The notes under the pieces are model-generated. The model ran no database searches and was not told the origin of the DNA. It saw only the letters and a program-made list of their open reading frames with translations. Positions 1-64,000 of a stretch of 64,000 nucleotides of DNA are shown here, in pieces. A program made the position numbers and the translations under genes. Source of the stretch: Algoriphagus sp. (lineage in GTDB: Bacteria; Bacteroidota; Bacteroidia; Cytophagales; Cyclobacteriaceae). Each line of letters starts with the position of its first letter. The first letter of the stretch is position 1. Location of the stretch: contig JAFMBQ010000001.1 of NCBI GenBank assembly GCA_017858365.1, positions 4,052 to 68,051 on the forward strand, written 5' to 3'.

Positions 1-1
1 A

Positions 2-214
2 GAAGCCGCCATCGCGCTGGCATTGGTTCATTTTCTATTTAACCTATTTGGTGCACTGATATTTATGCCTTTTCCTTTGGTGAGAAATATTCCTGTGAAA
101 CTTGCTATTTGGATGGGTAAAAAATCTGTTGAGAGTAGGTTTATAGGATTCGCTTATATCCTGCTTACCTTTTTTATTATTCCTTTCTTATTGATTTATT
201 TCAGCAAGGACTAA
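2..214 (+). CDS. Na+/Pi cotransporter-family membrane protein, C-terminal fragment (5' end outside window)
   Basis: Frame open from nt 2 (EAAIALALVHFLFNLFG...). The hydrophobic AxxHxxFN motif is typical of Na/Pi symporters. Confidence 0.6.
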   Translation, partial: EAAIALALVHFLFNLFGALIFMPFPLVRNIPVKLAIWMGKKSVESRFIGFAYILLTFFIIPFLLIYFSKD

Positions 215-885
215 GCAGTTTTGGATCTCCAATTTTTAAGTTGCAGGAAAGCTGAAGCAGTACAAACCCGATCCGCACCAGCTTTGATCAATAACAGGCT
301 TTCTTCTAAATCGGCTGATCCTGCAGCGATCAAGCCCACATTAGATGAAAGAACTGATCTCATTTGTATAAGTTGATGGGCGTTGGTTTTTTGAGAATAG
401 ATTCCAGTAGTTGTCTTGATAAAATCCGCACCGGCATCTTGACAGATCAAACAAGCCTCTTGTAGTTGTTGATCCGCTAAGAAAGCAGCTTCAATCGTTA
501 CTTTCAATAGTTTTCCTTCTTCGTGACAAATTTTTGAAAGCTGAGCAATTACGATTTTCGCCCAATTCATTCCGCTGTGAAAGGCAGTTTGCGACCAGAC
601 CAAGTCTATCTCATCAGCTCCTTGACGAATTGCCTCTTTGGCTTCAAAGGCTTTTGTGGCCGTATCCTGAAAACCGAAAGGATAGCCTACACAAGCGGAA
701 ACTTGTACGCCACTTTCTTGTAATTCCCGAGCTACTTTTTTCACCCAGAAAGAGGGAATCAGACAGGAAATCACAAGATTTTGAATTGCTTCCTGAATAA
801 ATATTTCCACCTCATTCCCATTCATTCGTGGATGAAGAAGTTCCGCCTCAAGAAATCGATTGAGGTTAATCATCACCTCCAACAA
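211..885 (-). CDS. deoC: Deoxyribose-phosphate aldolase-like protein (divergent)
   Basis: VGYPFG, GADEID and GADFIKTTTG (Schiff-base Lys) motifs present; the second-Lys motif is degenerate (GLIAAGS). Confidence 0.8.
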   Translation of the reverse strand: MLEVMINLNRFLEAELLHPRMNGNEVEIFIQEAIQNLVISCLIPSFWVKKVARELQESGVQVSACVGYPFGFQDTATKAFEAKEAIRQGADEIDLVWSQTAFHSGMNWAKIVIAQLSKICHEEGKLLKVTIEAAFLADQQLQEACLICQDAGADFIKTTTGIYSQKTNAHQLIQMRSVLSSNVGLIAAGSADLEESLLLIKAGADRVCTASAFLQLKNWRSKTA

Positions 886-2074
886 AATCCGACAGATACA
901 TGAACTCCAAGGTTAAATCCCCATCTCTTGCGATAGTCGCACGCTCAAGCATAGCTGAACTTTCCTTCAATAATTCAGGGATAATCCACTTGCTTAATTG
1001 AAGCCCGAACTCACGACTTGCCTCTCGAGGAAGCTCACAGGGCAAGTTATCGATGGCCATTACTGAAATACTTGTTTGGCTTCCAAAAGCCGGAATGGCA
1101 GTTCCCGTTTGGCGATCGATATCAAAAACAGGGTCAACAATCGTAGAAGACTTGATTGTCGTAGGTACAGATCCATTGACATCACAGGAAATATCAGCGA
1201 TAACAGAGATCTGAAAATCATCACTGGCGATATCAGATAGCTCAAACAATCGAGGTGCTTCAGGATCCCAATAAGCCGCGGCGATCAGAATCTCGGCAAC
1301 TTCCGTGAACTTTTGAAAATGACTCTCATAGCGTTCTGGATAATCATAGAACTCCCGACGATCATATCCCCCATCGGATTTTCTACGATTGTAATCCTCT
1401 GTTTTCAACATCACAAAAACAGGCTCCTCATAATAATGGAACAAAAACTCTTCGATGGAGACTTGCTTGATTTGAAGCTTTTCCAAGACTTCTGCTGCCC
1501 CTTTAGCAACTCTTCCCGTTCCGGTGATGGCTATTTTTATCGGGGGCAATTGTACTTTGGTTAGCTCCTGGTCCAACTCTTCCAAATCATAGCATTCATG
1601 AGCGCGCCTCAACTCAAAGAGTGCAGTCTTTTTACCATAGGTCCAAAAAGCATTATAAGAACCTACAATTCCTGCCCAACGTCCAAAGGCAACTACTCGG
1701 TTTCCGAATTCGTCCTTGAGCACTTCATAATCAATCAGTCGGATATTTTTCTCCAAAACAGCCTGAAGTAATTTTCGATTATAGGGCTGTTTTTTCATCG
1801 TATGAGAAAAGAAAAAATAAGTCTTTTCAGGAATTAGCTGATCGATCCGAACTTCTTTCACGCCGAAAAGAACATCACAGGTCGAAACATCCTCCACAAC
1901 GGCTATTCCCTCATCTAAATACTCTTGATCCACAATCGTTCTGACTTCACTAGATTGCACCTCAAAGCTAATCTGATCTCCATAAATGGCCAAAATTTCT
2001 TTGAGCTGGGATGGAGTAAAAGCTACTCGCTTGTCTGGAGGATTTTTTCCTTCGCGTATTATTCCGATTTTCAT
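866..2074 (-). CDS. Lysine-ketoglutarate reductase / saccharopine dehydrogenase (Lys-forming)-like NAD(P) oxidoreductase, AlaDh/PNT fold
   Basis: KIGIIREGK, FGVKEV, FFFSHTMKKQPYN, ITGTGRVAKGA Rossmann loop, IADISCD, MAIDNLPCELPREAS. Confidence 0.75.
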   Translation of the reverse strand: MKIGIIREGKNPPDKRVAFTPSQLKEILAIYGDQISFEVQSSEVRTIVDQEYLDEGIAVVEDVSTCDVLFGVKEVRIDQLIPEKTYFFFSHTMKKQPYNRKLLQAVLEKNIRLIDYEVLKDEFGNRVVAFGRWAGIVGSYNAFWTYGKKTALFELRRAHECYDLEELDQELTKVQLPPIKIAITGTGRVAKGAAEVLEKLQIKQVSIEEFLFHYYEEPVFVMLKTEDYNRRKSDGGYDRREFYDYPERYESHFQKFTEVAEILIAAAYWDPEAPRLFELSDIASDDFQISVIADISCDVNGSVPTTIKSSTIVDPVFDIDRQTGTAIPAFGSQTSISVMAIDNLPCELPREASREFGLQLSKWIIPELLKESSAMLERATIARDGDLTLEFMYLSDFVGGDD

Positions 2075-2106
2075 AAGTTGAATGTCAATGGATCAAAACT
2101 AAACCA

Positions 2107-2682
2107 ATGGATTATTTACTTCTAGCCCTGAGTTGGGGTCTATTTTACACACTCCATTCCAGCTTCGCTGGATCGAAGTTAAAAAGATTTTTTCGGGGAA
2201 AAATTGGAATGACGATTAAATGGTATCGCCTTAGTTATTCCATTATCTCAAGCCTTTTCTTCCTGGGAATCCTCTTTCAATCTGCCTTGATTCCGACTTA
2301 CCAAATCCTTTCCAAAGGCTCAATCACTGAATACTTAGCCTATGTATTTGCTGGATTCGGAACGATAATTATGGTAAAATCTACCAAACAAATTTCTCTT
2401 TCTAGATTTCTTGGACTCTCTTCCAAATCAGATCAAATCGATGAATTGGTGGTTTCTGGATTATATTCCAAGATAAGACATCCACTATACGCAGGTTTAG
2501 TGCTGATCTTTATCGGTTACTTTTTGTTTGCAGGAACAGCTGCTGCGGCGGTACATTTGATCTGCTTGGCTCTCTATATTCCGATAGGAATCTATTTTGA
2601 AGAAAAAAACCTGATTGCCTCCTATGGTCAGTCTTATAGGGACTATCAAGAAAAAGTCCCACCATTCTTCCCATGGATCTAA
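2107..2682 (+). CDS. Isoprenylcysteine carboxyl methyltransferase (ICMT/PEMT)-family membrane protein
   Basis: LVVSGLYSKIRHPLY and EEKNL...YRDYQEKVP motifs; multiple TM segments. Confidence 0.75.
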   Translation: MDYLLLALSWGLFYTLHSSFAGSKLKRFFRGKIGMTIKWYRLSYSIISSLFFLGILFQSALIPTYQILSKGSITEYLAYVFAGFGTIIMVKSTKQISLSRFLGLSSKSDQIDELVVSGLYSKIRHPLYAGLVLIFIGYFLFAGTAAAAVHLICLALYIPIGIYFEEKNLIASYGQSYRDYQEKVPPFFPWI

Positions 2683-2705
2683 AAAAAGAGGGCCGAAGCC
2701 CTCTT
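2681..2705 (-). terminator. Intrinsic terminator between the ICMT gene and the FKBP operon
   Basis: Stem AAGAGGGC-CGAA-GCCCTCTT; the A7 run at 2681-2687 gives a U-tract on the minus strand. Confidence 0.75.
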
Positions 2706-2707
2706 GA

Positions 2708-3262
2708 TCAATCTATTCCTTTGAATTCCACATCAAAAATCAAAACTGAGTTTGGTGGAATTTTAGAGTTGTTTGTTGCTGCACTATAGCCGTAAGGAGA
2801 GGGGATGATTAATTTAGCTTTAGATCCTGGTCTCAATCTTCTAAAACCAATATCCCACCCCGTAATTACACCTCCAGTACCAACCACGAAGCTAAAGATC
2901 GAATAGTCTCTGCCTTCCACATAAATATTGTTGTCTCTGGCGACATCTTCAAAGCTAGTATCGAAAATAGAACCATCACTCATCAATGAGCCAGTATAGT
3001 CCGTATAAACAACAGTTCCCCCTGTAGGCCTTGTTCCACTACCCTCTTCTTGTACAATCACCACTACTCCACTTGGATCATGAATTCGATAGAGGCTATC
3101 AATTTCTGTGGAGGCTAAATAGGTATCAATCAGTTTCCGATCGATCTCCAAATTAGCAGCTGCATCGTAGGTAGGACCTGCTGCGAACGGATTACTCGGT
3201 TGGCAACTCGCCAGCCCTAGCAGGAGCACAGAAAGAAGGATGAGATAGCTTTTTTGTTTCAT
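2708..3262 (-). CDS. FKBP-type peptidyl-prolyl isomerase, lipoprotein
   Basis: Lipobox LASC; YTGSLMSDGSIFDTS, VITGWDIG, IPSPYGY, IPPNSVLIFDVEF. Confidence 0.9.
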   Translation of the reverse strand: MKQKSYLILLSVLLLGLASCQPSNPFAAGPTYDAAANLEIDRKLIDTYLASTEIDSLYRIHDPSGVVVIVQEEGSGTRPTGGTVVYTDYTGSLMSDGSIFDTSFEDVARDNNIYVEGRDYSIFSFVVGTGGVITGWDIGFRRLRPGSKAKLIIPSPYGYSAATNNSKIPPNSVLIFDVEFKGID

Positions 3263-3825
3263 TAGGAATTTGGTCCAGCTTTAACTTCAATCAAATTTAC
3301 TTCAAAGATTAGCGGTGCATTTAAGGGTATTCCGGCTGGAGGGTTATTTGCATAGCCCTGTTCCGAAGGCAAAAGAATCGTAGCTTTATCTCCTCGCTCC
3401 AACTGAATTAATCCAAATTCAAATCCTGGAATTACAACCGGTCGAAAAGTTCCGACACTAGTAGGAAACCTCAATGGTACATACCTGCGCTGAGAATTGA
3501 AAATATTATTTGCCTTGGCAATAGCCTCAATAGAGCTATCAAATACCACGTCATTTAATAGTTTCCCGGTATAATCAGTGGAGATGGTATCACCTCTAGT
3601 TATTTTAATTCCGCTATTTGATACTTCTTGCCAAATTATAGAAACACCAGTCAAAGGGTCTTTAAATTCTTTCACATTGACCATATCGCTTTTTTCGATG
3701 TATTCTGCTATCGCTTTTAAGTCTTTCTCAAATAGCGCATCAACAGTTTGGCCTTTGTCAATGCATGAAAAAGAAAGAATTGAAATAAGGAAAAGAAAAA
3801 GAATATTCGCTGGTTTGATTTTCAT
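3262..3825 (-). CDS. FKBP-type peptidyl-prolyl isomerase, lipoprotein
   Basis: Lipobox SFSC; YTGKLLNDVVFDSS, VIPGFEFG, LPSEQGY, PLIFEVNL. Confidence 0.9.
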   Translation of the reverse strand: MKIKPANILFLFLISILSFSCIDKGQTVDALFEKDLKAIAEYIEKSDMVNVKEFKDPLTGVSIIWQEVSNSGIKITRGDTISTDYTGKLLNDVVFDSSIEAIAKANNIFNSQRRYVPLRFPTSVGTFRPVVIPGFEFGLIQLERGDKATILLPSEQGYANNPPAGIPLNAPLIFEVNLIEVKAGPNS

Positions 3826-3844
3826 ACTTGGTTTTTTGGTAAGC

Positions 3845-4771
3845 TTATTTTTGAACGTCTGTCACTTCTACGTCAAATACTAAAATTGAGTTCGGTCCGA
3901 TCATTCCTCCGGCTCCTGCTTCTCCATAGCCCAAGGGAGATGGAATTAGGAATTTAGCTTTTGAACCATTCTTCAATAACATCAAGCCTTCGTCCCAACC
4001 TGGGATTACTTGACCCATTCCTACATTCACAGGAAGTGGACCATACTCTCTGCCTTCGTTGAACATGTTATTAGCTTTTGCAATCTCAGGGTATGAAGTA
4101 TCGAAAAGCGTTCCGTCTAGCAAGTAACCTGCGTAGTTGACATACATCGTAGTACCTGGAGTTGTTGCTTCACCTGTTCCTTCAGTCTCTATCGCATAAT
4201 ATAAACCGTTAGCAGTCTTCTGCACAGTCAAGCCTTTCTCAGCTGCGTAAGCTTCAATTATTCCTGCCTCTTGAGCAAGCATTTCTACCGCTCGTTCGGA
4301 TTTTTTCGAGTCTTCAGCAGACATCATTTTCTCAAAATAGGCCTGAATAGCCGTCTCGTCCATTACCTCAAATGCACCAAGATTCACTTTTACAGTTTCG
4401 TCTTCTTTCAAGAAAGGGGGCACGTTCTGTCCAAAGATTGTTTTCGCAGTAGATTGGAAAACGATGCTATCTCCTTTTCTTAGGTGAAGGAAAATCTCAT
4501 CCATTCCGTTAGTTGCTGGCATAGAATCATTGGCCATTAAGTAACCTGGCATCGGCTGACCTGCAGTAGTATAGATTACTGAGTCAGATCCATTCGTGAT
4601 TTGAAGGTTGTAAAGCAAAAAATGTCCGTTTGGTGCTTTTTCGGATCCTTCTTTGATATACGTATATTCTATTCCATCTTTCTCCGTCACTTTGGTTTTT
4701 TGACAGGAAGACATAGTTGTCGCTCCTAATAGGACAACAACAAGTGCCAACAGGCTTTTTTTGTTTTTCAT
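3845..4771 (-). CDS. FKBP-type peptidyl-prolyl isomerase, lipoprotein (two FKBP-like domains, N-terminal one degenerate)
   Basis: Likely start MKNKKS at 4771; lipobox MSSC; YAGYLLDGTLFDTS, VIPGWDEGL, LIPSPLGYG, PNSILVFDVEV. Confidence 0.9.
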   Translation of the reverse strand: MKNKKSLLALVVVLLGATTMSSCQKTKVTEKDGIEYTYIKEGSEKAPNGHFLLYNLQITNGSDSVIYTTAGQPMPGYLMANDSMPATNGMDEIFLHLRKGDSIVFQSTAKTIFGQNVPPFLKEDETVKVNLGAFEVMDETAIQAYFEKMMSAEDSKKSERAVEMLAQEAGIIEAYAAEKGLTVQKTANGLYYAIETEGTGEATTPGTTMYVNYAGYLLDGTLFDTSYPEIAKANNMFNEGREYGPLPVNVGMGQVIPGWDEGLMLLKNGSKAKFLIPSPLGYGEAGAGGMIGPNSILVFDVEVTDVQK

Positions 4772-4813
4772 AAATGATATGTGATTGTTCAAGGTAATTC
4801 TAAGGAAAGGGAT

Positions 4814-5848
4814 TTAGACAGAGACAGGTTTTGGATGATATAGTTCCTCCTGATGCTCCTCAATAAGTGACTCAAATAATTGTACAGTTTCTTTCAGACC
4901 AAGTTCAGATTTTCCTCCGGCAGCATTTTTATGACCTCCACCATTGAAATATGCAGCAGCAAATTTATTCACGGCTACATCTGTACATGATCGAAAGGAA
5001 ATCTTGATGCCATCTTCGCGCTCGGAGAACAAAGCGGCTACCTTAATTCCCTCCAAAGATAAAGCATAATTGACCAAACCTTCGGTGTCTCCAGTCTGGC
5101 TTTGATATTTTTTAAGATCTTTTTTGCTGATAGCAAAATAGGCTAAATGCAAGTCTTCCCGTACTACAAGTCGACGAGAGATCGCAAAACCAATAAATTT
5201 CAGTCTGTTTACAGAGTTTGAATCATAGATCCAGTTAGCAATCTGTGAGGTATCTGCTCCTAGTTCCAATAGTTCTGCAACTACAAGGTGCACGTTTTTG
5301 GTCGTATTGGGATGACGGAAGCCTCCGGTATCTGTCATAATACCTGCGTAGAGGCACTCAGCGATCCCTTTATCAATTAAGTCTTTATCTCCCAAATCCA
5401 CAATCATTTCATAGACCAGCTCACAGGTAGCCGCAGCTTTGGTACTCCAGATTCTGAAATCTGCAAAATCCTCGGGATCTTGGTGATGATCAATATTCAC
5501 CACGAAAGCATCAGATGCTCTAATCAGCTCTCCCAATTCATTGACGCGATTCAAAACCGAGAAATCAAGGCAAAAGATAACCTCTGCCTCTTCCAATTTT
5601 TTCTTGACTTGATCGACCTGATCTGGATGGCTGAAATCAAGTACAGATTCATTTCCTTCCATCCAGTTTAGAAAACTTGGATAGTCTGAAGGAGTGACCA
5701 CGCATACATCATGGCCTTTCTTGATGAGGTAATTAGCCAATCCAAGGGATGAACCCAACGCATCTGCATCCGGTTTCACATGGGTGGTGATAAATATTTT
5801 CTTGGGGGAGGATATCTCTTTTGCAAATAAGGCTAAAGCTTCCTTCAT
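4814..5848 (-). CDS. nrnA: DHH/DHHA1 family phosphoesterase (NrnA-like oligoribonuclease / pAp phosphatase)
   Basis: HVKPDADALGS, NIDHH, DTGGF and GGGHKNAAG motifs. Confidence 0.85.
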   Translation of the reverse strand: MKEALALFAKEISSPKKIFITTHVKPDADALGSSLGLANYLIKKGHDVCVVTPSDYPSFLNWMEGNESVLDFSHPDQVDQVKKKLEEAEVIFCLDFSVLNRVNELGELIRASDAFVVNIDHHQDPEDFADFRIWSTKAAATCELVYEMIVDLGDKDLIDKGIAECLYAGIMTDTGGFRHPNTTKNVHLVVAELLELGADTSQIANWIYDSNSVNRLKFIGFAISRRLVVREDLHLAYFAISKKDLKKYQSQTGDTEGLVNYALSLEGIKVAALFSEREDGIKISFRSCTDVAVNKFAAAYFNGGGHKNAAGGKSELGLKETVQLFESLIEEHQEELYHPKPVSV

Positions 5849-5989
5849 AGATATTTAAGTGGCACTTTGGCTTTTGTGGGATGCAAAGGTCATTATTTTT
5901 TTGACAAATCCCAAGTAAGCCATTTGCTTGAAAATTAAGTAGCTAAGGTATAAATCTCGAAGTTTTTCGGAGAATGGCTTTTATTCCAC

Positions 5990-5997
5990 TATTTTTG
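5990..5997 (+). promoter_or_regulatory. Bacteroidetes sigmaA -7 box upstream of ndk
   Basis: TATTTTTG matches TAnnTTTG, 33 nt before the ATG. Confidence 0.55.
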
Positions 5998-6030
5998 CCT
6001 CCGATTTAAACCAATGAAAATATAAAACCC

Positions 6031-6453
6031 ATGGCAACAAACAGAACATTTACCATGATTAAGCCAGATGCTTTCAAAGCTGGCAACTCTGGCGCTATTT
6101 TGAAAATGATCGAAGCTGCTGGTTTCAGAATAGTAGCTATGAAAGCTACTCATTTGACTCCTGCACAAGCTGGTAAATTTTACGAAGTGCACAGCGAAAG
6201 ACCTTTTTACACTGATCTTTGCGCATACATGTCCTCTGGACCAATCATCGCAGTAATTCTTGAGAAAGACAATGCAGTGGAAGATTTCAGAACTTTGATC
6301 GGTGCAACTAATCCTGCAAATGCAGCAGAAGGCACTATCAGAAAAATATTTGCAACCTCTATCGAAGCTAACGCGGTTCACGGATCAGATTCTGACGAAA
6401 ACGCAGCTATTGAAGGAGCATTCTATTTTGCGCAGACAGAGCACGTACTTTAA
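6031..6453 (+). CDS. ndk: Nucleoside diphosphate kinase
   Basis: [23 protein letters not shown] (catalytic His). Confidence 0.97.
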
Positions 6454-6474
6454 TAGCAAAATTGCTAAAAGTAT

Positions 6475-6503
6475 AAAAGCACTCCAAACGGGGTGCTTTT
6501 TTT
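6475..6503 (+). terminator. Intrinsic terminator after ndk
   Basis: AAAAGCACTCC-AAAC-GGGGTGCTTTT followed by more T. Confidence 0.8.
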
Positions 6504-6693
6504 GATTTTGGTCAATGGAAAGATAAGCCAGACCGCCTTTTATAAAGAGCTCTCCTAGCAGGGAAGAAATAAATACGAAGATCTGGTTACATAGAATTAG
6601 AAAAATGGAAAAACTCCTCCATTTTCTGAATACTTCATTCTTTAACTCTAAAAAGCCATTGCGTTCATTGCTGACAAAAAACTTTCATGAAAA

Positions 6694-7701
6694 TCAGCCC
6701 CCAATCGCTATCATACTTCGATTCTGACTATGAAGCTCCGGATCCGAAAGCTTTTCCAGATTATCCATCCCGGCTCGAACCGCTTTTTTGTGGTAGATGG
6801 ATTCTAAAATCAACTCCTCCACATTTCCTCCTTCACGCATCACTTTTAGCAAGTCTGTCTCTCGATTGGAAAACAGACAATTTTTTATACGGCCATTGGC
6901 TGTAAGTCGAATTCGGTTACAAGTCCCGCAGAAAGGATTCGTCACCGAGCTGATGATCCCAAATTCCCCTTGAAAACCTTCAATCTTGAATTTTCTCGCG
7001 GTTAGATTTTTTTCATCCGGCAGTGAAACCAAGTTGGCTTTGCCAAACTCCAACTCAACTTGAGACAATATTTCTGCCTCAGAAACCAGCTTTGATTTAT
7101 TCCATTTATTTCCATCAAAAGGCATAAACTCAATAAACCGAACGGAGATGGGCAAGTCTTTCGTCAATCGGATAAAGTCTACAATCTCATCGTCATTTTC
7201 ACCCTTCATCAAGACACAGTTTATTTTCAGCTGGAATTGCTCGGCAATGGCCAAATGGAAATTCTCCATCGTTTTCTGAAAACCGGTACGACGGGTCATT
7301 TCCAAGAATCTGCTTTCCTTCAAGGTATCCAAACTGAAATTCAGGTGCTTGATCCCGAGACCTTGCAAGAGCTCAATATTTCGATCGAGTAGCATCCCGT
7401 TAGTGGTTATGGATATTTCTACAGGAAAAGCGGCTAGCAGTCGGGCGATATCAGCAAAGTCTTTCCGAAGCAAAGGTTCTCCTCCGGTTAATCGAATCTT
7501 TTTCACGCCAAATCCCACAAAAATCTCTGCGAATTTTCCGATCTCTTCCGCTGTCATCAATTCTTTTTGCGGTGAAAGTGGAATTCCATGCTCCGGCATG
7601 CAATAGGTGCATCTTAGATTACACTTCTCAATCAAGGAGATCCGGAGGTAGTCATGCTTCCTGCCAAATTGATCGATTAATTCTTTACGCTGATCAGTCA
7701 T
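6694..7701 (-). CDS. moaA: GTP 3',8-cyclase (radical SAM)
   Basis: CNLRCTYC, LTGGEPLLR, FIEFMP, FCGTCNRIRLTANG...CL, C-terminal IGG. Confidence 0.97.
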   Translation of the reverse strand: MTDQRKELIDQFGRKHDYLRISLIEKCNLRCTYCMPEHGIPLSPQKELMTAEEIGKFAEIFVGFGVKKIRLTGGEPLLRKDFADIARLLAAFPVEISITTNGMLLDRNIELLQGLGIKHLNFSLDTLKESRFLEMTRRTGFQKTMENFHLAIAEQFQLKINCVLMKGENDDEIVDFIRLTKDLPISVRFIEFMPFDGNKWNKSKLVSEAEILSQVELEFGKANLVSLPDEKNLTARKFKIEGFQGEFGIISSVTNPFCGTCNRIRLTANGRIKNCLFSNRETDLLKVMREGGNVEELILESIYHKKAVRAGMDNLEKLSDPELHSQNRSMIAIGG

Positions 7702-8611
7702 TTGCAGAGTGGGTTGTTCCCTTTAAAACTTTGAATACGTGGAGCAAATGCGGGAAAACAGCATCCATGGATTCCGAAGCTCCTTTTGTTGATCCAGGCA
7801 GAGCCAAAATCAGGCAATTCCCGATCGTTCCCACCACCGATCTGGATAGCATGGCATAGGGCATGATTTGCTGTCCGTAGCTGCGGATGGCCTCTTCGAT
7901 TCCCGGAATCCGACGCTCCAAAATAGGTTCCAAGGCTTCCGGCGTCACGTCTCTCGGCGAAAGTCCAGTTCCTCCAGTAAAAATCAGCAGTTGAACTTGA
8001 TCACAGAGATCAAGTGCCACTGTTCTTATTTTGTCAATTTCATCCGGAACACTCGTATAGTTTTTAATTTCTACGCCTTGAGATTTTAGCTTTTCAATGA
8101 TTGCTTTTCCAGCCCCATCTTCATTCTCTCCAGCCGAAATCGAGTCTGAACAGACAATTACTCCTGCCGTAATGGTACTTGGATCTTGTCTTTTGAAACT
8201 GCTTTTTCCTCCTGTTTTCTCCACCAAACCCACTTCGCGAATCACGATTCCTTTATCAATCGGCTTCAGCATATCATAAATCGTCAGTGCAATCACAGAT
8301 GCACCATGCATGGCTTCAACCTCCACGCCTGTTTTATAGATCGTCTTTACAGTAATGAAAATATGAATTTCCAGTCCATCGATCTGATACTCCACCCCAG
8401 TGTATTCGATAGGAAGTGGATGGCAGTCAGGTATAGTCAGATGCGTATTTTTCACTGCAAATAGCCCGGCAACCTTAGCCATCTCAAAAACATTTCCTTT
8501 GGGTACACGATTTTCTGTGACTGCCAAAATAGTCTCTGGACTGCTCACCTGTACGATAGCCTTTGCGGTAGCTACTCGTAGCGTGGTGATTTTATGAGTG
8601 ATGTCAATCAT
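7694..8611 (-). CDS. moaCB: Bifunctional cPMP synthase MoaC fused to a MoaB/MogA domain
   Basis: N-terminal MIDITHK, IPDCHPL, TGVEVEA; C-terminal TGGTGLSPRDVTPEA, ALPGS. Confidence 0.92.
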   Translation of the reverse strand: MIDITHKITTLRVATAKAIVQVSSPETILAVTENRVPKGNVFEMAKVAGLFAVKNTHLTIPDCHPLPIEYTGVEYQIDGLEIHIFITVKTIYKTGVEVEAMHGASVIALTIYDMLKPIDKGIVIREVGLVEKTGGKSSFKRQDPSTITAGVIVCSDSISAGENEDGAGKAIIEKLKSQGVEIKNYTSVPDEIDKIRTVALDLCDQVQLLIFTGGTGLSPRDVTPEALEPILERRIPGIEEAIRSYGQQIMPYAMLSRSVVGTIGNCLILALPGSTKGASESMDAVFPHLLHVFKVLKGTTHSAND

Positions 8612-8615
8612 TTTT

Positions 8616-9044
8616 TTAGCTATTTACTTTCCATTGGAAATCTTCATTCTCAAAAATCTCCTTGCCGAAGATTGGCACCTGCTCTTTCACTTGATTGACT
8701 AGGTACTCGGTGGCTTCATAAACTTGTTTCCGCCGCTTTGAAGAGACAAAAACAAAAAAGCATATTTCCCCAACGGCTACTTTGCCAAGGCTATGATAAA
8801 TATGTAAGCAAGTCAGGTCATATCTTTCAAACGCAGCTTCACGAATCTCATGTAGTTTTTCATTGGCCATCTCCTCGTAAGCGGTATAGTCGATAGCCAC
8901 TACTTTTTGCCCATCGATTTCATCCGCCCGGACTTGGCCCAAAAATATATTGTGCGCGCCAATGCTATGCTTACCCTGATGTTTGGCGATTGATTCTGCA
9001 ATGAAATTGGAGGAAATTGCTCCTTCAAGAAATGTCTTTTTCAT
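8616..9044 (-). CDS. moaE: Molybdopterin synthase catalytic subunit
   Basis: IFLGQVR, YTAYEEMA, VSSKRR, VKEQVPIFGKE. Confidence 0.92.
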   Translation of the reverse strand: MKKTFLEGAISSNFIAESIAKHQGKHSIGAHNIFLGQVRADEIDGQKVVAIDYTAYEEMANEKLHEIREAAFERYDLTCLHIYHSLGKVAVGEICFFVFVSSKRRKQVYEATEYLVNQVKEQVPIFGKEIFENEDFQWKVNS

Positions 9045-9061
9045 CTGTTTAGTATTTTTTT

Positions 9062-10144
9062 TTATTGGTCAGATGGAATCTCGTTGTGGTTATAATCATT
9101 TTCCTGTGTGCGACTTGTGTCTTGCTCGATTTCATAAATCAATTTTTCTGCTAATTCTTTTGCTCCGCCTTTGATTACTTTGATTCTGCGAAAACCTAGT
9201 CCATTTAATAGTTCTGCGGCCTGAGCACTTCGAGCTCCACTTTGACAAAAGATTACCAATTCTCGTTCAAGGTCTAGATTTTGCCAGCGATCCGCAAGCT
9301 CAGCGAGCGGAATTTGAACATATCGTTTATGACTGACTTCAGGAAGTTCACCAAAAGACCGCACGTCCAAGAGGATTGCTTGAGACTGAATGGCATCTGC
9401 TATTGAAATCAGCTCCGTTCTAAAGCTCTTTTCTATTGAGGGGCTTTCCTTTTTTTTCTCAATCTCAAAAATATCCTGACTGTTGGTAAGGAGGTTATAA
9501 ATCAGCAACTTTCCGGATAAGGACGTTCCAAAACCAGCAATAATTTTTAACGCTTCATTGGCTTGAAGCATTCCGATCAAACCAACCGTCGGCCCTAAGA
9601 CTCCAGCTTCGGAGCAAGATATAGCGGATCGGCTTTGGGTAGGAAATAAATCACGATAGGAAGGGCCATTGTTGAAATTGAAAACAGAAACCTGACCTTC
9701 AAACTGATGAATAGAACCATAAACCCATGGAATTCCAGCAGCAAGGCAGGCCTCATCGATCAAATATCGCGTAGGAATATCATCCGTTGCATCTATTAGC
9801 AGATCAAAATTTTGGATGATTTCACAAGCATTGGTTTCATTTAAAAAGCTAGTGTAACTCACAAGGCTCAGTTCCGAATACCTACTTTGGAGATAAGCAG
9901 ATGCAACTTCAGCCTTTAGGCTTCCGATTTGAGATTCAGAATAGATCACCTGTCGGGGAAGGTTGGATGCTTCGATCAGATCCCCGTCGATGATTCCCAG
10001 CTTACCCACTCCGGCAGCAGCCAAATACGGAAGTAGTGCGGATCCTAAGCCTCCTGCACCCACGACGAGGATTTTGGAATCCCTCAGCTTTTGCTGTGCG
10101 GCCTCTCCCCACTGTGGCAATATGGTTTGTCTGCTATAATCCAT
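9062..10144 (-). CDS. moeB: Molybdopterin-synthase adenylyltransferase MoeB fused to a C-terminal rhodanese domain
   Basis: YSRQ, VVGAGGLG, DGDLIEASNLPRQ, DATD; rhodanese loop FCQSGARS. Confidence 0.9.
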   Translation of the reverse strand: MDYSRQTILPQWGEAAQQKLRDSKILVVGAGGLGSALLPYLAAAGVGKLGIIDGDLIEASNLPRQVIYSESQIGSLKAEVASAYLQSRYSELSLVSYTSFLNETNACEIIQNFDLLIDATDDIPTRYLIDEACLAAGIPWVYGSIHQFEGQVSVFNFNNGPSYRDLFPTQSRSAISCSEAGVLGPTVGLIGMLQANEALKIIAGFGTSLSGKLLIYNLLTNSQDIFEIEKKKESPSIEKSFRTELISIADAIQSQAILLDVRSFGELPEVSHKRYVQIPLAELADRWQNLDLERELVIFCQSGARSAQAAELLNGLGFRRIKVIKGGAKELAEKLIYEIEQDTSRTQENDYNHNEIPSDQ

Positions 10145-10381
10145 TTATCCTCCTGCAAATGCAGGTAAAAAAGCGATTTCATCAGAATCCTTCACCTTGA
10201 AGGCACTCAAGTCTGAGATGATTTTTCGGTTTACTGCGATCTGAAAGTCATGTGCTTCCAGCGAGTGCTTTTCCTTCAGTTGGGCTACAAGCACTTCCAA
10301 ATTCTCTGAATCAAAGCTTATTTCTTCTTCCGCTTGATTTACAGTCTCTGCTAGTATTCCGAAATATTTGACTTTGGGCAT
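10145..10381 (-). CDS. moaD: Molybdopterin synthase sulfur carrier subunit
   Basis: 78 aa ubiquitin-like protein; IAVN, DEIAFLPAFAGG (terminal GG). Confidence 0.92.
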   Translation of the reverse strand: MPKVKYFGILAETVNQAEEEISFDSENLEVLVAQLKEKHSLEAHDFQIAVNRKIISDLSAFKVKDSDEIAFLPAFAGG

Positions 10382-10437
10382 TTTTTTTGAGCTGCTTTAA
10401 AATAGATTTTGATTTTCTTTTTGGCTTCTGGGTTTTC

Positions 10438-11187
10438 CTAAACGGTCATCAATTTAATAAATGCGATGAAAAGCACAGCCGACAGGATGTATTTCAACAC
10501 TGGAAAGGAAAACTTGCTGCTGCCGTAATAGGAACCTAAAGTGCCTCCAATAAGTGCCGCGGGGATCAAATAAAGGGCTTCATTGGGAATTTCGCCTCCT
10601 CCCACCACAAAACCCAGTGCCCCTGAGACCGAATTGACAAAGATAAATAAGGCTGAAACTGCTGCCGATTCTTTCAAATTTCCCCAGCCCAAAAGCAAAA
10701 TCACCGGACTGAGAATAATCCCACCTCCGATACCAATCATTCCAGAGAAAAACCCGATTCCCAATCCTACTGCTAATGCCAACCAAATATTTACTTTCTG
10801 ATTTTCCTTTAGAGGTGCTTTTCCAAATAACCCTAAAATCCTCAGAATAGCCAAAAACAGGAATACACCCAGAATCTGCTTGTATAGTGTAGGATTGATT
10901 GGAATGCCTCCTCCAATAAATGCAGCAGGAATAGAAGTTATGGCAAAAGGATAGAAGAGCTTCCAATTGAAGAATTTATTAGCTCGGAAAAAGTAAAATG
11001 AAATCCCAGAAACAAAGATATTCAGGATCAAAGCGGTCGGCTTCATCACCAAAAGTGAAAAGCCAAAGAGTGCCATTAAAGCCAAGTAGCCGCTGGCCCC
11101 ACCATGGCCCACACTTCCATAAAGAAAGGCGACCACTGCAAGAATCAGCGAAAATGAGATAATGAAAACAGGATCTGCCGTTAACAT
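10438..11187 (-). CDS. TauE/SafE (TSUP) sulfur-compound transporter
   Basis: About 8 TM segments; YGSVGHGGASGY and SGMIGIGGGIILSP repeats. Confidence 0.85.
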   Translation of the reverse strand: MLTADPVFIISFSLILAVVAFLYGSVGHGGASGYLALMALFGFSLLVMKPTALILNIFVSGISFYFFRANKFFNWKLFYPFAITSIPAAFIGGGIPINPTLYKQILGVFLFLAILRILGLFGKAPLKENQKVNIWLALAVGLGIGFFSGMIGIGGGIILSPVILLLGWGNLKESAAVSALFIFVNSVSGALGFVVGGGEIPNEALYLIPAALIGGTLGSYYGSSKFSFPVLKYILSAVLFIAFIKLMTV

Positions 11188-11188
11188 A

Positions 11189-12364
11189 TTAGCTTCTGTT
11201 GATTGGGAAATAATGAATGGTTTCTCCTGCTTTTAACTCTTCCAATTCAGCAGGAAAAACCAAAATCGCGTTACTTTGACTAAAGGAAATGAGCATACTG
11301 GAAGCTTGTTTGGGCAATAATTCGATCGATCCGTTTTCTTCTTTTGCCAATAGGAAAAGTGTTTTTCCAAAATTATTTTGGATAGTTGTCCCTAATGTGC
11401 CTTGTTGAAGGGCAAGGCTAATTGGCATGCCAGAGTGCATTTTTTGAATTGCAGGAGCTACGTAGACTAAAAAACACATCAAAGTAGAGGCTGGATTTCC
11501 AGGCAAAGCAAAAACATATTTCTGATCTTTTTTTCCAAACCAAAAAGGTTTTCCTGGCTTTTGATTCACTTTATAAAAGACTTCTTTGACCTCGTTTTTT
11601 TCTAAAGCTTCCTTGACAAAATCATAGTCTCCAACAGAAATCCCTCCCGAGATAATCAATACATCTGAATCCAAACCTGTTTCTATGGCTTTCCTTGTCT
11701 CTTCTTGGTTATCGGAAGCAGTCAGCACTTGTTTGACTACAACGCCCATTGATTCTAAGGCTAACTTCAGCATCAACGAATTGCTTTCAAAGATCTTCCC
11801 TGCTTCCAACTCTTGCTGTCCGGATTGAATTTCATTCCCAGTGACCAAAATAGAAACACTTGGCTTTCGGATTACAGGAATTTCTTTTAATCCAAATCCA
11901 CCTAAAAATCCGATGATGGGAACATTGATTCGAGTGCCAGCCTTAAGCGCTAAGTCTCCAGCCTGTATCTGCTCTCCGATAGCGCGAACATTGGAGTTTT
12001 TTGGGGGCATTTTCAGAATTCGAATCCCACTATCGGTTTTTTCGATATGCTCCTGCATCACAACAGTATCCGCCTGATCAGGAACAAGTGCACCAGTAAA
12101 AATCCGTACTACTTCCCCTTTTTGAATCAAAATATTTTGAAAATCTCCAGCTTTGGATTCTCCAATCAGCATGAGCTCATGCTGTCCGTCATGAATAAAA
12201 GCATACCCATCCATGGAGGATTGGCGAAAGGAAGGCAAACTAATGGGGGCAGATATATCAGCGCCCAAAGTGCTCCCCATTGCCAAATCAAGGGGAATCA
12301 TTTCTACTGATAGGGTTTGGGTATGCTGGTCAACAAGTGCTAGGGCTTCTGAAACTGAAATCAT
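11189..12364 (-). CDS. moeA: Molybdopterin molybdotransferase
   Basis: PSFRQSSMDGYA, RIFTGA, DTVVMQE, VTGNE, SGGISVGDYD, KPGKP, LPGNPAS. Confidence 0.95.
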   Translation of the reverse strand: MISVSEALALVDQHTQTLSVEMIPLDLAMGSTLGADISAPISLPSFRQSSMDGYAFIHDGQHELMLIGESKAGDFQNILIQKGEVVRIFTGALVPDQADTVVMQEHIEKTDSGIRILKMPPKNSNVRAIGEQIQAGDLALKAGTRINVPIIGFLGGFGLKEIPVIRKPSVSILVTGNEIQSGQQELEAGKIFESNSLMLKLALESMGVVVKQVLTASDNQEETRKAIETGLDSDVLIISGGISVGDYDFVKEALEKNEVKEVFYKVNQKPGKPFWFGKKDQKYVFALPGNPASTLMCFLVYVAPAIQKMHSGMPISLALQQGTLGTTIQNNFGKTLFLLAKEENGSIELLPKQASSMLISFSQSNAILVFPAELEELKAGETIHYFPINRS

Positions 12365-12423
12365 TTCACTAACCTAATCAAACAAGTTGGGATTTGAAAT
12401 CAGATTTATTTCAAGGGATTAGC

Positions 12424-12463
12424 AAAAAAAAACAGGCCTCTTTTTATTACAAGAGACCTGTTT
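12424..12463 (-). terminator. Intrinsic terminator of the lemA-TPM-TPM operon
   Basis: Minus-strand stem AAACAGGTCTCTT...AAGAGGCCTGTTT running into a U9 tract. Confidence 0.75.
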
Positions 12464-12488
12464 CTTTTCAAAAAGATTATCGAATCGA

Positions 12489-13298
12489 TTACCAGCTTCC
12501 ACCAGCTCCACCGCCGCCGAAGGATCCACCGCCGAAGCCCCCAAAACCGCCGCCGCCACCAAAAGATCCACGGCCGGAAGAGAAGTCTCCGAATTTTCCT
12601 CCATTCCCTCTACCAAGCAAAGTGCCTAGCATGATCGTGGTCAAAAGATCAACGCCTCCACCTTTACCTCCCATGTGATTATTATTGTCATTTCGATTAC
12701 GAAGTAATGGCAAAATCACGAAGAAAAAGATAAAGATAAATAGGAGAAATAATGCCCCTCCACTATTGCCATCTTCCTGTACATCCTCGGCAGTATATTC
12801 CCCAGAAGCGAGCTTGAAGATCATATCGGTCGCTTGATCAAAGCCTTTGTAATATTCACCTGTCTTAAAATTGGGAATAATCAGGCTAGTCACGATCCGT
12901 TTTGCCAATGCATCCGGTACCGCTCCTTCCAATCCATATCCAGTTGCGATGAATACATCCCGATCTTCCATTGCAGCTAAAATCAAAAGACCATTGTCTT
13001 TGGAACCACCAATTCCCCACTTTTCTCCAAGCTGAAATGCATAATCAGAAATATCATATTGACCCACCGACTTCATGATGACAATCGCTATCTGAGTTGA
13101 TGTGCTGTCATTGTATGCGACAAGTTTACTTTCTAACTGTGAAATTTCAGAGCTACTTAGGGTCTGGGTGAAATCGTTGACCAATCTCGGAGGATTTGGC
13201 ACAGGCGGGAAGTCCTGCGCAAAAAGCGACGCGTTAGAAAAAAGAAAAAAGGCAATGAGGAAAAGGGCTGCGCCCTTATTTTCCAAAAGAAATTTCAT
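12489..13298 (-). CDS. TPM-domain membrane protein with Gly-rich tail
   Basis: Start MKFLLENK at 13298 (the ORF track extension overlaps the upstream gene); LVNDF, GYGLEGAVPD, C-terminal GGGSFGGGGAGGSW. Confidence 0.85.
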   Translation of the reverse strand: MKFLLENKGAALFLIAFFLFSNASLFAQDFPPVPNPPRLVNDFTQTLSSSEISQLESKLVAYNDSTSTQIAIVIMKSVGQYDISDYAFQLGEKWGIGGSKDNGLLILAAMEDRDVFIATGYGLEGAVPDALAKRIVTSLIIPNFKTGEYYKGFDQATDMIFKLASGEYTAEDVQEDGNSGGALFLLFIFIFFFVILPLLRNRNDNNNHMGGKGGGVDLLTTIMLGTLLGRGNGGKFGDFSSGRGSFGGGGGFGGFGGGSFGGGGAGGSW

Positions 13299-13713
13299 CC
13301 GGTAATTCGTTTTGATCGGAATCTTCATCATAGGGGAAGTGATTGCGGAGTTTTTCTCCTGCCATAGTAATTCCCTTGATAAGTCCCTGTGTAAATTGGC
13401 CATCCTTGAAATGGCCGGCCATTTTCTCCTTGGTATTTTCCCAAAAATCTTTTTCGACCACTTGATTGATTCCGGCATCTCCGAGTATCGCAAACTTGTG
13501 ATCCTGCACCGCAAGATAGAAAAGCACCCCATTTCTTTCCTTGGTCTGATAAATTTTCAAGGTCTCAAACAGCTCAGCTGCCCGATCCATCAAATCACCT
13601 TTACAACGATTTTCAATGTGAACTTGAACTTCTCCGGAGGTTCGTAATTCAGCTGATCGGATAGCAGCAACTATTGCTTCCCGATCAGCTGGTGAGAATA
13701 ATTTCTCAGCCAT
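13276..13713 (-). CDS. Small TPM-domain protein
   Basis: AELRTSGEVQVH, TKERNGVLFY, HKFAILGDAGI, NELPDEIS. Confidence 0.85.
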   Translation of the reverse strand: MAEKLFSPADREAIVAAIRSAELRTSGEVQVHIENRCKGDLMDRAAELFETLKIYQTKERNGVLFYLAVQDHKFAILGDAGINQVVEKDFWENTKEKMAGHFKDGQFTQGLIKGITMAGEKLRNHFPYDEDSDQNELPDEISFGK

Positions 13714-13722
13714 AATCTTTAA

Positions 13723-14313
13723 TTAAAATTGAACGGTCGGTGCATTTTCCGCACCTTCGGACGCTTTGAATGTGCCTTTTCCCTCAAATCCATACCAGCC
13801 GGCAAAGATGTTGTTCGGGAAGGTCCGTATATTCTGGTTATAAGTCACCACAGACTCATTGAAGTTTCTCCTCGCCACAGCTATTCTGTTCTCAGTCCCC
13901 TCCAGTTGAGCCTGCAGTTCAAGGAAATTTTGGTTTGCCTTGAGATCAGGATAGCGTTCTACGGTCACCAACAATCTGCTTAACGCACCTGAAAGTTGAT
14001 CTTGAGCCTGTTGAAACTGTGCTAAGTTTTCCTGGGTAAGGTTAGTGGGGTCAATAGTCATCGAGGTTGCTTTTGATCTTGCTTCGATAACTCCCGTCAA
14101 CGTTTCTTGCTCAAATTCCGCATAGCCTTTTACGGTACTAACTAAGTTTGGAATCAAGTCTGCACGTCGCTGATATTGCGTCTCTACTTCAGCCCAGGTT
14201 CCATTTACTACTTCATCTTGAGTGACAAATTGGTTGTAAGATCCTACCGCTTTGGTGTAGATGAAGATACCTACAGCAGCAATTATAAGGATTGGAATTA
14301 ATAATTTTTTCAT
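13723..14313 (-). CDS. lemA: LemA family protein
   Basis: QYQRRADLIPNLV, ERYPDLKANQNFLELQAQLEGTENRI. Confidence 0.93.
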   Translation of the reverse strand: MKKLLIPILIIAAVGIFIYTKAVGSYNQFVTQDEVVNGTWAEVETQYQRRADLIPNLVSTVKGYAEFEQETLTGVIEARSKATSMTIDPTNLTQENLAQFQQAQDQLSGALSRLLVTVERYPDLKANQNFLELQAQLEGTENRIAVARRNFNESVVTYNQNIRTFPNNIFAGWYGFEGKGTFKASEGAENAPTVQF

Positions 14314-14422
14314 GTGATTGGGATTTGAAATCGTTGATAGGACGGATTAAATTACCAAGAAGTTTTACTCGCTTTTGAATGTTCAAAATTATCCTTTTTA
14401 AATTAATAGAAAGGCATAGGAC

Positions 14423-15676
14423 TTAAATCTGTTTCTGAAGCTTGACTCTGAGCTTGATGTTTTCCCACTTTTTACGGTCTACTGCATCATATCTTCTCAA
14501 CTCCAACTCGATCACTCTTCCCTCTTCTGAACGGAATAGCTTAGTAACTTCGACTAATTCACAAATGAAAATCGGAATTTTATTGATCGACACGATTTCA
14601 TCGAAAGGTAAAACTCCAACCATTTCACCTGGTGAACCATCTCTGACATTAGATATAACTATCCTAGTTTGGTCTCCGGGGACTTTTTTAAAGGCCAAGC
14701 CACTCATATCAAATTCGAAGGGGGAATAAAAATTATCGGCTTTCTTGATAAATAATCGCTCCCTTGGATAGTCAATAATTAGTTTGGTGCGTCCCAAAAC
14801 CTCCGCTCCAAGACTTCCTTGGCGGCCTGAATCTTTGATGACATAGCTAAATGCCGTTTCATCGGGATACGAAGTGAGGACATTTTCGAGTTTGAGTTTA
14901 TTTAGTTTAAGGTATTCCACTCTTCCAATGTATCCGAAAAGTAAGCCTCCAAGACTTTGGCCTATCTCAGACTCGATAAATAAGGGAGGCATATCGATGT
15001 CATCCGTGGTCTCACGGTTGAGCAAGAGTCCATGATTCGCTCCTGTGTCAATCAGCAGTTTGGGCTGGATGATCTTTCCACTTTTTTGCTTCACCTTGGC
15101 GTCTATATAAGGTTTGCTATCTTCGATAGACATGCTCAACTTTTTATAAAATGGAGGCTTCCACTTCATTGAATTAGTTTGAAAGAAATCCAATTTTCCA
15201 TCGTCATAATCGATTCGAATGGGATTAAACTTGAAAAACTCATAGCCAATAATCCCATAAACTGGAACTCCTATCACAGATTCCAACTCGAGAAAATCCT
15301 CTTCTAAAACTAATAAATTTTGAAATTTCCCTATTATCGGACCGAGGTCCAATTCATTAATTGGAGATACTGAAGCCATAAGATTGGAAATTCCATCCGC
15401 ACCAACCAGACTTAAGCGCCTGGTATAAGTCAATCCGAGCTCATCACCTAGCGTTTTACTGAACAAAATATTTGTTCGTACTCCTGTGTCAACCAAAAAA
15501 TTTACTGGAGGATTACCGTTGATAGATACCGGTATAATAATCAGACTATTGGAAGAGTAAAAAGGTATAGTAACTTTCCGCTGATCTTCTTTTAAAAAAA
15601 AACCGGGCACTTGAGCCTCCCCTGAGCTTTGTAGAGTAATCAGCAGAAACCATAATAAAGTGATACTTCTAGCCAT
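14423..15676 (-). CDS. Secreted tandem retropepsin-like aspartyl protease with PDZ domain
   Basis: Signal peptide; two DTG motifs (FLVDTG, LIDTGA); GIIGYEF and GSLGAEVL; PDZ-like C-terminus. Confidence 0.8.
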   Translation of the reverse strand: MARSITLLWFLLITLQSSGEAQVPGFFLKEDQRKVTIPFYSSNSLIIIPVSINGNPPVNFLVDTGVRTNILFSKTLGDELGLTYTRRLSLVGADGISNLMASVSPINELDLGPIIGKFQNLLVLEEDFLELESVIGVPVYGIIGYEFFKFNPIRIDYDDGKLDFFQTNSMKWKPPFYKKLSMSIEDSKPYIDAKVKQKSGKIIQPKLLIDTGANHGLLLNRETTDDIDMPPLFIESEIGQSLGGLLFGYIGRVEYLKLNKLKLENVLTSYPDETAFSYVIKDSGRQGSLGAEVLGRTKLIIDYPRERLFIKKADNFYSPFEFDMSGLAFKKVPGDQTRIVISNVRDGSPGEMVGVLPFDEIVSINKIPIFICELVEVTKLFRSEEGRVIELELRRYDAVDRKKWENIKLRVKLQKQI

Positions 15677-15888
15677 TAATATTTTGGACGATTTGTGCCT
15701 ATTTCAAGATACAGTTTTTCTCGATAATCATTTCAAATCAGAATTAACCTCCTTTTGTTTGGACAAATTGTGATCAATTTTACACAGCCTTCTCTTGTTT
15801 AGACTGAAACCAAATTACGCAAGATTGGATTCCCAGTTTGCCAACAAATAAAGAAACGGTCATCTTTAATTCAACGAGAATCAAAACT

Positions 15889-16359
15889 ATGGCAGACAAA
15901 GCACTGATCGAAAAGGCAAAAAAGATTTTTGAAAACTTTCTACTCAAACAAGGAAGCAGAAAAACTCCAGAGCGCTTTTCGGTAATTGACGAACTTTATT
16001 CTCTCCCCGAAGATGAGCACATGGACGTGGAGGGTCTTTTCTTGAGTATGCGAAACAAAGGCTATACAATCAGTCGGGCCACGATATACAATACTTTGGA
16101 TTTATTGGTGGAAAGTGGTTTGGCAGTGAAACATCAGTTTAAAGATAAAGTCGCACTCTATGAGCAGGCACTTACCTATAAGCATCACGACCATCATGTT
16201 TGCAACCAGTGCAGAAAAATCCGGGAATTTTCTGATCCTAAAATCACTGAAATCAAGGAAGCGATTGGTAAAGCTTTTGAATCCGCTATTCGGAGTCATT
16301 CCCTGGTATTGTATGGTGATTGCAAAATCGAAAACTGCGAAAATCTAGCCAGTAACTAG
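15889..16359 (+). CDS. Fur-family transcriptional regulator
   Basis: ATG at 15889; RKTPER, SRATIYNTLDLL, HHDHHVCNQC, LYGDC. Confidence 0.9.
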   Translation: MADKALIEKAKKIFENFLLKQGSRKTPERFSVIDELYSLPEDEHMDVEGLFLSMRNKGYTISRATIYNTLDLLVESGLAVKHQFKDKVALYEQALTYKHHDHHVCNQCRKIREFSDPKITEIKEAIGKAFESAIRSHSLVLYGDCKIENCENLASN

Positions 16360-16790
16360 GAAAATATCTTTTTATAAATCGGCTTTCGATAGGCAAACTG
16401 CAGGAGCATTGCCGGATAAAGTAGCCAAGTCAATATCCAAAAAGGGGCCTGATAGTCTATTTCATCTCGAATAATCGAGTTCTCTCCGTCTTTGACGATT
16501 CGATGTTTATGTGTCCATTTTTTTAGGAAAAAGGGGAGTTCGATACCTTTATCAATAAAATAAAACTCCTTGTCAGTGGTCTGATCTTCCATGATTTCGC
16601 TGGTCCATTTTTGCTTGAAAAAAATAAAATTCAGCTCAAGAGTTACTAAATTTCCCTTGGTGGACCCATCAAACCGAAGTAGTTTCACTGGAGGAAAAGG
16701 TGGACTGAGTTTTTTAAAAAGAGTCTCATTAAATCCCTCTTTCACCTGAAGATAATCCTGATTGACGAGGGTTTCGATAGTTATTTTCAT
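16356..16790 (-). CDS. SRPBCC-superfamily protein
   Basis: FYFIDKGIELPFFLKKWTHKHR and IIRDEIDY, typical of this family. Confidence 0.7.
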   Translation of the reverse strand: MKITIETLVNQDYLQVKEGFNETLFKKLSPPFPPVKLLRFDGSTKGNLVTLELNFIFFKQKWTSEIMEDQTTDKEFYFIDKGIELPFFLKKWTHKHRIVKDGENSIIRDEIDYQAPFWILTWLLYPAMLLQFAYRKPIYKKIFS

Positions 16791-16894
16791 GTGTTTATAA
16801 TTTGATTTTTAATGGCCACATGGAATCTTCGCAAGCATTATAATCATACCTCTGTGTGTCGCTTTGGGTCATGCTCGATTTCATACTTCAAATA

Positions 16895-17536
16895 TCAAAA
16901 ACTAATCACAAAAAGGACAAATAGAATCAACCAGATCAAATCCATAAAATGCCAATAGAATGTAAATAGCCTGATTCTCATCTTCTCGTATGGATTTGTT
17001 AGCAAGATCAGGTGTTGGATCTCATCGTCCTTTCGCTTTCGCATTTGATTCAATAAAATCGCTGCGAAAATCATCGCTCCAAGTAGGTGAAAGATATGAA
17101 TGCCAGAAAGTAAATAGAGAAAACTCCCACTTGGAATTCCTTTAAAATCAATTCCCATCTCATTCAACTCATACCATCCGGCTACCTGGAGTAAGCTGAA
17201 AATAACTCCTAGGATTAGGGTATTTCTAATTGAGGCAATCAAAAGATCCGTACGCTCCTCTTGATAATGCAAACGCATTTTTGTGGCGGTATAACCACTC
17301 AAAATCAACAGAAATGTAGAAATCAGAAAAGCAATAGGAATATGCTGGTTGAGTCCTGCCAATTGATTCACTCCAGAAAATAGAAAAGCCACCGTCAGAA
17401 AAAAGAAGATTAGCCCACTTCCGATCATTCCCAAGTAAAGCAACGTCTCGTATGGATGCATTCGCTCCAGACGTTGAAACCAACTCAATTGTGTGCTCGA
17501 ATTATCCATATAATGGCAAACATTTTTCTTGGTCAT
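16895..17536 (-). CDS. Heme-copper oxidase subunit III-family membrane protein (stand-alone)
   Basis: 5 TM segments; SGIHIFHLLG and YWHFMDLIWL motifs. Confidence 0.8.
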   Translation of the reverse strand: MTKKNVCHYMDNSSTQLSWFQRLERMHPYETLLYLGMIGSGLIFFFLTVAFLFSGVNQLAGLNQHIPIAFLISTFLLILSGYTATKMRLHYQEERTDLLIASIRNTLILGVIFSLLQVAGWYELNEMGIDFKGIPSGSFLYLLSGIHIFHLLGAMIFAAILLNQMRKRKDDEIQHLILLTNPYEKMRIRLFTFYWHFMDLIWLILFVLFVISF

Positions 17537-17592
17537 AGGTTCAGAAAAAAGTAATTCTAGATCAATGAAGTACCCTTAATTCAATAAAGCCT

Positions 17593-17600
17593 TAACTTTG
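17593..17600 (+). promoter_or_regulatory. -7 promoter box upstream of mfd
   Basis: TAACTTTG matches TAnnTTTG. Confidence 0.6.
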
Positions 17601-17631
17601 CCCAAAATATTTTCTCAAAAGCCCATCTCCC

Positions 17632-20600
17632 TTGGATCGCCAAGAATTTCTTTCCATCTATCAAGCTGACCCTGTTTTCCAATCTATTGCGCATGAGATC
17701 ATGCAGCAGGGTAATATTACTAGCGTACAGGTCAAAGGCCTTTCAGGAAGTCTAGACATGGTTCTCTTCAGTACTTTGTACCGGCAAAGCGGGGGAATTC
17801 ACCTGCTCATCGCACAGGACAAAGAAGAGGCAGCATACCTCAATTCGGATCTTCAGAATTTGCTTCAAACAGATGAGCACATGATTTTTCCGTCTAGTTT
17901 TAAGAAGGCCTATCACTATGAGGAAGTGGATAATGCAAATGTCTTGATCCGAGCTGAGCTGCTTAATCGAATCCTGACCGAGCGAGACCAATCGCATGTC
18001 ATCGTAACTTATCCTGAAGCACTTTATGAGCGGGTTATCAATAAACGCTCGCTAATTGAAAATACCTTCGTTGCGAAAGTAGGTGAGAAAGTCGACATGG
18101 AATTTGTGTCTGAGTTGCTTCACAGTTATGACTTTGAGCGAACTGACTTTGTCTACGAACCCGGGCAGTTTGCCATTAGAGGGGGGATTTTAGATGTATT
18201 TTCATTTTCAAATGAGCATCCCTACAGATTGGAGCTTTTTGGTAAAGAAATCGAAAGCATCAGGACCTTTGATCCAGAGTCACAACTTTCAATTGAAATT
18301 GTACCTCAGATTTCCCTGATCCCAAATATTCAAACCAAGCTTCTCCAAGAAGTGCGGCAATCATTTTTGGGTTTTCTACCAGAAGACACCAAAATCTGGA
18401 TCAAAGACTTCCAGCTGACCAAAGACGTGATGGACGAGTGCTTTCATAAAGCCACTCAGGAATTTGACCAGATTGTCAGAAAAACAAAGAATGATAAACT
18501 GGTTCTCCAGCCATCTGACCTTTTCGAAACTGGAGCTGATTTCGCAAATCAGTCTGAAAATTTCTCAAGAATTGAATTTGGAAGACAATTTTACCTCAAG
18601 GCTGCAAAATCTTTCATTTGGGAAAGTCAGCCTCAGCCCTCATTCAACAAGAATTTTGACTTGTTAGTCACTCATTTGGCAGAAAATGAAAAGCGGGGCT
18701 ATGCAAATATCCTGACCGCTGAGAATGAGAAACAGATTGACCGGTTGATCGGAATTTTCAAAGAGTTGGACCCCACGATTCAAATCCAAAGTATGCTCCT
18801 TGGATTACGCGAGGGATTTGAGGATCGTCAATCGAAAATCGCCTGCTTTACTGATCACCAGCTATTTGAGCGATTTCACAGATATAAAACCCGAGCAAAA
18901 GCCAGTAAATCGAAAGCACTGACTATAAAGGAACTAAAAGCTCTTCATCCTGGGGACTACATAGTCCATGTGGATTATGGAGTGGGGAGGTTTGCCGGAT
19001 TGGAAAAAGTAGATGTCTCGGGAAAAAAGCAAGAGGCTGTTCGCTTGATCTTTCGAGATGATGATTTGCTTTATGTGAACATCCATTCCCTTCACAAGAT
19101 CTCCAAATATTCAGGTCAAGAGGGAACAGCCCCGACCATGTCCAAACTGGGTTCTCCAGAATGGGAAAACAAAAAAAGCCGTGCCAAAAAACAGGTAAGA
19201 GACATTGCTAAAGACCTTATTGCGCTCTATGCGAAGCGAAGATCCGCTCCTGGATTTTCATTTACCAGAGATTCGGTTTTGCAGATTGAGCTCGAGTCGT
19301 CCTTCATATATGAAGATACTCCAGACCAAGCAATCGCTACTCAAGACGTCAAATCAGATATGGAAAAATCCTATCCAATGGATCGACTAGTCTGCGGTGA
19401 CGTTGGTTTTGGAAAGACTGAAGTAGCAATTCGAGCAGCATTCAAAGCAGTCAATGATCGAAAGCAGGTGGCGGTACTAGTGCCAACAACCATTTTGGCT
19501 ATGCAGCATTTCCACACTTTCAAAGAGAGACTTGGCGATTTGCCATTAAAAGTCGATTACATCAATCGCTTTCGGACAGCGAAGGAAATCAAAGAAATCG
19601 TAGCTCAAGTAAAAACCGGTGAAATCGATATTCTGATAGGTACCCATAAGATTGTCAACAAAGACATCGTGTTCAAAGATCTAGGATTATTGATCATTGA
19701 TGAAGAGCAGAAGTTTGGGGTCAAAGTAAAAGATCAGCTTAAAAACCTTCGGGTCAATGTCGATGTGCTAACCTTGACCGCAACGCCTATTCCAAGGACT
19801 TTACATTTCTCCTTGATGGGAGCTAGAGACTTATCTATCATTGCAACACCACCACCGAATCGACAACCGGTGACCACTGAAGTACAAACATTCCAAGAGG
19901 AAGTAATCCGAGATGCGATCGCTTATGAATTGCGACGGGGAGGACAGGTTTTCTTTGTCCACAATCGTGTGGGCGAGATCGATTCCATTGCGAATTTGAT
20001 TATGAAGCTGGTTCCAGACGCTAGAGTGGCCGCAGCACATGGACAAATGGATGGGAAAAAACTAGAAAAGATCATGGTCGATTTTATCAATCATGAATAC
20101 GATGTATTGGTTTCCACGAATATCATCGAATCTGGTCTTGACATTCCTAATGCCAACACAATTTTAATCAACCGAGCTCACATGTTCGGCTTGAGTGATT
20201 TACACCAAATGCGAGGACGTGTCGGTAGAAGTAATAAAAAAGCATTTTGTTACCTGCTTACCAGCCCAATGTCAGGGCTCACTGCAGAAGCCAGGAAGCG
20301 ATTGCAGACTTTGGAAGAATTTTCCGATTTGGGAGATGGTTTCAAGGTGGCAATGAAAGATCTGGATATCAGAGGAGCCGGGAATTTATTAGGAGCGGAG
20401 CAAAGTGGATTTATCACCGATCTTGGTTTTGAAATGTATCATAAAATTCTTGATGAGGCTGTTCAAGAATTAAAAGAAAATGAATTCGCATCGCTCTTCG
20501 AGGTGGATCTGGCAGAGAAAGTCAAAGTTCTTGTTCAGGATTGTACCATAGAAACCGACTTAGAGTTATTAATCCCCGAAGAATATGTGGCAAACATCAG

Positions 20601-20988
20601 TGAGCGACTTGGGCTTTATTCCAAACTGGATGGAATAAAAGATGAGGAGGCGCTGAGTAAGTTTTCTGCCAATCTTTTGGATCGATTTGGACCGCTTCCA
20701 ACAGAAGTGGAGGACTTATTAGAGACAGTACGCCTTCGTTGGAAAGCAGAGAAATTGGGAGTTGAAAAACTTACCTTGAAGGGCAATCAAATGAAATGTT
20801 ATTTACTGCCGTCTTCTCGAGATGACTTTTATTCCTCAGATGTTTTCCAGAAAATTATGCGCTTTGCGCAATTCAACTCAAAGAATTGTAAAATAAAGGA
20901 ATACAAAAATCGTTTGATTCTTACCTTATCAGGGGTTTCGAGTATTTCAAAAGCCCAGGTTAAGCTAAATGAAATGGTGAATTATTGA
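17632..20988 (+). CDS. mfd: Transcription-repair coupling factor
   Basis: UvrB-like N-terminus, CarD-like RID domain (GDYIVHVDYGVG), CGDVGFGKTEV, DEEQKFG, QMRGRVGRS, TRG motif DLDIRGAGNLLG. Confidence 0.98.
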   Translation: MDRQEFLSIYQADPVFQSIAHEIMQQGNITSVQVKGLSGSLDMVLFSTLYRQSGGIHLLIAQDKEEAAYLNSDLQNLLQTDEHMIFPSSFKKAYHYEEVDNANVLIRAELLNRILTERDQSHVIVTYPEALYERVINKRSLIENTFVAKVGEKVDMEFVSELLHSYDFERTDFVYEPGQFAIRGGILDVFSFSNEHPYRLELFGKEIESIRTFDPESQLSIEIVPQISLIPNIQTKLLQEVRQSFLGFLPEDTKIWIKDFQLTKDVMDECFHKATQEFDQIVRKTKNDKLVLQPSDLFETGADFANQSENFSRIEFGRQFYLKAAKSFIWESQPQPSFNKNFDLLVTHLAENEKRGYANILTAENEKQIDRLIGIFKELDPTIQIQSMLLGLREGFEDRQSKIACFTDHQLFERFHRYKTRAKASKSKALTIKELKALHPGDYIVHVDYGVGRFAGLEKVDVSGKKQEAVRLIFRDDDLLYVNIHSLHKISKYSGQEGTAPTMSKLGSPEWENKKSRAKKQVRDIAKDLIALYAKRRSAPGFSFTRDSVLQIELESSFIYEDTPDQAIATQDVKSDMEKSYPMDRLVCGDVGFGKTEVAIRAAFKAVNDRKQVAVLVPTTILAMQHFHTFKERLGDLPLKVDYINRFRTAKEIKEIVAQVKTGEIDILIGTHKIVNKDIVFKDLGLLIIDEEQKFGVKVKDQLKNLRVNVDVLTLTATPIPRTLHFSLMGARDLSIIATPPPNRQPVTTEVQTFQEEVIRDAIAYELRRGGQVFFVHNRVGEIDSIANLIMKLVPDARVAAAHGQMDGKKLEKIMVDFINHEYDVLVSTNIIESGLDIPNANTILINRAHMFGLSDLHQMRGRVGRSNKKAFCYLLTSPMSGLTAEARKRLQTLEEFSDLGDGFKVAMKDLDIRGAGNLLGAEQSGFITDLGFEMYHKILDEAVQELKENEFASLFEVDLAEKVKVLVQDCTIETDLELLIPEEYVANISERLGLYSKLDGIKDEEALSKFSANLLDRFGPLPTEVEDLLETVRLRWKAEKLGVEKLTLKGNQMKCYLLPSSRDDFYSSDVFQKIMRFAQFNSKNCKIKEYKNRLILTLSGVSSISKAQVKLNEMVNY

Positions 20989-21166
20989 TTTTATTAAATA
21001 TTTTACTGGCATAAATATTGCAGTTTTGCACATATATTCTGTCGGTAACCATCAATTAGAGGTTTATTTGAGCTTTTTTGAGTTTAGATTCTCCTCAACA
21101 TTCATTGGAAGTCGCTGACAATGCATTTATATTGCAGCATTAAATTAGACATAAACGAATACTTAT

Positions 21167-22390
21167 ATGCGTCTGAGTAACAAATCATGGGGAATGTGGG
21201 TAGCAACTTTCGCGATTGTTGGAAGTTCTATTTTGACCTCTTGTAACAAAACACCTGGATATGGCAGAAGATCTGCAAATAACCCAGGTAAAAAGAGTAC
21301 AACAACTGGTCAAGATTTTTCTTTTGAAGAAAATGATTCGACAAACTTTTTTGTCGCCAAAAATGCGGAGCAAATTCCTGGACCCAACTTGAGATTTATC
21401 CAAGGTGGTAGAGCGGTTTTAGGTTCGCAGGAAGAAGACATCATGGCATTCCGAGATAATCAGGAGCGGACTGTTTCGGTTTCTAACTTCTATTTGGACG
21501 AAACAGAAATCACCAACAATGATTACCGTGAATTTCTTTTTGACATGAAGAAGAAAGTAAGCGCCGACTCATTGAAGAAATTGGAGCCTTCTGAAAATGT
21601 ATGGAAAGGCGCGATGTCATTCAACGACATGTACCAGTCTTATTATTTCAGATTTCCTGGTTTCAATTTCTATCCAGTAGCTGGTGTCTCTTGGAGTCAA
21701 GCAAAAACTTATTCAAATTGGAGAACTGAATTTGTTCAGGATCTGGTGAGAAAGGAAAGAGGAATCGATTCCACATTTTCTAAAATTCAGTTAATTGAGC
21801 GAGGTGTAGCTTTGGCTGATTACCGACTCCCTACTGAAGCTGAATGGGAATATGCAGCTAAAGCAATGATTGGAACACAATATTTAGATGAAAATCAGGA
21901 GTACGGCCGAATCTATCCTTGGGATGGAAGAGGAGTGAGAAATCCATATAATGTTAAGCGTAAAGGCAAGCAAGGTGACTTGCTAGCAAACTTCAAAAGA
22001 GGTCGTGGTGACTACGGTGGAATCGCGGGTAATCAGCGAAATGATGGAGAAATCATCCCTACTAACGTTTATGATATGGCTCCGAATGATTTTGGCCTTT
22101 ATCACATGGCAGGTAATATGAACGAGTGGGTTCAGGATATTTATCGACCACTTTCATTCCAAGACGTTGACGACTTAAACCCAGTTAGAAAATCAGGGGT
22201 TTTCGATGAGGCTGATACGTATGAGACCTCTGTCCTTACTGATGAGCTTCGAGTATACAAAGGTGGTTCTTGGAGAGATGTTACCTATTGGTTGGCTCCT
22301 GGTACGCGAAGATTTATGCATCAGGACTCTGCTACCAATGATATTGGTTTCAGATGTGCGATGATTTCAATTGGAGAAAAAGGAAAGTAA
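21167..22390 (+). CDS. gldJ: Gliding motility / T9SS-associated lipoprotein GldJ (FGE-sulfatase domain)
   Basis: Lipobox LTSC; FYLDETEITN, RLPTEAEWEYAA, ANFKRGRGDY, GNMNEWV, RVYKGGSW, GFRCAM. Assignment as GldJ rather than GldK is by recalled motif pattern. Confidence 0.8.
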   Translation: MRLSNKSWGMWVATFAIVGSSILTSCNKTPGYGRRSANNPGKKSTTTGQDFSFEENDSTNFFVAKNAEQIPGPNLRFIQGGRAVLGSQEEDIMAFRDNQERTVSVSNFYLDETEITNNDYREFLFDMKKKVSADSLKKLEPSENVWKGAMSFNDMYQSYYFRFPGFNFYPVAGVSWSQAKTYSNWRTEFVQDLVRKERGIDSTFSKIQLIERGVALADYRLPTEAEWEYAAKAMIGTQYLDENQEYGRIYPWDGRGVRNPYNVKRKGKQGDLLANFKRGRGDYGGIAGNQRNDGEIIPTNVYDMAPNDFGLYHMAGNMNEWVQDIYRPLSFQDVDDLNPVRKSGVFDEADTYETSVLTDELRVYKGGSWRDVTYWLAPGTRRFMHQDSATNDIGFRCAMISIGEKGK

Positions 22391-22407
22391 TTTCCACAAA
22401 ATATAAG

Positions 22408-22442
22408 AAAAAACCTTGACCATTGCTGGTCAAGGTTTTTTT
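22408..22442 (+). terminator. Intrinsic terminator after gldJ
   Basis: AAAAACCTTGACCA-TTGC-TGGTCAAGGTTTTT followed by TT. Confidence 0.85.
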
Positions 22443-22876
22443 GTGCCTAATCTATAATAAGATCCCCTTTTACAGTTGTAATCTTTCTTCTAATCCAAAA
22501 TTACTTATTCAGGCTCGCAGGGTTTTTATGATGGAATGGACCCTCATAAATCTAATTAACCGCAATTCCCTTGTTTTTTCAATTTGATTTCCTCAGGCTA
22601 GGATGGAAAGGACGTGAAAACTAAATATTAGGCTCTCCTCTTTTTTGAATGCCCGCTTCAAATCAATCTGACTAATCAAGGCATAGAAATTTGAGCTTTT
22701 CTACCTCTAATTCAGGAGCTGATTCGCTTTGATGCATCGTTATCTCCAAAGGGTTGCCCCCTTTAATGGCTTGATCAAAAGTCCGATGTTGAATTCCTTC
22801 TTCTCTGGTAGGAGTGAAAGCATTTTATTAAGAGCTATATAACTTTCAAAAAAGTTTTTCTGAATTTCAATTGCTC

Positions 22877-24154
22877 TCAAATACTGACCATATTCTTTTG
22901 CGTTTGAACTCCTTGAATTTCGGTTTTGCAGAACCAAATCACAACTAATGGCGATCCAACCAGAATCATAATTAGCATATAAGATCCAAATGGAACCGAG
23001 GTGTTTAATCCAAACCAATCCCCAGTACTTAAAATAATTGCCAAACCAGCTATGCTTTTAAGACTTTCCCAGATCCAAGCCTTGGAATCTTTATCCATCA
23101 GTTCGGTATATGCATAAACTGTCAAAAAGACAAACGCACCATAAATGAAAATTCCAGGGATACCTATAGTGGCTATATTTCCAAACAAAAAGAAAACATA
23201 AAACACGAGCATCAAAAATTGGAAGATGCTCCAGCGCAGTAAATTTGGAGAAAGCAAGGGGCTGTATTTTTCAAAATTATAAACATCTTGAATCTTCTCA
23301 ACAGGGTATTTTTCAGCAACATCAGCAGGTCGCCATCCCAAAGGCATAAACCAAATTTTGAGTTTATCCTCCCATTTAGAAGCTCTCCAAGCATCTTTTA
23401 CCAACAACCATAAATGCATGAAATTGATCTTAATTGGATTCCAAGTTCTTACCGGAGTAGTGACTCCATAGACTGCCGGCACATTAGCTAGTTCTTCTTG
23501 AAAAGTCCCAAAAAGCTTATCCCAGAAAATGAAGATCTGCCCATAGTTCTTATCCAGATAAATGGGATTTATCGCATGGTGTACCCGATGATGAGCTGGA
23601 GTGACAATGATGTATTCGAGCCAACCCATTCGCTTGATGTGTTGGGTATGATACCAAAACTGGGCAAAAAGGTGAATCGGGCCAACTACCGCAATCACCT
23701 CAGTTGGCACGCCAAGAAAGGCTGCCGGCAAAAGAAAAACGGTGAATATTCTTACAAATGAGGAAATACTTTGGCGTAAGGCACAGGCCAAGTTAAACTC
23801 CTCACTGCTGTGATGTATGATGTGATTGTTCCAAAAAATATTGTACTCATGATTGATTCGGTGAACCCAATACCCCGAAAAATCTAATGCAATAAAGGCG
23901 ATCAGAAAGGTTAACCAGCTTGCGCTAACCTGAGTCAGAGCCACATGGTCTACCAGCCAACCATAAGAAATAATTGCTAAACTCAGTCCCAAGACATCCT
24001 TAGTGACATTGGTTACTCCTGAACTTAGGCTTGAAAGCATATCATTCAAAGGCACAGTATCGTTTTCTGTGTACCAACCATACCATTTCTCCAATAAAAC
24101 CAATACCAGAAATGCTGGCATGGCGATCAATAATATCTTTCCGTAAGTCTCCAT
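22877..24154 (-). CDS. Sterol desaturase / fatty-acid hydroxylase family, alkylglycerol monooxygenase-like
   Basis: His clusters YWVHRINH, HIIHHSSEEFNL, FWYHT, HHRVHH; NYGQIFIFWDKLFGTF. Confidence 0.8.
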   Translation of the reverse strand: METYGKILLIAMPAFLVLVLLEKWYGWYTENDTVPLNDMLSSLSSGVTNVTKDVLGLSLAIISYGWLVDHVALTQVSASWLTFLIAFIALDFSGYWVHRINHEYNIFWNNHIIHHSSEEFNLACALRQSISSFVRIFTVFLLPAAFLGVPTEVIAVVGPIHLFAQFWYHTQHIKRMGWLEYIIVTPAHHRVHHAINPIYLDKNYGQIFIFWDKLFGTFQEELANVPAVYGVTTPVRTWNPIKINFMHLWLLVKDAWRASKWEDKLKIWFMPLGWRPADVAEKYPVEKIQDVYNFEKYSPLLSPNLLRWSIFQFLMLVFYVFFLFGNIATIGIPGIFIYGAFVFLTVYAYTELMDKDSKAWIWESLKSIAGLAIILSTGDWFGLNTSVPFGSYMLIMILVGSPLVVIWFCKTEIQGVQTQKNMVSI

Positions 24155-24353
24155 TGTTTTTTCTAAACAGACTTAAAATACAGAAATTATCTGAATCCAA
24201 GCAAATGTTAAATTTCCGAGAAATCTATTCAAAATGCGCTTTCAGGGTTTTACTTAAATAAATTTCATGAATTCTACTCAAACGAAAATCTCAATTCTGA
24301 AAAACAAAAGAAAATTTCCACTTCCTTTTATTGAATTATTTAAATTTTAGTAA

Positions 24354-24932
24354 TCAAAGCCTGATCCGGATTCCGGCATTCGCAAATAAGCCGTTTGTCT
24401 TCCCAAAATCGATATTGGTAAAACTCGTCTGAACATCAGTCACGGACCATTCATAGCTGACATCCACGAATAAAATCCAAATATCCAATCCTGCACCTGC
24501 AAATACTCCCCATGCTGGTGAGTTTATGTCATCCTTATTAATATCATCACCTGTATCAATCACAAAAAACCCAGAAGGCCCTCCAAAAAGGCGAAGAGAT
24601 GCTTTAGATTCTGAATTTCCAATTAGATTGTAACCAAGCGCGAAAGGAACTCTGATTCCTTTTAAATCCGCCTTCAAATCCGGTTGAGTTAGGTTGTCTG
24701 AAGATGAAAATTCCGCAGATTTGCTCTGATAAAAAATCCCTGGCTCTACATAAATTTTCTTTCCAAAGGCCACACTTGCTCCAAATTGCCAGCCAGTTCT
24801 GCCACTTGCAGTTCCTTCCCCATTTCCCACTACATCTGTAAAGTTAATGCCCACGGTAGGCTTGATTGTCTGGCCAATGGATACGTGGCTCAATCCAAGA
24901 CACGCTAGAATAATTAAGAATGTTTTTTTCAT
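24354..24932 (-). CDS. Outer-membrane beta-barrel (porin-family / PorT-like) protein
   Basis: Signal peptide, alternating beta-strand pattern, aromatic-rich C-terminal strand. Confidence 0.7.
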   Translation of the reverse strand: MKKTFLIILACLGLSHVSIGQTIKPTVGINFTDVVGNGEGTASGRTGWQFGASVAFGKKIYVEPGIFYQSKSAEFSSSDNLTQPDLKADLKGIRVPFALGYNLIGNSESKASLRLFGGPSGFFVIDTGDDINKDDINSPAWGVFAGAGLDIWILFVDVSYEWSVTDVQTSFTNIDFGKTNGLFANAGIRIRL

Positions 24933-25139
24933 GTCTGAGGGTTGGTTTAAATTAGTAATTTGATGAGAAGTGGTTCAAAATATATTTTGCCAGCTAAAAG
25001 GATGGGATGGAAAACTGGAGAGGTTGTACGTTTATCCTACCATCTAGAAGAATTTATGTAAGATAAAGACCACTTATGAATTTTACACCTAGGTTTATTT
25101 GGTAGGTTATATCTTCATAAAAACTAATCGAATCAGAAT

Positions 25140-27566
25140 ATGAAACGGGTAATACTAATTATTATTTCCATTCTCGGGACTTTCTATCAACAAGGAATTG
25201 CCCAAACTACTTATCAAACTCCCCCAAAAGCTATTGCCGAATTGGTAAATGCGCCGAGCACTCCTTCTGTAAGCTTTAGCAAAAATGGCGACTGGATGAT
25301 GCTCCTCGAGCGTGCTGATAATCCAAGTATTGAGGAGCTTTCACAGCCAGAGCTCCGAATTGCAGGCCTACGAATAAATCCTGCCACCTCTGGACCAAGC
25401 CGAGGTCGGGGAATAGAAAATGTCAAAATTAAAATGACTCGTGGAGGTGAGGAGATCCAAATCAAGGGGTTGCCAGCTAACCCAAGCATGGGAGGATTTG
25501 CTCTTTCAAAAGATGAGAAATTCCTTGCTTTCACTCAGACTGAAGCCAATGGAAATAGCCTTTGGGTAGTGGATATGACGTCATTTGAAGCCAAAAAACT
25601 CACAGATGCCATACTGAATGAAGTCTATGGTGATGCAATGGCTTGGACTTCTGAGAATGAAATCCTCATCAAAGCAGTAAATCCAAACCGAGGAAATATC
25701 CCTCAAAAACCTTCAGCCCCAACGGGCCCGATTATTCAAGAATCTACAGGGGAAGCTTCACCAAATAGAACGTATCAGGATTTATTGAGCAATCCTTATG
25801 ACGAAAAATTATTCGCCTTTTTCATAGATTCTCAAATCATGCTTGTCGATCTAAATGGGAATAAAAAGCCAATTGGTCCCTCTGGAATGATCAAGTCCAT
25901 GGATCTTTCTCCAGACGGAAAATACCTAATGGTTGATCTCATTAAAAAGCCATTTTCCTATTTGGTCCCTGCTTCAAGATTCCCTTATGACGTAGAGGTT
26001 TGGGACAAAGCTGGAAAAAAAGTAAAGACAGTAGCACAGATTCCTTTGGATGAAAATCGCCCTACTGGATTTGATGCAACTGTGACCGGCCCAAGAAATA
26101 TCAGTTGGAGAGCTGACAAAAGCGCAATGCTTTACTGGGTTGAGGCGCAAGACGAAGGTGATCCTAGAAACGATGTGAAAGATCGGGAGATCGTCTACAC
26201 CCTGGATGCACCTTTTGCCGGCGAGAAGAAAAAGTTAGCTACCACGCCATATCGTTTTGCTGGCATTGCTTGGTCAGATGACAACTTTGCGATCATGAAT
26301 GAGCGTTGGTCAGCAAGTCGGAAAGAAATGAGATCTGTTATCAATCCGTCCAACCCTAACCAAGCTAAGCGATTAATCATTGAGAGATCATCTGATGATA
26401 TTTACAATGATCCGGGAGATCCACTTTTTGTAGAAAATCAATTCGGAAAAAATGTTCTATTAAGAAATGGAGATTTGATATTCATGACCAGTCAAGGAGG
26501 ATCTCCTGATGGGAATATGCCTTTCCTTTCCACTTTTGATACTAAAACCAAAGCCCAAAACATCCTTTGGAGATCTGAAGCACCTTATTATGAACGCGTA
26601 GTTAAAGTCCTAGATGAATCAGGTTCGGAATTCATCACTTTGAAAGAAAGCACAGATATCCAACCCAACTATTGGCTGGTGAATACGAAGAAGCGAATGG
26701 CTCCAATGCAGGTGACGAATTTTGTACACCCATATGAATCCCTGAAAGGAATCCAAAAACAGCAAGTGACCTATTCCAGAAAGGATGGATTAAATCTCTC
26801 TGCAGTCATCTATACCCCTGTAGGTTATGATCCGGCAAAAGACGGCACTCTTCCGGTTTTAATGTGGGCTTATCCCCGAGAATACAAATCCAAAGAAGTT
26901 GCTGCTCAGGTTAGAGGTTCTAAATATGCCTTTACGCGTCTGAATTGGGGTTCACCGATCTATTGGGTGACTCGTGGCTATGCTATTATGGACCAAACTG
27001 AAATGCCAATCGTAGGGGAAGGTGACAAAGAACCAAATGACTATTTCTTAGAGCAGTTAGTTTGGAACGCTGAGGCTGCAATAGACAAAATTGTGGATAT
27101 GAGAATTGGCGACCGGATGCGTATCGCAGTCGGTGGACATTCTTATGGTGCATTTATGACTGCAAACTTGCTTTCCCACACCAATTTGTTTGCAGCCGGA
27201 ATCGCACGAAGCGGAGCATATAATCGTACCCTGACTCCATTTGGCTTCCAATACGAGCAACGTACCTATTGGGAAGCTCCTGAAGTTTATTTTAATATGT
27301 CTCCTTTCTCTTTTGCTCACAAAGTGAAAACTCCGATCCTAATGATCCACGGAGAGGCCGATAATAATTCTGGCACCTTCCCGATTCAGTCTGAGCGTTA
27401 TTACAATGCACTGAAAGGTCATGGAGCTACAGCAAGATTGGTTTTCTTACCAAACGAAAGTCATGGCTATGCTGCTCAAGAGTCCATCCTTCACACACTT
27501 TGGGAAATGGATACTTGGTTAGAAAAGTACGTGAAGAATAAGAATGTGATTGATAAATCGAAATAA
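25140..27566 (+). CDS. S9 (prolyl oligopeptidase) family serine peptidase
   Basis: Signal peptide; GGHSYG nucleophile; HGEADNN; ESHGY. Confidence 0.9.
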   Translation: MKRVILIIISILGTFYQQGIAQTTYQTPPKAIAELVNAPSTPSVSFSKNGDWMMLLERADNPSIEELSQPELRIAGLRINPATSGPSRGRGIENVKIKMTRGGEEIQIKGLPANPSMGGFALSKDEKFLAFTQTEANGNSLWVVDMTSFEAKKLTDAILNEVYGDAMAWTSENEILIKAVNPNRGNIPQKPSAPTGPIIQESTGEASPNRTYQDLLSNPYDEKLFAFFIDSQIMLVDLNGNKKPIGPSGMIKSMDLSPDGKYLMVDLIKKPFSYLVPASRFPYDVEVWDKAGKKVKTVAQIPLDENRPTGFDATVTGPRNISWRADKSAMLYWVEAQDEGDPRNDVKDREIVYTLDAPFAGEKKKLATTPYRFAGIAWSDDNFAIMNERWSASRKEMRSVINPSNPNQAKRLIIERSSDDIYNDPGDPLFVENQFGKNVLLRNGDLIFMTSQGGSPDGNMPFLSTFDTKTKAQNILWRSEAPYYERVVKVLDESGSEFITLKESTDIQPNYWLVNTKKRMAPMQVTNFVHPYESLKGIQKQQVTYSRKDGLNLSAVIYTPVGYDPAKDGTLPVLMWAYPREYKSKEVAAQVRGSKYAFTRLNWGSPIYWVTRGYAIMDQTEMPIVGEGDKEPNDYFLEQLVWNAEAAIDKIVDMRIGDRMRIAVGGHSYGAFMTANLLSHTNLFAAGIARSGAYNRTLTPFGFQYEQRTYWEAPEVYFNMSPFSFAHKVKTPILMIHGEADNNSGTFPIQSERYYNALKGHGATARLVFLPNESHGYAAQESILHTLWEMDTWLEKYVKNKNVIDKSK

Positions 27567-27578
27567 GGCCCAAAACAT

Positions 27579-27613
27579 AAAACCCCACTCGAGTCAATCT
27601 GAGTGGGGTTTTT
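27579..27613 (+). terminator. Bidirectional terminator between the S9 peptidase and uppP
   Basis: AAAACCCCACTC...GAGTGGGGTTTTT. Confidence 0.8.
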
Positions 27614-27662
27614 ACTTTTTAAGTCTACTTCGAATGATGTTTATCGAGCTGTACTAAATGAA

Positions 27663-28451
27663 TCAACCAAGATCCGCTCCCCACATGAAGATTAAAAACA
27701 AGACTCCTAAGGCAATTCGATAGTAACCAAATGCCATAAATCCATGATTGGATACATATTTCAAAAACAGCTTCACTGCTATCCATGCGGTGATAAAAGC
27801 AACTACCAAACCAATTCCCATAAATGAAATTTGCTCGGTGGTCATCGTCAAATCGCTTTTCAACAAATCATATCCTGATGCAGCTATCATCGTAGGCACT
27901 GCCAATAGGAAGGAAAACTCGGTAGCCTGTTTTTTATCAAGACCATTAAAAACGCCTCCAATAATTGTGGCCGCGGCTCGAGAAGTGCCCGGTACCATAG
28001 ACAGACACTGAAAAAGCCCGATGAAAAAGGCGTTTTTATAGGAAATATCTTCCACTTCAGCTAGGTCAGTTTCGGAATTGACTACTTTTTTATCAATGAA
28101 AATCAAGACGATTCCTCCCAAAATGAGTGAAACTGACACCACAATTGGATTAAAGAGGTAGGCCTTGATGTACTCATAAGCCAAAAGCCCGACAATCGCT
28201 GTGGGAATAAATGCAGCCAGCAACTTGAAATAGATTGTCCAACCCCTAAAAAAACGCTTGATGTACATCAGCGCAATTGCTAGAATCGCCCCAAGTTGGA
28301 TCCCTATTTCAAAGGTTTTGACAAATTCATCCTCATGGATATTCATTGCCGCTGAGGCCAAGATCATGTGACCTGTAGATGAGATTGGTAAAAATTCTGT
28401 TAGTCCTTCAATAATGGCAATTATGATGGATTGGAAAAGAGTCATGGGCAT
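27663..28451 (-). CDS. uppP: Undecaprenyl-diphosphate phosphatase
   Basis: EGLTEFLPISSTGH, IQLGAILA, PGTSRAAATI, EFSFLLAVP. Confidence 0.95.
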   Translation of the reverse strand: MPMTLFQSIIIAIIEGLTEFLPISSTGHMILASAAMNIHEDEFVKTFEIGIQLGAILAIALMYIKRFFRGWTIYFKLLAAFIPTAIVGLLAYEYIKAYLFNPIVVSVSLILGGIVLIFIDKKVVNSETDLAEVEDISYKNAFFIGLFQCLSMVPGTSRAAATIIGGVFNGLDKKQATEFSFLLAVPTMIAASGYDLLKSDLTMTTEQISFMGIGLVVAFITAWIAVKLFLKYVSNHGFMAFGYYRIALGVLFLIFMWGADLG

Positions 28452-28467
28452 TTGATAGTTCTAGGGG

Positions 28468-28475
28468 CAAAGTTA
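28468..28475 (-). promoter_or_regulatory. -7 promoter box upstream of uppP
   Basis: Minus-strand TAACTTTG. Confidence 0.6.
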
Positions 28476-28610
28476 ATAATCCCATTCAAAGGAAGAGAAA
28501 GCTTCTAGGGTTATATGGCAAATTTTGAAATGAAAATTAATTTTAGTTAATTTCTGTAGTTGAAAAATAAAATCAGCCGTATCTTTTTTATCAAATACCC
28601 GAACTTACTC

Positions 28611-30479
28611 ATGAAGAAATTATCCTTGACGCTCCTTCTATTTTGTCTTGCATTTTTGACATTGGCTCAAGAACTCAAAGAAAGCACTTTCAAATCTGAA
28701 ATTAAATCAGCGACTATTTTCCTTTCAGGAGCACAGATTTTTGAATCAGCCCTTGGCAATTTCCCAGCGGGGGAATCTGTGGTGGTGATCAAAGGACTTT
28801 CACCCTATCTAGATGAAAAAAGTATCCAAGTCAAAGGGAAAGGGAATTTTGTGATTCAGGCTGTAAATCGACGATTGGACTATTTGTCAGAAAAAAACAT
28901 TGGTGAGGAAGTTAAAAAACTCGAGGAACAAATCGATGCGATCGGACGAAATCAAAGTATAGAATTGGGCAGATTGGAGATTTTAGGGGAAAAAAGTTCG
29001 CTACTCAATGCCAATAAAAATCTTGGAGGAAGCCAAAGCACTACATCCATAGCAAGTTTAAAGCAAGCCTTAGACTTTTATGATGCGGAATTGACCAATA
29101 TCAAAAAGGAAGAGCTTCAGATCAAAGCAAACATGCAGGAGGAGGACAGAAAACTAAACTCCCTGAACAGACAGCTAGCCAGTCTTCAAGCTTCCGAGAA
29201 TAAATCCACCTCCGAAATTCGGATAAAAATCAAAGCTGCATCTGCAGGCTCAGCCAGTTTGGAACTCAATTATCTTGTTCAAAATGCCGGCTGGTATCCG
29301 AAATACGATGTGCGTGTCAAAGATGTGAGTAGTCCGCTTTCGCTGAATTACAAAGCCGAAGTCTTCCAAAATACGGGAGTAGATTGGAAAAATGTCAAGT
29401 TGAGATTTTCAAATGGCAACCCATCCCAAGACGGCCAAATGCCTGAAATCGACAAATGGGAATTGAATTATCCGCGTTTGACAGTCTATCAGCCTAGAAA
29501 TACGCAACCATTTTCCGGAACAGTTAGCGGTAGGGTTGTAGATCAACGAGGGGAAGGAATTCCTGGAGCGACGGTTTTGGTGAAAGGAACTACAATCGGT
29601 ACAAGCACAGGTTTAGATGGATCTTATTCGATTACAGTCCCCGGAAAAAATGGCAGTTTATTCTTCTCATTTGTAGGGATGAGGCCAGAAGAAAGGCCGA
29701 TTAATTCCTCGATTCTCAATGTGCAGCTCTACGAAGACAGTCAATTACTCCAAGAGATGGTAGTCACTGGGTATGGCTCTTCAAACAAAAAAGCCTTAAC
29801 CGGGCTTCGGGGCACTGCATCTCCAGCCATGGCGGATGCTCAAACCATCCAAACCTCCATTCAGGAAAATCAAACCACCGTAGAGATCGAAGTGACTGAG
29901 CCCTACACCATCAAGTCCAATGGAGAACGAACCTTAGTAGATCTTCAAGGGTACCAGATTCCGGCGACTTATCAATATTCTGCGATTCCTAAGTTAGCCA
30001 AGGATGCCTTTCTGATTGCAGAAATCAACGATTGGAGCAAATACAGCTTGCTTCAGGGCGAGAGTAATTTGTATTTCGAGGATGGTTATGTGGGGAAATC
30101 CATCTTGGATGCGACTTCGCTTCAGGATACCTTAGGAATCTCCATGGGAAGAGATCGAAGCATCGTTCTCGACCGAAGGAAGAATGAGGAGTTTTCTCAA
30201 AAGCGAATGATCGGTTCCAACATCACTGAAAGCAGACAATATGAGATCCTGATTCGAAACAATAAATCCCAAGCTATCAGCCTGAAAGTAACCGATCAAA
30301 TCCCAATCTCAGTTAACTCCGAGATTCAAGTAGAAGCAAAAGAACTTTCCGGTGGAAAACTTGATCCGAATACCGGATTTATTGAATGGGAAGTCCCCCT
30401 CAAACCTGGCGAGCAGAAAACGCTGGTTTTTGGCTATGAGGTCAAATATCCGAAGCGGGAAAAAGTGATTTTAGACTAA
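28611..30479 (+). CDS. DUF4140/DUF4139 (MuiA-like) protein with inserted carboxypeptidase-regulatory-like domain
   Basis: ATG at 28611 with signal peptide; coiled coil; AGWYPKYDVR, QNTGVDW; insert VSGRVVDQRGEGIPGATVLVKGTTIGT. Confidence 0.8.
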   Translation: MKKLSLTLLLFCLAFLTLAQELKESTFKSEIKSATIFLSGAQIFESALGNFPAGESVVVIKGLSPYLDEKSIQVKGKGNFVIQAVNRRLDYLSEKNIGEEVKKLEEQIDAIGRNQSIELGRLEILGEKSSLLNANKNLGGSQSTTSIASLKQALDFYDAELTNIKKEELQIKANMQEEDRKLNSLNRQLASLQASENKSTSEIRIKIKAASAGSASLELNYLVQNAGWYPKYDVRVKDVSSPLSLNYKAEVFQNTGVDWKNVKLRFSNGNPSQDGQMPEIDKWELNYPRLTVYQPRNTQPFSGTVSGRVVDQRGEGIPGATVLVKGTTIGTSTGLDGSYSITVPGKNGSLFFSFVGMRPEERPINSSILNVQLYEDSQLLQEMVVTGYGSSNKKALTGLRGTASPAMADAQTIQTSIQENQTTVEIEVTEPYTIKSNGERTLVDLQGYQIPATYQYSAIPKLAKDAFLIAEINDWSKYSLLQGESNLYFEDGYVGKSILDATSLQDTLGISMGRDRSIVLDRRKNEEFSQKRMIGSNITESRQYEILIRNNKSQAISLKVTDQIPISVNSEIQVEAKELSGGKLDPNTGFIEWEVPLKPGEQKTLVFGYEVKYPKREKVILD

Positions 30480-30483
30480 ACCT

Positions 30484-30521
30484 AAAAGGGGCTAGTGCAT
30501 AGATTTGTTAGCCCCTTTTTA
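30484..30521. terminator. Bidirectional terminator-like hairpin
   Basis: AAAAGGGGCTA...TAGCCCCTTTTT between convergent genes. Confidence 0.7.
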
Positions 30522-31064
30522 TAACTTCTTGGAAAGTCCAAGTCCAAAAGAAGTCACATTGTATGCCGTCCATCTGAAATCTTGACTTAGGATCCCAAAG
30601 ACTTCCCAGCCTTTTCGGATTTCAACTCCATATTCGATTGAAAATCGAGTAAGCGTAAAATTCTCCTCTTCAGTTGAAAATTCTTTGCCCATTCCGAGTG
30701 AAATGGCCCATCGTTCAGTTAGTTTAAAAACTCCTGTAATTGCTGGGGCTATGGGGCGATTACGTTCTAAGATTTGGCCATTTTCATCTTCAATATAAAA
30801 TTTCTCATTCAGGAGATCAGTATGTAATCCAATAGCCCATTTCGGATTGATCCAATAATTATAATCAATCGCTAAGGATGGCACTGCTAGAAACTCCTTG
30901 TTTCCCTCGGCATTTCGACCTTGCCCGATTCGCGCATGACCGATGACAAAAGAAATACTATGCTTACTTTCTAACTCGCTTTCTTCTTTTTCTTCTGCCC
31001 CAGACTGCGCAATAGCACCAAGTGAAAAAGACAATAAATAACAAAGGAACAGGAGTTTCTTCAT
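30519..31064 (-). CDS. Hypothetical exported protein, probable beta-barrel
   Basis: Signal peptide and amphipathic strands; no recognised motif. Confidence 0.6.
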   Translation of the reverse strand: MKKLLFLCYLLSFSLGAIAQSGAEEKEESELESKHSISFVIGHARIGQGRNAEGNKEFLAVPSLAIDYNYWINPKWAIGLHTDLLNEKFYIEDENGQILERNRPIAPAITGVFKLTERWAISLGMGKEFSTEEENFTLTRFSIEYGVEIRKGWEVFGILSQDFRWTAYNVTSFGLGLSKKL

Positions 31065-31140
31065 AGCAAAAATTTTTTAGTCGAGTTAAAAGTAACTTTT
31101 GACCTAATGCTAATCAACTAACACCTGCAAGGATTGATCA

Positions 31141-31171
31141 AAAAAAGGCAAGAATACAATCCTTGCCTTTT
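31141..31171 (-). terminator. Terminator after the TPR-protein gene
   Basis: AAAAAAGGCAAG...CTTGCCTTTT. Confidence 0.7.
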
Positions 31172-31191
31172 CCGATAAACAACCATTTTCT

Positions 31192-31917
31192 TTAATTCAA
31201 ACTTGGGAGCAGGCTTTTGCTCACCCAATAAAACTCTGGCTCGATCTCCAAGGCTTTTCCCCAAGTGGCTTTGGCCTTCACCTGATCCCCCATTTCCTTC
31301 TGAAGGATTCCTGTCCAGGCTAGATTGTCCAAGTGTATCCAGCTTTTCTCTAAATCCGTACCCAAAAGCTTTTGAGTAGATTTTTCGAAAGCTTTTAAAG
31401 CAAGTTCTTTATCGCCTCCCCACATCTCAGGAGTAAAGTATTGATTGGAGGCATACATTTTCAGTACAATAGGGGATTCTGGGTTTTGTTTCATCGCTTG
31501 TTCTAGCAAGTCCGAACTTTTGCCTCCAAGCATCATCGCTTTCAAAGGGGAATGGGCAATTTTAAATCCGTACAATCCAGATAATAAGGCCTTGGCCTCA
31601 GCTCCATACTTTTTACCATCAGCGAGTTTTTCCAATCGACTTTCACATTCATCTACATAGCTTTCAAAAAGCTTTTTGTCCATATCGACCATGGATACAT
31701 TGAGTAAACCATATTCGGTAAATGCAAGTTGGAATTCGGAGTCAGGTGAAGGCTGATCTTGGTAAAGTTTCATAGCAAACGCGACGTTGTTTTTCCAGGC
31801 AGATTTGTCAGACTTCAAATAAGCCATGTAATTCATTTGCTTTAGCTCCTGCGGAATTCCCATGGCAAGCAACACAAACATCATGGGAATGATTAGAAAT
31901 TTAGAGTTCGTTTTCAT
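31192..31917 (-). CDS. Exported TPR-like helical protein
   Basis: Signal peptide; helical repeats ending ATWGKALEIEPEF. Confidence 0.65.
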   Translation of the reverse strand: MKTNSKFLIIPMMFVLLAMGIPQELKQMNYMAYLKSDKSAWKNNVAFAMKLYQDQPSPDSEFQLAFTEYGLLNVSMVDMDKKLFESYVDECESRLEKLADGKKYGAEAKALLSGLYGFKIAHSPLKAMMLGGKSSDLLEQAMKQNPESPIVLKMYASNQYFTPEMWGGDKELALKAFEKSTQKLLGTDLEKSWIHLDNLAWTGILQKEMGDQVKAKATWGKALEIEPEFYWVSKSLLPSLN

Positions 31918-31926
31918 TTTTGTAAA

Positions 31927-31947
31927 TAGGTTTATAATATAAACTTA
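31927..31947. promoter_or_regulatory. Palindromic operator, copy 2
   Basis: TAGGTTTAT-AAT-ATAAACTTA, a near-copy of the palindrome at 32861-32881. Confidence 0.6.
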
Positions 31948-31970
31948 ATTGATAAAATTTTTTTGCTCTG

Positions 31971-32258
31971 TTACTCGATGTATTTTTTGAGCGTTTCTAC
32001 ATAGGCTTCAAAGGCATTCAAACCTTCTGGAAGAATTTTGCAAGTGGTTAATGGTCTTTTGCCCCGAAAAGATTTCTCAATGGCGATGTATCCTGCCTTT
32101 TCCAATTTGTCCAGTTGAACGCTAAGATTACCGGCAGTTGATTCTGTTTTTTCTTTTAGAAAAGTGAACTCCGCTTCCTCCACACTGATGAGTAAAGACA
32201 TCACTGCAAGACGCAACTGAGAATGTAAAAGGGGATCTAAAGGCTTAAACTCGCTCAC
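31971..32258 (-). CDS. Winged-helix transcriptional regulator (ArsR/MarR-like)
   Basis: LDPLLHSQLRLAVMSLL, AEFTFLKE, GNLSVQLDKLEKAGYI. Confidence 0.85.
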   Translation of the reverse strand: MSEFKPLDPLLHSQLRLAVMSLLISVEEAEFTFLKEKTESTAGNLSVQLDKLEKAGYIAIEKSFRGKRPLTTCKILPEGLNAFEAYVETLKKYIE

Positions 32259-32820
32259 GATAGGTTGTTTTCAGGTAATAACCAGGGACCAAATATCCTA
32301 AAATCATCGCAATTCCTGCTATCAGGTACTGATCGTTGACTGGCAATAAAAAGGCAATCACTGCTCCTGCCATCAGAAGTATTCCACAATTTCGAATTAC
32401 ATTAACCCGAACAAGAATCCCTGTACTGATTACTCCTATTCCGGCAAGAATCAAAATGATCGGATTTTGCTGAAAACTTAGCGTAGACATAAAACTCAAT
32501 GTGATCAACATCCCCACAAAAACTGAAATCCAAATTCCACCGAGCATATCATCCAAATGGGTTTTTACCCGAGCTCGATTTCGCTTACGAATACTATCCC
32601 AGATGCTGACTCCAGTGGCAGGGATGGTTAGCAACCAAACAATATGTGGAGTCTCATATCCAATTTTTTCCAAAGTGTAGTGCCCAAAGTTGCAGATCGC
32701 AACCACCCAGCCCCATAGCAGCAATTGGAAACTTCCATCGCCTGCGGCTTCTCTTTTCGCTTTGCTGATCATCTGCGTGATGAGCTCCAAAGACTCTTTA
32801 CTACTCAGTTCTTTTTCCAT
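32245..32820 (-). CDS. Hypothetical 6-TM membrane protein co-transcribed with the wHTH regulator
   Basis: ESLELITQMI, LLWGW, LGYLVPGY; overlaps the regulator start. Confidence 0.7.
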   Translation of the reverse strand: MEKELSSKESLELITQMISKAKREAAGDGSFQLLLWGWVVAICNFGHYTLEKIGYETPHIVWLLTIPATGVSIWDSIRKRNRARVKTHLDDMLGGIWISVFVGMLITLSFMSTLSFQQNPIILILAGIGVISTGILVRVNVIRNCGILLMAGAVIAFLLPVNDQYLIAGIAMILGYLVPGYYLKTTYRERV

Positions 32821-32850
32821 ATTTTTTGAATTATATCATTCATAACGGGA

Positions 32851-32886
32851 CAAACATAAATAGGTTTATGTTATAAACCTATTTAT
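32851..32886 (-). promoter_or_regulatory. -7 box overlapped by a perfect 14-bp inverted repeat (operator, copy 1)
   Basis: Minus-strand TATGTTTG at 32851-32858; ATAAATAGGTTTAT-GTT-ATAAACCTATTTAT at 32856-32886. Confidence 0.7.
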
Positions 32887-32985
32887 TCAAAAATTATTTT
32901 TTTCTTCTTTCTTCAGTTGGATTGATTAGCCGCAATTCCTAAAATATTTTTTAACTTCTATGCTCAAACGCTTGGCATTCACATC

Positions 32986-33438
32986 ATGAAAAACATATTT
33001 GACCCAAAAACCACCGATGAATTAATTGGTAGAATCAATGCGTTAAACCCAGATACTCCTGCACGTTGGGGCAAGATGACGGTAGCTCAAATGCTCGCCC
33101 ACAGCATTGTCGCCTACGATATGGCCTTTACAGATACCTATCCAAAGCCAAATGCTTTGATGCGGTTTATACTTAAGACATTTGTGAAAAACGGGGTAGT
33201 CAATGAAACGCCTTATCCAAAGAATTCAAGAACTGCACCGGCATTTATTATATCCGATCGACGAGATTTTGAAAAGGAAAAGGCAAGATTAATTGGCTAC
33301 CTAGTCCAAACAAGAGATCTGGGAGCTTCACATTTTGAAGGCAAAGAATCTCTTTCTTTTGGGCCGATGAGTGCTGGCGAATGGAACAATCTCTTTTATA
33401 AACATCTTGATCATCATTTAACCCAATTTGGTGTATGA
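32986..33438 (+). CDS. DUF1569 / DinB-like protein
   Basis: WGKMTVAQMLAH, FGPMS...EW, KHLDHHLTQFGV. Confidence 0.85.
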   Translation: MKNIFDPKTTDELIGRINALNPDTPARWGKMTVAQMLAHSIVAYDMAFTDTYPKPNALMRFILKTFVKNGVVNETPYPKNSRTAPAFIISDRRDFEKEKARLIGYLVQTRDLGASHFEGKESLSFGPMSAGEWNNLFYKHLDHHLTQFGV

Positions 33439-33803
33439 ACCATCCCGCAAAATCTATCCGCCCTTTTATCGGTGCAAAAAATTACACCGAAAGTATTCGC
33501 TTTTATACCACGTTGGGATTTACTGTTCATTCCCTTGGCTCTAAGATGTCGGTGGTAAGCGTGAATGAACAACTCTCCTTTTATTTGCAAGATGCCTATG
33601 TAAAGGATTGGGTAGACAATACTATGCTCTTTTTAGAGGTAGAGGACCTTCAGCATCATTGGGAAGCGATGAAGGTTCTTGGCCTTCCAGATAAATTTCC
33701 GGGAGTTCGCCTTTCTGATATAAAAGTAAACGACTGGGGAAGTGAATTTTTTCTTCATGACCCAAGCGGAATACTTTGGCACTTTGGTGTTTTTAAATCT
33801 TAG
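33435..33803 (+). CDS. VOC / glyoxalase family protein
   Basis: IRPFIGAKNY, WGSEFFLHDPSGILWHF. Confidence 0.8.
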   Translation: MNHPAKSIRPFIGAKNYTESIRFYTTLGFTVHSLGSKMSVVSVNEQLSFYLQDAYVKDWVDNTMLFLEVEDLQHHWEAMKVLGLPDKFPGVRLSDIKVNDWGSEFFLHDPSGILWHFGVFKS

Positions 33804-33863
33804 TTTTTTATAACTTACTAAGAGCTTGTCCGTAAACACTTTAAAACTTAAACTTTCTTAACT

Positions 33864-34487
33864 ATGAAAATGATCCTTGCTTCATTTCTTCTGGTATTTT
33901 TGACCAGCTCTGTCCTTTTTGCTCAGGAAAATTCTGATCGAACACATGATATGAATAAATTTCTCTCTAAAAACATAATGTACCCTATTGAAGCTCGCTC
34001 AAATGAAGTAGAGGGCTTAGTGGTAATTCAAGCTACTTTCGATGAGCAAGGGCAACCCATAAAGACATTAGTGATTTCTGGAAATGATTTATTGGCTGAG
34101 GAGGTAACGCGAACAGTAACCGCCCTTACCCAAAACTGGAATCCCGAGTACCTAGGCAATCGACCTAAGGCTGACTCTTACCTAATGAGCTTTCAATTCA
34201 AAATAGTAAAGGAGGAGAAAAGCTCCACGAAAATAAAGCAAATGCCAATGACGGAATATGCTGATCTTATGCAAAATCCAGAAAAGCAATTGAACCATGG
34301 CTTAGAAAACAATCCGTATAACTTCAAATTATATCAAGAGCGGGCAGAATTATATACTTCCTTGAACTTACCAGTTCTTGCAGAGAAAGATTTGATGCTT
34401 GCGGAGTATTTCAAGCAAAAGATGCTGACTGAGGTAGTGATAGTTGGCTACCAAGTCAAAAATAAAAGCCTTTCCGCTTTAGATTAA
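33864..34487 (+). CDS. Exported TonB C-terminal-domain protein with TPR-like tail
   Basis: Signal peptide; YPIEARSNEVEGLVVIQ. Confidence 0.7.
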   Translation: MKMILASFLLVFLTSSVLFAQENSDRTHDMNKFLSKNIMYPIEARSNEVEGLVVIQATFDEQGQPIKTLVISGNDLLAEEVTRTVTALTQNWNPEYLGNRPKADSYLMSFQFKIVKEEKSSTKIKQMPMTEYADLMQNPEKQLNHGLENNPYNFKLYQERAELYTSLNLPVLAEKDLMLAEYFKQKMLTEVVIVGYQVKNKSLSALD

Positions 34488-34510
34488 AGGTTAAAGCTTT
34501 TCAGAATAGC

Positions 34511-34546
34511 AAAGGGAAGAAAACGATAGATTTTCTTCCCTTTTTT
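34511..34546 (+). terminator. Terminator after the first TonB-C gene
   Basis: AAAGGGAAGAAAA...TTTTCTTCCCTTTTTT. Confidence 0.8.
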
Positions 34547-34724
34547 CTTTAAACCTATAAAATTCCAGATAGCCGATTCATGAATGAAACCTGCTGAAAT
34601 ATTTAAAAACAAGCTTAATCTGGCTAATTTTCTAACTAGAGCAAGCTTTACTTTAAAAACTCATTCTTTTGAGACCGATCAGATTTAGTTAATATTGTAC
34701 ACTTGTAGCAACCTTAGTTAATCC

Positions 34725-35372
34725 TTGTCTTTAATTTCCCGCCTTCTTTCTATCCTGATTTCCATTCTACTTTTTAGCCCAGTAATGGCTCAAAAGGATA
34801 GTCCATTTAATTTCTCTGGGCCAAAAGTTACGGCTGAATTCGTCTTGTCTGAAATCATTAGCTACCCCAAAGAAGCAGCAAGAGCACGAAAAGAAGGCAG
34901 AGTGGTTTATCAAGTCAAAATAGATTCCTCTGGTAATTTGGTAAGCTCCAAACTCGTTGAAGAAACTCATCCAGCCTTCAAGGAAGAGGCCCAAAAAGCA
35001 ATGAAATACTTGGAAGCAAGTTGGTACCCGGAATTATTGGGATTAAAAGCTACCGGAGAAAATTATTTAGTAGTGATGACATTTGCTAATTTAAACCTGC
35101 AAGTAGATCCTGCTGATCGACTTGCGCAAGCCAGTCGATTACTTGATAAAGGAAAAGTTGAAAAAGCGATCCCCATTCTCACTCGATTAATTGAAGACTA
35201 TCCTTTTGGTAAGGAATACTATGAGACAAGAGCAAAAGCATTTGCTCTAATTAGAAATAATGTTGAATCTGAAAAAGATACCCAACAGATCATAAATTTA
35301 GAAAAAACGGTCTTGATCGACTTAACAACATTCATGTATAGCACTAGATCCAAGGTTCCAATTTCGTTTTAA
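34725..35372 (+). CDS. Second exported TonB C-terminal-domain protein with TPR
   Basis: YPKEAARARKEGRVVYQVKIDSSG; TPR-like AIPILTRLIEDYP...YETRAKA; TTG start uncertain. Confidence 0.7.
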   Translation: MSLISRLLSILISILLFSPVMAQKDSPFNFSGPKVTAEFVLSEIISYPKEAARARKEGRVVYQVKIDSSGNLVSSKLVEETHPAFKEEAQKAMKYLEASWYPELLGLKATGENYLVVMTFANLNLQVDPADRLAQASRLLDKGKVEKAIPILTRLIEDYPFGKEYYETRAKAFALIRNNVESEKDTQQIINLEKTVLIDLTTFMYSTRSKVPISF

Positions 35373-35382
35373 CTAAAACACT

Positions 35383-35844
35383 ATGAAACTATCAACTCTA
35401 ATTTTACTTGCTTTTGTATTTACAGTTTTTCAAGCATGCAAGCCCACGCTAAAGGAAGCTGAGACAGAAGAAAATTTAATTGAGGAAACCGATGTCTACG
35501 AAAATTTTTCTCATAACTCCATGAATTCACTCGATTGGAATGGAACTTACAAAGGAATCTTACCTTGTGCAGACTGTGAAGGGGTAGAAACAATTTTGAC
35601 TTTCAATCCTGATCAAACCTATATCTTAGTTACGAATTACTTGGGAAGAAATGATGCCTTAGAGGAAGAAAAAAGAGGCTCTTTTTCGTGGAATGAGACG
35701 GGATCCATTATTACGCTTTCCAATATCAAATCAGGACCAAACCAATATAAGGTAGGTGAAAACCGTATCTGGCATCTCGACATCAATGGAGAAGTGATTA
35801 CCGGAGATTTAGCAGATCATTACGTTTTGACAAAATCGTTATGA
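35383..35844 (+). CDS. NlpE N-terminal-domain lipoprotein
   Basis: Lipobox FQAC; NSMNSLDWNGTYKGILPCADCEG. Confidence 0.85.
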   Translation: MKLSTLILLAFVFTVFQACKPTLKEAETEENLIEETDVYENFSHNSMNSLDWNGTYKGILPCADCEGVETILTFNPDQTYILVTNYLGRNDALEEEKRGSFSWNETGSIITLSNIKSGPNQYKVGENRIWHLDINGEVITGDLADHYVLTKSL

Positions 35845-36777
35845 CTATTTAAACCGAACGATTTTTCCATGAGCCTTTGAAGTCATTTCCTTAGGGACTA
35901 CTGCGGTAATTTGATTGAAAAGGAGTTCAACCAATTTTTGCTTCAGAAAACTTCGATTCAATATGATACTCACTTCCCGGATTGGAGCTATGCCTTTGAA
36001 GGGTCTCAATCGGCCTCTTTCTTCTTTTGATAGCTCCAAAGTCGCCAATTCTGGCAGTAAAGTAACTCCTTGGTAACGATTGACCATATTTTTCAAACCT
36101 TCCAAAGAACCGCTTTCATAATGAAAATTCGTAGGGCCGCTCATCGTCTGATCGCAAAGATTGAGCACCTGATCTCGGAAGCAATGGCCTTGCTGTAAAA
36201 CCCAAAAATCTTCCTTTTTCACTTTTGTGGGATCAAAAAACTCTTCCCTCAACAAGGGATGATCTTGGGATAGGTAGGCATAAAATTTCTCGTAAAACAT
36301 GGGCTTCTCCAAAATTCCTGTTTCGTCCAACGGAGTGACCACAATCCCCAAATCCAACTCATCATTTTTTAACTTTTTGACCACTTCTTCTGTGACCATT
36401 TCTTGGACCACGAGGTTTACTTTAGGATATTTTTCAACAAAATTTCGAATAAATAGGTGAAGTAAATAGGGTGCGAGCGTCGGAATAATACCAAGTTTGA
36501 CCACTCCTGAAATATCCCCTTTCAGGTGAGCTACTAGCTCAAAAATCCCTTTGCTTTCAGACAAAACCCGTTTTGCTTGTGCTATAATTTGAACTCCAAT
36601 CTCGGTTGGAATCACTGGCATTTTGCTTCGATCAAATAGAATCACGCCCAGATCACGCTCCAGTTTACTTAATTGAGCACTTAGTGTGGGTTGTGTGACA
36701 AAGCAGCTTTCCGCGGCATTTCCAAAGTGCCTATGCTTGTCCACCGCAATGAGGTATTCGAGTTGTTGGATCGTCAT
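35845..36777 (-). CDS. oxyR: OxyR-like LysR regulator (hydrogen peroxide-inducible genes activator)
   Basis: AAESCFVTQPTLS HTH; GIIPTLAPYLL; GHCFRDQVLNLC (Cys199/Cys208-equivalent pair). Confidence 0.85.
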   Translation of the reverse strand: MTIQQLEYLIAVDKHRHFGNAAESCFVTQPTLSAQLSKLERDLGVILFDRSKMPVIPTEIGVQIIAQAKRVLSESKGIFELVAHLKGDISGVVKLGIIPTLAPYLLHLFIRNFVEKYPKVNLVVQEMVTEEVVKKLKNDELDLGIVVTPLDETGILEKPMFYEKFYAYLSQDHPLLREEFFDPTKVKKEDFWVLQQGHCFRDQVLNLCDQTMSGPTNFHYESGSLEGLKNMVNRYQGVTLLPELATLELSKEERGRLRPFKGIAPIREVSIILNRSFLKQKLVELLFNQITAVVPKEMTSKAHGKIVRFK

Positions 36778-36913
36778 ATATTCTAAAGTATCAAAATACC
36801 AAAAGAGTTTCCGCTACCCACTTTTCTCCACCTGTCAAATACCTCGATCTTAATTTCTCTAAACTCAAGAAAAGCTGTAATTTATTCCCACTCAATTCAT
36901 TAAACCTAAAATC

Positions 36914-38224
36914 ATGAGCAAGTCCTCTTTTTCAAGAAGAAAATTCCTCGCCACTTCCCTGCTTACTACGGCCGGACTTGGCGCACTGCCGCAGCTCTCC
37001 TTCGGAGCTAGTGCAAAGACATTAAAATCTAGAGATACCTCAAAGGTCCGTTTAGGATTCATAGGAGTCGGTCGGCAAGCTATGGGCTTATTGGGAAATT
37101 TTATGAAAAACCCCAATGTGGAAGTTATGGCTGCCGCCGATGTGTATAAAATCAAACTAGATCGCTTTAAAATCCGAACAGAAAAACTCTATGCTGATCG
37201 AGGGGGAAAAGCGGGAGAAATCGGCCTTTATGCTGATTACAAAGATCTCCTAAAAAGAAGCGATGTAGATGCGGTGGTAATTGCCTCCCCAGATCATTGG
37301 CACGCCTTGATGGCCATCCATGCTTGCAAGGCAGGAAAGGATATTTACTTAGAAAAGCCGCTGACCTTCACCATCAAAGAGGGTCAGGAGTTAGTAAAAG
37401 CCGTTCGCTCCAATGGAATTGTCTTAGGGGTAGGAAGTATGCAACGTGCCGGTGGTAACTTCCAACACGCAGTTCGAATGGTTCAAAAAGGCTACTTGGG
37501 AAAAATCTCAACTGTATATGCAAACGTGGGCACACCTCCATTTCCAAAAGAAATTGATTTTGAGGCACAGGCTGTCCCTGCAGGATTGGATTGGAAAACA
37601 TGGAACGGACCAATTCCGGAAGTTCCCTATTTTCCAGATCTGAATCCTCCAATTAGTCTTAATCCCGAGGAGAATGAGAAAGCTTGGGGAGCTTGGCGTT
37701 GGTACAAGAAAACCGGTGGAGGATTGATGACTGACTGGGGAGCTCACATGTTTGATATTGCCCAGTGGGGAATCGGAATGGATCGTAATGGTCCGGTAGA
37801 AATAATTGTGGATAAAGGGGAAGAGCCGATGAAATACCGCTATGCAAATGGAATCGAGATGATCGTCTCACCCTTTGATGACAATACTAGACAAGGGGTA
37901 AAGTTTATTGGGGAAAAGGGATGGATAACAGTTTCAAGAGGGAATTATGCTACTTCAGTAAAGGAATGTGAAATGAGTTTTGACAAAGAACAATTGGGTT
38001 TTTCGCCTCATCATATAGATTTTATCGATTCCGTGTTGATGCGAAAGGATCCAATCGTACCGGTAGAAGTGGGTCATAGTACTTGTACGGTTTGTACGAT
38101 TGGAAATATTGCTCACGACCTTGGCCGTTCATTAAAATGGGATCCAATTGCCCAGGTATTTATTGGAGATGCCGAAGCAAACGCTCGATTGCATTACAAT
38201 TATGAAAATGGGCTAGCGCTATAA
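36914..38224 (+). CDS. Gfo/Idh/MocA oxidoreductase with Tat signal
   Basis: SRRKFL; GFIGVGRQ; PDHWH, KDIYLEKP; DWGAHMFD. Confidence 0.9.
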   Translation: MSKSSFSRRKFLATSLLTTAGLGALPQLSFGASAKTLKSRDTSKVRLGFIGVGRQAMGLLGNFMKNPNVEVMAAADVYKIKLDRFKIRTEKLYADRGGKAGEIGLYADYKDLLKRSDVDAVVIASPDHWHALMAIHACKAGKDIYLEKPLTFTIKEGQELVKAVRSNGIVLGVGSMQRAGGNFQHAVRMVQKGYLGKISTVYANVGTPPFPKEIDFEAQAVPAGLDWKTWNGPIPEVPYFPDLNPPISLNPEENEKAWGAWRWYKKTGGGLMTDWGAHMFDIAQWGIGMDRNGPVEIIVDKGEEPMKYRYANGIEMIVSPFDDNTRQGVKFIGEKGWITVSRGNYATSVKECEMSFDKEQLGFSPHHIDFIDSVLMRKDPIVPVEVGHSTCTVCTIGNIAHDLGRSLKWDPIAQVFIGDAEANARLHYNYENGLAL

Positions 38225-38246
38225 TTTCAATTAACTATTAGAATCC

Positions 38247-38282
38247 AAAGGCATCAAAATTTAATTTTTGATGCCTTTTTTT
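38247..38282 (+). terminator. Terminator after the Gfo/Idh/MocA gene
   Basis: AAAGGCATCAAAA...TTTTGATGCCTTTTTTT. Confidence 0.8.
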
Positions 38283-38325
38283 AATCCTATTCCATTAAAT
38301 TGTGTTAAATCTAACTATTCATGAT

Positions 38326-38772
38326 ATGAATCCTTCTCAAAGCCTTTCGCTCCATCTTTACACCAGTTCAAGAATTCTAATTCAATTGATCCAAGGTAGG
38401 TTGAATGAGTTTGGATTGACTTATCCACAGTATTTGGTTTTGGAAGTGTTGTGGAAAGAAGATGGTTTACGTATTAATGAAATCGGTAAAAGACTTGAAT
38501 TGGATTCTGGAACCCTGACTCCTCTCCTAAAAAAACTCGAAGCCATGAACTTCGTGAAAAGGCAACGAGGTGAAGCCGACGAACGAACTGTCACAGCAGA
38601 ATTAACCTATCCGGGCAAATCCCTTCAAAGTAAACTAAGGGCTAGCTTGGCCAGCTTTGATGAATTGCTTCAGGGATTTCCTGATCTAGCCATAGATTCC
38701 CTAAACCAAAACCTCGCTGAGTTGTTAGAAAGTCTGAAATCATTGAAAAATTCAGAAAATGGAAAAACTTAA
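38326..38772 (+). CDS. ohrR: MarR-family regulator, OhrR-like
   Basis: ATG at 38326; GLTYPQYLVL, LDSGTLTPLLKKLE, DER; directly upstream of ohr. Confidence 0.75.
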   Translation: MNPSQSLSLHLYTSSRILIQLIQGRLNEFGLTYPQYLVLEVLWKEDGLRINEIGKRLELDSGTLTPLLKKLEAMNFVKRQRGEADERTVTAELTYPGKSLQSKLRASLASFDELLQGFPDLAIDSLNQNLAELLESLKSLKNSENGKT

Positions 38773-39181
38773 TATTGATTACACAGCAGTAGCAATTAAC
38801 ACTGGCGGAAGAAAAGGTCATGTAAAAACTGATGATGGATTGCTAGATTTTGATGTCACTATGCCAAAGGAGATTGGTGGAGAAGGTGGAAAAACCAATC
38901 CCGAGCAACTTTTTGCAGCTGGATATGCTGCCTGTTTTGGTGGTGCTTTGGGAGCTGTGGCTGGTAAGGTCAGTTTGCGAGATTCTGAGATAAAAGCAAA
39001 AGTTCATCTTGGAAATTACGGTCCAGGATCATTTGGCTTAGCTGTGGATATCGAAGTAAAGATCCCTCATGCTTCATCCTTGGAAGAAGCCCAAAAATTA
39101 GTCGATGCAGCTCATCAAGCTTGTCCTTACTCAAAAGCCACTCGAGGAAATATTGAGGTGAATGTGAAGGCAGTAGTCTAA
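38759..39181 (+). CDS. ohr: Organic hydroperoxide resistance protein
   Basis: GGRKG, TNPEQLFAAGYAACF, AHQACPYSKATRGN. Confidence 0.95.
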   Translation: MEKLNIDYTAVAINTGGRKGHVKTDDGLLDFDVTMPKEIGGEGGKTNPEQLFAAGYAACFGGALGAVAGKVSLRDSEIKAKVHLGNYGPGSFGLAVDIEVKIPHASSLEEAQKLVDAAHQACPYSKATRGNIEVNVKAVV

Positions 39182-39196
39182 AACCAGTAGTATTGG

Positions 39197-39234
39197 AATA
39201 AGAAAGGCTAGGGTTTTCCTAGCCTTTCTTATTT
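39197..39234. terminator. Bidirectional terminator (16-bp perfect stem)
   Basis: AATAAGAAAGGCTAGG-GTTTT-CCTAGCCTTTCTTATT. Confidence 0.85.
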
Positions 39235-39330
39235 AGTCTGGTTCAAATCTTTAGACTTGGATTTCTTCCGATCTTCCTATCACATTTTAATCGCTGATTG
39301 AGAGTTGGAAATTCAAGCCTATTGGATATA

Positions 39331-40305
39331 TCAAATAACTACGACCCCTTTACCCAACATTTTTCTATCTAATAATGCCTGCAAGGCATCCGGAGCTTCT
39401 GATAAAGAATACTGCTTACTAATATGCTGGTGAATTTTCCCTTCCTTAATCCACTGAACTAGCTGCCCAATATTTTGAAAGCTTTGTTTAGATTCAAGTT
39501 TGGAAAACTGTCCCCAAAATACGCCCATAATGGCGCAGCCTTTCAACAAAGGAAGATTCATTGGGATTTTTGGTATTTCACCATTAGCAAAGCCCACAAT
39601 CAGGTAACGCCCTTTCCAGGCAATTCCTCGCAATGCAGCTTCTGTATAATCTCCACCTACTGGATCGTAAATTACATCCACCCCTTTTCCTCCGGTCAAC
39701 TCTTTGATCCGAGTTTTCAGATCTTCAGTGGAATAATTGATCGTTTCGGAAGCGCCCTTTTCGCGACACAGCGCAAGCTTCTCATCAGAAGAGGCAGCAG
39801 CAATGACTTTTGCTCCCATCACATTTCCTAATTCCACAGCCGCTAGTCCGACTCCGCCGGCAGCGCCTAGAACTAGCAATGTTTCTCCAGGCTGGAGATG
39901 CGCCCGATCTTTCAGTCCATAAAATGAAGTGCCATAAGTATATAATGTAGTCGCGGCAATCTCTGGAGTTAATCCCGGAGGCATTGCAAAAACTCGATCT
40001 ACATCCACTGCTACTTTTTCTGCAAAGCCACCCCAGCCACAAAGCGCCAATACCGATTGCCCGACTTGGAATTGCGTTACTCCTTCTCCAACTTCAATAA
40101 CTTTCCCAGCCACCTCTCCTCCTGGTGAAAAAGGTAACTCCGGTTTAAATTGATACTTATTTTGAATGATCAAAGCATCTGGAAAATTAACCCCACAAGC
40201 TGCTACTGCTATCAAGATTTGATTCTTTACCGGTTTGGGATCTGGGAGTTCCCCTAAAGTCAGACTTTCCGGGAGGCCAAATTGATTACAGATGATTGCT
40301 TTCAT
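39331..40305 (-). CDS. NADPH:quinone oxidoreductase (zeta-crystallin/MDR family)
   Basis: Start MKAIIC at 40305; GVNFPD, FSPGGE, VLGAAGGVGLAA, DVIYDPVGG. Confidence 0.9.
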   Translation of the reverse strand: MKAIICNQFGLPESLTLGELPDPKPVKNQILIAVAACGVNFPDALIIQNKYQFKPELPFSPGGEVAGKVIEVGEGVTQFQVGQSVLALCGWGGFAEKVAVDVDRVFAMPPGLTPEIAATTLYTYGTSFYGLKDRAHLQPGETLLVLGAAGGVGLAAVELGNVMGAKVIAAASSDEKLALCREKGASETINYSTEDLKTRIKELTGGKGVDVIYDPVGGDYTEAALRGIAWKGRYLIVGFANGEIPKIPMNLPLLKGCAIMGVFWGQFSKLESKQSFQNIGQLVQWIKEGKIHQHISKQYSLSEAPDALQALLDRKMLGKGVVVI

Positions 40306-40310
40306 AGTTA

Positions 40311-40344
40311 AAATTTTGCCACAGAGGCACGAAGACACATAAGA
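40311..40344 (+). repeat. Left arm of inverted repeat, built of degenerate octamers
   Basis: AAATTTT GCCACAGA GGCACGAA GACACATA AGA. Confidence 0.8.
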
Positions 40345-40388
40345 TTTTTTAAATTAACATTTTTAAATCAATGAGTATATAAACTTTT

Positions 40389-40793
40389 GTGAATTACGGG
40401 AAGCCAACAGATTTTGAGGAAAAGATTGGAAGAGCGGTTGTGCATGCCGCATATACAATTCACAAGACTTTAGAACCGGGACTTTTAGAGCGGATATATC
40501 AGGTTTGCATGGAGCATGAGCTCAAAAAAATAGGTTTTGATGTGAAGCGGAAAGTAAATATTCCGATTTGCTACGATGGAATTTTGTTTGACGAAGGACT
40601 CCGGCTGGATTTATTAATTAATGATCGAGTCATTGTAGAACTTAAGGCAGTAGATCAGGTCAATCCAATTTGGAAGGCTCAAATTATAAGCCCTCTCAAA
40701 CTATCTCAATTGAGGTTGGGTAACCTGATCAATTTCAATGTGCCCTTGATCAACAAAGGCATCAAACGTGTTTTAAACACAAAACAATTATAA
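40389..40793 (+). CDS. GxxExxY protein (PD-(D/E)xK nuclease superfamily), possibly degenerating
   Basis: GLLERIY, RLDLLI, IVELKAV, LINFN; GTG start, with an in-frame ATG at 40371 interrupted by TAA at 40380. Confidence 0.85.
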   Translation: MNYGKPTDFEEKIGRAVVHAAYTIHKTLEPGLLERIYQVCMEHELKKIGFDVKRKVNIPICYDGILFDEGLRLDLLINDRVIVELKAVDQVNPIWKAQIISPLKLSQLRLGNLINFNVPLINKGIKRVLNTKQL

Positions 40794-40797
40794 TGTT

Positions 40798-40831
40798 TCT
40801 TAATGTCTTTGTGCCTTTGTGGCAGAAATTT
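40798..40831 (-). repeat. Right arm of inverted repeat
   Basis: Minus strand AAATTTCT GCCACAAA GGCACAAA GACATTAA GA; the 21-nt core matches the left arm at 19/21. Confidence 0.8.
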
Positions 40832-40887
40832 GAGTAAATCTAGTAAGTGAAAATCAAATAAAACTAGGCATTTCCTGCCGAAAAGGA

Positions 40888-40895
40888 TAATTTTG
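40888..40895 (+). promoter_or_regulatory. -7 box upstream of the M20 dipeptidase
   Basis: TAATTTTG. Confidence 0.55.
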
Positions 40896-40924
40896 AGGCC
40901 TTTACTAAAACACAAAATTCTTTT

Positions 40925-42310
40925 ATGGCTGTTAACGATTTTATCCATTCCAATAAAGACCGATTCCTCAACGAATTACTCGATTTACTCCGCATTCCTT
41001 CCGTAAGTGCTGATCCTAAATTCAAAAACGAGGTCTTTGCTGCGGCAGAATTTGTCAAAAATTCCCTTGAGAAAGCAGGCGCTGATAGGGTAGAAATCTG
41101 TCAAACAGCAGGCTATCCAATTGTGTACGGGGAAAAAATCATTGACCCAGCCTTACCGACAGTTTTGGTATATGGTCATTACGATGTGCAGCCAGCTGAT
41201 CCCTATGAACTTTGGGATTCTCCTCCATTTGAGCCAGTAATCAAAAACACTAAAATCCATCCTGAAGGAGCCATTTTCGCAAGAGGATCAGCTGATGATA
41301 AGGGTCAGTTTTACATGCACGTGAAAGCTTTTGAAGCCATGATGGCAGAAAATGACTTGCCTTGTAATGTAAAATTCATGATCGAGGGAGAAGAAGAAGT
41401 CGGTTCAGACAATTTAGACAAGTTCGTCATTGAAAATAAAGAGCGACTAAAAGCCGATGTGATTCTGATCTCAGATACACACATGATCTCTATGAAGAAC
41501 CCATCTATTACTGTTGGGCTTCGTGGCATGGCCTATATGGAAGTAGAAGTTACTGGGGCCAATCGGGATCTTCACTCTGGCACGTACGGTGGAGCAGTGG
41601 CTAATCCAATCAATATCCTTTGCGACATGATCGCTTCGATGAAAGATGAAAACAATCACATCACCATCCCGGGCTTTTATGATAAAGTACAAGAGCTCAC
41701 TGAAGCTCAGCGAGCCAGATTAAACGAGGCTCCTTTTAGCCTAAATGAATACAAAGAGAAACTAGACATTGCCGATGTAGAAGGGGAAAAAGGCTATACC
41801 ACTATTGAGCGAATCGGAATCCGTCCAACGTTAGATGTCAATGGAATCTGGGGAGGCTATATTGGTGAAGGAGCTAAAACAGTTTTGCCATCCAAAGCTT
41901 CTGCTAAAATCTCCATGCGTCTGGTACCAGATCAAGACTGGAGAGAAATAGCTGCCATTTTCGAAAATCATTTCAAATCCATCGCGCCGGATTCTGTCAA
42001 AGTAAAGGTGAAAGCGCATCATGGCGGTGCTCCAGCGGTAGTTTCAGATTCCTCACTAGGATATCAGGCTGCAGAGGCTGCAATGGAGGAAACATTCGGT
42101 AAGCGTCCTATCCCAACACGCGAAGGAGGCTCCATACCGATTGTTGCTTTGTTCCAAAAGGAACTAGGATCGGATCCAATATTGTTTGGCTTTGGACTGG
42201 ATACAGATGCACTTCACTCACCGAATGAACATTATGGGGTGAAGAACTATTTTATCGGTATTGAGACGATTGCGGCTTTCTTCAAGCATTTTAGAAAACT
42301 TAGCAAATAG
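40925..42310 (+). CDS. M20-family dipeptidase
   Basis: YGHYDVQP, ARGSADDKGQ, EGEEEVGS, DLHSG, GGSIP, HSPNEH. Confidence 0.92.
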   Translation: MAVNDFIHSNKDRFLNELLDLLRIPSVSADPKFKNEVFAAAEFVKNSLEKAGADRVEICQTAGYPIVYGEKIIDPALPTVLVYGHYDVQPADPYELWDSPPFEPVIKNTKIHPEGAIFARGSADDKGQFYMHVKAFEAMMAENDLPCNVKFMIEGEEEVGSDNLDKFVIENKERLKADVILISDTHMISMKNPSITVGLRGMAYMEVEVTGANRDLHSGTYGGAVANPINILCDMIASMKDENNHITIPGFYDKVQELTEAQRARLNEAPFSLNEYKEKLDIADVEGEKGYTTIERIGIRPTLDVNGIWGGYIGEGAKTVLPSKASAKISMRLVPDQDWREIAAIFENHFKSIAPDSVKVKVKAHHGGAPAVVSDSSLGYQAAEAAMEETFGKRPIPTREGGSIPIVALFQKELGSDPILFGFGLDTDALHSPNEHYGVKNYFIGIETIAAFFKHFRKLSK

Positions 42311-42389
42311 TAGTCATTTGTGATTGGGGAAACTAAGGTTTCCTCAATCAATTCCTTTCAAAATTGATTTCATTTAGAAAAGACTTGCG

Positions 42390-44492
42390 TTGACCAAAAA
42401 TAGATTTACACATTTGCCGAGTATTAAGACTGGCTTGCTTTTGCTCCCTTTGCTACTTCTGTTTTCCTTCTTGGCTCAAGCTCAATTAGTAAAGCCTCCG
42501 AAGTGGACCCTCACCTTGCAGCCTAAAGAACTCCAAATGGGGAGCCCTGCTAATTTGGTGATGGAAGCAGAAATTCCGATGGGCTGGTATGTATATTCCA
42601 ATGATTTTGCGAAAGATCTTGGGCCGATTCTAACCACATTTGAACTTGAAAAATCAAGTGCTGCTTCCACCAATGGAAATCTAAAAGCCATCAATCCAAA
42701 GAAGAAATTTGATGAGATTTGGGAAGGAGATGTCACTTTTTTTTTAGGAAAAGGAAGATTCGAACAGCCTTTGATGATCAAATCTGGCTCAGGGCTAATT
42801 AAAGGGATCCTAAGCTATCAAATGTGCTCCGACCTCACTGGACAATGTGTAAACTATGAGGAAGATGTAGAAATCAATTTCAAAGCGAGCCCAGGTCAAC
42901 AAACCCAAGAAACATCCATTCCAGTAGTAGAGAATCCAGAAACCATTGCTTCTGACCCCATCGCTGATACGACTAGTTCAGAATCCCCATTCACTCTTTC
43001 AGATGAGGAGAAAGCCGAATTAGCACCTGAACCGATCGCTACTGAGTATAGTACTGAAGTAGCCCAAGAGTCTCTTTGGGGATTTATGATTTTAGCTTTT
43101 CTTGCAGGCTTGGCAGCACTACTTACTCCTTGTGTATTTCCAATGATCCCGATGACTGTCAGCTTTTTTACCGGTCGGGCAACTAGCAAGGCTGCGGGGA
43201 TTCGAAATGCCTTCATTTATGGCTTCTCTATTATTGCCATTTATACCATTGCTGGGACAGCGGTTGCCGCAATCCAAGGGCCTGAATTTGCAAATTGGCT
43301 AGCCACTCATTGGGCGCCCAATCTATTTTTCTTTGGAATCTTTATTTTCTTCGCGCTAGCCTTCCTAGGGATGTTCGAAATCACTCTGCCTTCCAGCCTA
43401 GTCAATAAAGTGGATGAAAAAGCAGAAAAAGGTGGTTTGATCGGAGTCTTCTTTATGGCCTTTACCTTGGTCTTGGTTTCTTTCTCTTGTACTGGCCCAA
43501 TTGTAGGTTCGATTCTGATCAGCTCCGCGGGTGGTGAATTGGTCAAGCCGGTGCTGGGAATGTTTGCTTTCTCATTGGCCTTCGCGATTCCGTTTACGCT
43601 CTTCGCCATTTTTCCTGAGTGGATGAATCGACTCCCAAAATCTGGTGGCTGGTTGAATTCAGTGAAAGTTGTCTTGGGATTTCTGGAATTAGCCCTTGCA
43701 TTCAAATTCCTTTCCATCGCAGATCAGGTATATCATTGGGGCATTTTGGATCGAGATATTTTCCTGGTAATCTGGATTGTGATTTTCGCAGCATTGGGGC
43801 TTTACCTTTTAGGAAAAATAAGGTTGCCACATGATTCTCCTATGGATCACATCGGGGTTCCAAGATTACTATTGGCCCTGCTTACATTCATGTTTGTGGT
43901 TTATATGATTCCTGGACTTTGGGGCGCTCCGCTCAAATACCTTAGCGGATATTTGCCTCCACTCACAACACAGCAATTCAAGATCGGGGAAGGATATTCG
44001 AATGCTGAACCGGAAAGAGTAACGGTGAAATATGGAGACTTGCTCGAAATACCTTTCGGCATCCAAGGTTACTTTGACTATGAAGAGGCATTGACTGCTG
44101 CAAAAGCTCAAGGCAAGCCACTCCTGATCGACTTCACCGGTCATGGCTGTGTGAACTGTCGGAAAATGGAAGAAAATGTCTGGTCAGACCCGCAAGTTTT
44201 AGCTCGCATGAAAAATGATTTTGTGATGGTGGCACTGTACATCGATGAACGACTTGAGCTTCCGGAAGGCGACTGGTATACGTCTTCTTATGACGGGAAA
44301 GTAAAAAAGACGCTAGGTAAGCAAAACGCAGATTTCCAGATCACCCGATTCAATAATAATGCGCAGCCTTACTATGTGATTCTGGATCATGAAGAAAAAC
44401 TGCTAGCTGCACCAAGAGGGTACGAAACCAATATTCAGGAATTTCTTGAGTTTTTGGATGGAGCTAAAAATGAATTTGAAATTCGGAATTAA
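42390..44492 (+). CDS. dsbD: DsbD-family protein-disulfide reductase
   Basis: DsbD-N domain (QMCSDLTGQC); TM domain with TPCVFP and FSCTGP; thioredoxin GCVNC. Confidence 0.9.
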   Translation: MTKNRFTHLPSIKTGLLLLPLLLLFSFLAQAQLVKPPKWTLTLQPKELQMGSPANLVMEAEIPMGWYVYSNDFAKDLGPILTTFELEKSSAASTNGNLKAINPKKKFDEIWEGDVTFFLGKGRFEQPLMIKSGSGLIKGILSYQMCSDLTGQCVNYEEDVEINFKASPGQQTQETSIPVVENPETIASDPIADTTSSESPFTLSDEEKAELAPEPIATEYSTEVAQESLWGFMILAFLAGLAALLTPCVFPMIPMTVSFFTGRATSKAAGIRNAFIYGFSIIAIYTIAGTAVAAIQGPEFANWLATHWAPNLFFFGIFIFFALAFLGMFEITLPSSLVNKVDEKAEKGGLIGVFFMAFTLVLVSFSCTGPIVGSILISSAGGELVKPVLGMFAFSLAFAIPFTLFAIFPEWMNRLPKSGGWLNSVKVVLGFLELALAFKFLSIADQVYHWGILDRDIFLVIWIVIFAALGLYLLGKIRLPHDSPMDHIGVPRLLLALLTFMFVVYMIPGLWGAPLKYLSGYLPPLTTQQFKIGEGYSNAEPERVTVKYGDLLEIPFGIQGYFDYEEALTAAKAQGKPLLIDFTGHGCVNCRKMEENVWSDPQVLARMKNDFVMVALYIDERLELPEGDWYTSSYDGKVKKTLGKQNADFQITRFNNNAQPYYVILDHEEKLLAAPRGYETNIQEFLEFLDGAKNEFEIRN

Positions 44493-44536
44493 AAAATTTA
44501 AAATGGAGATTTCTTTCATTCTGAATTATCAATTTT

Positions 44537-44740
44537 TTATTCCTTTAACCCTTCAATTATCCGATTTTTTACCGCTTTCTGCACTGCTTCCAGTATGGAG
44601 TGCACTTGGAGTTTGCCGTAGATGATATTCTCGATATGCCTGTGGACAGTCTTGGGAGAAATAAAAAACATCGCTGATCTGATTGTAATTAAGCTCTTTG
44701 GAAGTTTACCCCAAGATCTCAAATTCTGTCGAGGTAATTT
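44537..44740 (-). pseudogene. Decayed LuxR/NarL-type HTH fragment
   Basis: ITSTEFEILG*TSKELNYNQISDV, then a frameshift at the A6 run (44663-44668), then FISPKTVHRHIENIIYGKLQVHSILEAVQKAVKNRII. Confidence 0.75.
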
Positions 44741-44779
44741 TCAACTTGAAAATGTATTTGATTTTAAATGATTTTCAGA

Positions 44780-45547
44780 TTATCCGTAAATCTCTTCCAA
44801 TATCTGAGCTAATCGTACACTGGCAGCTACCAATCTTTCCTCCAATGCATCATTGGATTCATACATGTATACCCAGCTGATTTTTTTATTCTCTGGCAGC
44901 TTGTAAACAAGCGGACGAAGCGCCACTGCTTCTTTTAACCAATCTTCCATGCTTGCATTGCGATAAGTCTGTCTTAGCTCAGGCGTTAATCTGATATAAA
45001 GTTCATCAGCAAGTTCGGTATAGCTCATTCCTTTCCGATCAATCATTCCACTATCCCAAATCGAATGAAGATTAGTCTGTTGATTGAAAAACTCGACTCT
45101 TACATCATTCCCTCCACGATCTTCACCAGTACCTACATGTAAAGGTTGATGAATATCCTCCACCATGTGAATGAGCATTTTTAACTTTTCAGCCTCCTGT
45201 TTTGGCGAAAGATTGCCTGCTTTCAACTCTACTTTCAATCGGTTGATCGCTTCAAAAGCATCCCCTCCTTTTTCCTGATGCGCAGAATCATACTCGCCAT
45301 TTTTAGAAGTCAAATAATGCCAAGAGTTGGCATAATCGTACGAATTATCAGAGCGGATCTCATCCATCCAGGTCCCACTACGGCCTATCGACATCGGGAA
45401 AAGAACTTTTTCCACCTTTTTACGGACTGACTTTTTCATTTGTTGCTCGGCCATGTAGCCTATAAGATAATGACCTAGCTGTCCCCAAGCGGATGCCTGC
45501 TGCACAGAAAAAGCAAGCAGGAATACAAAAAGCAATGATTTTTTCAT
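44780..45547 (-). CDS. S1/P1 nuclease, secreted
   Basis: Mature N-terminus WGQLGH; WMDEIR, WHY, HMVEDIHQPLH, LHSIWD. Confidence 0.92.
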   Translation of the reverse strand: MKKSLLFVFLLAFSVQQASAWGQLGHYLIGYMAEQQMKKSVRKKVEKVLFPMSIGRSGTWMDEIRSDNSYDYANSWHYLTSKNGEYDSAHQEKGGDAFEAINRLKVELKAGNLSPKQEAEKLKMLIHMVEDIHQPLHVGTGEDRGGNDVRVEFFNQQTNLHSIWDSGMIDRKGMSYTELADELYIRLTPELRQTYRNASMEDWLKEAVALRPLVYKLPENKKISWVYMYESNDALEERLVAASVRLAQILEEIYG

Positions 45548-45610
45548 AAGTGTAATTAAATTTCTGCTGCGAAAATAAGGGATTAATAGGGGATTGGGAA
45601 TAGGAAATGA

Positions 45611-46801
45611 TTAAGCTTTTTCTAATTCGGAAACAGCTAGCCAAGCCATTAGTCCCGCGCCGATCTCCAACGCATCCTCATCAATATCAAAAGTAGGTGT
45701 ATGCACTCCAGAGATGATTCCCTTCGCTTCGTTTCTGGTACCAAGTCTATAAAAACATCCATCTATTACTTGCGAATAGTAAGCAAAATCTTCCGCTGCC
45801 ATCCAGATGTCTAGGTCAAGTACGTTCTCCTCTCCCAAATAGGCTTTAGCTGCCTCAGTCGCCCGAGCCGTCATTTCAGGGTCATTTTGAAGAAACGGAT
45901 AACCCTTACGAATTTCAAAATCCAGCTCTCCACCCATTCCTTCCACTATTCCATGTGCGATTTGGAGCATCTTTTGATGAGCTTTAGCACGCCAGTCTTC
46001 ATTCAAGGTTCGGAAAGTCCCTTGAATTTTCACCTCATTGGGAATTACGTTTGTAGCTCCCAAAGCTTCCACTCTTCCAAAGGAAAGTACAGAAGGAATC
46101 TTTGGACTTGCCGCTCTACTAACTACTTGTTGAAGAGCGACTATCATGTGTGAAGCAATTAAGATCGGATCAATCAAGCTTTCAGGCATCGCTGCGTGTC
46201 CTCCTTTTCCTTTGACTGTGATGTATAATTCATCCGCAGAAGCCATATATAGTCCTTGGCGAAATCCTACTTTACCTACGGGGATAAATGGCATCACGTG
46301 CTGGCCAATAATACCTTGAGGTCGGGGGTTTTCCAAAACACCATCTTTAATCATCAAAGAAGCTCCACCAGGAGCAACTTCTTCTCCGGGTTGAAAAATT
46401 AATTTGATTGTGCCCTCAAATTGATCCTTTAATTCATTCAAAATTTTTGCTGCCCCTAGTAAGGACGCAGTATGTGCATCATGCCCACAGGCATGCATGA
46501 CTCCAGGATTTTGGGATTTATAAGGAACATCATTTGCCTCAATAATCGGCAAGGCATCCATATCAGCTCTTAAAGCAATAACTTTTTTACTAGGATTTTT
46601 TCCTTCGATCAATGCTAACCAGCCGGTAGTGGCTTTTTGCTCAATTTGAGTGATACCTAGGTTTTCTAATCGTTCTTTGACAAATGCCGCAGTTTTAAAC
46701 TCTTGGTATGAAAGCTCGGGGTTTTTATGAAGGTGTCTTCGTGTAGCGATTACCTCTTCCTTATAAGCTTTTGCAAGCAATTTAATTTTCTCCTTCAACA
46801 T
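45611..46801 (-). CDS. M20D amidohydrolase
   Basis: RRHLHKNPELS, RADMDALP, MHACGHDAH, FQPGEE, EDFAYY, HTPTFD. Confidence 0.92.
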   Translation of the reverse strand: MLKEKIKLLAKAYKEEVIATRRHLHKNPELSYQEFKTAAFVKERLENLGITQIEQKATTGWLALIEGKNPSKKVIALRADMDALPIIEANDVPYKSQNPGVMHACGHDAHTASLLGAAKILNELKDQFEGTIKLIFQPGEEVAPGGASLMIKDGVLENPRPQGIIGQHVMPFIPVGKVGFRQGLYMASADELYITVKGKGGHAAMPESLIDPILIASHMIVALQQVVSRAASPKIPSVLSFGRVEALGATNVIPNEVKIQGTFRTLNEDWRAKAHQKMLQIAHGIVEGMGGELDFEIRKGYPFLQNDPEMTARATEAAKAYLGEENVLDLDIWMAAEDFAYYSQVIDGCFYRLGTRNEAKGIISGVHTPTFDIDEDALEIGAGLMAWLAVSELEKA

Positions 46802-47321
46802 TATCTTTCTCGGGTGTAGTGACAAAACCTTGCCGCTGAAAACGGTCCTGAATGATCCGGGCCGTTGGAAATTGGGGTTTGATTAAGGCAAAATTTTTCT
46901 GTGATTCTATTTTGAAATTATACTTTCCTACTTTGACTAAGTAACGGGGCTGTTGGTACTGCATTTCCACATTCATATCAGGGAAATACATGCGGAGATC
47001 TTCTTGAGTTTTGAAAGCTTTTTCCCGGTCTATCCCAGAATACACCAAAATAGTATATCCTGAGTAGTAGGCTTCGGAATTATTCTTTTCTATCATTTTC
47101 GCACTAACCTGCTGCAATTCGACATCAATCGATTGGTCGGATTTAGGAGCGGTTGCACCAGTAGATGACCTGGTCTCAGTCATAAAATCTGGGTATTGAG
47201 GCAAGGAGCTTATTCGAACATCTTCCTGATAGTTCGAATAGGAATTCTTGGAATCTGTGGTCTTATTGGTTTTACAACCAGCTAAAATCAACAGTACAGC
47301 AACTACCCAAAGGGTTCTCAT
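46782..47321 (-). CDS. SPOR-domain lipoprotein
   Basis: Lipobox LAGC; GYTILVYSG...YLVKVGKY SPOR-like C-terminus. Confidence 0.75.
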   Translation of the reverse strand: MRTLWVVAVLLILAGCKTNKTTDSKNSYSNYQEDVRISSLPQYPDFMTETRSSTGATAPKSDQSIDVELQQVSAKMIEKNNSEAYYSGYTILVYSGIDREKAFKTQEDLRMYFPDMNVEMQYQQPRYLVKVGKYNFKIESQKNFALIKPQFPTARIIQDRFQRQGFVTTPEKDNVEGEN

Positions 47322-47327
47322 GATTAT

Positions 47328-50300
47328 TTAATTATCGATGACTACACAATTCCCATCCAAAACATCCTGCTCAACACTCTTGTATTTCACATCCGACTTA
47401 GTCGTGCCATTGGAATATTGGACAGTTACTTTATCATTTCTTCCATAAACTTTATCCGATTTGCGCGGAGCCACTACCTGTGGAGCAGGTCTTCCTGCAT
47501 TGGAAGCTGCGATGGCTGCACGATTTGCTCCAGGATTCAATGTGCTTCCCGCCTCTGCTTTTGAAGCTTGAACCTGAGGTTCTGCTTGTCTTCGAGGCTG
47601 AACAGCATTTACTTGAGCAGGGTCCTGTTTTGGCAAGTCTGCTCTAGTTACGAAAGAAACCATGTCTTCGTTCAATTTACCGATAAAGCGCTTAAACATC
47701 TCAAAAGCTTCAAACTTATAGATCAACAATGGATCTTTCTGCTCATAAACAGCATTTTGAACTGATTGCTTCAAATCATCCATGTCTCGAAGATGTTCTT
47801 TCCAGTTTTGATCGATGATTGCAAGGGTTACATTTTTCTCTAAAGATCTTACTAACTCTCGGCCATCATTGGCAAGCATAGATTCCAAATTCACCACAAC
47901 TCCGATTTGCTTCATTCCATCGGAAATCGGCACCATAATATCTTTAACAGTAGCTCCCCGCTCCTCCTGTACTCGAGTGAAAATCGGCAAGGCCGTCTCC
48001 ATAATCTTATCATTTTTCTTTTGATAAGTCTCAAATGACAACGTATATAGCTCCCGGGTCAGGGTAGTTAAATCCTTTGATTTAAGTTCATTTTCATTGA
48101 TCGAATAATCCACACCAAGTGTACTGAATGCATTCATGCGAAGGTTTTCCACATCTTCCGTGGATTTGGCCATATCGATGTGGCTCTCGGATACATCATA
48201 AATGATGTTGAGAATATCCAGCTCAAGACGCTCACCTTTAAGTGCATTCCTTCTCCGCTTATAAACCACTTCCCGCTGTGAATTCATCACATCATCATAC
48301 TCGAGCAGTCGTTTTCTTGTGCCAAAGTTATTTTCCTCCACTTTACGCTGCGCTCGCTCAATTGACTTAGTAATCATACTATGCTGAATCACTTCGCCTT
48401 CTTCCAGACCCATTCGATCCATTAATTTTGCGATTCGTTCCGAACCAAAAAGACGCATTAAGCTATCCTCGAGAGAAACAAAGAATTGTGAAGAACCCAC
48501 ATCTCCTTGACGACCAGATCGTCCTCTTAGCTGACGATCGACGCGACGAGATTCGTGACGCTCAGTACCGATGATCGCCAAACCACCAGACTTCTTAGAT
48601 TCTGGCGAAAGTTTGATATCTGTACCTCGCCCAGCCATGTTAGTGGCAATCGTAACCGTACCGCTTTGACCTGCTGCCGCGACCACATCTGCTTCTCGGG
48701 CATGCTGCTTGGCATTCAATACCTGATGCGGAATCTTCTTCAAAGTCAACATTCGACTGAGTACTTCGGAGATTTCAACCGAAGTCGTTCCCACCAAGAC
48801 TGGTCGGCCAAGTGCTACTAATTCGTTGATTTCATCTACTACCGCATTAAATTTCTCTCGTACAGTTTTGAAAACTTTATCCTCACGATCATCCCGCTGA
48901 ATAACTCGATTTGTGGGAATAACTACCACATCAAGCTTATAAATTTCCCAGAATTCTCCCGCCTCAGTCTCAGCTGTTCCAGTCATACCGGAAAGCTTAT
49001 GATACATTCGGAAGTAGTTTTGGAGTGTAATCGTAGCGTAAGTCTGCGTAGCGTCCTCAACCTTCACATTTTCTTTAGCTTCAATCGCCTGGTGAAGTCC
49101 GTCCGAATACCGACGACCTTCCATCACACGACCTGTTTGCTCATCGACGATTTTCACTTTCCCGTCCACTAAGATGTACTCAGTATCGCGTTCAAACATG
49201 CAGTATGCCTTAAGCAGTTGGTTTACTGTGTGGATTCGCTGCGCTTTCGTGCTATAATCTTTGATCGCCTCTTCTTTGCGGATCAATTTCTCTTTATCGT
49301 CTATTTCTTCAGATTTTTCCAAATCAGCGATGACAATCCCGATGTCTGGTAAAATGAAAAATTCAGGGTTTTCATTCTTAGTAGTCATGGTTTCTATTCC
49401 ACGATCCGTAAGATCTACTACATTGGTCTTTTCGTCAATAGTAAACAAAAGCGGCTCATCCGCCTCTGGCATATTACGCTTATTGTCTTGGAGGTAGAAG
49501 TTTTCCGTTTTTTGCAAAACCACTCGAATACCTGGTTCAGAAAGGTATTTAATCAATGGCTTATATTTTGGTATTCCTCGGAACGCTCTAAAAAGTGCCA
49601 ACCCACCTTCTTTTTCATTGCCATCAGCAATCAATTTCTTGGCAGTTGATAGAAATCCTTGGATCAACTTCCGCTGCTCATCTACAAGTGCAGACACTCT
49701 TGGCTTCATGTCATCAAACTCATGGACATCACCCTTCGGTACCGGTCCTGAAATGATCAAAGGAGTTCTAGCATCATCAATCAATACTGAATCGACCTCA
49801 TCAATCATGGCAAAATGATGCTTCCCTTGAACCAGGTCCCCAGCTTCGCGAGCCATATTGTCTCTTAGGTAATCAAAGCCAAACTCATTATTCGTTCCGT
49901 AAACGATATCACTTGCGTAAGCCTTCTTTCTTCCTTCAGAGTTAGGGGTGTATTTATCGATACAATCGACAGTCAAACCGTGGAATTCAAAAATTGGAGC
50001 ATTCCATTCGGAGTCACGCTTAGCTAGGTAATCGTTTACTGTGACGATGTGAACACCTCTTCCAGCAAGCGCATTAAGGTAAGCAGGAAGTGTAGAAACC
50101 AAAGTTTTACCTTCACCTGTGGCCATTTCGGCGATATTACCTTTATGGAGCACCATACCTCCGATAAGCTGCACATCGTAATGAACCATATCCCAGATTA
50201 CCTCAGTCCCAGCAGCTAGCCATTTGTTATGCCAGATGGCTTCATCGCCTTGGATTTCAACATTTTGCTTCGTAGCCGCAATCTCTCGATCTCTCTGATT

Positions 50301-50708
50301 GGCTTTAACTTTAAGTCCACCCAGTTCTTTGAATCTTCGAGCAGTTTCTTTCACTACCGCAAAAGCTTTAGGAAGCACTTTCATCAGGACTTCTTCCAAT
50401 GCTTGGTCACGATCTTTTTCGATCTGATCGATTTGATTGAAAAGCTGATCCTTTTCATGAATGGCTGTAGCAGCCAATTCATCTACGCCAGATTTGATGC
50501 TGATAATTTTATCATCAAAGCTTTTAAGATGCTCATTGATTTGATCCTTGATTTCTTGGGTTTTCCCTCGAAGTTGATCATCACTTAGCCCCTTTAAGCC
50601 ATCAAATTCAACGTTGATGTCCTTTACTAACGGAAGTAAATCCTTGATATCTCTATCGGACTTGGTACCAAAAACCTTTGCAAGTCCTTTTGCTATAAAA
50701 TCTAACAT
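47328..50708 (-). CDS. secA: Preprotein translocase subunit SecA
   Basis: MVHYDVQL, EMATGEGKT, DEVDSVLIDDARTPLIISG, IATNMAGRGTDI, RRVDRQLRGRSGRQGD. Confidence 0.99.
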   Translation of the reverse strand: MLDFIAKGLAKVFGTKSDRDIKDLLPLVKDINVEFDGLKGLSDDQLRGKTQEIKDQINEHLKSFDDKIISIKSGVDELAATAIHEKDQLFNQIDQIEKDRDQALEEVLMKVLPKAFAVVKETARRFKELGGLKVKANQRDREIAATKQNVEIQGDEAIWHNKWLAAGTEVIWDMVHYDVQLIGGMVLHKGNIAEMATGEGKTLVSTLPAYLNALAGRGVHIVTVNDYLAKRDSEWNAPIFEFHGLTVDCIDKYTPNSEGRKKAYASDIVYGTNNEFGFDYLRDNMAREAGDLVQGKHHFAMIDEVDSVLIDDARTPLIISGPVPKGDVHEFDDMKPRVSALVDEQRKLIQGFLSTAKKLIADGNEKEGGLALFRAFRGIPKYKPLIKYLSEPGIRVVLQKTENFYLQDNKRNMPEADEPLLFTIDEKTNVVDLTDRGIETMTTKNENPEFFILPDIGIVIADLEKSEEIDDKEKLIRKEEAIKDYSTKAQRIHTVNQLLKAYCMFERDTEYILVDGKVKIVDEQTGRVMEGRRYSDGLHQAIEAKENVKVEDATQTYATITLQNYFRMYHKLSGMTGTAETEAGEFWEIYKLDVVVIPTNRVIQRDDREDKVFKTVREKFNAVVDEINELVALGRPVLVGTTSVEISEVLSRMLTLKKIPHQVLNAKQHAREADVVAAAGQSGTVTIATNMAGRGTDIKLSPESKKSGGLAIIGTERHESRRVDRQLRGRSGRQGDVGSSQFFVSLEDSLMRLFGSERIAKLMDRMGLEEGEVIQHSMITKSIERAQRKVEENNFGTRKRLLEYDDVMNSQREVVYKRRRNALKGERLELDILNIIYDVSESHIDMAKSTEDVENLRMNAFSTLGVDYSINENELKSKDLTTLTRELYTLSFETYQKKNDKIMETALPIFTRVQEERGATVKDIMVPISDGMKQIGVVVNLESMLANDGRELVRSLEKNVTLAIIDQNWKEHLRDMDDLKQSVQNAVYEQKDPLLIYKFEAFEMFKRFIGKLNEDMVSFVTRADLPKQDPAQVNAVQPRRQAEPQVQASKAEAGSTLNPGANRAAIAASNAGRPAPQVVAPRKSDKVYGRNDKVTVQYSNGTTKSDVKYKSVEQDVLDGNCVVIDN

Positions 50709-50807
50709 TTTTGCTATTTGTAATTCTCAAACTGAGGGTTAAAATTAAGCCCTTTTTATTATAATTGATAATGAAGTCTCCGGTATGAAAGACTTCAAAT
50801 TACGCTT

Positions 50808-51581
50808 TTAGAAAATAATTTTTCCTTGATACACTTGCTCTGCAGGACCAATCAGCCAAATTTCACTGAAGCTACCATCGGGATTCGAGTCAAATTTTAC
50901 TGATAATTGCCCTCCTAGGGTATTTATTTTGATATAAGCATTTGGCTGATCTCCAGCAAATGCTAAAGCAGCAGCAGTGACACCTGTACCACAAGAGAGT
51001 GTTTCATCTTCAACACCACGTTCATAGGTTCGGACAAAGATCTGATCTCCAGTGATTTTTTCAACAAAATTAACATTTGTACCAGCTGGAGAATAGGCCT
51101 CTGCGTAGCGAATACGCTTCCCTTCTTCGAACACAGGATAAGTCGAAGCGTTTTCTACAAATCGAATGTGGTGTGGAGAACCAGTATTAAGGAAATGATC
51201 TGCCCCGCTATTCTGTACCCTGCTGGCATCCGCCATCTTTAGATGAATCTGCCCACTTTTAATTGCGGCCTCATGGGGACCGTCAATTGCCAGAAAACGA
51301 GTTTTTACTTTTATAATTCGAAGAAACTCCGCAAAAGCAACTGCACACCTTGCTCCATTTCCACACATACTTTGGCTTCCGTCTGCGTTGAAATAAATCA
51401 TCTCAAAATCATAATCAGGATGATTTCTAATCAAAATTAATCCATCTGCACCGACACCAAATCGTCTGTCGCAAAGTCTAGAAATCAAAGCAAGATCGGT
51501 AGTGTCGATCAACTTTTGCCTGTCATCGATCATAACAAAATCATTCCCTGTTCCCTGATATTTATAAAAGATTAGTTCCAT
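50808..51581 (-). CDS. dapF: Diaminopimelate epimerase
   Basis: KYQGTGNDF, SMCGNGARC, NTGSPH, YERGVEDETLSCGTG. Confidence 0.96.
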   Translation of the reverse strand: MELIFYKYQGTGNDFVMIDDRQKLIDTTDLALISRLCDRRFGVGADGLILIRNHPDYDFEMIYFNADGSQSMCGNGARCAVAFAEFLRIIKVKTRFLAIDGPHEAAIKSGQIHLKMADASRVQNSGADHFLNTGSPHHIRFVENASTYPVFEEGKRIRYAEAYSPAGTNVNFVEKITGDQIFVRTYERGVEDETLSCGTGVTAAALAFAGDQPNAYIKINTLGGQLSVKFDSNPDGSFSEIWLIGPAEQVYQGKIIF

Positions 51582-51753
51582 AGTGTTGTGAGTTTGCAAA
51601 ACAGTCAAAAACCTATCCAAGGCAATCTGTGTTCACAAACTTAACTAACTTGTCGCAAAATCAGACTTATTGTCTGATTCTCAATTTCAAATCCTAGCAT
51701 ATAATGATTAATTTCAGTTTGTCATTAGATTCAACTTATAAACTATATAGAAA

Positions 51754-52512
51754 ATGAAACCTCTAGAAACCATGATTTCCAGAAGATTATTTTTAGCCAA
51801 TAGCTCCAAAGCAAGTATTGCTTTGGGATTGGCAGGCACAGGAATTTTAAGCGCATGTGCTGGAAATGCCGTGGGCGATGAAAAAGCAATACTTGCTACA
51901 AGTTTTACCCAAACGCCATTAGCCTTCGATTTTAATGCCCTCGAGCCGAATATCGATGCGATGACGATGGAGATCCACTATACTAAGCATGCCGCTGGCT
52001 ATGCAAAAAATCTTGGAGAAGCCGTCTCTGAAGAGCAAGTAGATGTGAATAAACCATTGGAAGAGGTCTTATCGAAAATTGGTAGCTATTCTACAAAAAT
52101 GAGAAACAACGGTGGTGGTCATTATAACCATGAGTTATTCTGGAAAGTAATGAGTCCAACAGGAGGAGGAAAGCCTGAAGGCGACTTGGCAGCGGCAATT
52201 GATTCCTCTTTTGGAAGCTATGATGCATTTGTAACCGAATTTGAAACAGCTGCAAAAACACGATTTGGATCAGGTTGGGCTTGGTTAGTAGTAGGCGATG
52301 ATAAAAAACTGGCTGTAGGTTCTACGGCAAATCAGGATAATCCATTGATGGATATTTCCGATTTCAAGGGAGTTCCTCTTTTGGGATTGGATGTTTGGGA
52401 ACATGCGTATTACTTGAATTACCAAAACAAGCGTCCAGACTATGTTTCTGCTTTTTGGAATGTAGTAGACTGGAATACTGTCAGTCAACGATTTGCAGCC
52501 GCTTCTGTATAA
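51754..52512 (+). CDS. sod: Mn/Fe superoxide dismutase with Tat/lipoprotein signal (Mn-type signature)
   Basis: SRRLFL...LSAC; IHYTKH, NNGGGHYNH, FGSGWAW, DVWEHAYY. Confidence 0.92.
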   Translation: MKPLETMISRRLFLANSSKASIALGLAGTGILSACAGNAVGDEKAILATSFTQTPLAFDFNALEPNIDAMTMEIHYTKHAAGYAKNLGEAVSEEQVDVNKPLEEVLSKIGSYSTKMRNNGGGHYNHELFWKVMSPTGGGKPEGDLAAAIDSSFGSYDAFVTEFETAAKTRFGSGWAWLVVGDDKKLAVGSTANQDNPLMDISDFKGVPLLGLDVWEHAYYLNYQNKRPDYVSAFWNVVDWNTVSQRFAAASV

Positions 52513-52531
52513 AATTCTAACTATTGAAACC

Positions 52532-52560
52532 AAAAAAGACCGGAATTCCCGGTCTTTTTC
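52532..52560 (+). terminator. Terminator after sod
   Basis: AAAAAAGACCGG-AATTC-CCGGTCTTTTT. Confidence 0.8.
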
Positions 52561-52591
52561 ATTTATTTCATTCATTCAAAAAATTCTATTC

Positions 52592-53059
52592 ATGCAAGAT
52601 CCAAAATCTCTTACTTCTGTCGCTTTATTTCACGAAACCTTCAAGCATCCAATAGTATCGGATCCTGCTATCCCGTCTGAAACACGATGTAACCTTCGGG
52701 TATCCTTATTGGCCGAGGAGTTAAAAGAATTGGAAGAAGCAATAGAAAATAAGGATTTGGTGGAAATCGCTGATGCCCTTTGCGATTTACAATATGTCCT
52801 TTCCGGTGCGATTCTGGAGTTTGGCTTAGGAGAAAAATTCAAAACCCTTTTTGACGAGGTTCAACGCTCCAACATGAGCAAAGCCTGCGTAACCGAGGAA
52901 GAGGCAAAAGCCACTGTGGCACATTATGAGGCCAAAGGGACGCCTAGCTTTTATGAAAAAGAGGGTGATTTGTTTTTAGTCTTTAGAGAGGGGGATCACA
53001 AGACGCTGAAGTCAGTAAATTATTCTCCGGCGAATCTCAAAGGGATACTTGAGAAATAA
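52592..53059 (+). CDS. MazG-like / PRA-PH nucleoside triphosphate pyrophosphohydrolase
   Basis: FHETF, EELKEL, EIADALCDLQYV, EVQRSNMSK. Confidence 0.85.
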   Translation: MQDPKSLTSVALFHETFKHPIVSDPAIPSETRCNLRVSLLAEELKELEEAIENKDLVEIADALCDLQYVLSGAILEFGLGEKFKTLFDEVQRSNMSKACVTEEEAKATVAHYEAKGTPSFYEKEGDLFLVFREGDHKTLKSVNYSPANLKGILEK

Positions 53060-53914
53060 CTAGGAAGTCTTAAGAATTTTTCCTTGATGGTTTTTTAGTT
53101 CAATAATTCGGGCCGGCAGATTGTAGCCGGCCTTTTCTAATGCCATCAAAACTTCCAAGATCACATTACTTTTAACAACTACATCCAAAATCTTAAGATC
53201 GAAAGTGTCCACCCAAAAAGTGGCTTGAATATTCAGTGTACTTTCGGCAAGATCAAATACCCAAACGTTTGGACTTTTCTGATCAGCCAATACTCCCGGT
53301 ACTCTTGAAACTGTATTTAGAATCAATTCCATTGCTGCATTGTAGTCAGAACTATAGTCCAAACCGATGATGAAATCGTAACGTAGAAATCCATCTATTG
53401 TAAAGTTGACAAGAGGGTTTTTTATGATGGTGGCATTCGGAATAAAAACATCTTTTCCATCGACTGTTTTAATCTGCGTATCTCTAAGGTTTAGGGTAAG
53501 AATTTGACCTCTAATCCCATTTATATCGACGACATCTCCTATCCGAAAAGGACGCTTAAATGCAAGCAAAATTCCAGCGAGAAAATTCTCACCAATATCT
53601 TTCAAAGCAAATCCAATAATAAAAGCTGAAATTCCAGCACCTGTCAAAAGTCCGGTAACAACTCCTGTAAGACCTATGATTCTGAAAATCAAAAGCAACC
53701 CGACCAAGATCACTAGAGCCTTCAAAATTGTAGCTAAGAAATTTGCAAGAAGAGGGTCTTGCATCCGCTTTGACAATTTTCTACTTAGAAATCTTTTGGA
53801 TTGACGGGCTAGAAATACAAAAACCATCAGAATTGTAACTGATAGTCCAACTAGAATTAAGCCATGTCGGATGGTATGCCAATCCGTTTCAAAAAATTTA
53901 AAAACCTCTTCCAT
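53060..53914 (-). CDS. Small-conductance mechanosensitive channel (MscS family)
   Basis: GFALKDIGENFLAGILL, PFRIGD, VFIPN. Confidence 0.9.
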   Translation of the reverse strand: MEEVFKFFETDWHTIRHGLILVGLSVTILMVFVFLARQSKRFLSRKLSKRMQDPLLANFLATILKALVILVGLLLIFRIIGLTGVVTGLLTGAGISAFIIGFALKDIGENFLAGILLAFKRPFRIGDVVDINGIRGQILTLNLRDTQIKTVDGKDVFIPNATIIKNPLVNFTIDGFLRYDFIIGLDYSSDYNAAMELILNTVSRVPGVLADQKSPNVWVFDLAESTLNIQATFWVDTFDLKILDVVVKSNVILEVLMALEKAGYNLPARIIELKNHQGKILKTS

Positions 53915-53981
53915 ATTCAGGAATTTAAGAAAAAATCAAGTGTTATACTTTCGGATCAGAAATCAAATATGATTTCAAAAC

Positions 53982-54010
53982 AAAAAGCCCCGTATTTCTA
54001 CGAGGCTTCT
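53982..54010 (-). terminator. Hairpin directly downstream of tRNA-Leu
   Basis: AAGCCCCGTA...TACGAGGCTT with A-run (U-tract on the minus strand). Confidence 0.6.
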
Positions 54011-54011
54011 G

Positions 54012-54095
54012 TACCAGGAGCGGGAATCGAACCCGCACGAGATTGCTCTCACAAGATTTTAAGTCTTGCGTGTCTACCTATTCCACCATCCCGGC
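54012..54095 (-). tRNA. tRNA-Leu (anticodon TAA), no encoded CCA
   Basis: GCCGGGA/TCCTGGT acceptor stem; CAAGA-CTTAAAA-TCTTG anticodon arm; long variable arm; GGTTCGATT T-loop. Confidence 0.95.
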
Positions 54096-54134
54096 TTCAC
54101 TTGGACTTGACCAAGCTACTTATTGACCCTAAAC

Positions 54135-54163
54135 AAGAAAGCCCTTGAATCAAGGGCTTTTTT
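54135..54163. terminator. Strong hairpin between tRNA-Gly and tRNA-Leu
   Basis: AAAGCCCTTGA-A-TCAAGGGCTTT followed by TTT. Confidence 0.6.
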
Positions 54164-54164
54164 G

Positions 54165-54237
<73 letters not shown>

Positions 54238-54276
54238 TTTTCTAACTTAGAACGTGATCTAAGCGTATTGTGGATG

Positions 54277-54284
54277 CAAAGGTA
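54277..54284 (-). promoter_or_regulatory. -7 box of the tRNA transcript
   Basis: Minus-strand TACCTTTG, 39 nt upstream of tRNA-Gly. Confidence 0.65.
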
Positions 54285-54374
54285 AGCTTCAGAAATAAAT
54301 TTACAAGAATTCCTGCTATAATTTTTTTACAAATCGCCTTTAAATAAGCTTCTAATCTGATTTTCAATGGACTA

Positions 54375-55172
54375 TCAAAAATCATAGGAGGAGAGAATTT
54401 TTATCATTTCCCCCAAATTCCTAGCATTAACCTTCTTTAAAATATTCTTTCGGTGAGTTCCAACAGTATTTAATGAAATATTAAGCACTTCCCCTATTTC
54501 TTTTGACTCCTTTCCATTTAGAATCATTTTGGCTATTTCTTTTTCTTTCTTGGTAAGATTAATTGTGAGCTTATCGGGAGTAGTTTTACTCACCAAAATG
54601 CGCTTACCATCCTGATTTTGATAGGAATAAGTCCAATCATATGACTTCACAGACGGAGGGGTCTGTAGCTGCAAAATCACATGTAGGTCTACGGCAAAAT
54701 TTCCCTGCGAATCAATAATAAAGGGTTTTACTCTTCCCATTACCCAAATTACTTCTTGTGTAATTCGATGAACCCATCGAGTAGTGTAGCTAAATTCAAA
54801 GGTATATCTCTCTTCTAGCGAAAGTTTATGAAACGAATCGAATACTATTTTTTGAAATCTGAAAAGCTCTTCGCGATCTTCTGGATGGATCATAGAGAAA
54901 GATGCTTCCATTCCTTTTTCTCTAAAAATAGATTCTGGATATCCTGTGACAGATTCTAGCTCACCGGTAAAAAAAGCAAGACTTAAATTTCGGTAATCAA
55001 AACAAGCAATAATTAACCCTTCACGCATGCCGATGTTCTTACTTAAGGTTTCTAGCTCCGTAAGCATCTTCGCCTCATCAGGATAATTCTTAAATTCTTG
55101 CTCTTGCCAGTCCTTAAAAAACTTAGAATACTTGTCCTGCCTCCGTAAATTCTTTAAAAGTACTTTATCCAT
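54375..55172 (-). CDS. PAS-domain + LuxR-HTH one-component regulator
   Basis: PAS-like ESVTGY...IHPEDR; LTKKEKEI...SKEIGEVLNISLNTVGTHRKNILKK. Confidence 0.85.
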   Translation of the reverse strand: MDKVLLKNLRRQDKYSKFFKDWQEQEFKNYPDEAKMLTELETLSKNIGMREGLIIACFDYRNLSLAFFTGELESVTGYPESIFREKGMEASFSMIHPEDREELFRFQKIVFDSFHKLSLEERYTFEFSYTTRWVHRITQEVIWVMGRVKPFIIDSQGNFAVDLHVILQLQTPPSVKSYDWTYSYQNQDGKRILVSKTTPDKLTINLTKKEKEIAKMILNGKESKEIGEVLNISLNTVGTHRKNILKKVNARNLGEMIKILSSYDF

Positions 55173-55226
55173 GAAAAATCAATCCTTTGTCGTATTAATC
55201 AATTAAAGATACAATAAATACAGCAT

Positions 55227-57833
55227 CTAAGCTTCAATCTTATTCTTGATCTCATGTAGCTTCAATAAGGCTTCAATTGGTGAAATCGAATTGATATCAA
55301 TTTTTTCGATCATTTCTTTTGCTTCTTTGAATTTAGGGTCAAGTTCAAACATGCTCAGCTGGAAATTATTTTTAGGGATAGATTTCAGATTTTCCTTTCC
55401 TTTTTTCACAGACTTATCCTGCTCCAAATGTGTCATTATTTCGGCTGCTCGCAACACAATTGGATTCGGCATTCCGGCCATTTGGGCTACATGAATTCCA
55501 AAACTATGCTCGCTTCCTCCAGGCTTTAATTTTCGCATGAAAATCACTTTATCACCTACCTCTTTTACCGATACATTGAAATTTTTGATCTTGGGAAAAT
55601 CAGCAGCAAGTTGATTCAACTCATGGTAATGGGTCGCAAAAAGAGTCTTTGCTTTAAATGAAGGGTGATTATGCAAGTACTCGACAATGGACCAAGCTAT
55701 AGAAACCCCGTCATAAGTCGAGGTTCCTCGTCCGATTTCATCCATCAATACTAAACTTCGGTCTGAAAGATTATTTAAAATACTCGCTGTTTCGGTCATT
55801 TCAACCATAAAAGTCGATTCCCCTTTGGATAAATTATCTGAGGCTCCCACTCGAGTAAAAACCTTATCAATTATTCCTATTCGAGCAAACGAAGCCGGCA
55901 CAAAAGAGCCCATTTGAGCCATCAAGACAATCAATGCAGTCTGTCTAAGTAGAGCTGACTTACCGGCCATATTTGGCCCCGTAATAATGATGATCTGTTG
56001 GGTATCATTATCTAGGTAGATATCATTTGGCACATATTGTTCGCCATGAGCCAACTGCCTCTCGATGACTGGATGACGACCTTCTTTGATTTCGAGGGTT
56101 TCTGTATCGGAGATCTTTGGTCGACAATAATTGTTTGAATTAGCTACCATAGCAAATGATAGCAGCGCATCCAAAGTACCCAACACCCTTGCATTCTGCT
56201 GAATTTGAATGACATACTGAGCTGCTTCTTCCACTAATGCCTGGAAATACCGTTGCTCGATCCCCACCATTTTTTCTTCCGCATTGAGGATTTTTTCCTC
56301 GTATTCCTTTAGTTCTGGAGTGATGTAGCGCTCTGCATTTACTAAGGTCTGCTTTCTAATCCATTCTTGTGGAACCTTGTCTTTGTGCGCGTGAGTAACT
56401 TCCAAGAAATAGCCAAATACCTTATTAAATGCAATTTTTAAAGAAGTGATCCCCGTATTTTCAATTTCTCTTTTCTGGATTCGGATCAAAAAATCCTTGC
56501 CAGAAGTAGCTAATCCTCGGTACTCATCGAGTTCAGGATCCACACCATCTCTAATAATGCCTCCTTGGTGTGTGAGCATAGGGGTATCTTCTTTCAATTC
56601 TTTATCGATTTTCTCAAGCAAAAACTCACAGAGGTGCAATTGATCGCTGAGCTTTTTTAGCGTAGGATTCTTTTGAGTTTTGAGGAGTTCCTTGATCGGC
56701 TTAGTGACCAAAAGAGCTTTTTTGATTTGATTGAGTTCTCTTGGATTAGCACGGCCCACGACCACTTTGGAAATCAATCGCTCCAGATCTCCGATCAATT
56801 TCAAGGAACCTAGAATTTCCTCAATTAAAGTTGGATTTTGAAAAAAGAAATCGACCACATTCAGCCGCTCTTCAATCAGGTTCTTCTCTTTTAATGGCAG
56901 CACTAACCACTTTTTCATCATCCGCGATCCCATCGGAGTGACCGTCTTATCGAGGATAGAAATCAGAGGAACGCCCCCTTCATGCTGTGCAAATACCAGC
57001 TCTAAGTTTCTGATGGTAAACTTATCGAGCCAAACATATTTCTCCTCAGCGATTCTTGAGATCGAAGAAATATGTTGAATCTCCTTATGCTCTGTTTCCT
57101 CGAGGTAATACAAAATCGCTCCAGCTGCAATAATCCCAGAATCCAACTCTTCGATTCCAAATCCTTTAAGGTTTGCTGTTCCAAAATGCCCCTTAAGTTT
57201 TTCATAGGTGAAATCCTTTTGAAAGACCCAATCCTCGCAATGAAAAGTGATGTATTCATCTTTCAATAAATCAGCAGCTACTTTTTTGGAGGCTTTGGAA
57301 TAGATTATTTCTGAAGGGGCAAAGCTTTGAATCAGCTTTTGCAGGTAGGAAATCTTTCCTTCTGCGCACATAAATTCTCCGGTAGAAAGATCTAGAAAAG
57401 CAATACCATGCACATCCTTTCCAAAATGAATTGAGGCGAGGTAATTGTTTTTTCGAGTATCCAATACCTGATCATTAAATGAAAGTCCTGGAGTAACCAG
57501 TTCTGTAACCCCTCTTTTGACGATCCCCTTGACCGACTTCGGATCTTCTAATTGGTCACAAATCGCAACTCGATTACCGGCTCTAACCAGCTTTGGCAAG
57601 TACGTGTCTAAAGAATGATGTGGAAATCCGGCCAATTCGATGTGAGAAGCTGCGCCATTAGCCCTCTTTGTCAGTACGATATCCAATATTTTGCTTGCTC
57701 TGATCGCATCCTCACCAAAAGTCTCGTAGAAATCTCCAACACGAAATAACAATAGCGCCCCCGGATGCTTTGCTTTGATCGCATTGTATTGCTTCATTAG
57801 TGGAGTTTCGTTTCCGTCTTTTGACTTACTCAT
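55227..57833 (-). CDS. mutS: DNA mismatch repair protein MutS
   Basis: TPLMKQY, FRVGDFYETF, ITGPNMAGKS, STFMVEM, DEIGRGTST, ATHYHEL. Confidence 0.99.
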   Translation of the reverse strand: MSKSKDGNETPLMKQYNAIKAKHPGALLLFRVGDFYETFGEDAIRASKILDIVLTKRANGAASHIELAGFPHHSLDTYLPKLVRAGNRVAICDQLEDPKSVKGIVKRGVTELVTPGLSFNDQVLDTRKNNYLASIHFGKDVHGIAFLDLSTGEFMCAEGKISYLQKLIQSFAPSEIIYSKASKKVAADLLKDEYITFHCEDWVFQKDFTYEKLKGHFGTANLKGFGIEELDSGIIAAGAILYYLEETEHKEIQHISSISRIAEEKYVWLDKFTIRNLELVFAQHEGGVPLISILDKTVTPMGSRMMKKWLVLPLKEKNLIEERLNVVDFFFQNPTLIEEILGSLKLIGDLERLISKVVVGRANPRELNQIKKALLVTKPIKELLKTQKNPTLKKLSDQLHLCEFLLEKIDKELKEDTPMLTHQGGIIRDGVDPELDEYRGLATSGKDFLIRIQKREIENTGITSLKIAFNKVFGYFLEVTHAHKDKVPQEWIRKQTLVNAERYITPELKEYEEKILNAEEKMVGIEQRYFQALVEEAAQYVIQIQQNARVLGTLDALLSFAMVANSNNYCRPKISDTETLEIKEGRHPVIERQLAHGEQYVPNDIYLDNDTQQIIIITGPNMAGKSALLRQTALIVLMAQMGSFVPASFARIGIIDKVFTRVGASDNLSKGESTFMVEMTETASILNNLSDRSLVLMDEIGRGTSTYDGVSIAWSIVEYLHNHPSFKAKTLFATHYHELNQLAADFPKIKNFNVSVKEVGDKVIFMRKLKPGGSEHSFGIHVAQMAGMPNPIVLRAAEIMTHLEQDKSVKKGKENLKSIPKNNFQLSMFELDPKFKEAKEMIEKIDINSISPIEALLKLHEIKNKIEA

Positions 57834-57918
57834 GAGTTGGGCTTAACTTTTATTTCTGGGAAAAATTCGGGTGATTCAAGGCTCAAATTAACGTAATCAA
57901 AAAGGAGTACAAAAAGGG

Positions 57919-58452
57919 ATGAAAAAATTAAGTATGGAAGAGCTCAAAAGACTCTCCCTAGAAGAATATAAGGAAGTAGAAAAGTCACCGATCGTGCTGG
58001 TTTTGGATAATGTGCGAAGCTTAAATAATGTCGGGTCTGCTTTTCGAACAGGAGATGCTTTTCGAATTGAAAAAATATACCTCTGCGGAATCACAGGAAC
58101 ACCACCTCATCGGGATATTCAGAAAACTGCTCTTGGCGCGACTGAATCAGTTGAATGGGAATACCTGCTCAATACCACTCTTGCCGTAGAAAAACTTAAA
58201 TCTGAAGGCTATATTATTTGTGCCTTAGAGCAAGTGGACCGATCAATAATGCTCAATGAATTTGAAGTAAAAGATGCTGAAAAATACGCCTTGATCTTCG
58301 GTAATGAGGTCTTTGGAGTCGAAGATGAAGTCTTAGAAGCCTGTGATTATGTGCTGGAAATTCCTCAATTGGGCACCAAGCATTCGCTAAATATTTCAGT
58401 CTCTTTAGGAATCGCTTTATGGGATTTGATGGTAAAAATGAAGCAGTTTTAA
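57919..58452 (+). CDS. SpoU/TrmH family RNA methyltransferase
   Basis: VLDNVRSLNNVGSAFRT, FGNEVFGV, SLNISV. Confidence 0.9.
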   Translation: MKKLSMEELKRLSLEEYKEVEKSPIVLVLDNVRSLNNVGSAFRTGDAFRIEKIYLCGITGTPPHRDIQKTALGATESVEWEYLLNTTLAVEKLKSEGYIICALEQVDRSIMLNEFEVKDAEKYALIFGNEVFGVEDEVLEACDYVLEIPQLGTKHSLNISVSLGIALWDLMVKMKQF

Positions 58453-58856
58453 TTTCTATTGAAACGGTATCTAATTCCTGTGGAACCCCTAAGAATATCG
58501 ACTTCACCAATCACTCCAGCCATTTCCATTTGGAAACCAAAATTCTTATTTTCGAATGGATATATGTTCAACCCTACTGGAATCACCAGTCCCGAAAAAT
58601 AATTTACCCTAGCTCCCAATCCTCCATAGAACTGATAAGTTTCGTTTTCAATAAAAACATGGTTTATCACAAGCTCTAACCCAGTATATTCAAAACTATT
58701 ATCTACATCAATCCTAAACTCCGGAAGCCATTTTTTGCCTAATTGTTTATTTACAGCTACAAAAGGCCGATTACTGATGTGAAAAGCAGTAGCCCATTGT
58801 GCTTGAACAAATGTGGCTGTTCCGAAGAAAATAATTAGAAAAAAGATTCTTTTCAA
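58449..58856 (-). CDS. Hypothetical small outer-membrane beta-barrel protein
   Basis: Signal peptide; terminal GIRYRF strand. Confidence 0.6.
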   Translation of the reverse strand: MKRIFFLIIFFGTATFVQAQWATAFHISNRPFVAVNKQLGKKWLPEFRIDVDNSFEYTGLELVINHVFIENETYQFYGGLGARVNYFSGLVIPVGLNIYPFENKNFGFQMEMAGVIGEVDILRGSTGIRYRFNRN

Positions 58857-58882
58857 TTGTATAAAATTAAGTGGTATAAATG

Positions 58883-59299
58883 TTAAAGCACTAGGTCGCT
58901 AATTTTAACATGAGTCTTGATCATATTACTACTGGCCTTCGCGACTATTTTCCCAGAATCTTTTTTAATTACGGCCTCCCAATGATTTAGGTTTGCTCCG
59001 GACCGGATTAATTTAGCCTCGACTTGTACTTTCTCACCAAATTTAGCTGAGGATAGAAAATCCACATTCAAATTGATCGAGCTCATTAGATATTCTGAGC
59101 CCATCGCAAAGTTTGCGATTCCGATCACATCGTCCAGCATCAGTGAAGAAATACCTCCGTGAAGGATTCGCCCAGGGTTGCAGAACTCTTTCCTGACTTC
59201 AAATTCAACTTTTGCATAGCCAAATTCAACTTCCAGAAGCGTCCCTGCTAACCAATTTCCAGCTGTAGGAGTAGTATTGATCAGCTCTTTACCAATCAT
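58883..59299 (-). CDS. PaaI-family thioesterase (hotdog fold)
   Basis: NPGRILHGGISSLMLDD. Confidence 0.88.
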   Translation of the reverse strand: MIGKELINTTPTAGNWLAGTLLEVEFGYAKVEFEVRKEFCNPGRILHGGISSLMLDDVIGIANFAMGSEYLMSSINLNVDFLSSAKFGEKVQVEAKLIRSGANLNHWEAVIKKDSGKIVAKASSNMIKTHVKISDLVL

Positions 59300-59352
59300 T
59301 TTTTTTAAAATATGTCAATTGTGGATTCTGTTTCTCACTCATTGTCAAACAA

Positions 59353-59937
59353 TTAGTCTGTTAAATTTTTATAATCTTCCAAAATTGCCTTTATGGCTTC
59401 TTTTTCTTTTGAAGAAGTCCATATCGGTATCCACCCTTCATCTATTTGCAATTCAATCTGCTCGGAACCTTCAATCGCAGCTTGTAAAATTTTACAATAC
59501 CTCAAATGATCCGATTTATTTCCATTTTCGAAGGAATAGCTTTCTAAACCATTAGTAGATTTCAGTCTAATCGTTATCGGCCAATCCGAATTTATAGGTT
59601 CGAGGTAAATATAAGCTTCATCTTTCCCTGGGTTGAGGATTAGGATTAGCGACAAGTTTAGATTGTCATCTTTATCGCCAAAAGCCTTGTTTCGAAAAAT
59701 CTGCATTCCTGCATCTCTTCTGACTTCTCGTTCATAATTAATTCCCCGAACATTGCTGAAATACATCCTTGCAGAACTACTCATCCGAAAGGCTTGGTCT
59801 TGGCCAGTATTGTTTGCTCTTCGCTCGTTAAAAAACGAGAAGAAAACAACCAAAGCAACGGATACGAGTCCGAATACTTTGATGATTTTAATAAGTTCGG
59901 GTGTGAGAATAGAATCCGATTTGATCGGCTTTGACAT
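59353..59937 (-). CDS. Hypothetical protein with N-terminal membrane anchor
   Basis: Single TM near the N-terminus; no recognised motif. Confidence 0.6.
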   Translation of the reverse strand: MSKPIKSDSILTPELIKIIKVFGLVSVALVVFFSFFNERRANNTGQDQAFRMSSSARMYFSNVRGINYEREVRRDAGMQIFRNKAFGDKDDNLNLSLILILNPGKDEAYIYLEPINSDWPITIRLKSTNGLESYSFENGNKSDHLRYCKILQAAIEGSEQIELQIDEGWIPIWTSSKEKEAIKAILEDYKNLTD

Positions 59938-59942
59938 GAATA

Positions 59943-61370
59943 TTAAGAGAATTCCTTTTTTGTTTCTTCGAGCTTTTCAAGAAGTAAACTCCAGGCATTT
60001 TGAATATGTTTTTCTGTTACATCAGTCTGTCCAATTACCCATCTGATGACATATTTTCCATCCAATTTAGTATGTGAGAAAAACGCAAGACCTGTGGCAT
60101 TGACGCTATTCATCCAACTCTCATTGAATCTGTTTGCTTCATCAAGCCCTAGTTTTTCTGCAGAAAAGCGGAAGCAGATGGTATTGAAGTTTACAGGAGC
60201 CAAAATTTCCAATTCTGCATGCCCCAAAATAAGCTTTTCGGTGTTTCTGGCTAAAGAAATATGATTTCTCAGCTTTTGTCGAATTCCTTCCAAGCCATAA
60301 GATCTAATCACAAACCAAAGCTTCAACGCTCTAAATCTTCGCCCCAACGGAATCCCCCAATCCCGGTAGTTATTGACTTCCTCGTCTAAACTAGTTTTAA
60401 GGTACTCTGGAGTCATTGAGAACGTATTTACCAAGTAACGCGGTTCTTTGAGGTACATGATGGTACAATCAAAGTTGGTAAACATCCATTTGTGAGGATT
60501 AAACACATAGCTGTCTGCCAATTCATGACCTTCTATTAGTTTCTGATATTCGGGCAGAAGAAGTGCTGTACCAGCAAATGCTGCATCGATATGGTGCCAA
60601 ATATCAAACGAATGGCAGATTTCCGAAATTTCCCGAATAGGATCTACAGCAGTTGAACTGGTCGTCCCTAAAGCTGAAATCACACAAAGTGGTCGAAAGC
60701 CATTTTCTAAGTCTTCTTTAATTGCTTGTTCCAAAGCATCAGGAATCATTGCAAAGTTTTTATCAACAGGAATACGCACCAAGTTAGCAACCCCAATCCC
60801 TGCAATTTTCAGTGCTTTATCAATTGAAGAGTGTACGTGTGCCGAGGAATAAACTCGAAATACCTCACTCTTGGAAAAACCGTTTTCATTAATCTCGTAA
60901 TTGGTCGCTTTCTCCCGAGCTGTCAGCAAGGCACTCAGCGTCGCCGTACTTGCCGTATCATGGATGCAGCCCTTCCAGGATGAATTAATTCCTTTGGCGT
61001 CTCTAATCCAATCGCAGACCCGTTCTTCAAGTTCTGTTGCAGCAGGAGAGGTAAGCCAAGACATGCATTGGGCGCCCATTGTGGACATGAGCATCTCAGC
61101 AAGGATAGAAGGCTCAGAGTTATTCGCAGGGAAGTAGGCAAAAAAAGCAGGATGTTGCCAATGGGTCATCCCAGGGACGATTATTTCTTTGAAATCCTGC
61201 ATGATCTGATCAAAAGACTCCCCTTTTTCCGGTGGATTAAGCGGAAGCTGGTTGATGATCTCTCGAGGGGCTACTCCGGGGGTAACTCGATAATTTTCTT
61301 TTTGCTCCAAATAATCAGCCATCCAATCGACTAACTCATGCGCTCGTTTTCTGAATTCTGATTTTTCCAT
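59943..61370 (-). CDS. Group II PLP-dependent decarboxylase (aromatic L-amino-acid decarboxylase-like)
   Basis: PGMTHWQHPAFFAYF, SPAATELE, HIDAAFAG, FNPHKW (PLP Lys), DWGIPLGRRFRALKLW. Confidence 0.92.
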   Translation of the reverse strand: MEKSEFRKRAHELVDWMADYLEQKENYRVTPGVAPREIINQLPLNPPEKGESFDQIMQDFKEIIVPGMTHWQHPAFFAYFPANNSEPSILAEMLMSTMGAQCMSWLTSPAATELEERVCDWIRDAKGINSSWKGCIHDTASTATLSALLTAREKATNYEINENGFSKSEVFRVYSSAHVHSSIDKALKIAGIGVANLVRIPVDKNFAMIPDALEQAIKEDLENGFRPLCVISALGTTSSTAVDPIREISEICHSFDIWHHIDAAFAGTALLLPEYQKLIEGHELADSYVFNPHKWMFTNFDCTIMYLKEPRYLVNTFSMTPEYLKTSLDEEVNNYRDWGIPLGRRFRALKLWFVIRSYGLEGIRQKLRNHISLARNTEKLILGHAELEILAPVNFNTICFRFSAEKLGLDEANRFNESWMNSVNATGLAFFSHTKLDGKYVIRWVIGQTDVTEKHIQNAWSLLLEKLEETKKEFS

Positions 61371-61376
61371 ATTTAG

Positions 61377-62141
61377 TTAATGAACGTATGAGCCTGCATT
61401 AATGTCAATTGTCGCCCCAGTGGCATGATCTGCCAGCCCAGAACAGAGTAAAGTGACCATCGGAGAGATATCCTCCGGCTTAGTAAGTTCCGAAAGCGCA
61501 ATATCATTCAAGGCAAAACCTTCTCCATATTCCGACAGAATCTCCTCTGCCATATCCGTTCGAGTAAATCCGGGAGCAATCAAAAATGCTTTTATTCCTT
61601 GTTTGCCATAGTGCCGAGCAATCGTACGGGTGATGCTTATAATAGCTCCTTTGGAAGCTGCATAAGCGATGTAATCTGTTGTATCCCCTCTAAATGCCGC
61701 TCTTGAAGAAATGTTGATGATTCTTCCTTGTTGATTTAAGAGCGCTTGATCCACAAATTCCTTGCAAAGAATCGCTAATGCAGTAGTATTAACGGCGAGT
61801 GTCTCGTCCCATATTTGAACCCATTCTTTGGTTTCCAAAGTATCAGGTGCTGACTTAGCGATTCCTGCATTATTTACCAAAGATGTAACCGGACCGTATT
61901 TAGCTACTAATTTCGGGATATACCCAATTACCTCTTTGGTGTTGGAAAGATCACAAGGCTCAAGAAAAGCTGGATTTACAAGTTCATTTAGAAGAGATTC
62001 AGCTTCTTTTATATTCCTATTAAAGTGAATAATGACGATGGCACCAGAGTCTGAAAGTTGCTTTGCAATCGCTCTCCCAATGCCTCTAGAAGCACCAGTA
62101 ACAAGAATTGTCTGATTTTTTAAAGAAATATTCATTCGCAA
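61377..62141 (-). CDS. Short-chain dehydrogenase/reductase
   Basis: TGASRGIG, NNAG, YAASK. Confidence 0.92.
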   Translation of the reverse strand: MRMNISLKNQTILVTGASRGIGRAIAKQLSDSGAIVIIHFNRNIKEAESLLNELVNPAFLEPCDLSNTKEVIGYIPKLVAKYGPVTSLVNNAGIAKSAPDTLETKEWVQIWDETLAVNTTALAILCKEFVDQALLNQQGRIINISSRAAFRGDTTDYIAYAASKGAIISITRTIARHYGKQGIKAFLIAPGFTRTDMAEEILSEYGEGFALNDIALSELTKPEDISPMVTLLCSGLADHATGATIDINAGSYVH

Positions 62142-62218
62142 ACAGAATTAGATGAGTTTTGGGAAGTAAATTATGAAAGGTTCAAAGGCCTGGTTTTGAC
62201 AGATTTAATACCTCTGTT

Positions 62219-62755
62219 TTAAGATTTAACCTGCTGTAGATTTGGTAATTGAACATGTGCCAAGTGATGCATGCCATGCCATGCATACATTAAAGCAACT
62301 TCCCCTAAAGATTGGCTTCGCTGTTTTTCAGGGTGAAAAAAGGTTTTTCGAAAATCAGCTTCCGTCATTGCAGAAAGTATAACTCCCCACTTTTCATGCA
62401 CTGCCTTAATAATTGCCATTGACGATTCAATTCCCATCAATGAGTCCGGTAAGTTTGCCCAAGCAGCTTCATCATATCCCTTGACGGTGGGGTTTTCTTC
62501 TGTCAGCGCTAGTTTAAAACGAATGAAAGCATTCATATGGCTATCTGCAAGATGGTGGATGACTTGCTTGATCATCCAGCCTCCAGGTCTATAAGGAGTG
62601 TCTAAATAAGCTTCATCTTTTCCCACCAAAGCAGTTTCCAAATAGCTTGAGAATTTAATAAGGTAGGATACTGCTTCCTGGATTTGAGTTGAATCGATTG
62701 ATTCTGGGATAACAAATCGCCCAATGGGAAATTTTAAGTGTTCGATGTCTATCAT
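62219..62755 (-). CDS. YfiT/BstA-type bacillithiol transferase (DinB superfamily)
   Basis: LKFPIG, TPYRPGGW, HHLADSH, RFKLALTEENP, WHGMHH. Confidence 0.85.
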   Translation of the reverse strand: MIDIEHLKFPIGRFVIPESIDSTQIQEAVSYLIKFSSYLETALVGKDEAYLDTPYRPGGWMIKQVIHHLADSHMNAFIRFKLALTEENPTVKGYDEAAWANLPDSLMGIESSMAIIKAVHEKWGVILSAMTEADFRKTFFHPEKQRSQSLGEVALMYAWHGMHHLAHVQLPNLQQVKS

Positions 62756-62759
62756 AATT

Positions 62760-63455
62760 TTATTTGCCTCCGGCTGCTAATGTGACCAAATCTACAGTTT
62801 TTGCCTTATTTGCCAATAAGGCATTTGCGCAAGCACACATGGTGGCTCCTGTGGTGAGCACATCGTCTACAAGCATGATGTGATGACTAGCCACTGAGAC
62901 CAAAGGAGAAATTTGGAAAACCTCCTCTACATTTGACATTCGCTCCAATCTGGTTTTGTTGGTTTGTGTTTGCGTAAATTTTTTTCGTTCCAATGCATTT
63001 TCAAGTGGAATAGAAAGTACTTCACTTAAGCCTAAACCGAACTTTTCACTTTGATTATATCCTCGTCGTTTAAGCTTAAGTGGATGTAGCGGGACAGGAA
63101 CAATCAATGTCCAATCCAGAAGACATTCACTTTCGATCAATAATCTACCATAAAGGATTCCCAGCTCATGTGCGAGTTGCGGCTTGTTTTTATACTTCAA
63201 CTTATGCAAGATTTTTTGACTTTTACCTTCTTTAGTAAACTTCAAATAAGCCATAGCTCTTCCTATTTCACTTAAGCCTTTTATTTTTTCGGTAAGATCG
63301 TTGTCTGTAGCACGGAGATGATAACTTGTGACAGGAAATGTTCCGACACAGATGGAACAGAGGGAGTTTTCTCCATCAAAAAGTGTCCTTCCGCACAGCT
63401 CACAGTTTCGCGGAAAAATTAAATCCAAAAAATCTTTGACAAAAAATAAACGCAT
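62760..63455 (-). CDS. comF: ComF family phosphoribosyltransferase-like protein
   Basis: CELC..CSIC zinc ribbon, PVPLH...RGYNQ, VDDVLTTGAT. Confidence 0.9.
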   Translation of the reverse strand: MRLFFVKDFLDLIFPRNCELCGRTLFDGENSLCSICVGTFPVTSYHLRATDNDLTEKIKGLSEIGRAMAYLKFTKEGKSQKILHKLKYKNKPQLAHELGILYGRLLIESECLLDWTLIVPVPLHPLKLKRRGYNQSEKFGLGLSEVLSIPLENALERKKFTQTQTNKTRLERMSNVEEVFQISPLVSVASHHIMLVDDVLTTGATMCACANALLANKAKTVDLVTLAAGGK

Positions 63456-63498
63456 CTCTAAAAAGGCTTGTTGTAAACTCCTACGGATATATTCATGG

Positions 63499-63506
63499 TA
63501 TATTTG
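63499..63506 (+). promoter_or_regulatory. -7 box upstream of the AhpD-like gene
   Basis: TATATTTG. Confidence 0.55.
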
Positions 63507-63536
63507 TATCCCTTTATTTCCTAAACTGTTAATTTA

Positions 63537-63887
63537 ATGAATCCAATAGAAGAATTCAATGACTATCGTAGCAAAATGAATGAAAGTATTCTAGCTGCAG
63601 ATAATAAAGTCATTAAACGTTTTTTCAATTTAGATACTAACGCCTATGCGGCTGGTGAAATCGATGTAAAAACAAAAGAAATGATTGGGCTAGCCTGTTC
63701 TATGGTTTTGAGATGTGATGACTGCATCAAATATCATTTAGGAAAATGCTATGAAGTAAAAATCAACAAAGCTGAAATATTTGAGGTTTTTTCAATTGCG
63801 ACACTTATCGGTGGATCGATCGTAATTCCTCATTTAAGAAGGGCAACTGAATATTGGGAAGAATTGGAAAAAACAAACTTAATATGA
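63537..63887 (+). CDS. Carboxymuconolactone decarboxylase / AhpD-like protein
   Basis: KTKEMIGL...RCDDCIKYH (CxxC), GGSIVIPH. Confidence 0.85.
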   Translation: MNPIEEFNDYRSKMNESILAADNKVIKRFFNLDTNAYAAGEIDVKTKEMIGLACSMVLRCDDCIKYHLGKCYEVKINKAEIFEVFSIATLIGGSIVIPHLRRATEYWEELEKTNLI

Positions 63888-64000
63888 AAAGAGATTTAGA
63901 GCTCGAAAAGCGTTGGTCAAAACTGCTAGATGGATTAAAGGAAACCATCGGAAAGAAACCTGCGGACTTAAACGGCGTTCTCTTCCTTATTGGGGTTCAA
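63884..64000 (+). CDS. Hypothetical protein, 5' fragment running off the window
   Basis: ATG overlaps the upstream stop; open frame MKRDLELEKRWSKLLDGLKETIGKKPADLNGVLFLIGVQ. Confidence 0.65.
   Translation, partial: MKRDLELEKRWSKLLDGLKETIGKKPADLNGVLFLIGVQ

Follow-up and report, generated by a model that had tools for sequence, protein, structure and literature searches.

A small nuclease-type gene of the GxxExxY family, enclosed by inverted arms made of degenerate octamers, separates the genes of a quinone oxidoreductase and an M20 peptidase on an Algoriphagus sp. contig. This locus raises the question of whether the gene and its arms belong together and, if so, whether the arms act as DNA or as RNA. 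An earlier note, made from the sequence alone, had proposed a minimal self-contained cassette, either a mobile or homing-like unit whose nuclease recognizes the 8-nt units, or an intervening sequence whose arms would loop out the ORF by pairing in RNA. We examined both proposals in the window, i.e. the whole stretch of 64,000 nucleotides that was analyzed, in related genomes and in viral contigs.

The cassette and its nuclease-type protein

The left arm (40305..40341, forward strand) combines an extended inverted repeat (40305-40337) with three octamer units, GCCACAGA GGCACGAA GACACATA (40318-40341). The right arm (40792..40836, reverse strand) contains the other copy of the extended repeat (40804-40836), the octamers GCCACAAA GGCACAAA GACATTAA (40823-40800) and a degenerate fourth unit, GAAACATT (40799-40792), which shares the final two bases of the ORF's stop codon. 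Each arm is thus an array of three or four degenerate octamers of the motif CAC-N-R-AG-R. The GxxExxY / PDDEXK_3 ORF (40389-40793, forward strand) starts with GTG and encodes 134 aa. Immediately inside the left arm, a TTAAATTAA motif (40349..40357, no strand assigned) is kept in all Algoriphagus copies, the paralogous locus L024 included; judging from this sequence comparison, it may be a putative promoter element, serving either the ORF or its divergent left neighbor.

The insertion site is marked on its left by the quinone oxidoreductase gene (39331-40305, reverse strand), whose true ATG is the reverse complement of 40303-40305, and on its right by the M20 peptidase gene (40925-42310, forward strand). 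Ahead of the latter, also outside the cassette, lies a Bacteroidetes-type TAATTTTG box (40888-40895, forward strand; 40888..42310 with the gene), which we take to be a promoter on the basis of the Bacteroidetes -7 consensus TAnnTTTG, and which is conserved whether or not a locus has the cassette. The other nearby genes are ordinary (OsmC, MarR, DsbD); Pfam labels of the neighbors were taken from the syntenic locus L111.

The extended repeats (40305-40337 vs 40804-40836) are 33 nt long, 82% complementary and spaced by 466 nt, and their pairing comprises 27 Watson-Crick pairs, 4 G.U pairs and 2 mismatches. On an ungapped complementarity score the cassette reached 21.4, about 10 standard deviations above 391 control placements elsewhere in the window (mean 9.2, sd 1.2, maximum 15.4). 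Furthermore, the two-unit pattern GVCACRRAGVCACRRA, with at most one mismatch, had three matches in the 64 kb, all of them in the arms, versus 0.04 expected. The score and the pattern counts confirm that inverted octamer arms surround a single GxxExxY ORF, as the earlier note had described; its 19/21 core match is correct and its coordinates are good to about 1 nt. Its placement of the right arm 4 nt after the stop codon holds roughly, but the exact figure does not, because GAAACATT overlaps the stop codon and the well-matched part starts at 40800-40804. Pattern and gene searches of the 64-kb window found neither a second array nor a second GxxExxY gene, in agreement with the earlier statement that the window has no further copy, and the idea of a self-contained cassette is supported.

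A chance origin of the arms was ruled out by the pattern counts, the control placements and a permuted viral control (see below). An intrinsic terminator was likewise ruled out, as the 3' arm is not followed by a T-run.

The ORF matches two models over its full length, PF13366 PDDEXK_3 (E 4.5e-35, 121 bits, cut-off 22), which is its sole Pfam match, and TIGR04256 GxxExxY (E 1.4e-36, 125.4 bits, cut-off 35). The G-x-x-E-x-x-Y motif reads GLLERIY (residues 31-37), and the catalytic E34, D74 and E84-x-K86 are all present. Among 87 diverse members of the family, E34 and E84 are invariant, D74 and K86 are found in at least 90%, and Q98 is also invariant or nearly so. The window protein carries lineage-specific changes at three near-invariant positions (G29E, H102P and Y112N). 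Pfam revealed no transposase domain in the ORF, and the models of anti-phage defense (PADLOC) and of phage protein families (PHROGs) gave no match to the protein. With its conserved catalytic residues and low dN/dS, the GxxExxY protein looks functional at the sequence level.

An AF2 model computed from the 87 diverse sequences (pLDDT 94.3, pTM 0.87) superseded an earlier one from 21 close homologues (pLDDT 56), with which a fold search was meaningless. The newer model predicts two N-terminal helices followed by a beta-beta-beta-alpha-beta core, that is, a PD-(D/E)xK fold. The top Foldseek matches in the PDB were the PD-(D/E)xK enzymes Cas4 SSO0001, lambda exonuclease, CinB and the archaeal tRNA-splicing endonuclease EndA, all of them distant (E 0.012-0.25, TM at most 0.50, probability up to 0.97), and a search by sequence found no solved structure matching the window protein. 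GxxExxY shares the core fold and the metal-binding D...E-x-K with Cas4 SSO0001, lambda exonuclease and EndA; unlike Cas4 and lambda exonuclease, it is much smaller and has no Fe-S cluster module. It is a distinct minimal branch of the PD-(D/E)xK fold.

The family is large (12,356 clusters at 50% identity), and a profile search from the alignment returned the same Bacteroidota subfamily. Roughly one tenth of the top matches are tandem double-domain relatives of 266-295 aa, suggesting that the working unit is a dimer. A survey covering the GxxExxY family described its function as unknown and reported multiple transfers (PMC3424549).

Octamer arrays around GxxExxY genes and in ORF-less hairpins

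A genome scan for relatives of the window protein recovered 23 loci (42-79% identity) from Algoriphagus, Ignavibacteriota/Chlorobi, Anaerolineae, Puniceicoccaceae, a gammaproteobacterial symbiont, Gemmatimonadaceae and Planctomycetota. Nearly all of them have a purine-rich arm upstream of the gene and its complement downstream, with three or four 8-9-nt units per arm. The arm statistic exceeded 13.4 at 27 of 30 GxxExxY loci, compared to 9.2 +/- 1.2 for controls. Orthologous loci are not independent; when independent GxxExxY sites were counted, CAC/CGC-type arrays were present at no fewer than 12 of 15, in eight or more phyla. The array-bearing sites come from Bacteroidota, Ignavibacteriota, Chloroflexota, Verrucomicrobiota, the gammaproteobacterial symbiont, Gemmatimonadota, Planctomycetota, Marinimicrobia and Acidobacteriota. 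Therefore, to the question left by the earlier note, whether other GxxExxY genes carry such arms, the answer is yes, and the arm layout is a general property of the family.

The units differ among lineages. The CAC-N-R-AG-R unit occurs in Bacteroidota, Ignavibacteriota, Chloroflexota and Gemmatimonadota, a CGC-type unit in the verrucomicrobial and gammaproteobacterial loci, and a different 9-mer in the planctomycete. At the Marinimicrobia, Acidobacteriota and anaerobic-digester loci, a complete hairpin (5' arm, short loop, 3' arm) stands on each side of the gene; complete hairpins on both sides are found in L237, L238 and L240. Extra solo hairpins adjoin the Chloroflexota copies, and Algoriphagus sp. 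A40 has two paralogues at separate loci, with arms at both. Exceptions to the common layout are the different arms of L023, the AT-rich arms of L108-L110 and the single arm of L248.

Hairpins of the same motif are also found with no ORF between the arms. They occur in tRNA spacers of A. terrigena (L001) and of a relative (L036), beside Chloroflexota cassettes and in unrelated intergenic regions. Dispersed copies lie within a few kb in related genomes (the tRNA spacer of L001, Chloroflexota), and none was found elsewhere in the 64-kb window. In the Anaerolineae locus L020, a long coxS-coxL reading frame crosses two hairpins in frame and without stops. The coxL hairpin is absent from L012, from which L020 differs by a clean 96-nt in-frame insertion (TTTTCTCACCGC...GCGGTTCA); no target-site duplication was found in this one clean case. 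Therefore, ORF-less arrays insert as DNA.

The three-unit pattern matched at least 120 stretches of viral contigs, whereas a permuted control with equal composition matched 6. Among the viral matches listed, most were hairpins with loops of 9-130 nt, and 0.33 of the hairpins lay inside a long open frame, compared to 0.80 of random segments. None of the viral array stretches listed (at least 120, 1.08 Mb) contained a GxxExxY gene, and such genes are rare in the viral-contig collection, where the scan found 5 loci. The ORFs between arms in viral contigs matched no Pfam family, and no second cargo family could be named. Arrays far from any GxxExxY gene may depend on something else. Arrays near the gene are the rule; a gene near the array is the exception, an asymmetry also seen between REP sequences and their RAYT.

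These hairpins resemble bacterial MITEs, being scattered intergenic short palindromes that also sit in frame in conserved genes. Rickettsia palindromic elements are likewise both intergenic and in-frame, and are translated through. Unlike MITEs, the hairpins have no target-site duplication (one clean insertion) and no DDE transposase, and their arms are built of tandem octamers. Octamer-array elements form a widespread class, which we did not find described in the literature searched and of which the cassette is the protein-coding form; the class usually consists of short ORF-less hairpin-like palindromes and characteristically surrounds GxxExxY nuclease genes. Literature searches on GxxExxY, PF13366, TIGR04256 and S23p found no link of the family to repeats, within an incomplete coverage that makes an earlier description possible, and a search with the arm sequences returned primer coincidences only. 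As far as we could find, the association of GxxExxY genes with arrays is real, general and undescribed, and it points to an undescribed pairing of a nuclease gene with its own DNA repeats.

Motif arrays versus an RNA stem

We spelled out the second proposal of the earlier note as an element like an intervening sequence (IVS): the transcribed arms would pair, RNase III would cut, and the RNA of the ORF would be excised or insulated, with the nuclease gene as a passenger. We compared the units of 102 non-redundant hairpins, in which the CAC and AG positions are fixed by the search pattern and hence uninformative. N2, which is A or G, agrees at 0.98 among the units of one arm and at 0.93 from arm to arm, whatever the register; being uniform within an element, it defines array subtypes. 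For N1 and R7, agreement between arms was 0.49 and 0.34, respectively, in register and 0.60 and 0.45 when shifted by one unit, and neighboring units of one arm agreed at 0.54 and 0.43. None of the 102 hairpins was perfect over 24/24 positions, with a mean of 19.2 matches of 24. Therefore, the variable positions show no register-specific complementarity, and the arms are inverted motif arrays and no covarying RNA stem; their pairing is a by-product of having the same motif in opposite orientation, not a target of selection.

The mismatches around GxxExxY genes also speak against an RNA stem, as G.U (39) and A.C (36) are about equally frequent, with no overall strand bias, and the balance in the Ignavibacteriota loci leans the opposite way. 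Many of the left/right mismatches are transversions at N1. The CAC..AG core recurs in distant phyla, and the other positions of the unit are free, which fits the 8-nt units as the recognition units that the earlier note had supposed, although in the hairpin set CAC and AG are fixed by the pattern. This pattern of constraint argues for a sequence-specific recognition of each octamer unit.

The window itself provides a local exception. In the cassette and in L112, the orthologue nearest to it, each of the five core mismatches is a G.U when read on the sense strand, which fits RNA pairing in this lineage. RNAfold predicts the arms to be paired in both the minimum-free-energy and the centroid structures (z = -4.9), and if both arms were transcribed, an RNase III substrate would be expected to form. 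Furthermore, several copies are located within operons in the same orientation (Chloroflexota coxM-coxS; the response-regulator/histidine-kinase genes of L240), where excision from the polycistronic RNA would limit harm. Conversely, the coxS/coxL copies are translated through, and cutting by RNase III there would destroy the mRNA; an enclosing stem would be superfluous at loci where full hairpins flank the ORF on both sides.

The RNA and Rfam searches also count against an IVS-like element. Two metatranscriptomes contain the window strain; on the oxidoreductase side their assembled contigs end within the left arm, at 40325 and 40330, and on the peptidase side they begin at 40920. Neither of the two assemblies has a contig over the ORF or joining the arms, and no RNA run with the ORF sequence was found; as to expression of the ORF, this is weak negative evidence. 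Rfam searches, at a permissive threshold on the cassette and at the gathering threshold on 20 related loci, returned only two tRNAs and two chance matches, and hence no family for the element.

The analogy that the earlier note drew with ORF-containing 23S rRNA IVSs is nevertheless apt in architecture. The IVSs of Coxiella and Leptospira are likewise about 0.4-0.7 kb long, with terminal inverted repeats and one small ORF, and are patchily distributed, with ORF decay reported. In that of Coxiella, RNase III cuts a terminal stem of 28 bp, and the 5' arm even contains tandem heptamers (GACAGAT) whose number varies among strains (PMC4990558). In contrast to IVSs, which are inserted in helix 25 or 45 of 23S rRNA, the cassette lies between protein genes, and neither the window region nor any of 20 related loci matched an rRNA; its ORF belongs to PF13366 and not to the four-helix-bundle S23p, and its arms lack pairing-specific covariation. 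Considering the missing register-specific complementarity, the balanced mismatches and the double-hairpin loci, looping out of RNA is not supported as the function for which the arms are selected, and we consider an IVS-like RNA element an unlikely explanation of the cassette.

History of the Algoriphagus copy and a candidate nuclease-repeat partnership

A metagenome scan with the M20 peptidase yielded 80 syntenic loci. The full cassette, with a spacer of 608-619 nt, is present in the window, L001 and L025, and also in L111-L116. At the same position, the closest relative, L026 (M20 96% identical), retains a 200-nt ORF-less remnant composed of the left arm and decayed pieces of the right arm, and the more distant L039 has a spacer of 85 nt, the one truly empty site, too diverged to fix the ends of the cassette or to reveal a target duplication. 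Sites free of the gene, which the view of the cassette as an inserted unit implies, thus exist among relatives. A possible relic of the left arm is seen in L031, L033, L034 and L037, while L030 carries three tandem ORF-less units bounded by arms, and in L036 the oxidoreductase-peptidase spacer is occupied by a PemK/MazF toxin cassette.

Among Algoriphagus orthologues, dN/dS is 0.03-0.08 with saturated synonymous sites, and GxxExxY identity tracks that of the two neighbors (r = 0.66 and 0.58). Therefore, the cassette is old, vertically inherited and selected, and is no recent arrival. An alignment of the left arm with eight orthologous or paralogous ones revealed that TTTGCCAC-N-AAG-GC.C-N-AAG is kept; because this consensus persists despite saturated synonymous sites, the arms are under selection. 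The A40 paralogues are 85% identical with saturated dS, and we therefore see no recent movement. In the window sublineage, dN/dS rises to 0.20 (window vs L112), GTG has taken the place of ATG as start codon, G29E, H102P and Y112N alter near-invariant positions, L112 has lost the catalytic Asp (D74N) and L026 the whole gene, so that to judge by its sequence this sublineage looks relaxed and the copy weakened or decaying.

These results bear on the homing-like unit of the earlier note, here taken as a dimeric GxxExxY endonuclease for which the hairpin is a symmetric target, with the gene inserted at the center of the target and the two arms thereby created. The ORF does lie exactly between a 5'-type and a 3'-type arm, intact hairpins are far commoner than genes, and the tandem double-domain relatives imply a dimer fit for a symmetric site. 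Small PD-(D/E)xK homing endonucleases exist, such as I-Ssp6803I, and the intergenic site hosts other small selfish cassettes in relatives, as the PemK/MazF toxin of L036 illustrates. However, orthologues that are old, under strong purifying selection and diverging in step with their neighbors do not follow the cycle of gain, decay and loss expected of homing genes; the A40 paralogues show no recent movement; and hairpins complete on both sides of the gene are unlike a split target. Active homing is therefore not supported for this copy, and we regard homing into palindromes as quite improbable. That the arrays are operators, i.e. sites of a regulator (a host factor or GxxExxY itself as a repressor) controlling the enclosed gene and its neighbors with no mobility, on the model of the tandem 7-8-bp boxes bound by MetJ, omega and ParG, would suit units that recur every 8 bp under sequence constraint, in direct as well as inverted order, and a left arm located in the 5' leader of the divergently transcribed oxidoreductase gene, but would leave unexplained the in-frame copies in coding genes, the tRNA-spacer copies, the tandem ORF-less units, the presence and absence at one site and the abundance in viral contigs, which makes it very unlikely.

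The reading that we prefer, and to which we give a real though somewhat less than even chance, is that the GxxExxY nuclease recognizes the octamer arrays as DNA, in a pairing analogous to that of REP repeats with RAYT. By this analogy, the protein, a minimal PD-(D/E)xK nuclease and probably a dimer, would bind the arrays by reading them as DNA sequence, and would nick or cut at or near them. Cutting would maintain or spread ORF-less arrays in trans, as RAYT does for REP/REPIN, and a low-copy, vertically inherited and selected enzyme gene would be embedded in the repeats that it serves. We infer these roles of binding, cutting and array mobilization or maintenance from the anatomy of the cassette and its generality, from arms that behave as motif and not as stem, from the DNA-level insertion of an ORF-less array, and from the gain, loss and purifying selection described above.

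Some observations weigh against a REP/RAYT-like reading. The viral arrays listed are without a GxxExxY gene, the window is without a further array in 64 kb, some loci have deviant or single arms, and the core mismatches in the window and L112 are all G.U. Furthermore, we know of no PD-(D/E)xK hydrolase that carries out strand transfer.

REP/REPIN-RAYT systems ("REPtrons", "TIRtrons") resemble the cassette in that a small nuclease-type gene lies between inverted short repeats, and in that the repeat, here across the loci and viral contigs scanned, is far commoner elsewhere as ORF-less palindromic doublets. The complete hairpins on both sides of the gene in L237, L238 and L240 and the solo hairpins beside the Chloroflexota copies recall REP clusters in their layout. 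RAYT genes are inherited vertically, evolve like housekeeping genes and do not multiply themselves (PMC5581495, PMC3337134, PMC3733652), and REP repeats occur inside coding regions too (PMC3733652). The cassette behaves like RAYT (PMC5581495) in this respect, its divergence tracking that of its neighbors in a vertical, housekeeping-like manner. Unlike RAYT, which is an HUH/Y1 IS200-like transposase, its enzyme is of the PD-(D/E)xK type (PF13366), and at least two copies of the gene can be present in one genome. The arms also differ, being non-palindromic tandem 8-mer arrays, whereas a REP consists of one imperfect palindrome tagged with GTAG or CGTC. Taken as analogies, REP/RAYT systems appear to be closest to the cassette in working, and ORF-bearing 23S rRNA IVSs closest in looks.

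In its broadest form, the proposal is that GxxExxY proteins are the dedicated nucleases of an unrecognized class of octamer-array palindromes found in many phyla and in phage genomes, forming a second, mechanistically independent partnership of the REP/RAYT kind, and that ORF-bearing 23S rRNA IVSs are members of this class that landed in rRNA. We hold this broad form to be possible but rather doubtful. If it is true, a very large family of small nucleases would gain its first testable function together with a candidate substrate, and an enzyme reading a modular array of 8-bp motifs could be of practical interest. Short palindromic repeats would also gain a new class, one that invades coding genes and phage genomes as well as tRNA spacers and intergenic DNA, in phyla whose REP-like repeats have received little attention. 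The ORF-containing intervening sequences of rRNA, long a puzzle, would be given a shared origin.

Arms and left end of the cassette

Many Algoriphagus copies of the GxxExxY cassette (L113-L116, L001, L002 and the paralogous locus L024) carry a short proximal right arm as well as a full distal one downstream of the ORF, whereas the window, its nearest orthologue L112, L111 and L025 have a single right arm. Therefore, the arm number of the cassette changes over time.

At the opposite end, metatranscriptome contigs of the divergently oriented quinone oxidoreductase gene stop within the left arm, at window positions 40325-40330. Immediately inside this arm lies the motif TTAAATTAA (40349-40357), which is kept in all Algoriphagus copies, including L024, where the left neighbour is likewise divergent. 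The left end of the cassette may supply or overlap the promoter of its left neighbour.

The octamer arms find a parallel in the heptamers of the Coxiella burnetii intervening sequence; to our knowledge, this likeness has not been mentioned before. The 5' arm of this 23S rRNA intervening sequence contains tandem GACAGAT heptamers whose copy number varies among strains (PMC4990558).

ORF-less units and other occupants of the insertion sites

The spacer between the oxidoreductase and M20 peptidase genes holds other elements in relatives. In L030 (1689-2501), we observed three ORF-less units in tandem, each of approximately 200-250 nt, bounded by octamer arms (CAACACTAAGTAACAAAGGGCATAAAG ... CTTTGTTTTCTTTGTGACTTTTGTGGT) and containing a second, internal inverted repeat. 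In L036 (2072-2389), the place of the GxxExxY cassette is taken by a small ORF followed by a gene for a PemK/MazF-like toxin (PF02452, E 1.4e-15). This spacer appears to serve as an insertion site for small selfish cassettes.

ORF-less octamer hairpins were also found elsewhere. One (CCACGAAGGCACAAAG...TTGTGCCTTTTTGG) occupies the spacer separating a pair of tRNA genes in each of two Algoriphagus-like genomes (L001:1664-1736 and L036:360-430). In the CoxS-like protein of Anaerolineae (L007-L020), a single surface loop, between TIEGLA and LHPLQ (for instance at L012:838, L011:3681 and L013:3667), holds palindromic insertions that differ among these bacteria, the octamer hairpin among them. The reading frame continues through every one of these insertions; a recurrent one is translated as LTPSPSPAGRGG, and a different one includes CTCCCCCCAAAT...ATTTGGGGGGAG.

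Double-domain relatives and gene loss

Relatives of 266-295 aa, among them P0157, P0162, P0166, P0170 and P0173, contain a tandem pair of GxxExxY domains, and these proteins are possibly single-chain dimers.

Closer to the window, the nearest orthologue (L112:1501-1905, 88% identical) has lost its catalytic aspartate, with LRLDLL changed to LRLNLL (D74N). In L026, the closest relative by neighbouring genes, the GxxExxY ORF is deleted. Together with the odd substitutions of the window protein (G29E, H102P and Y112N), these observations suggest that the entire sublineage is losing the GxxExxY gene.
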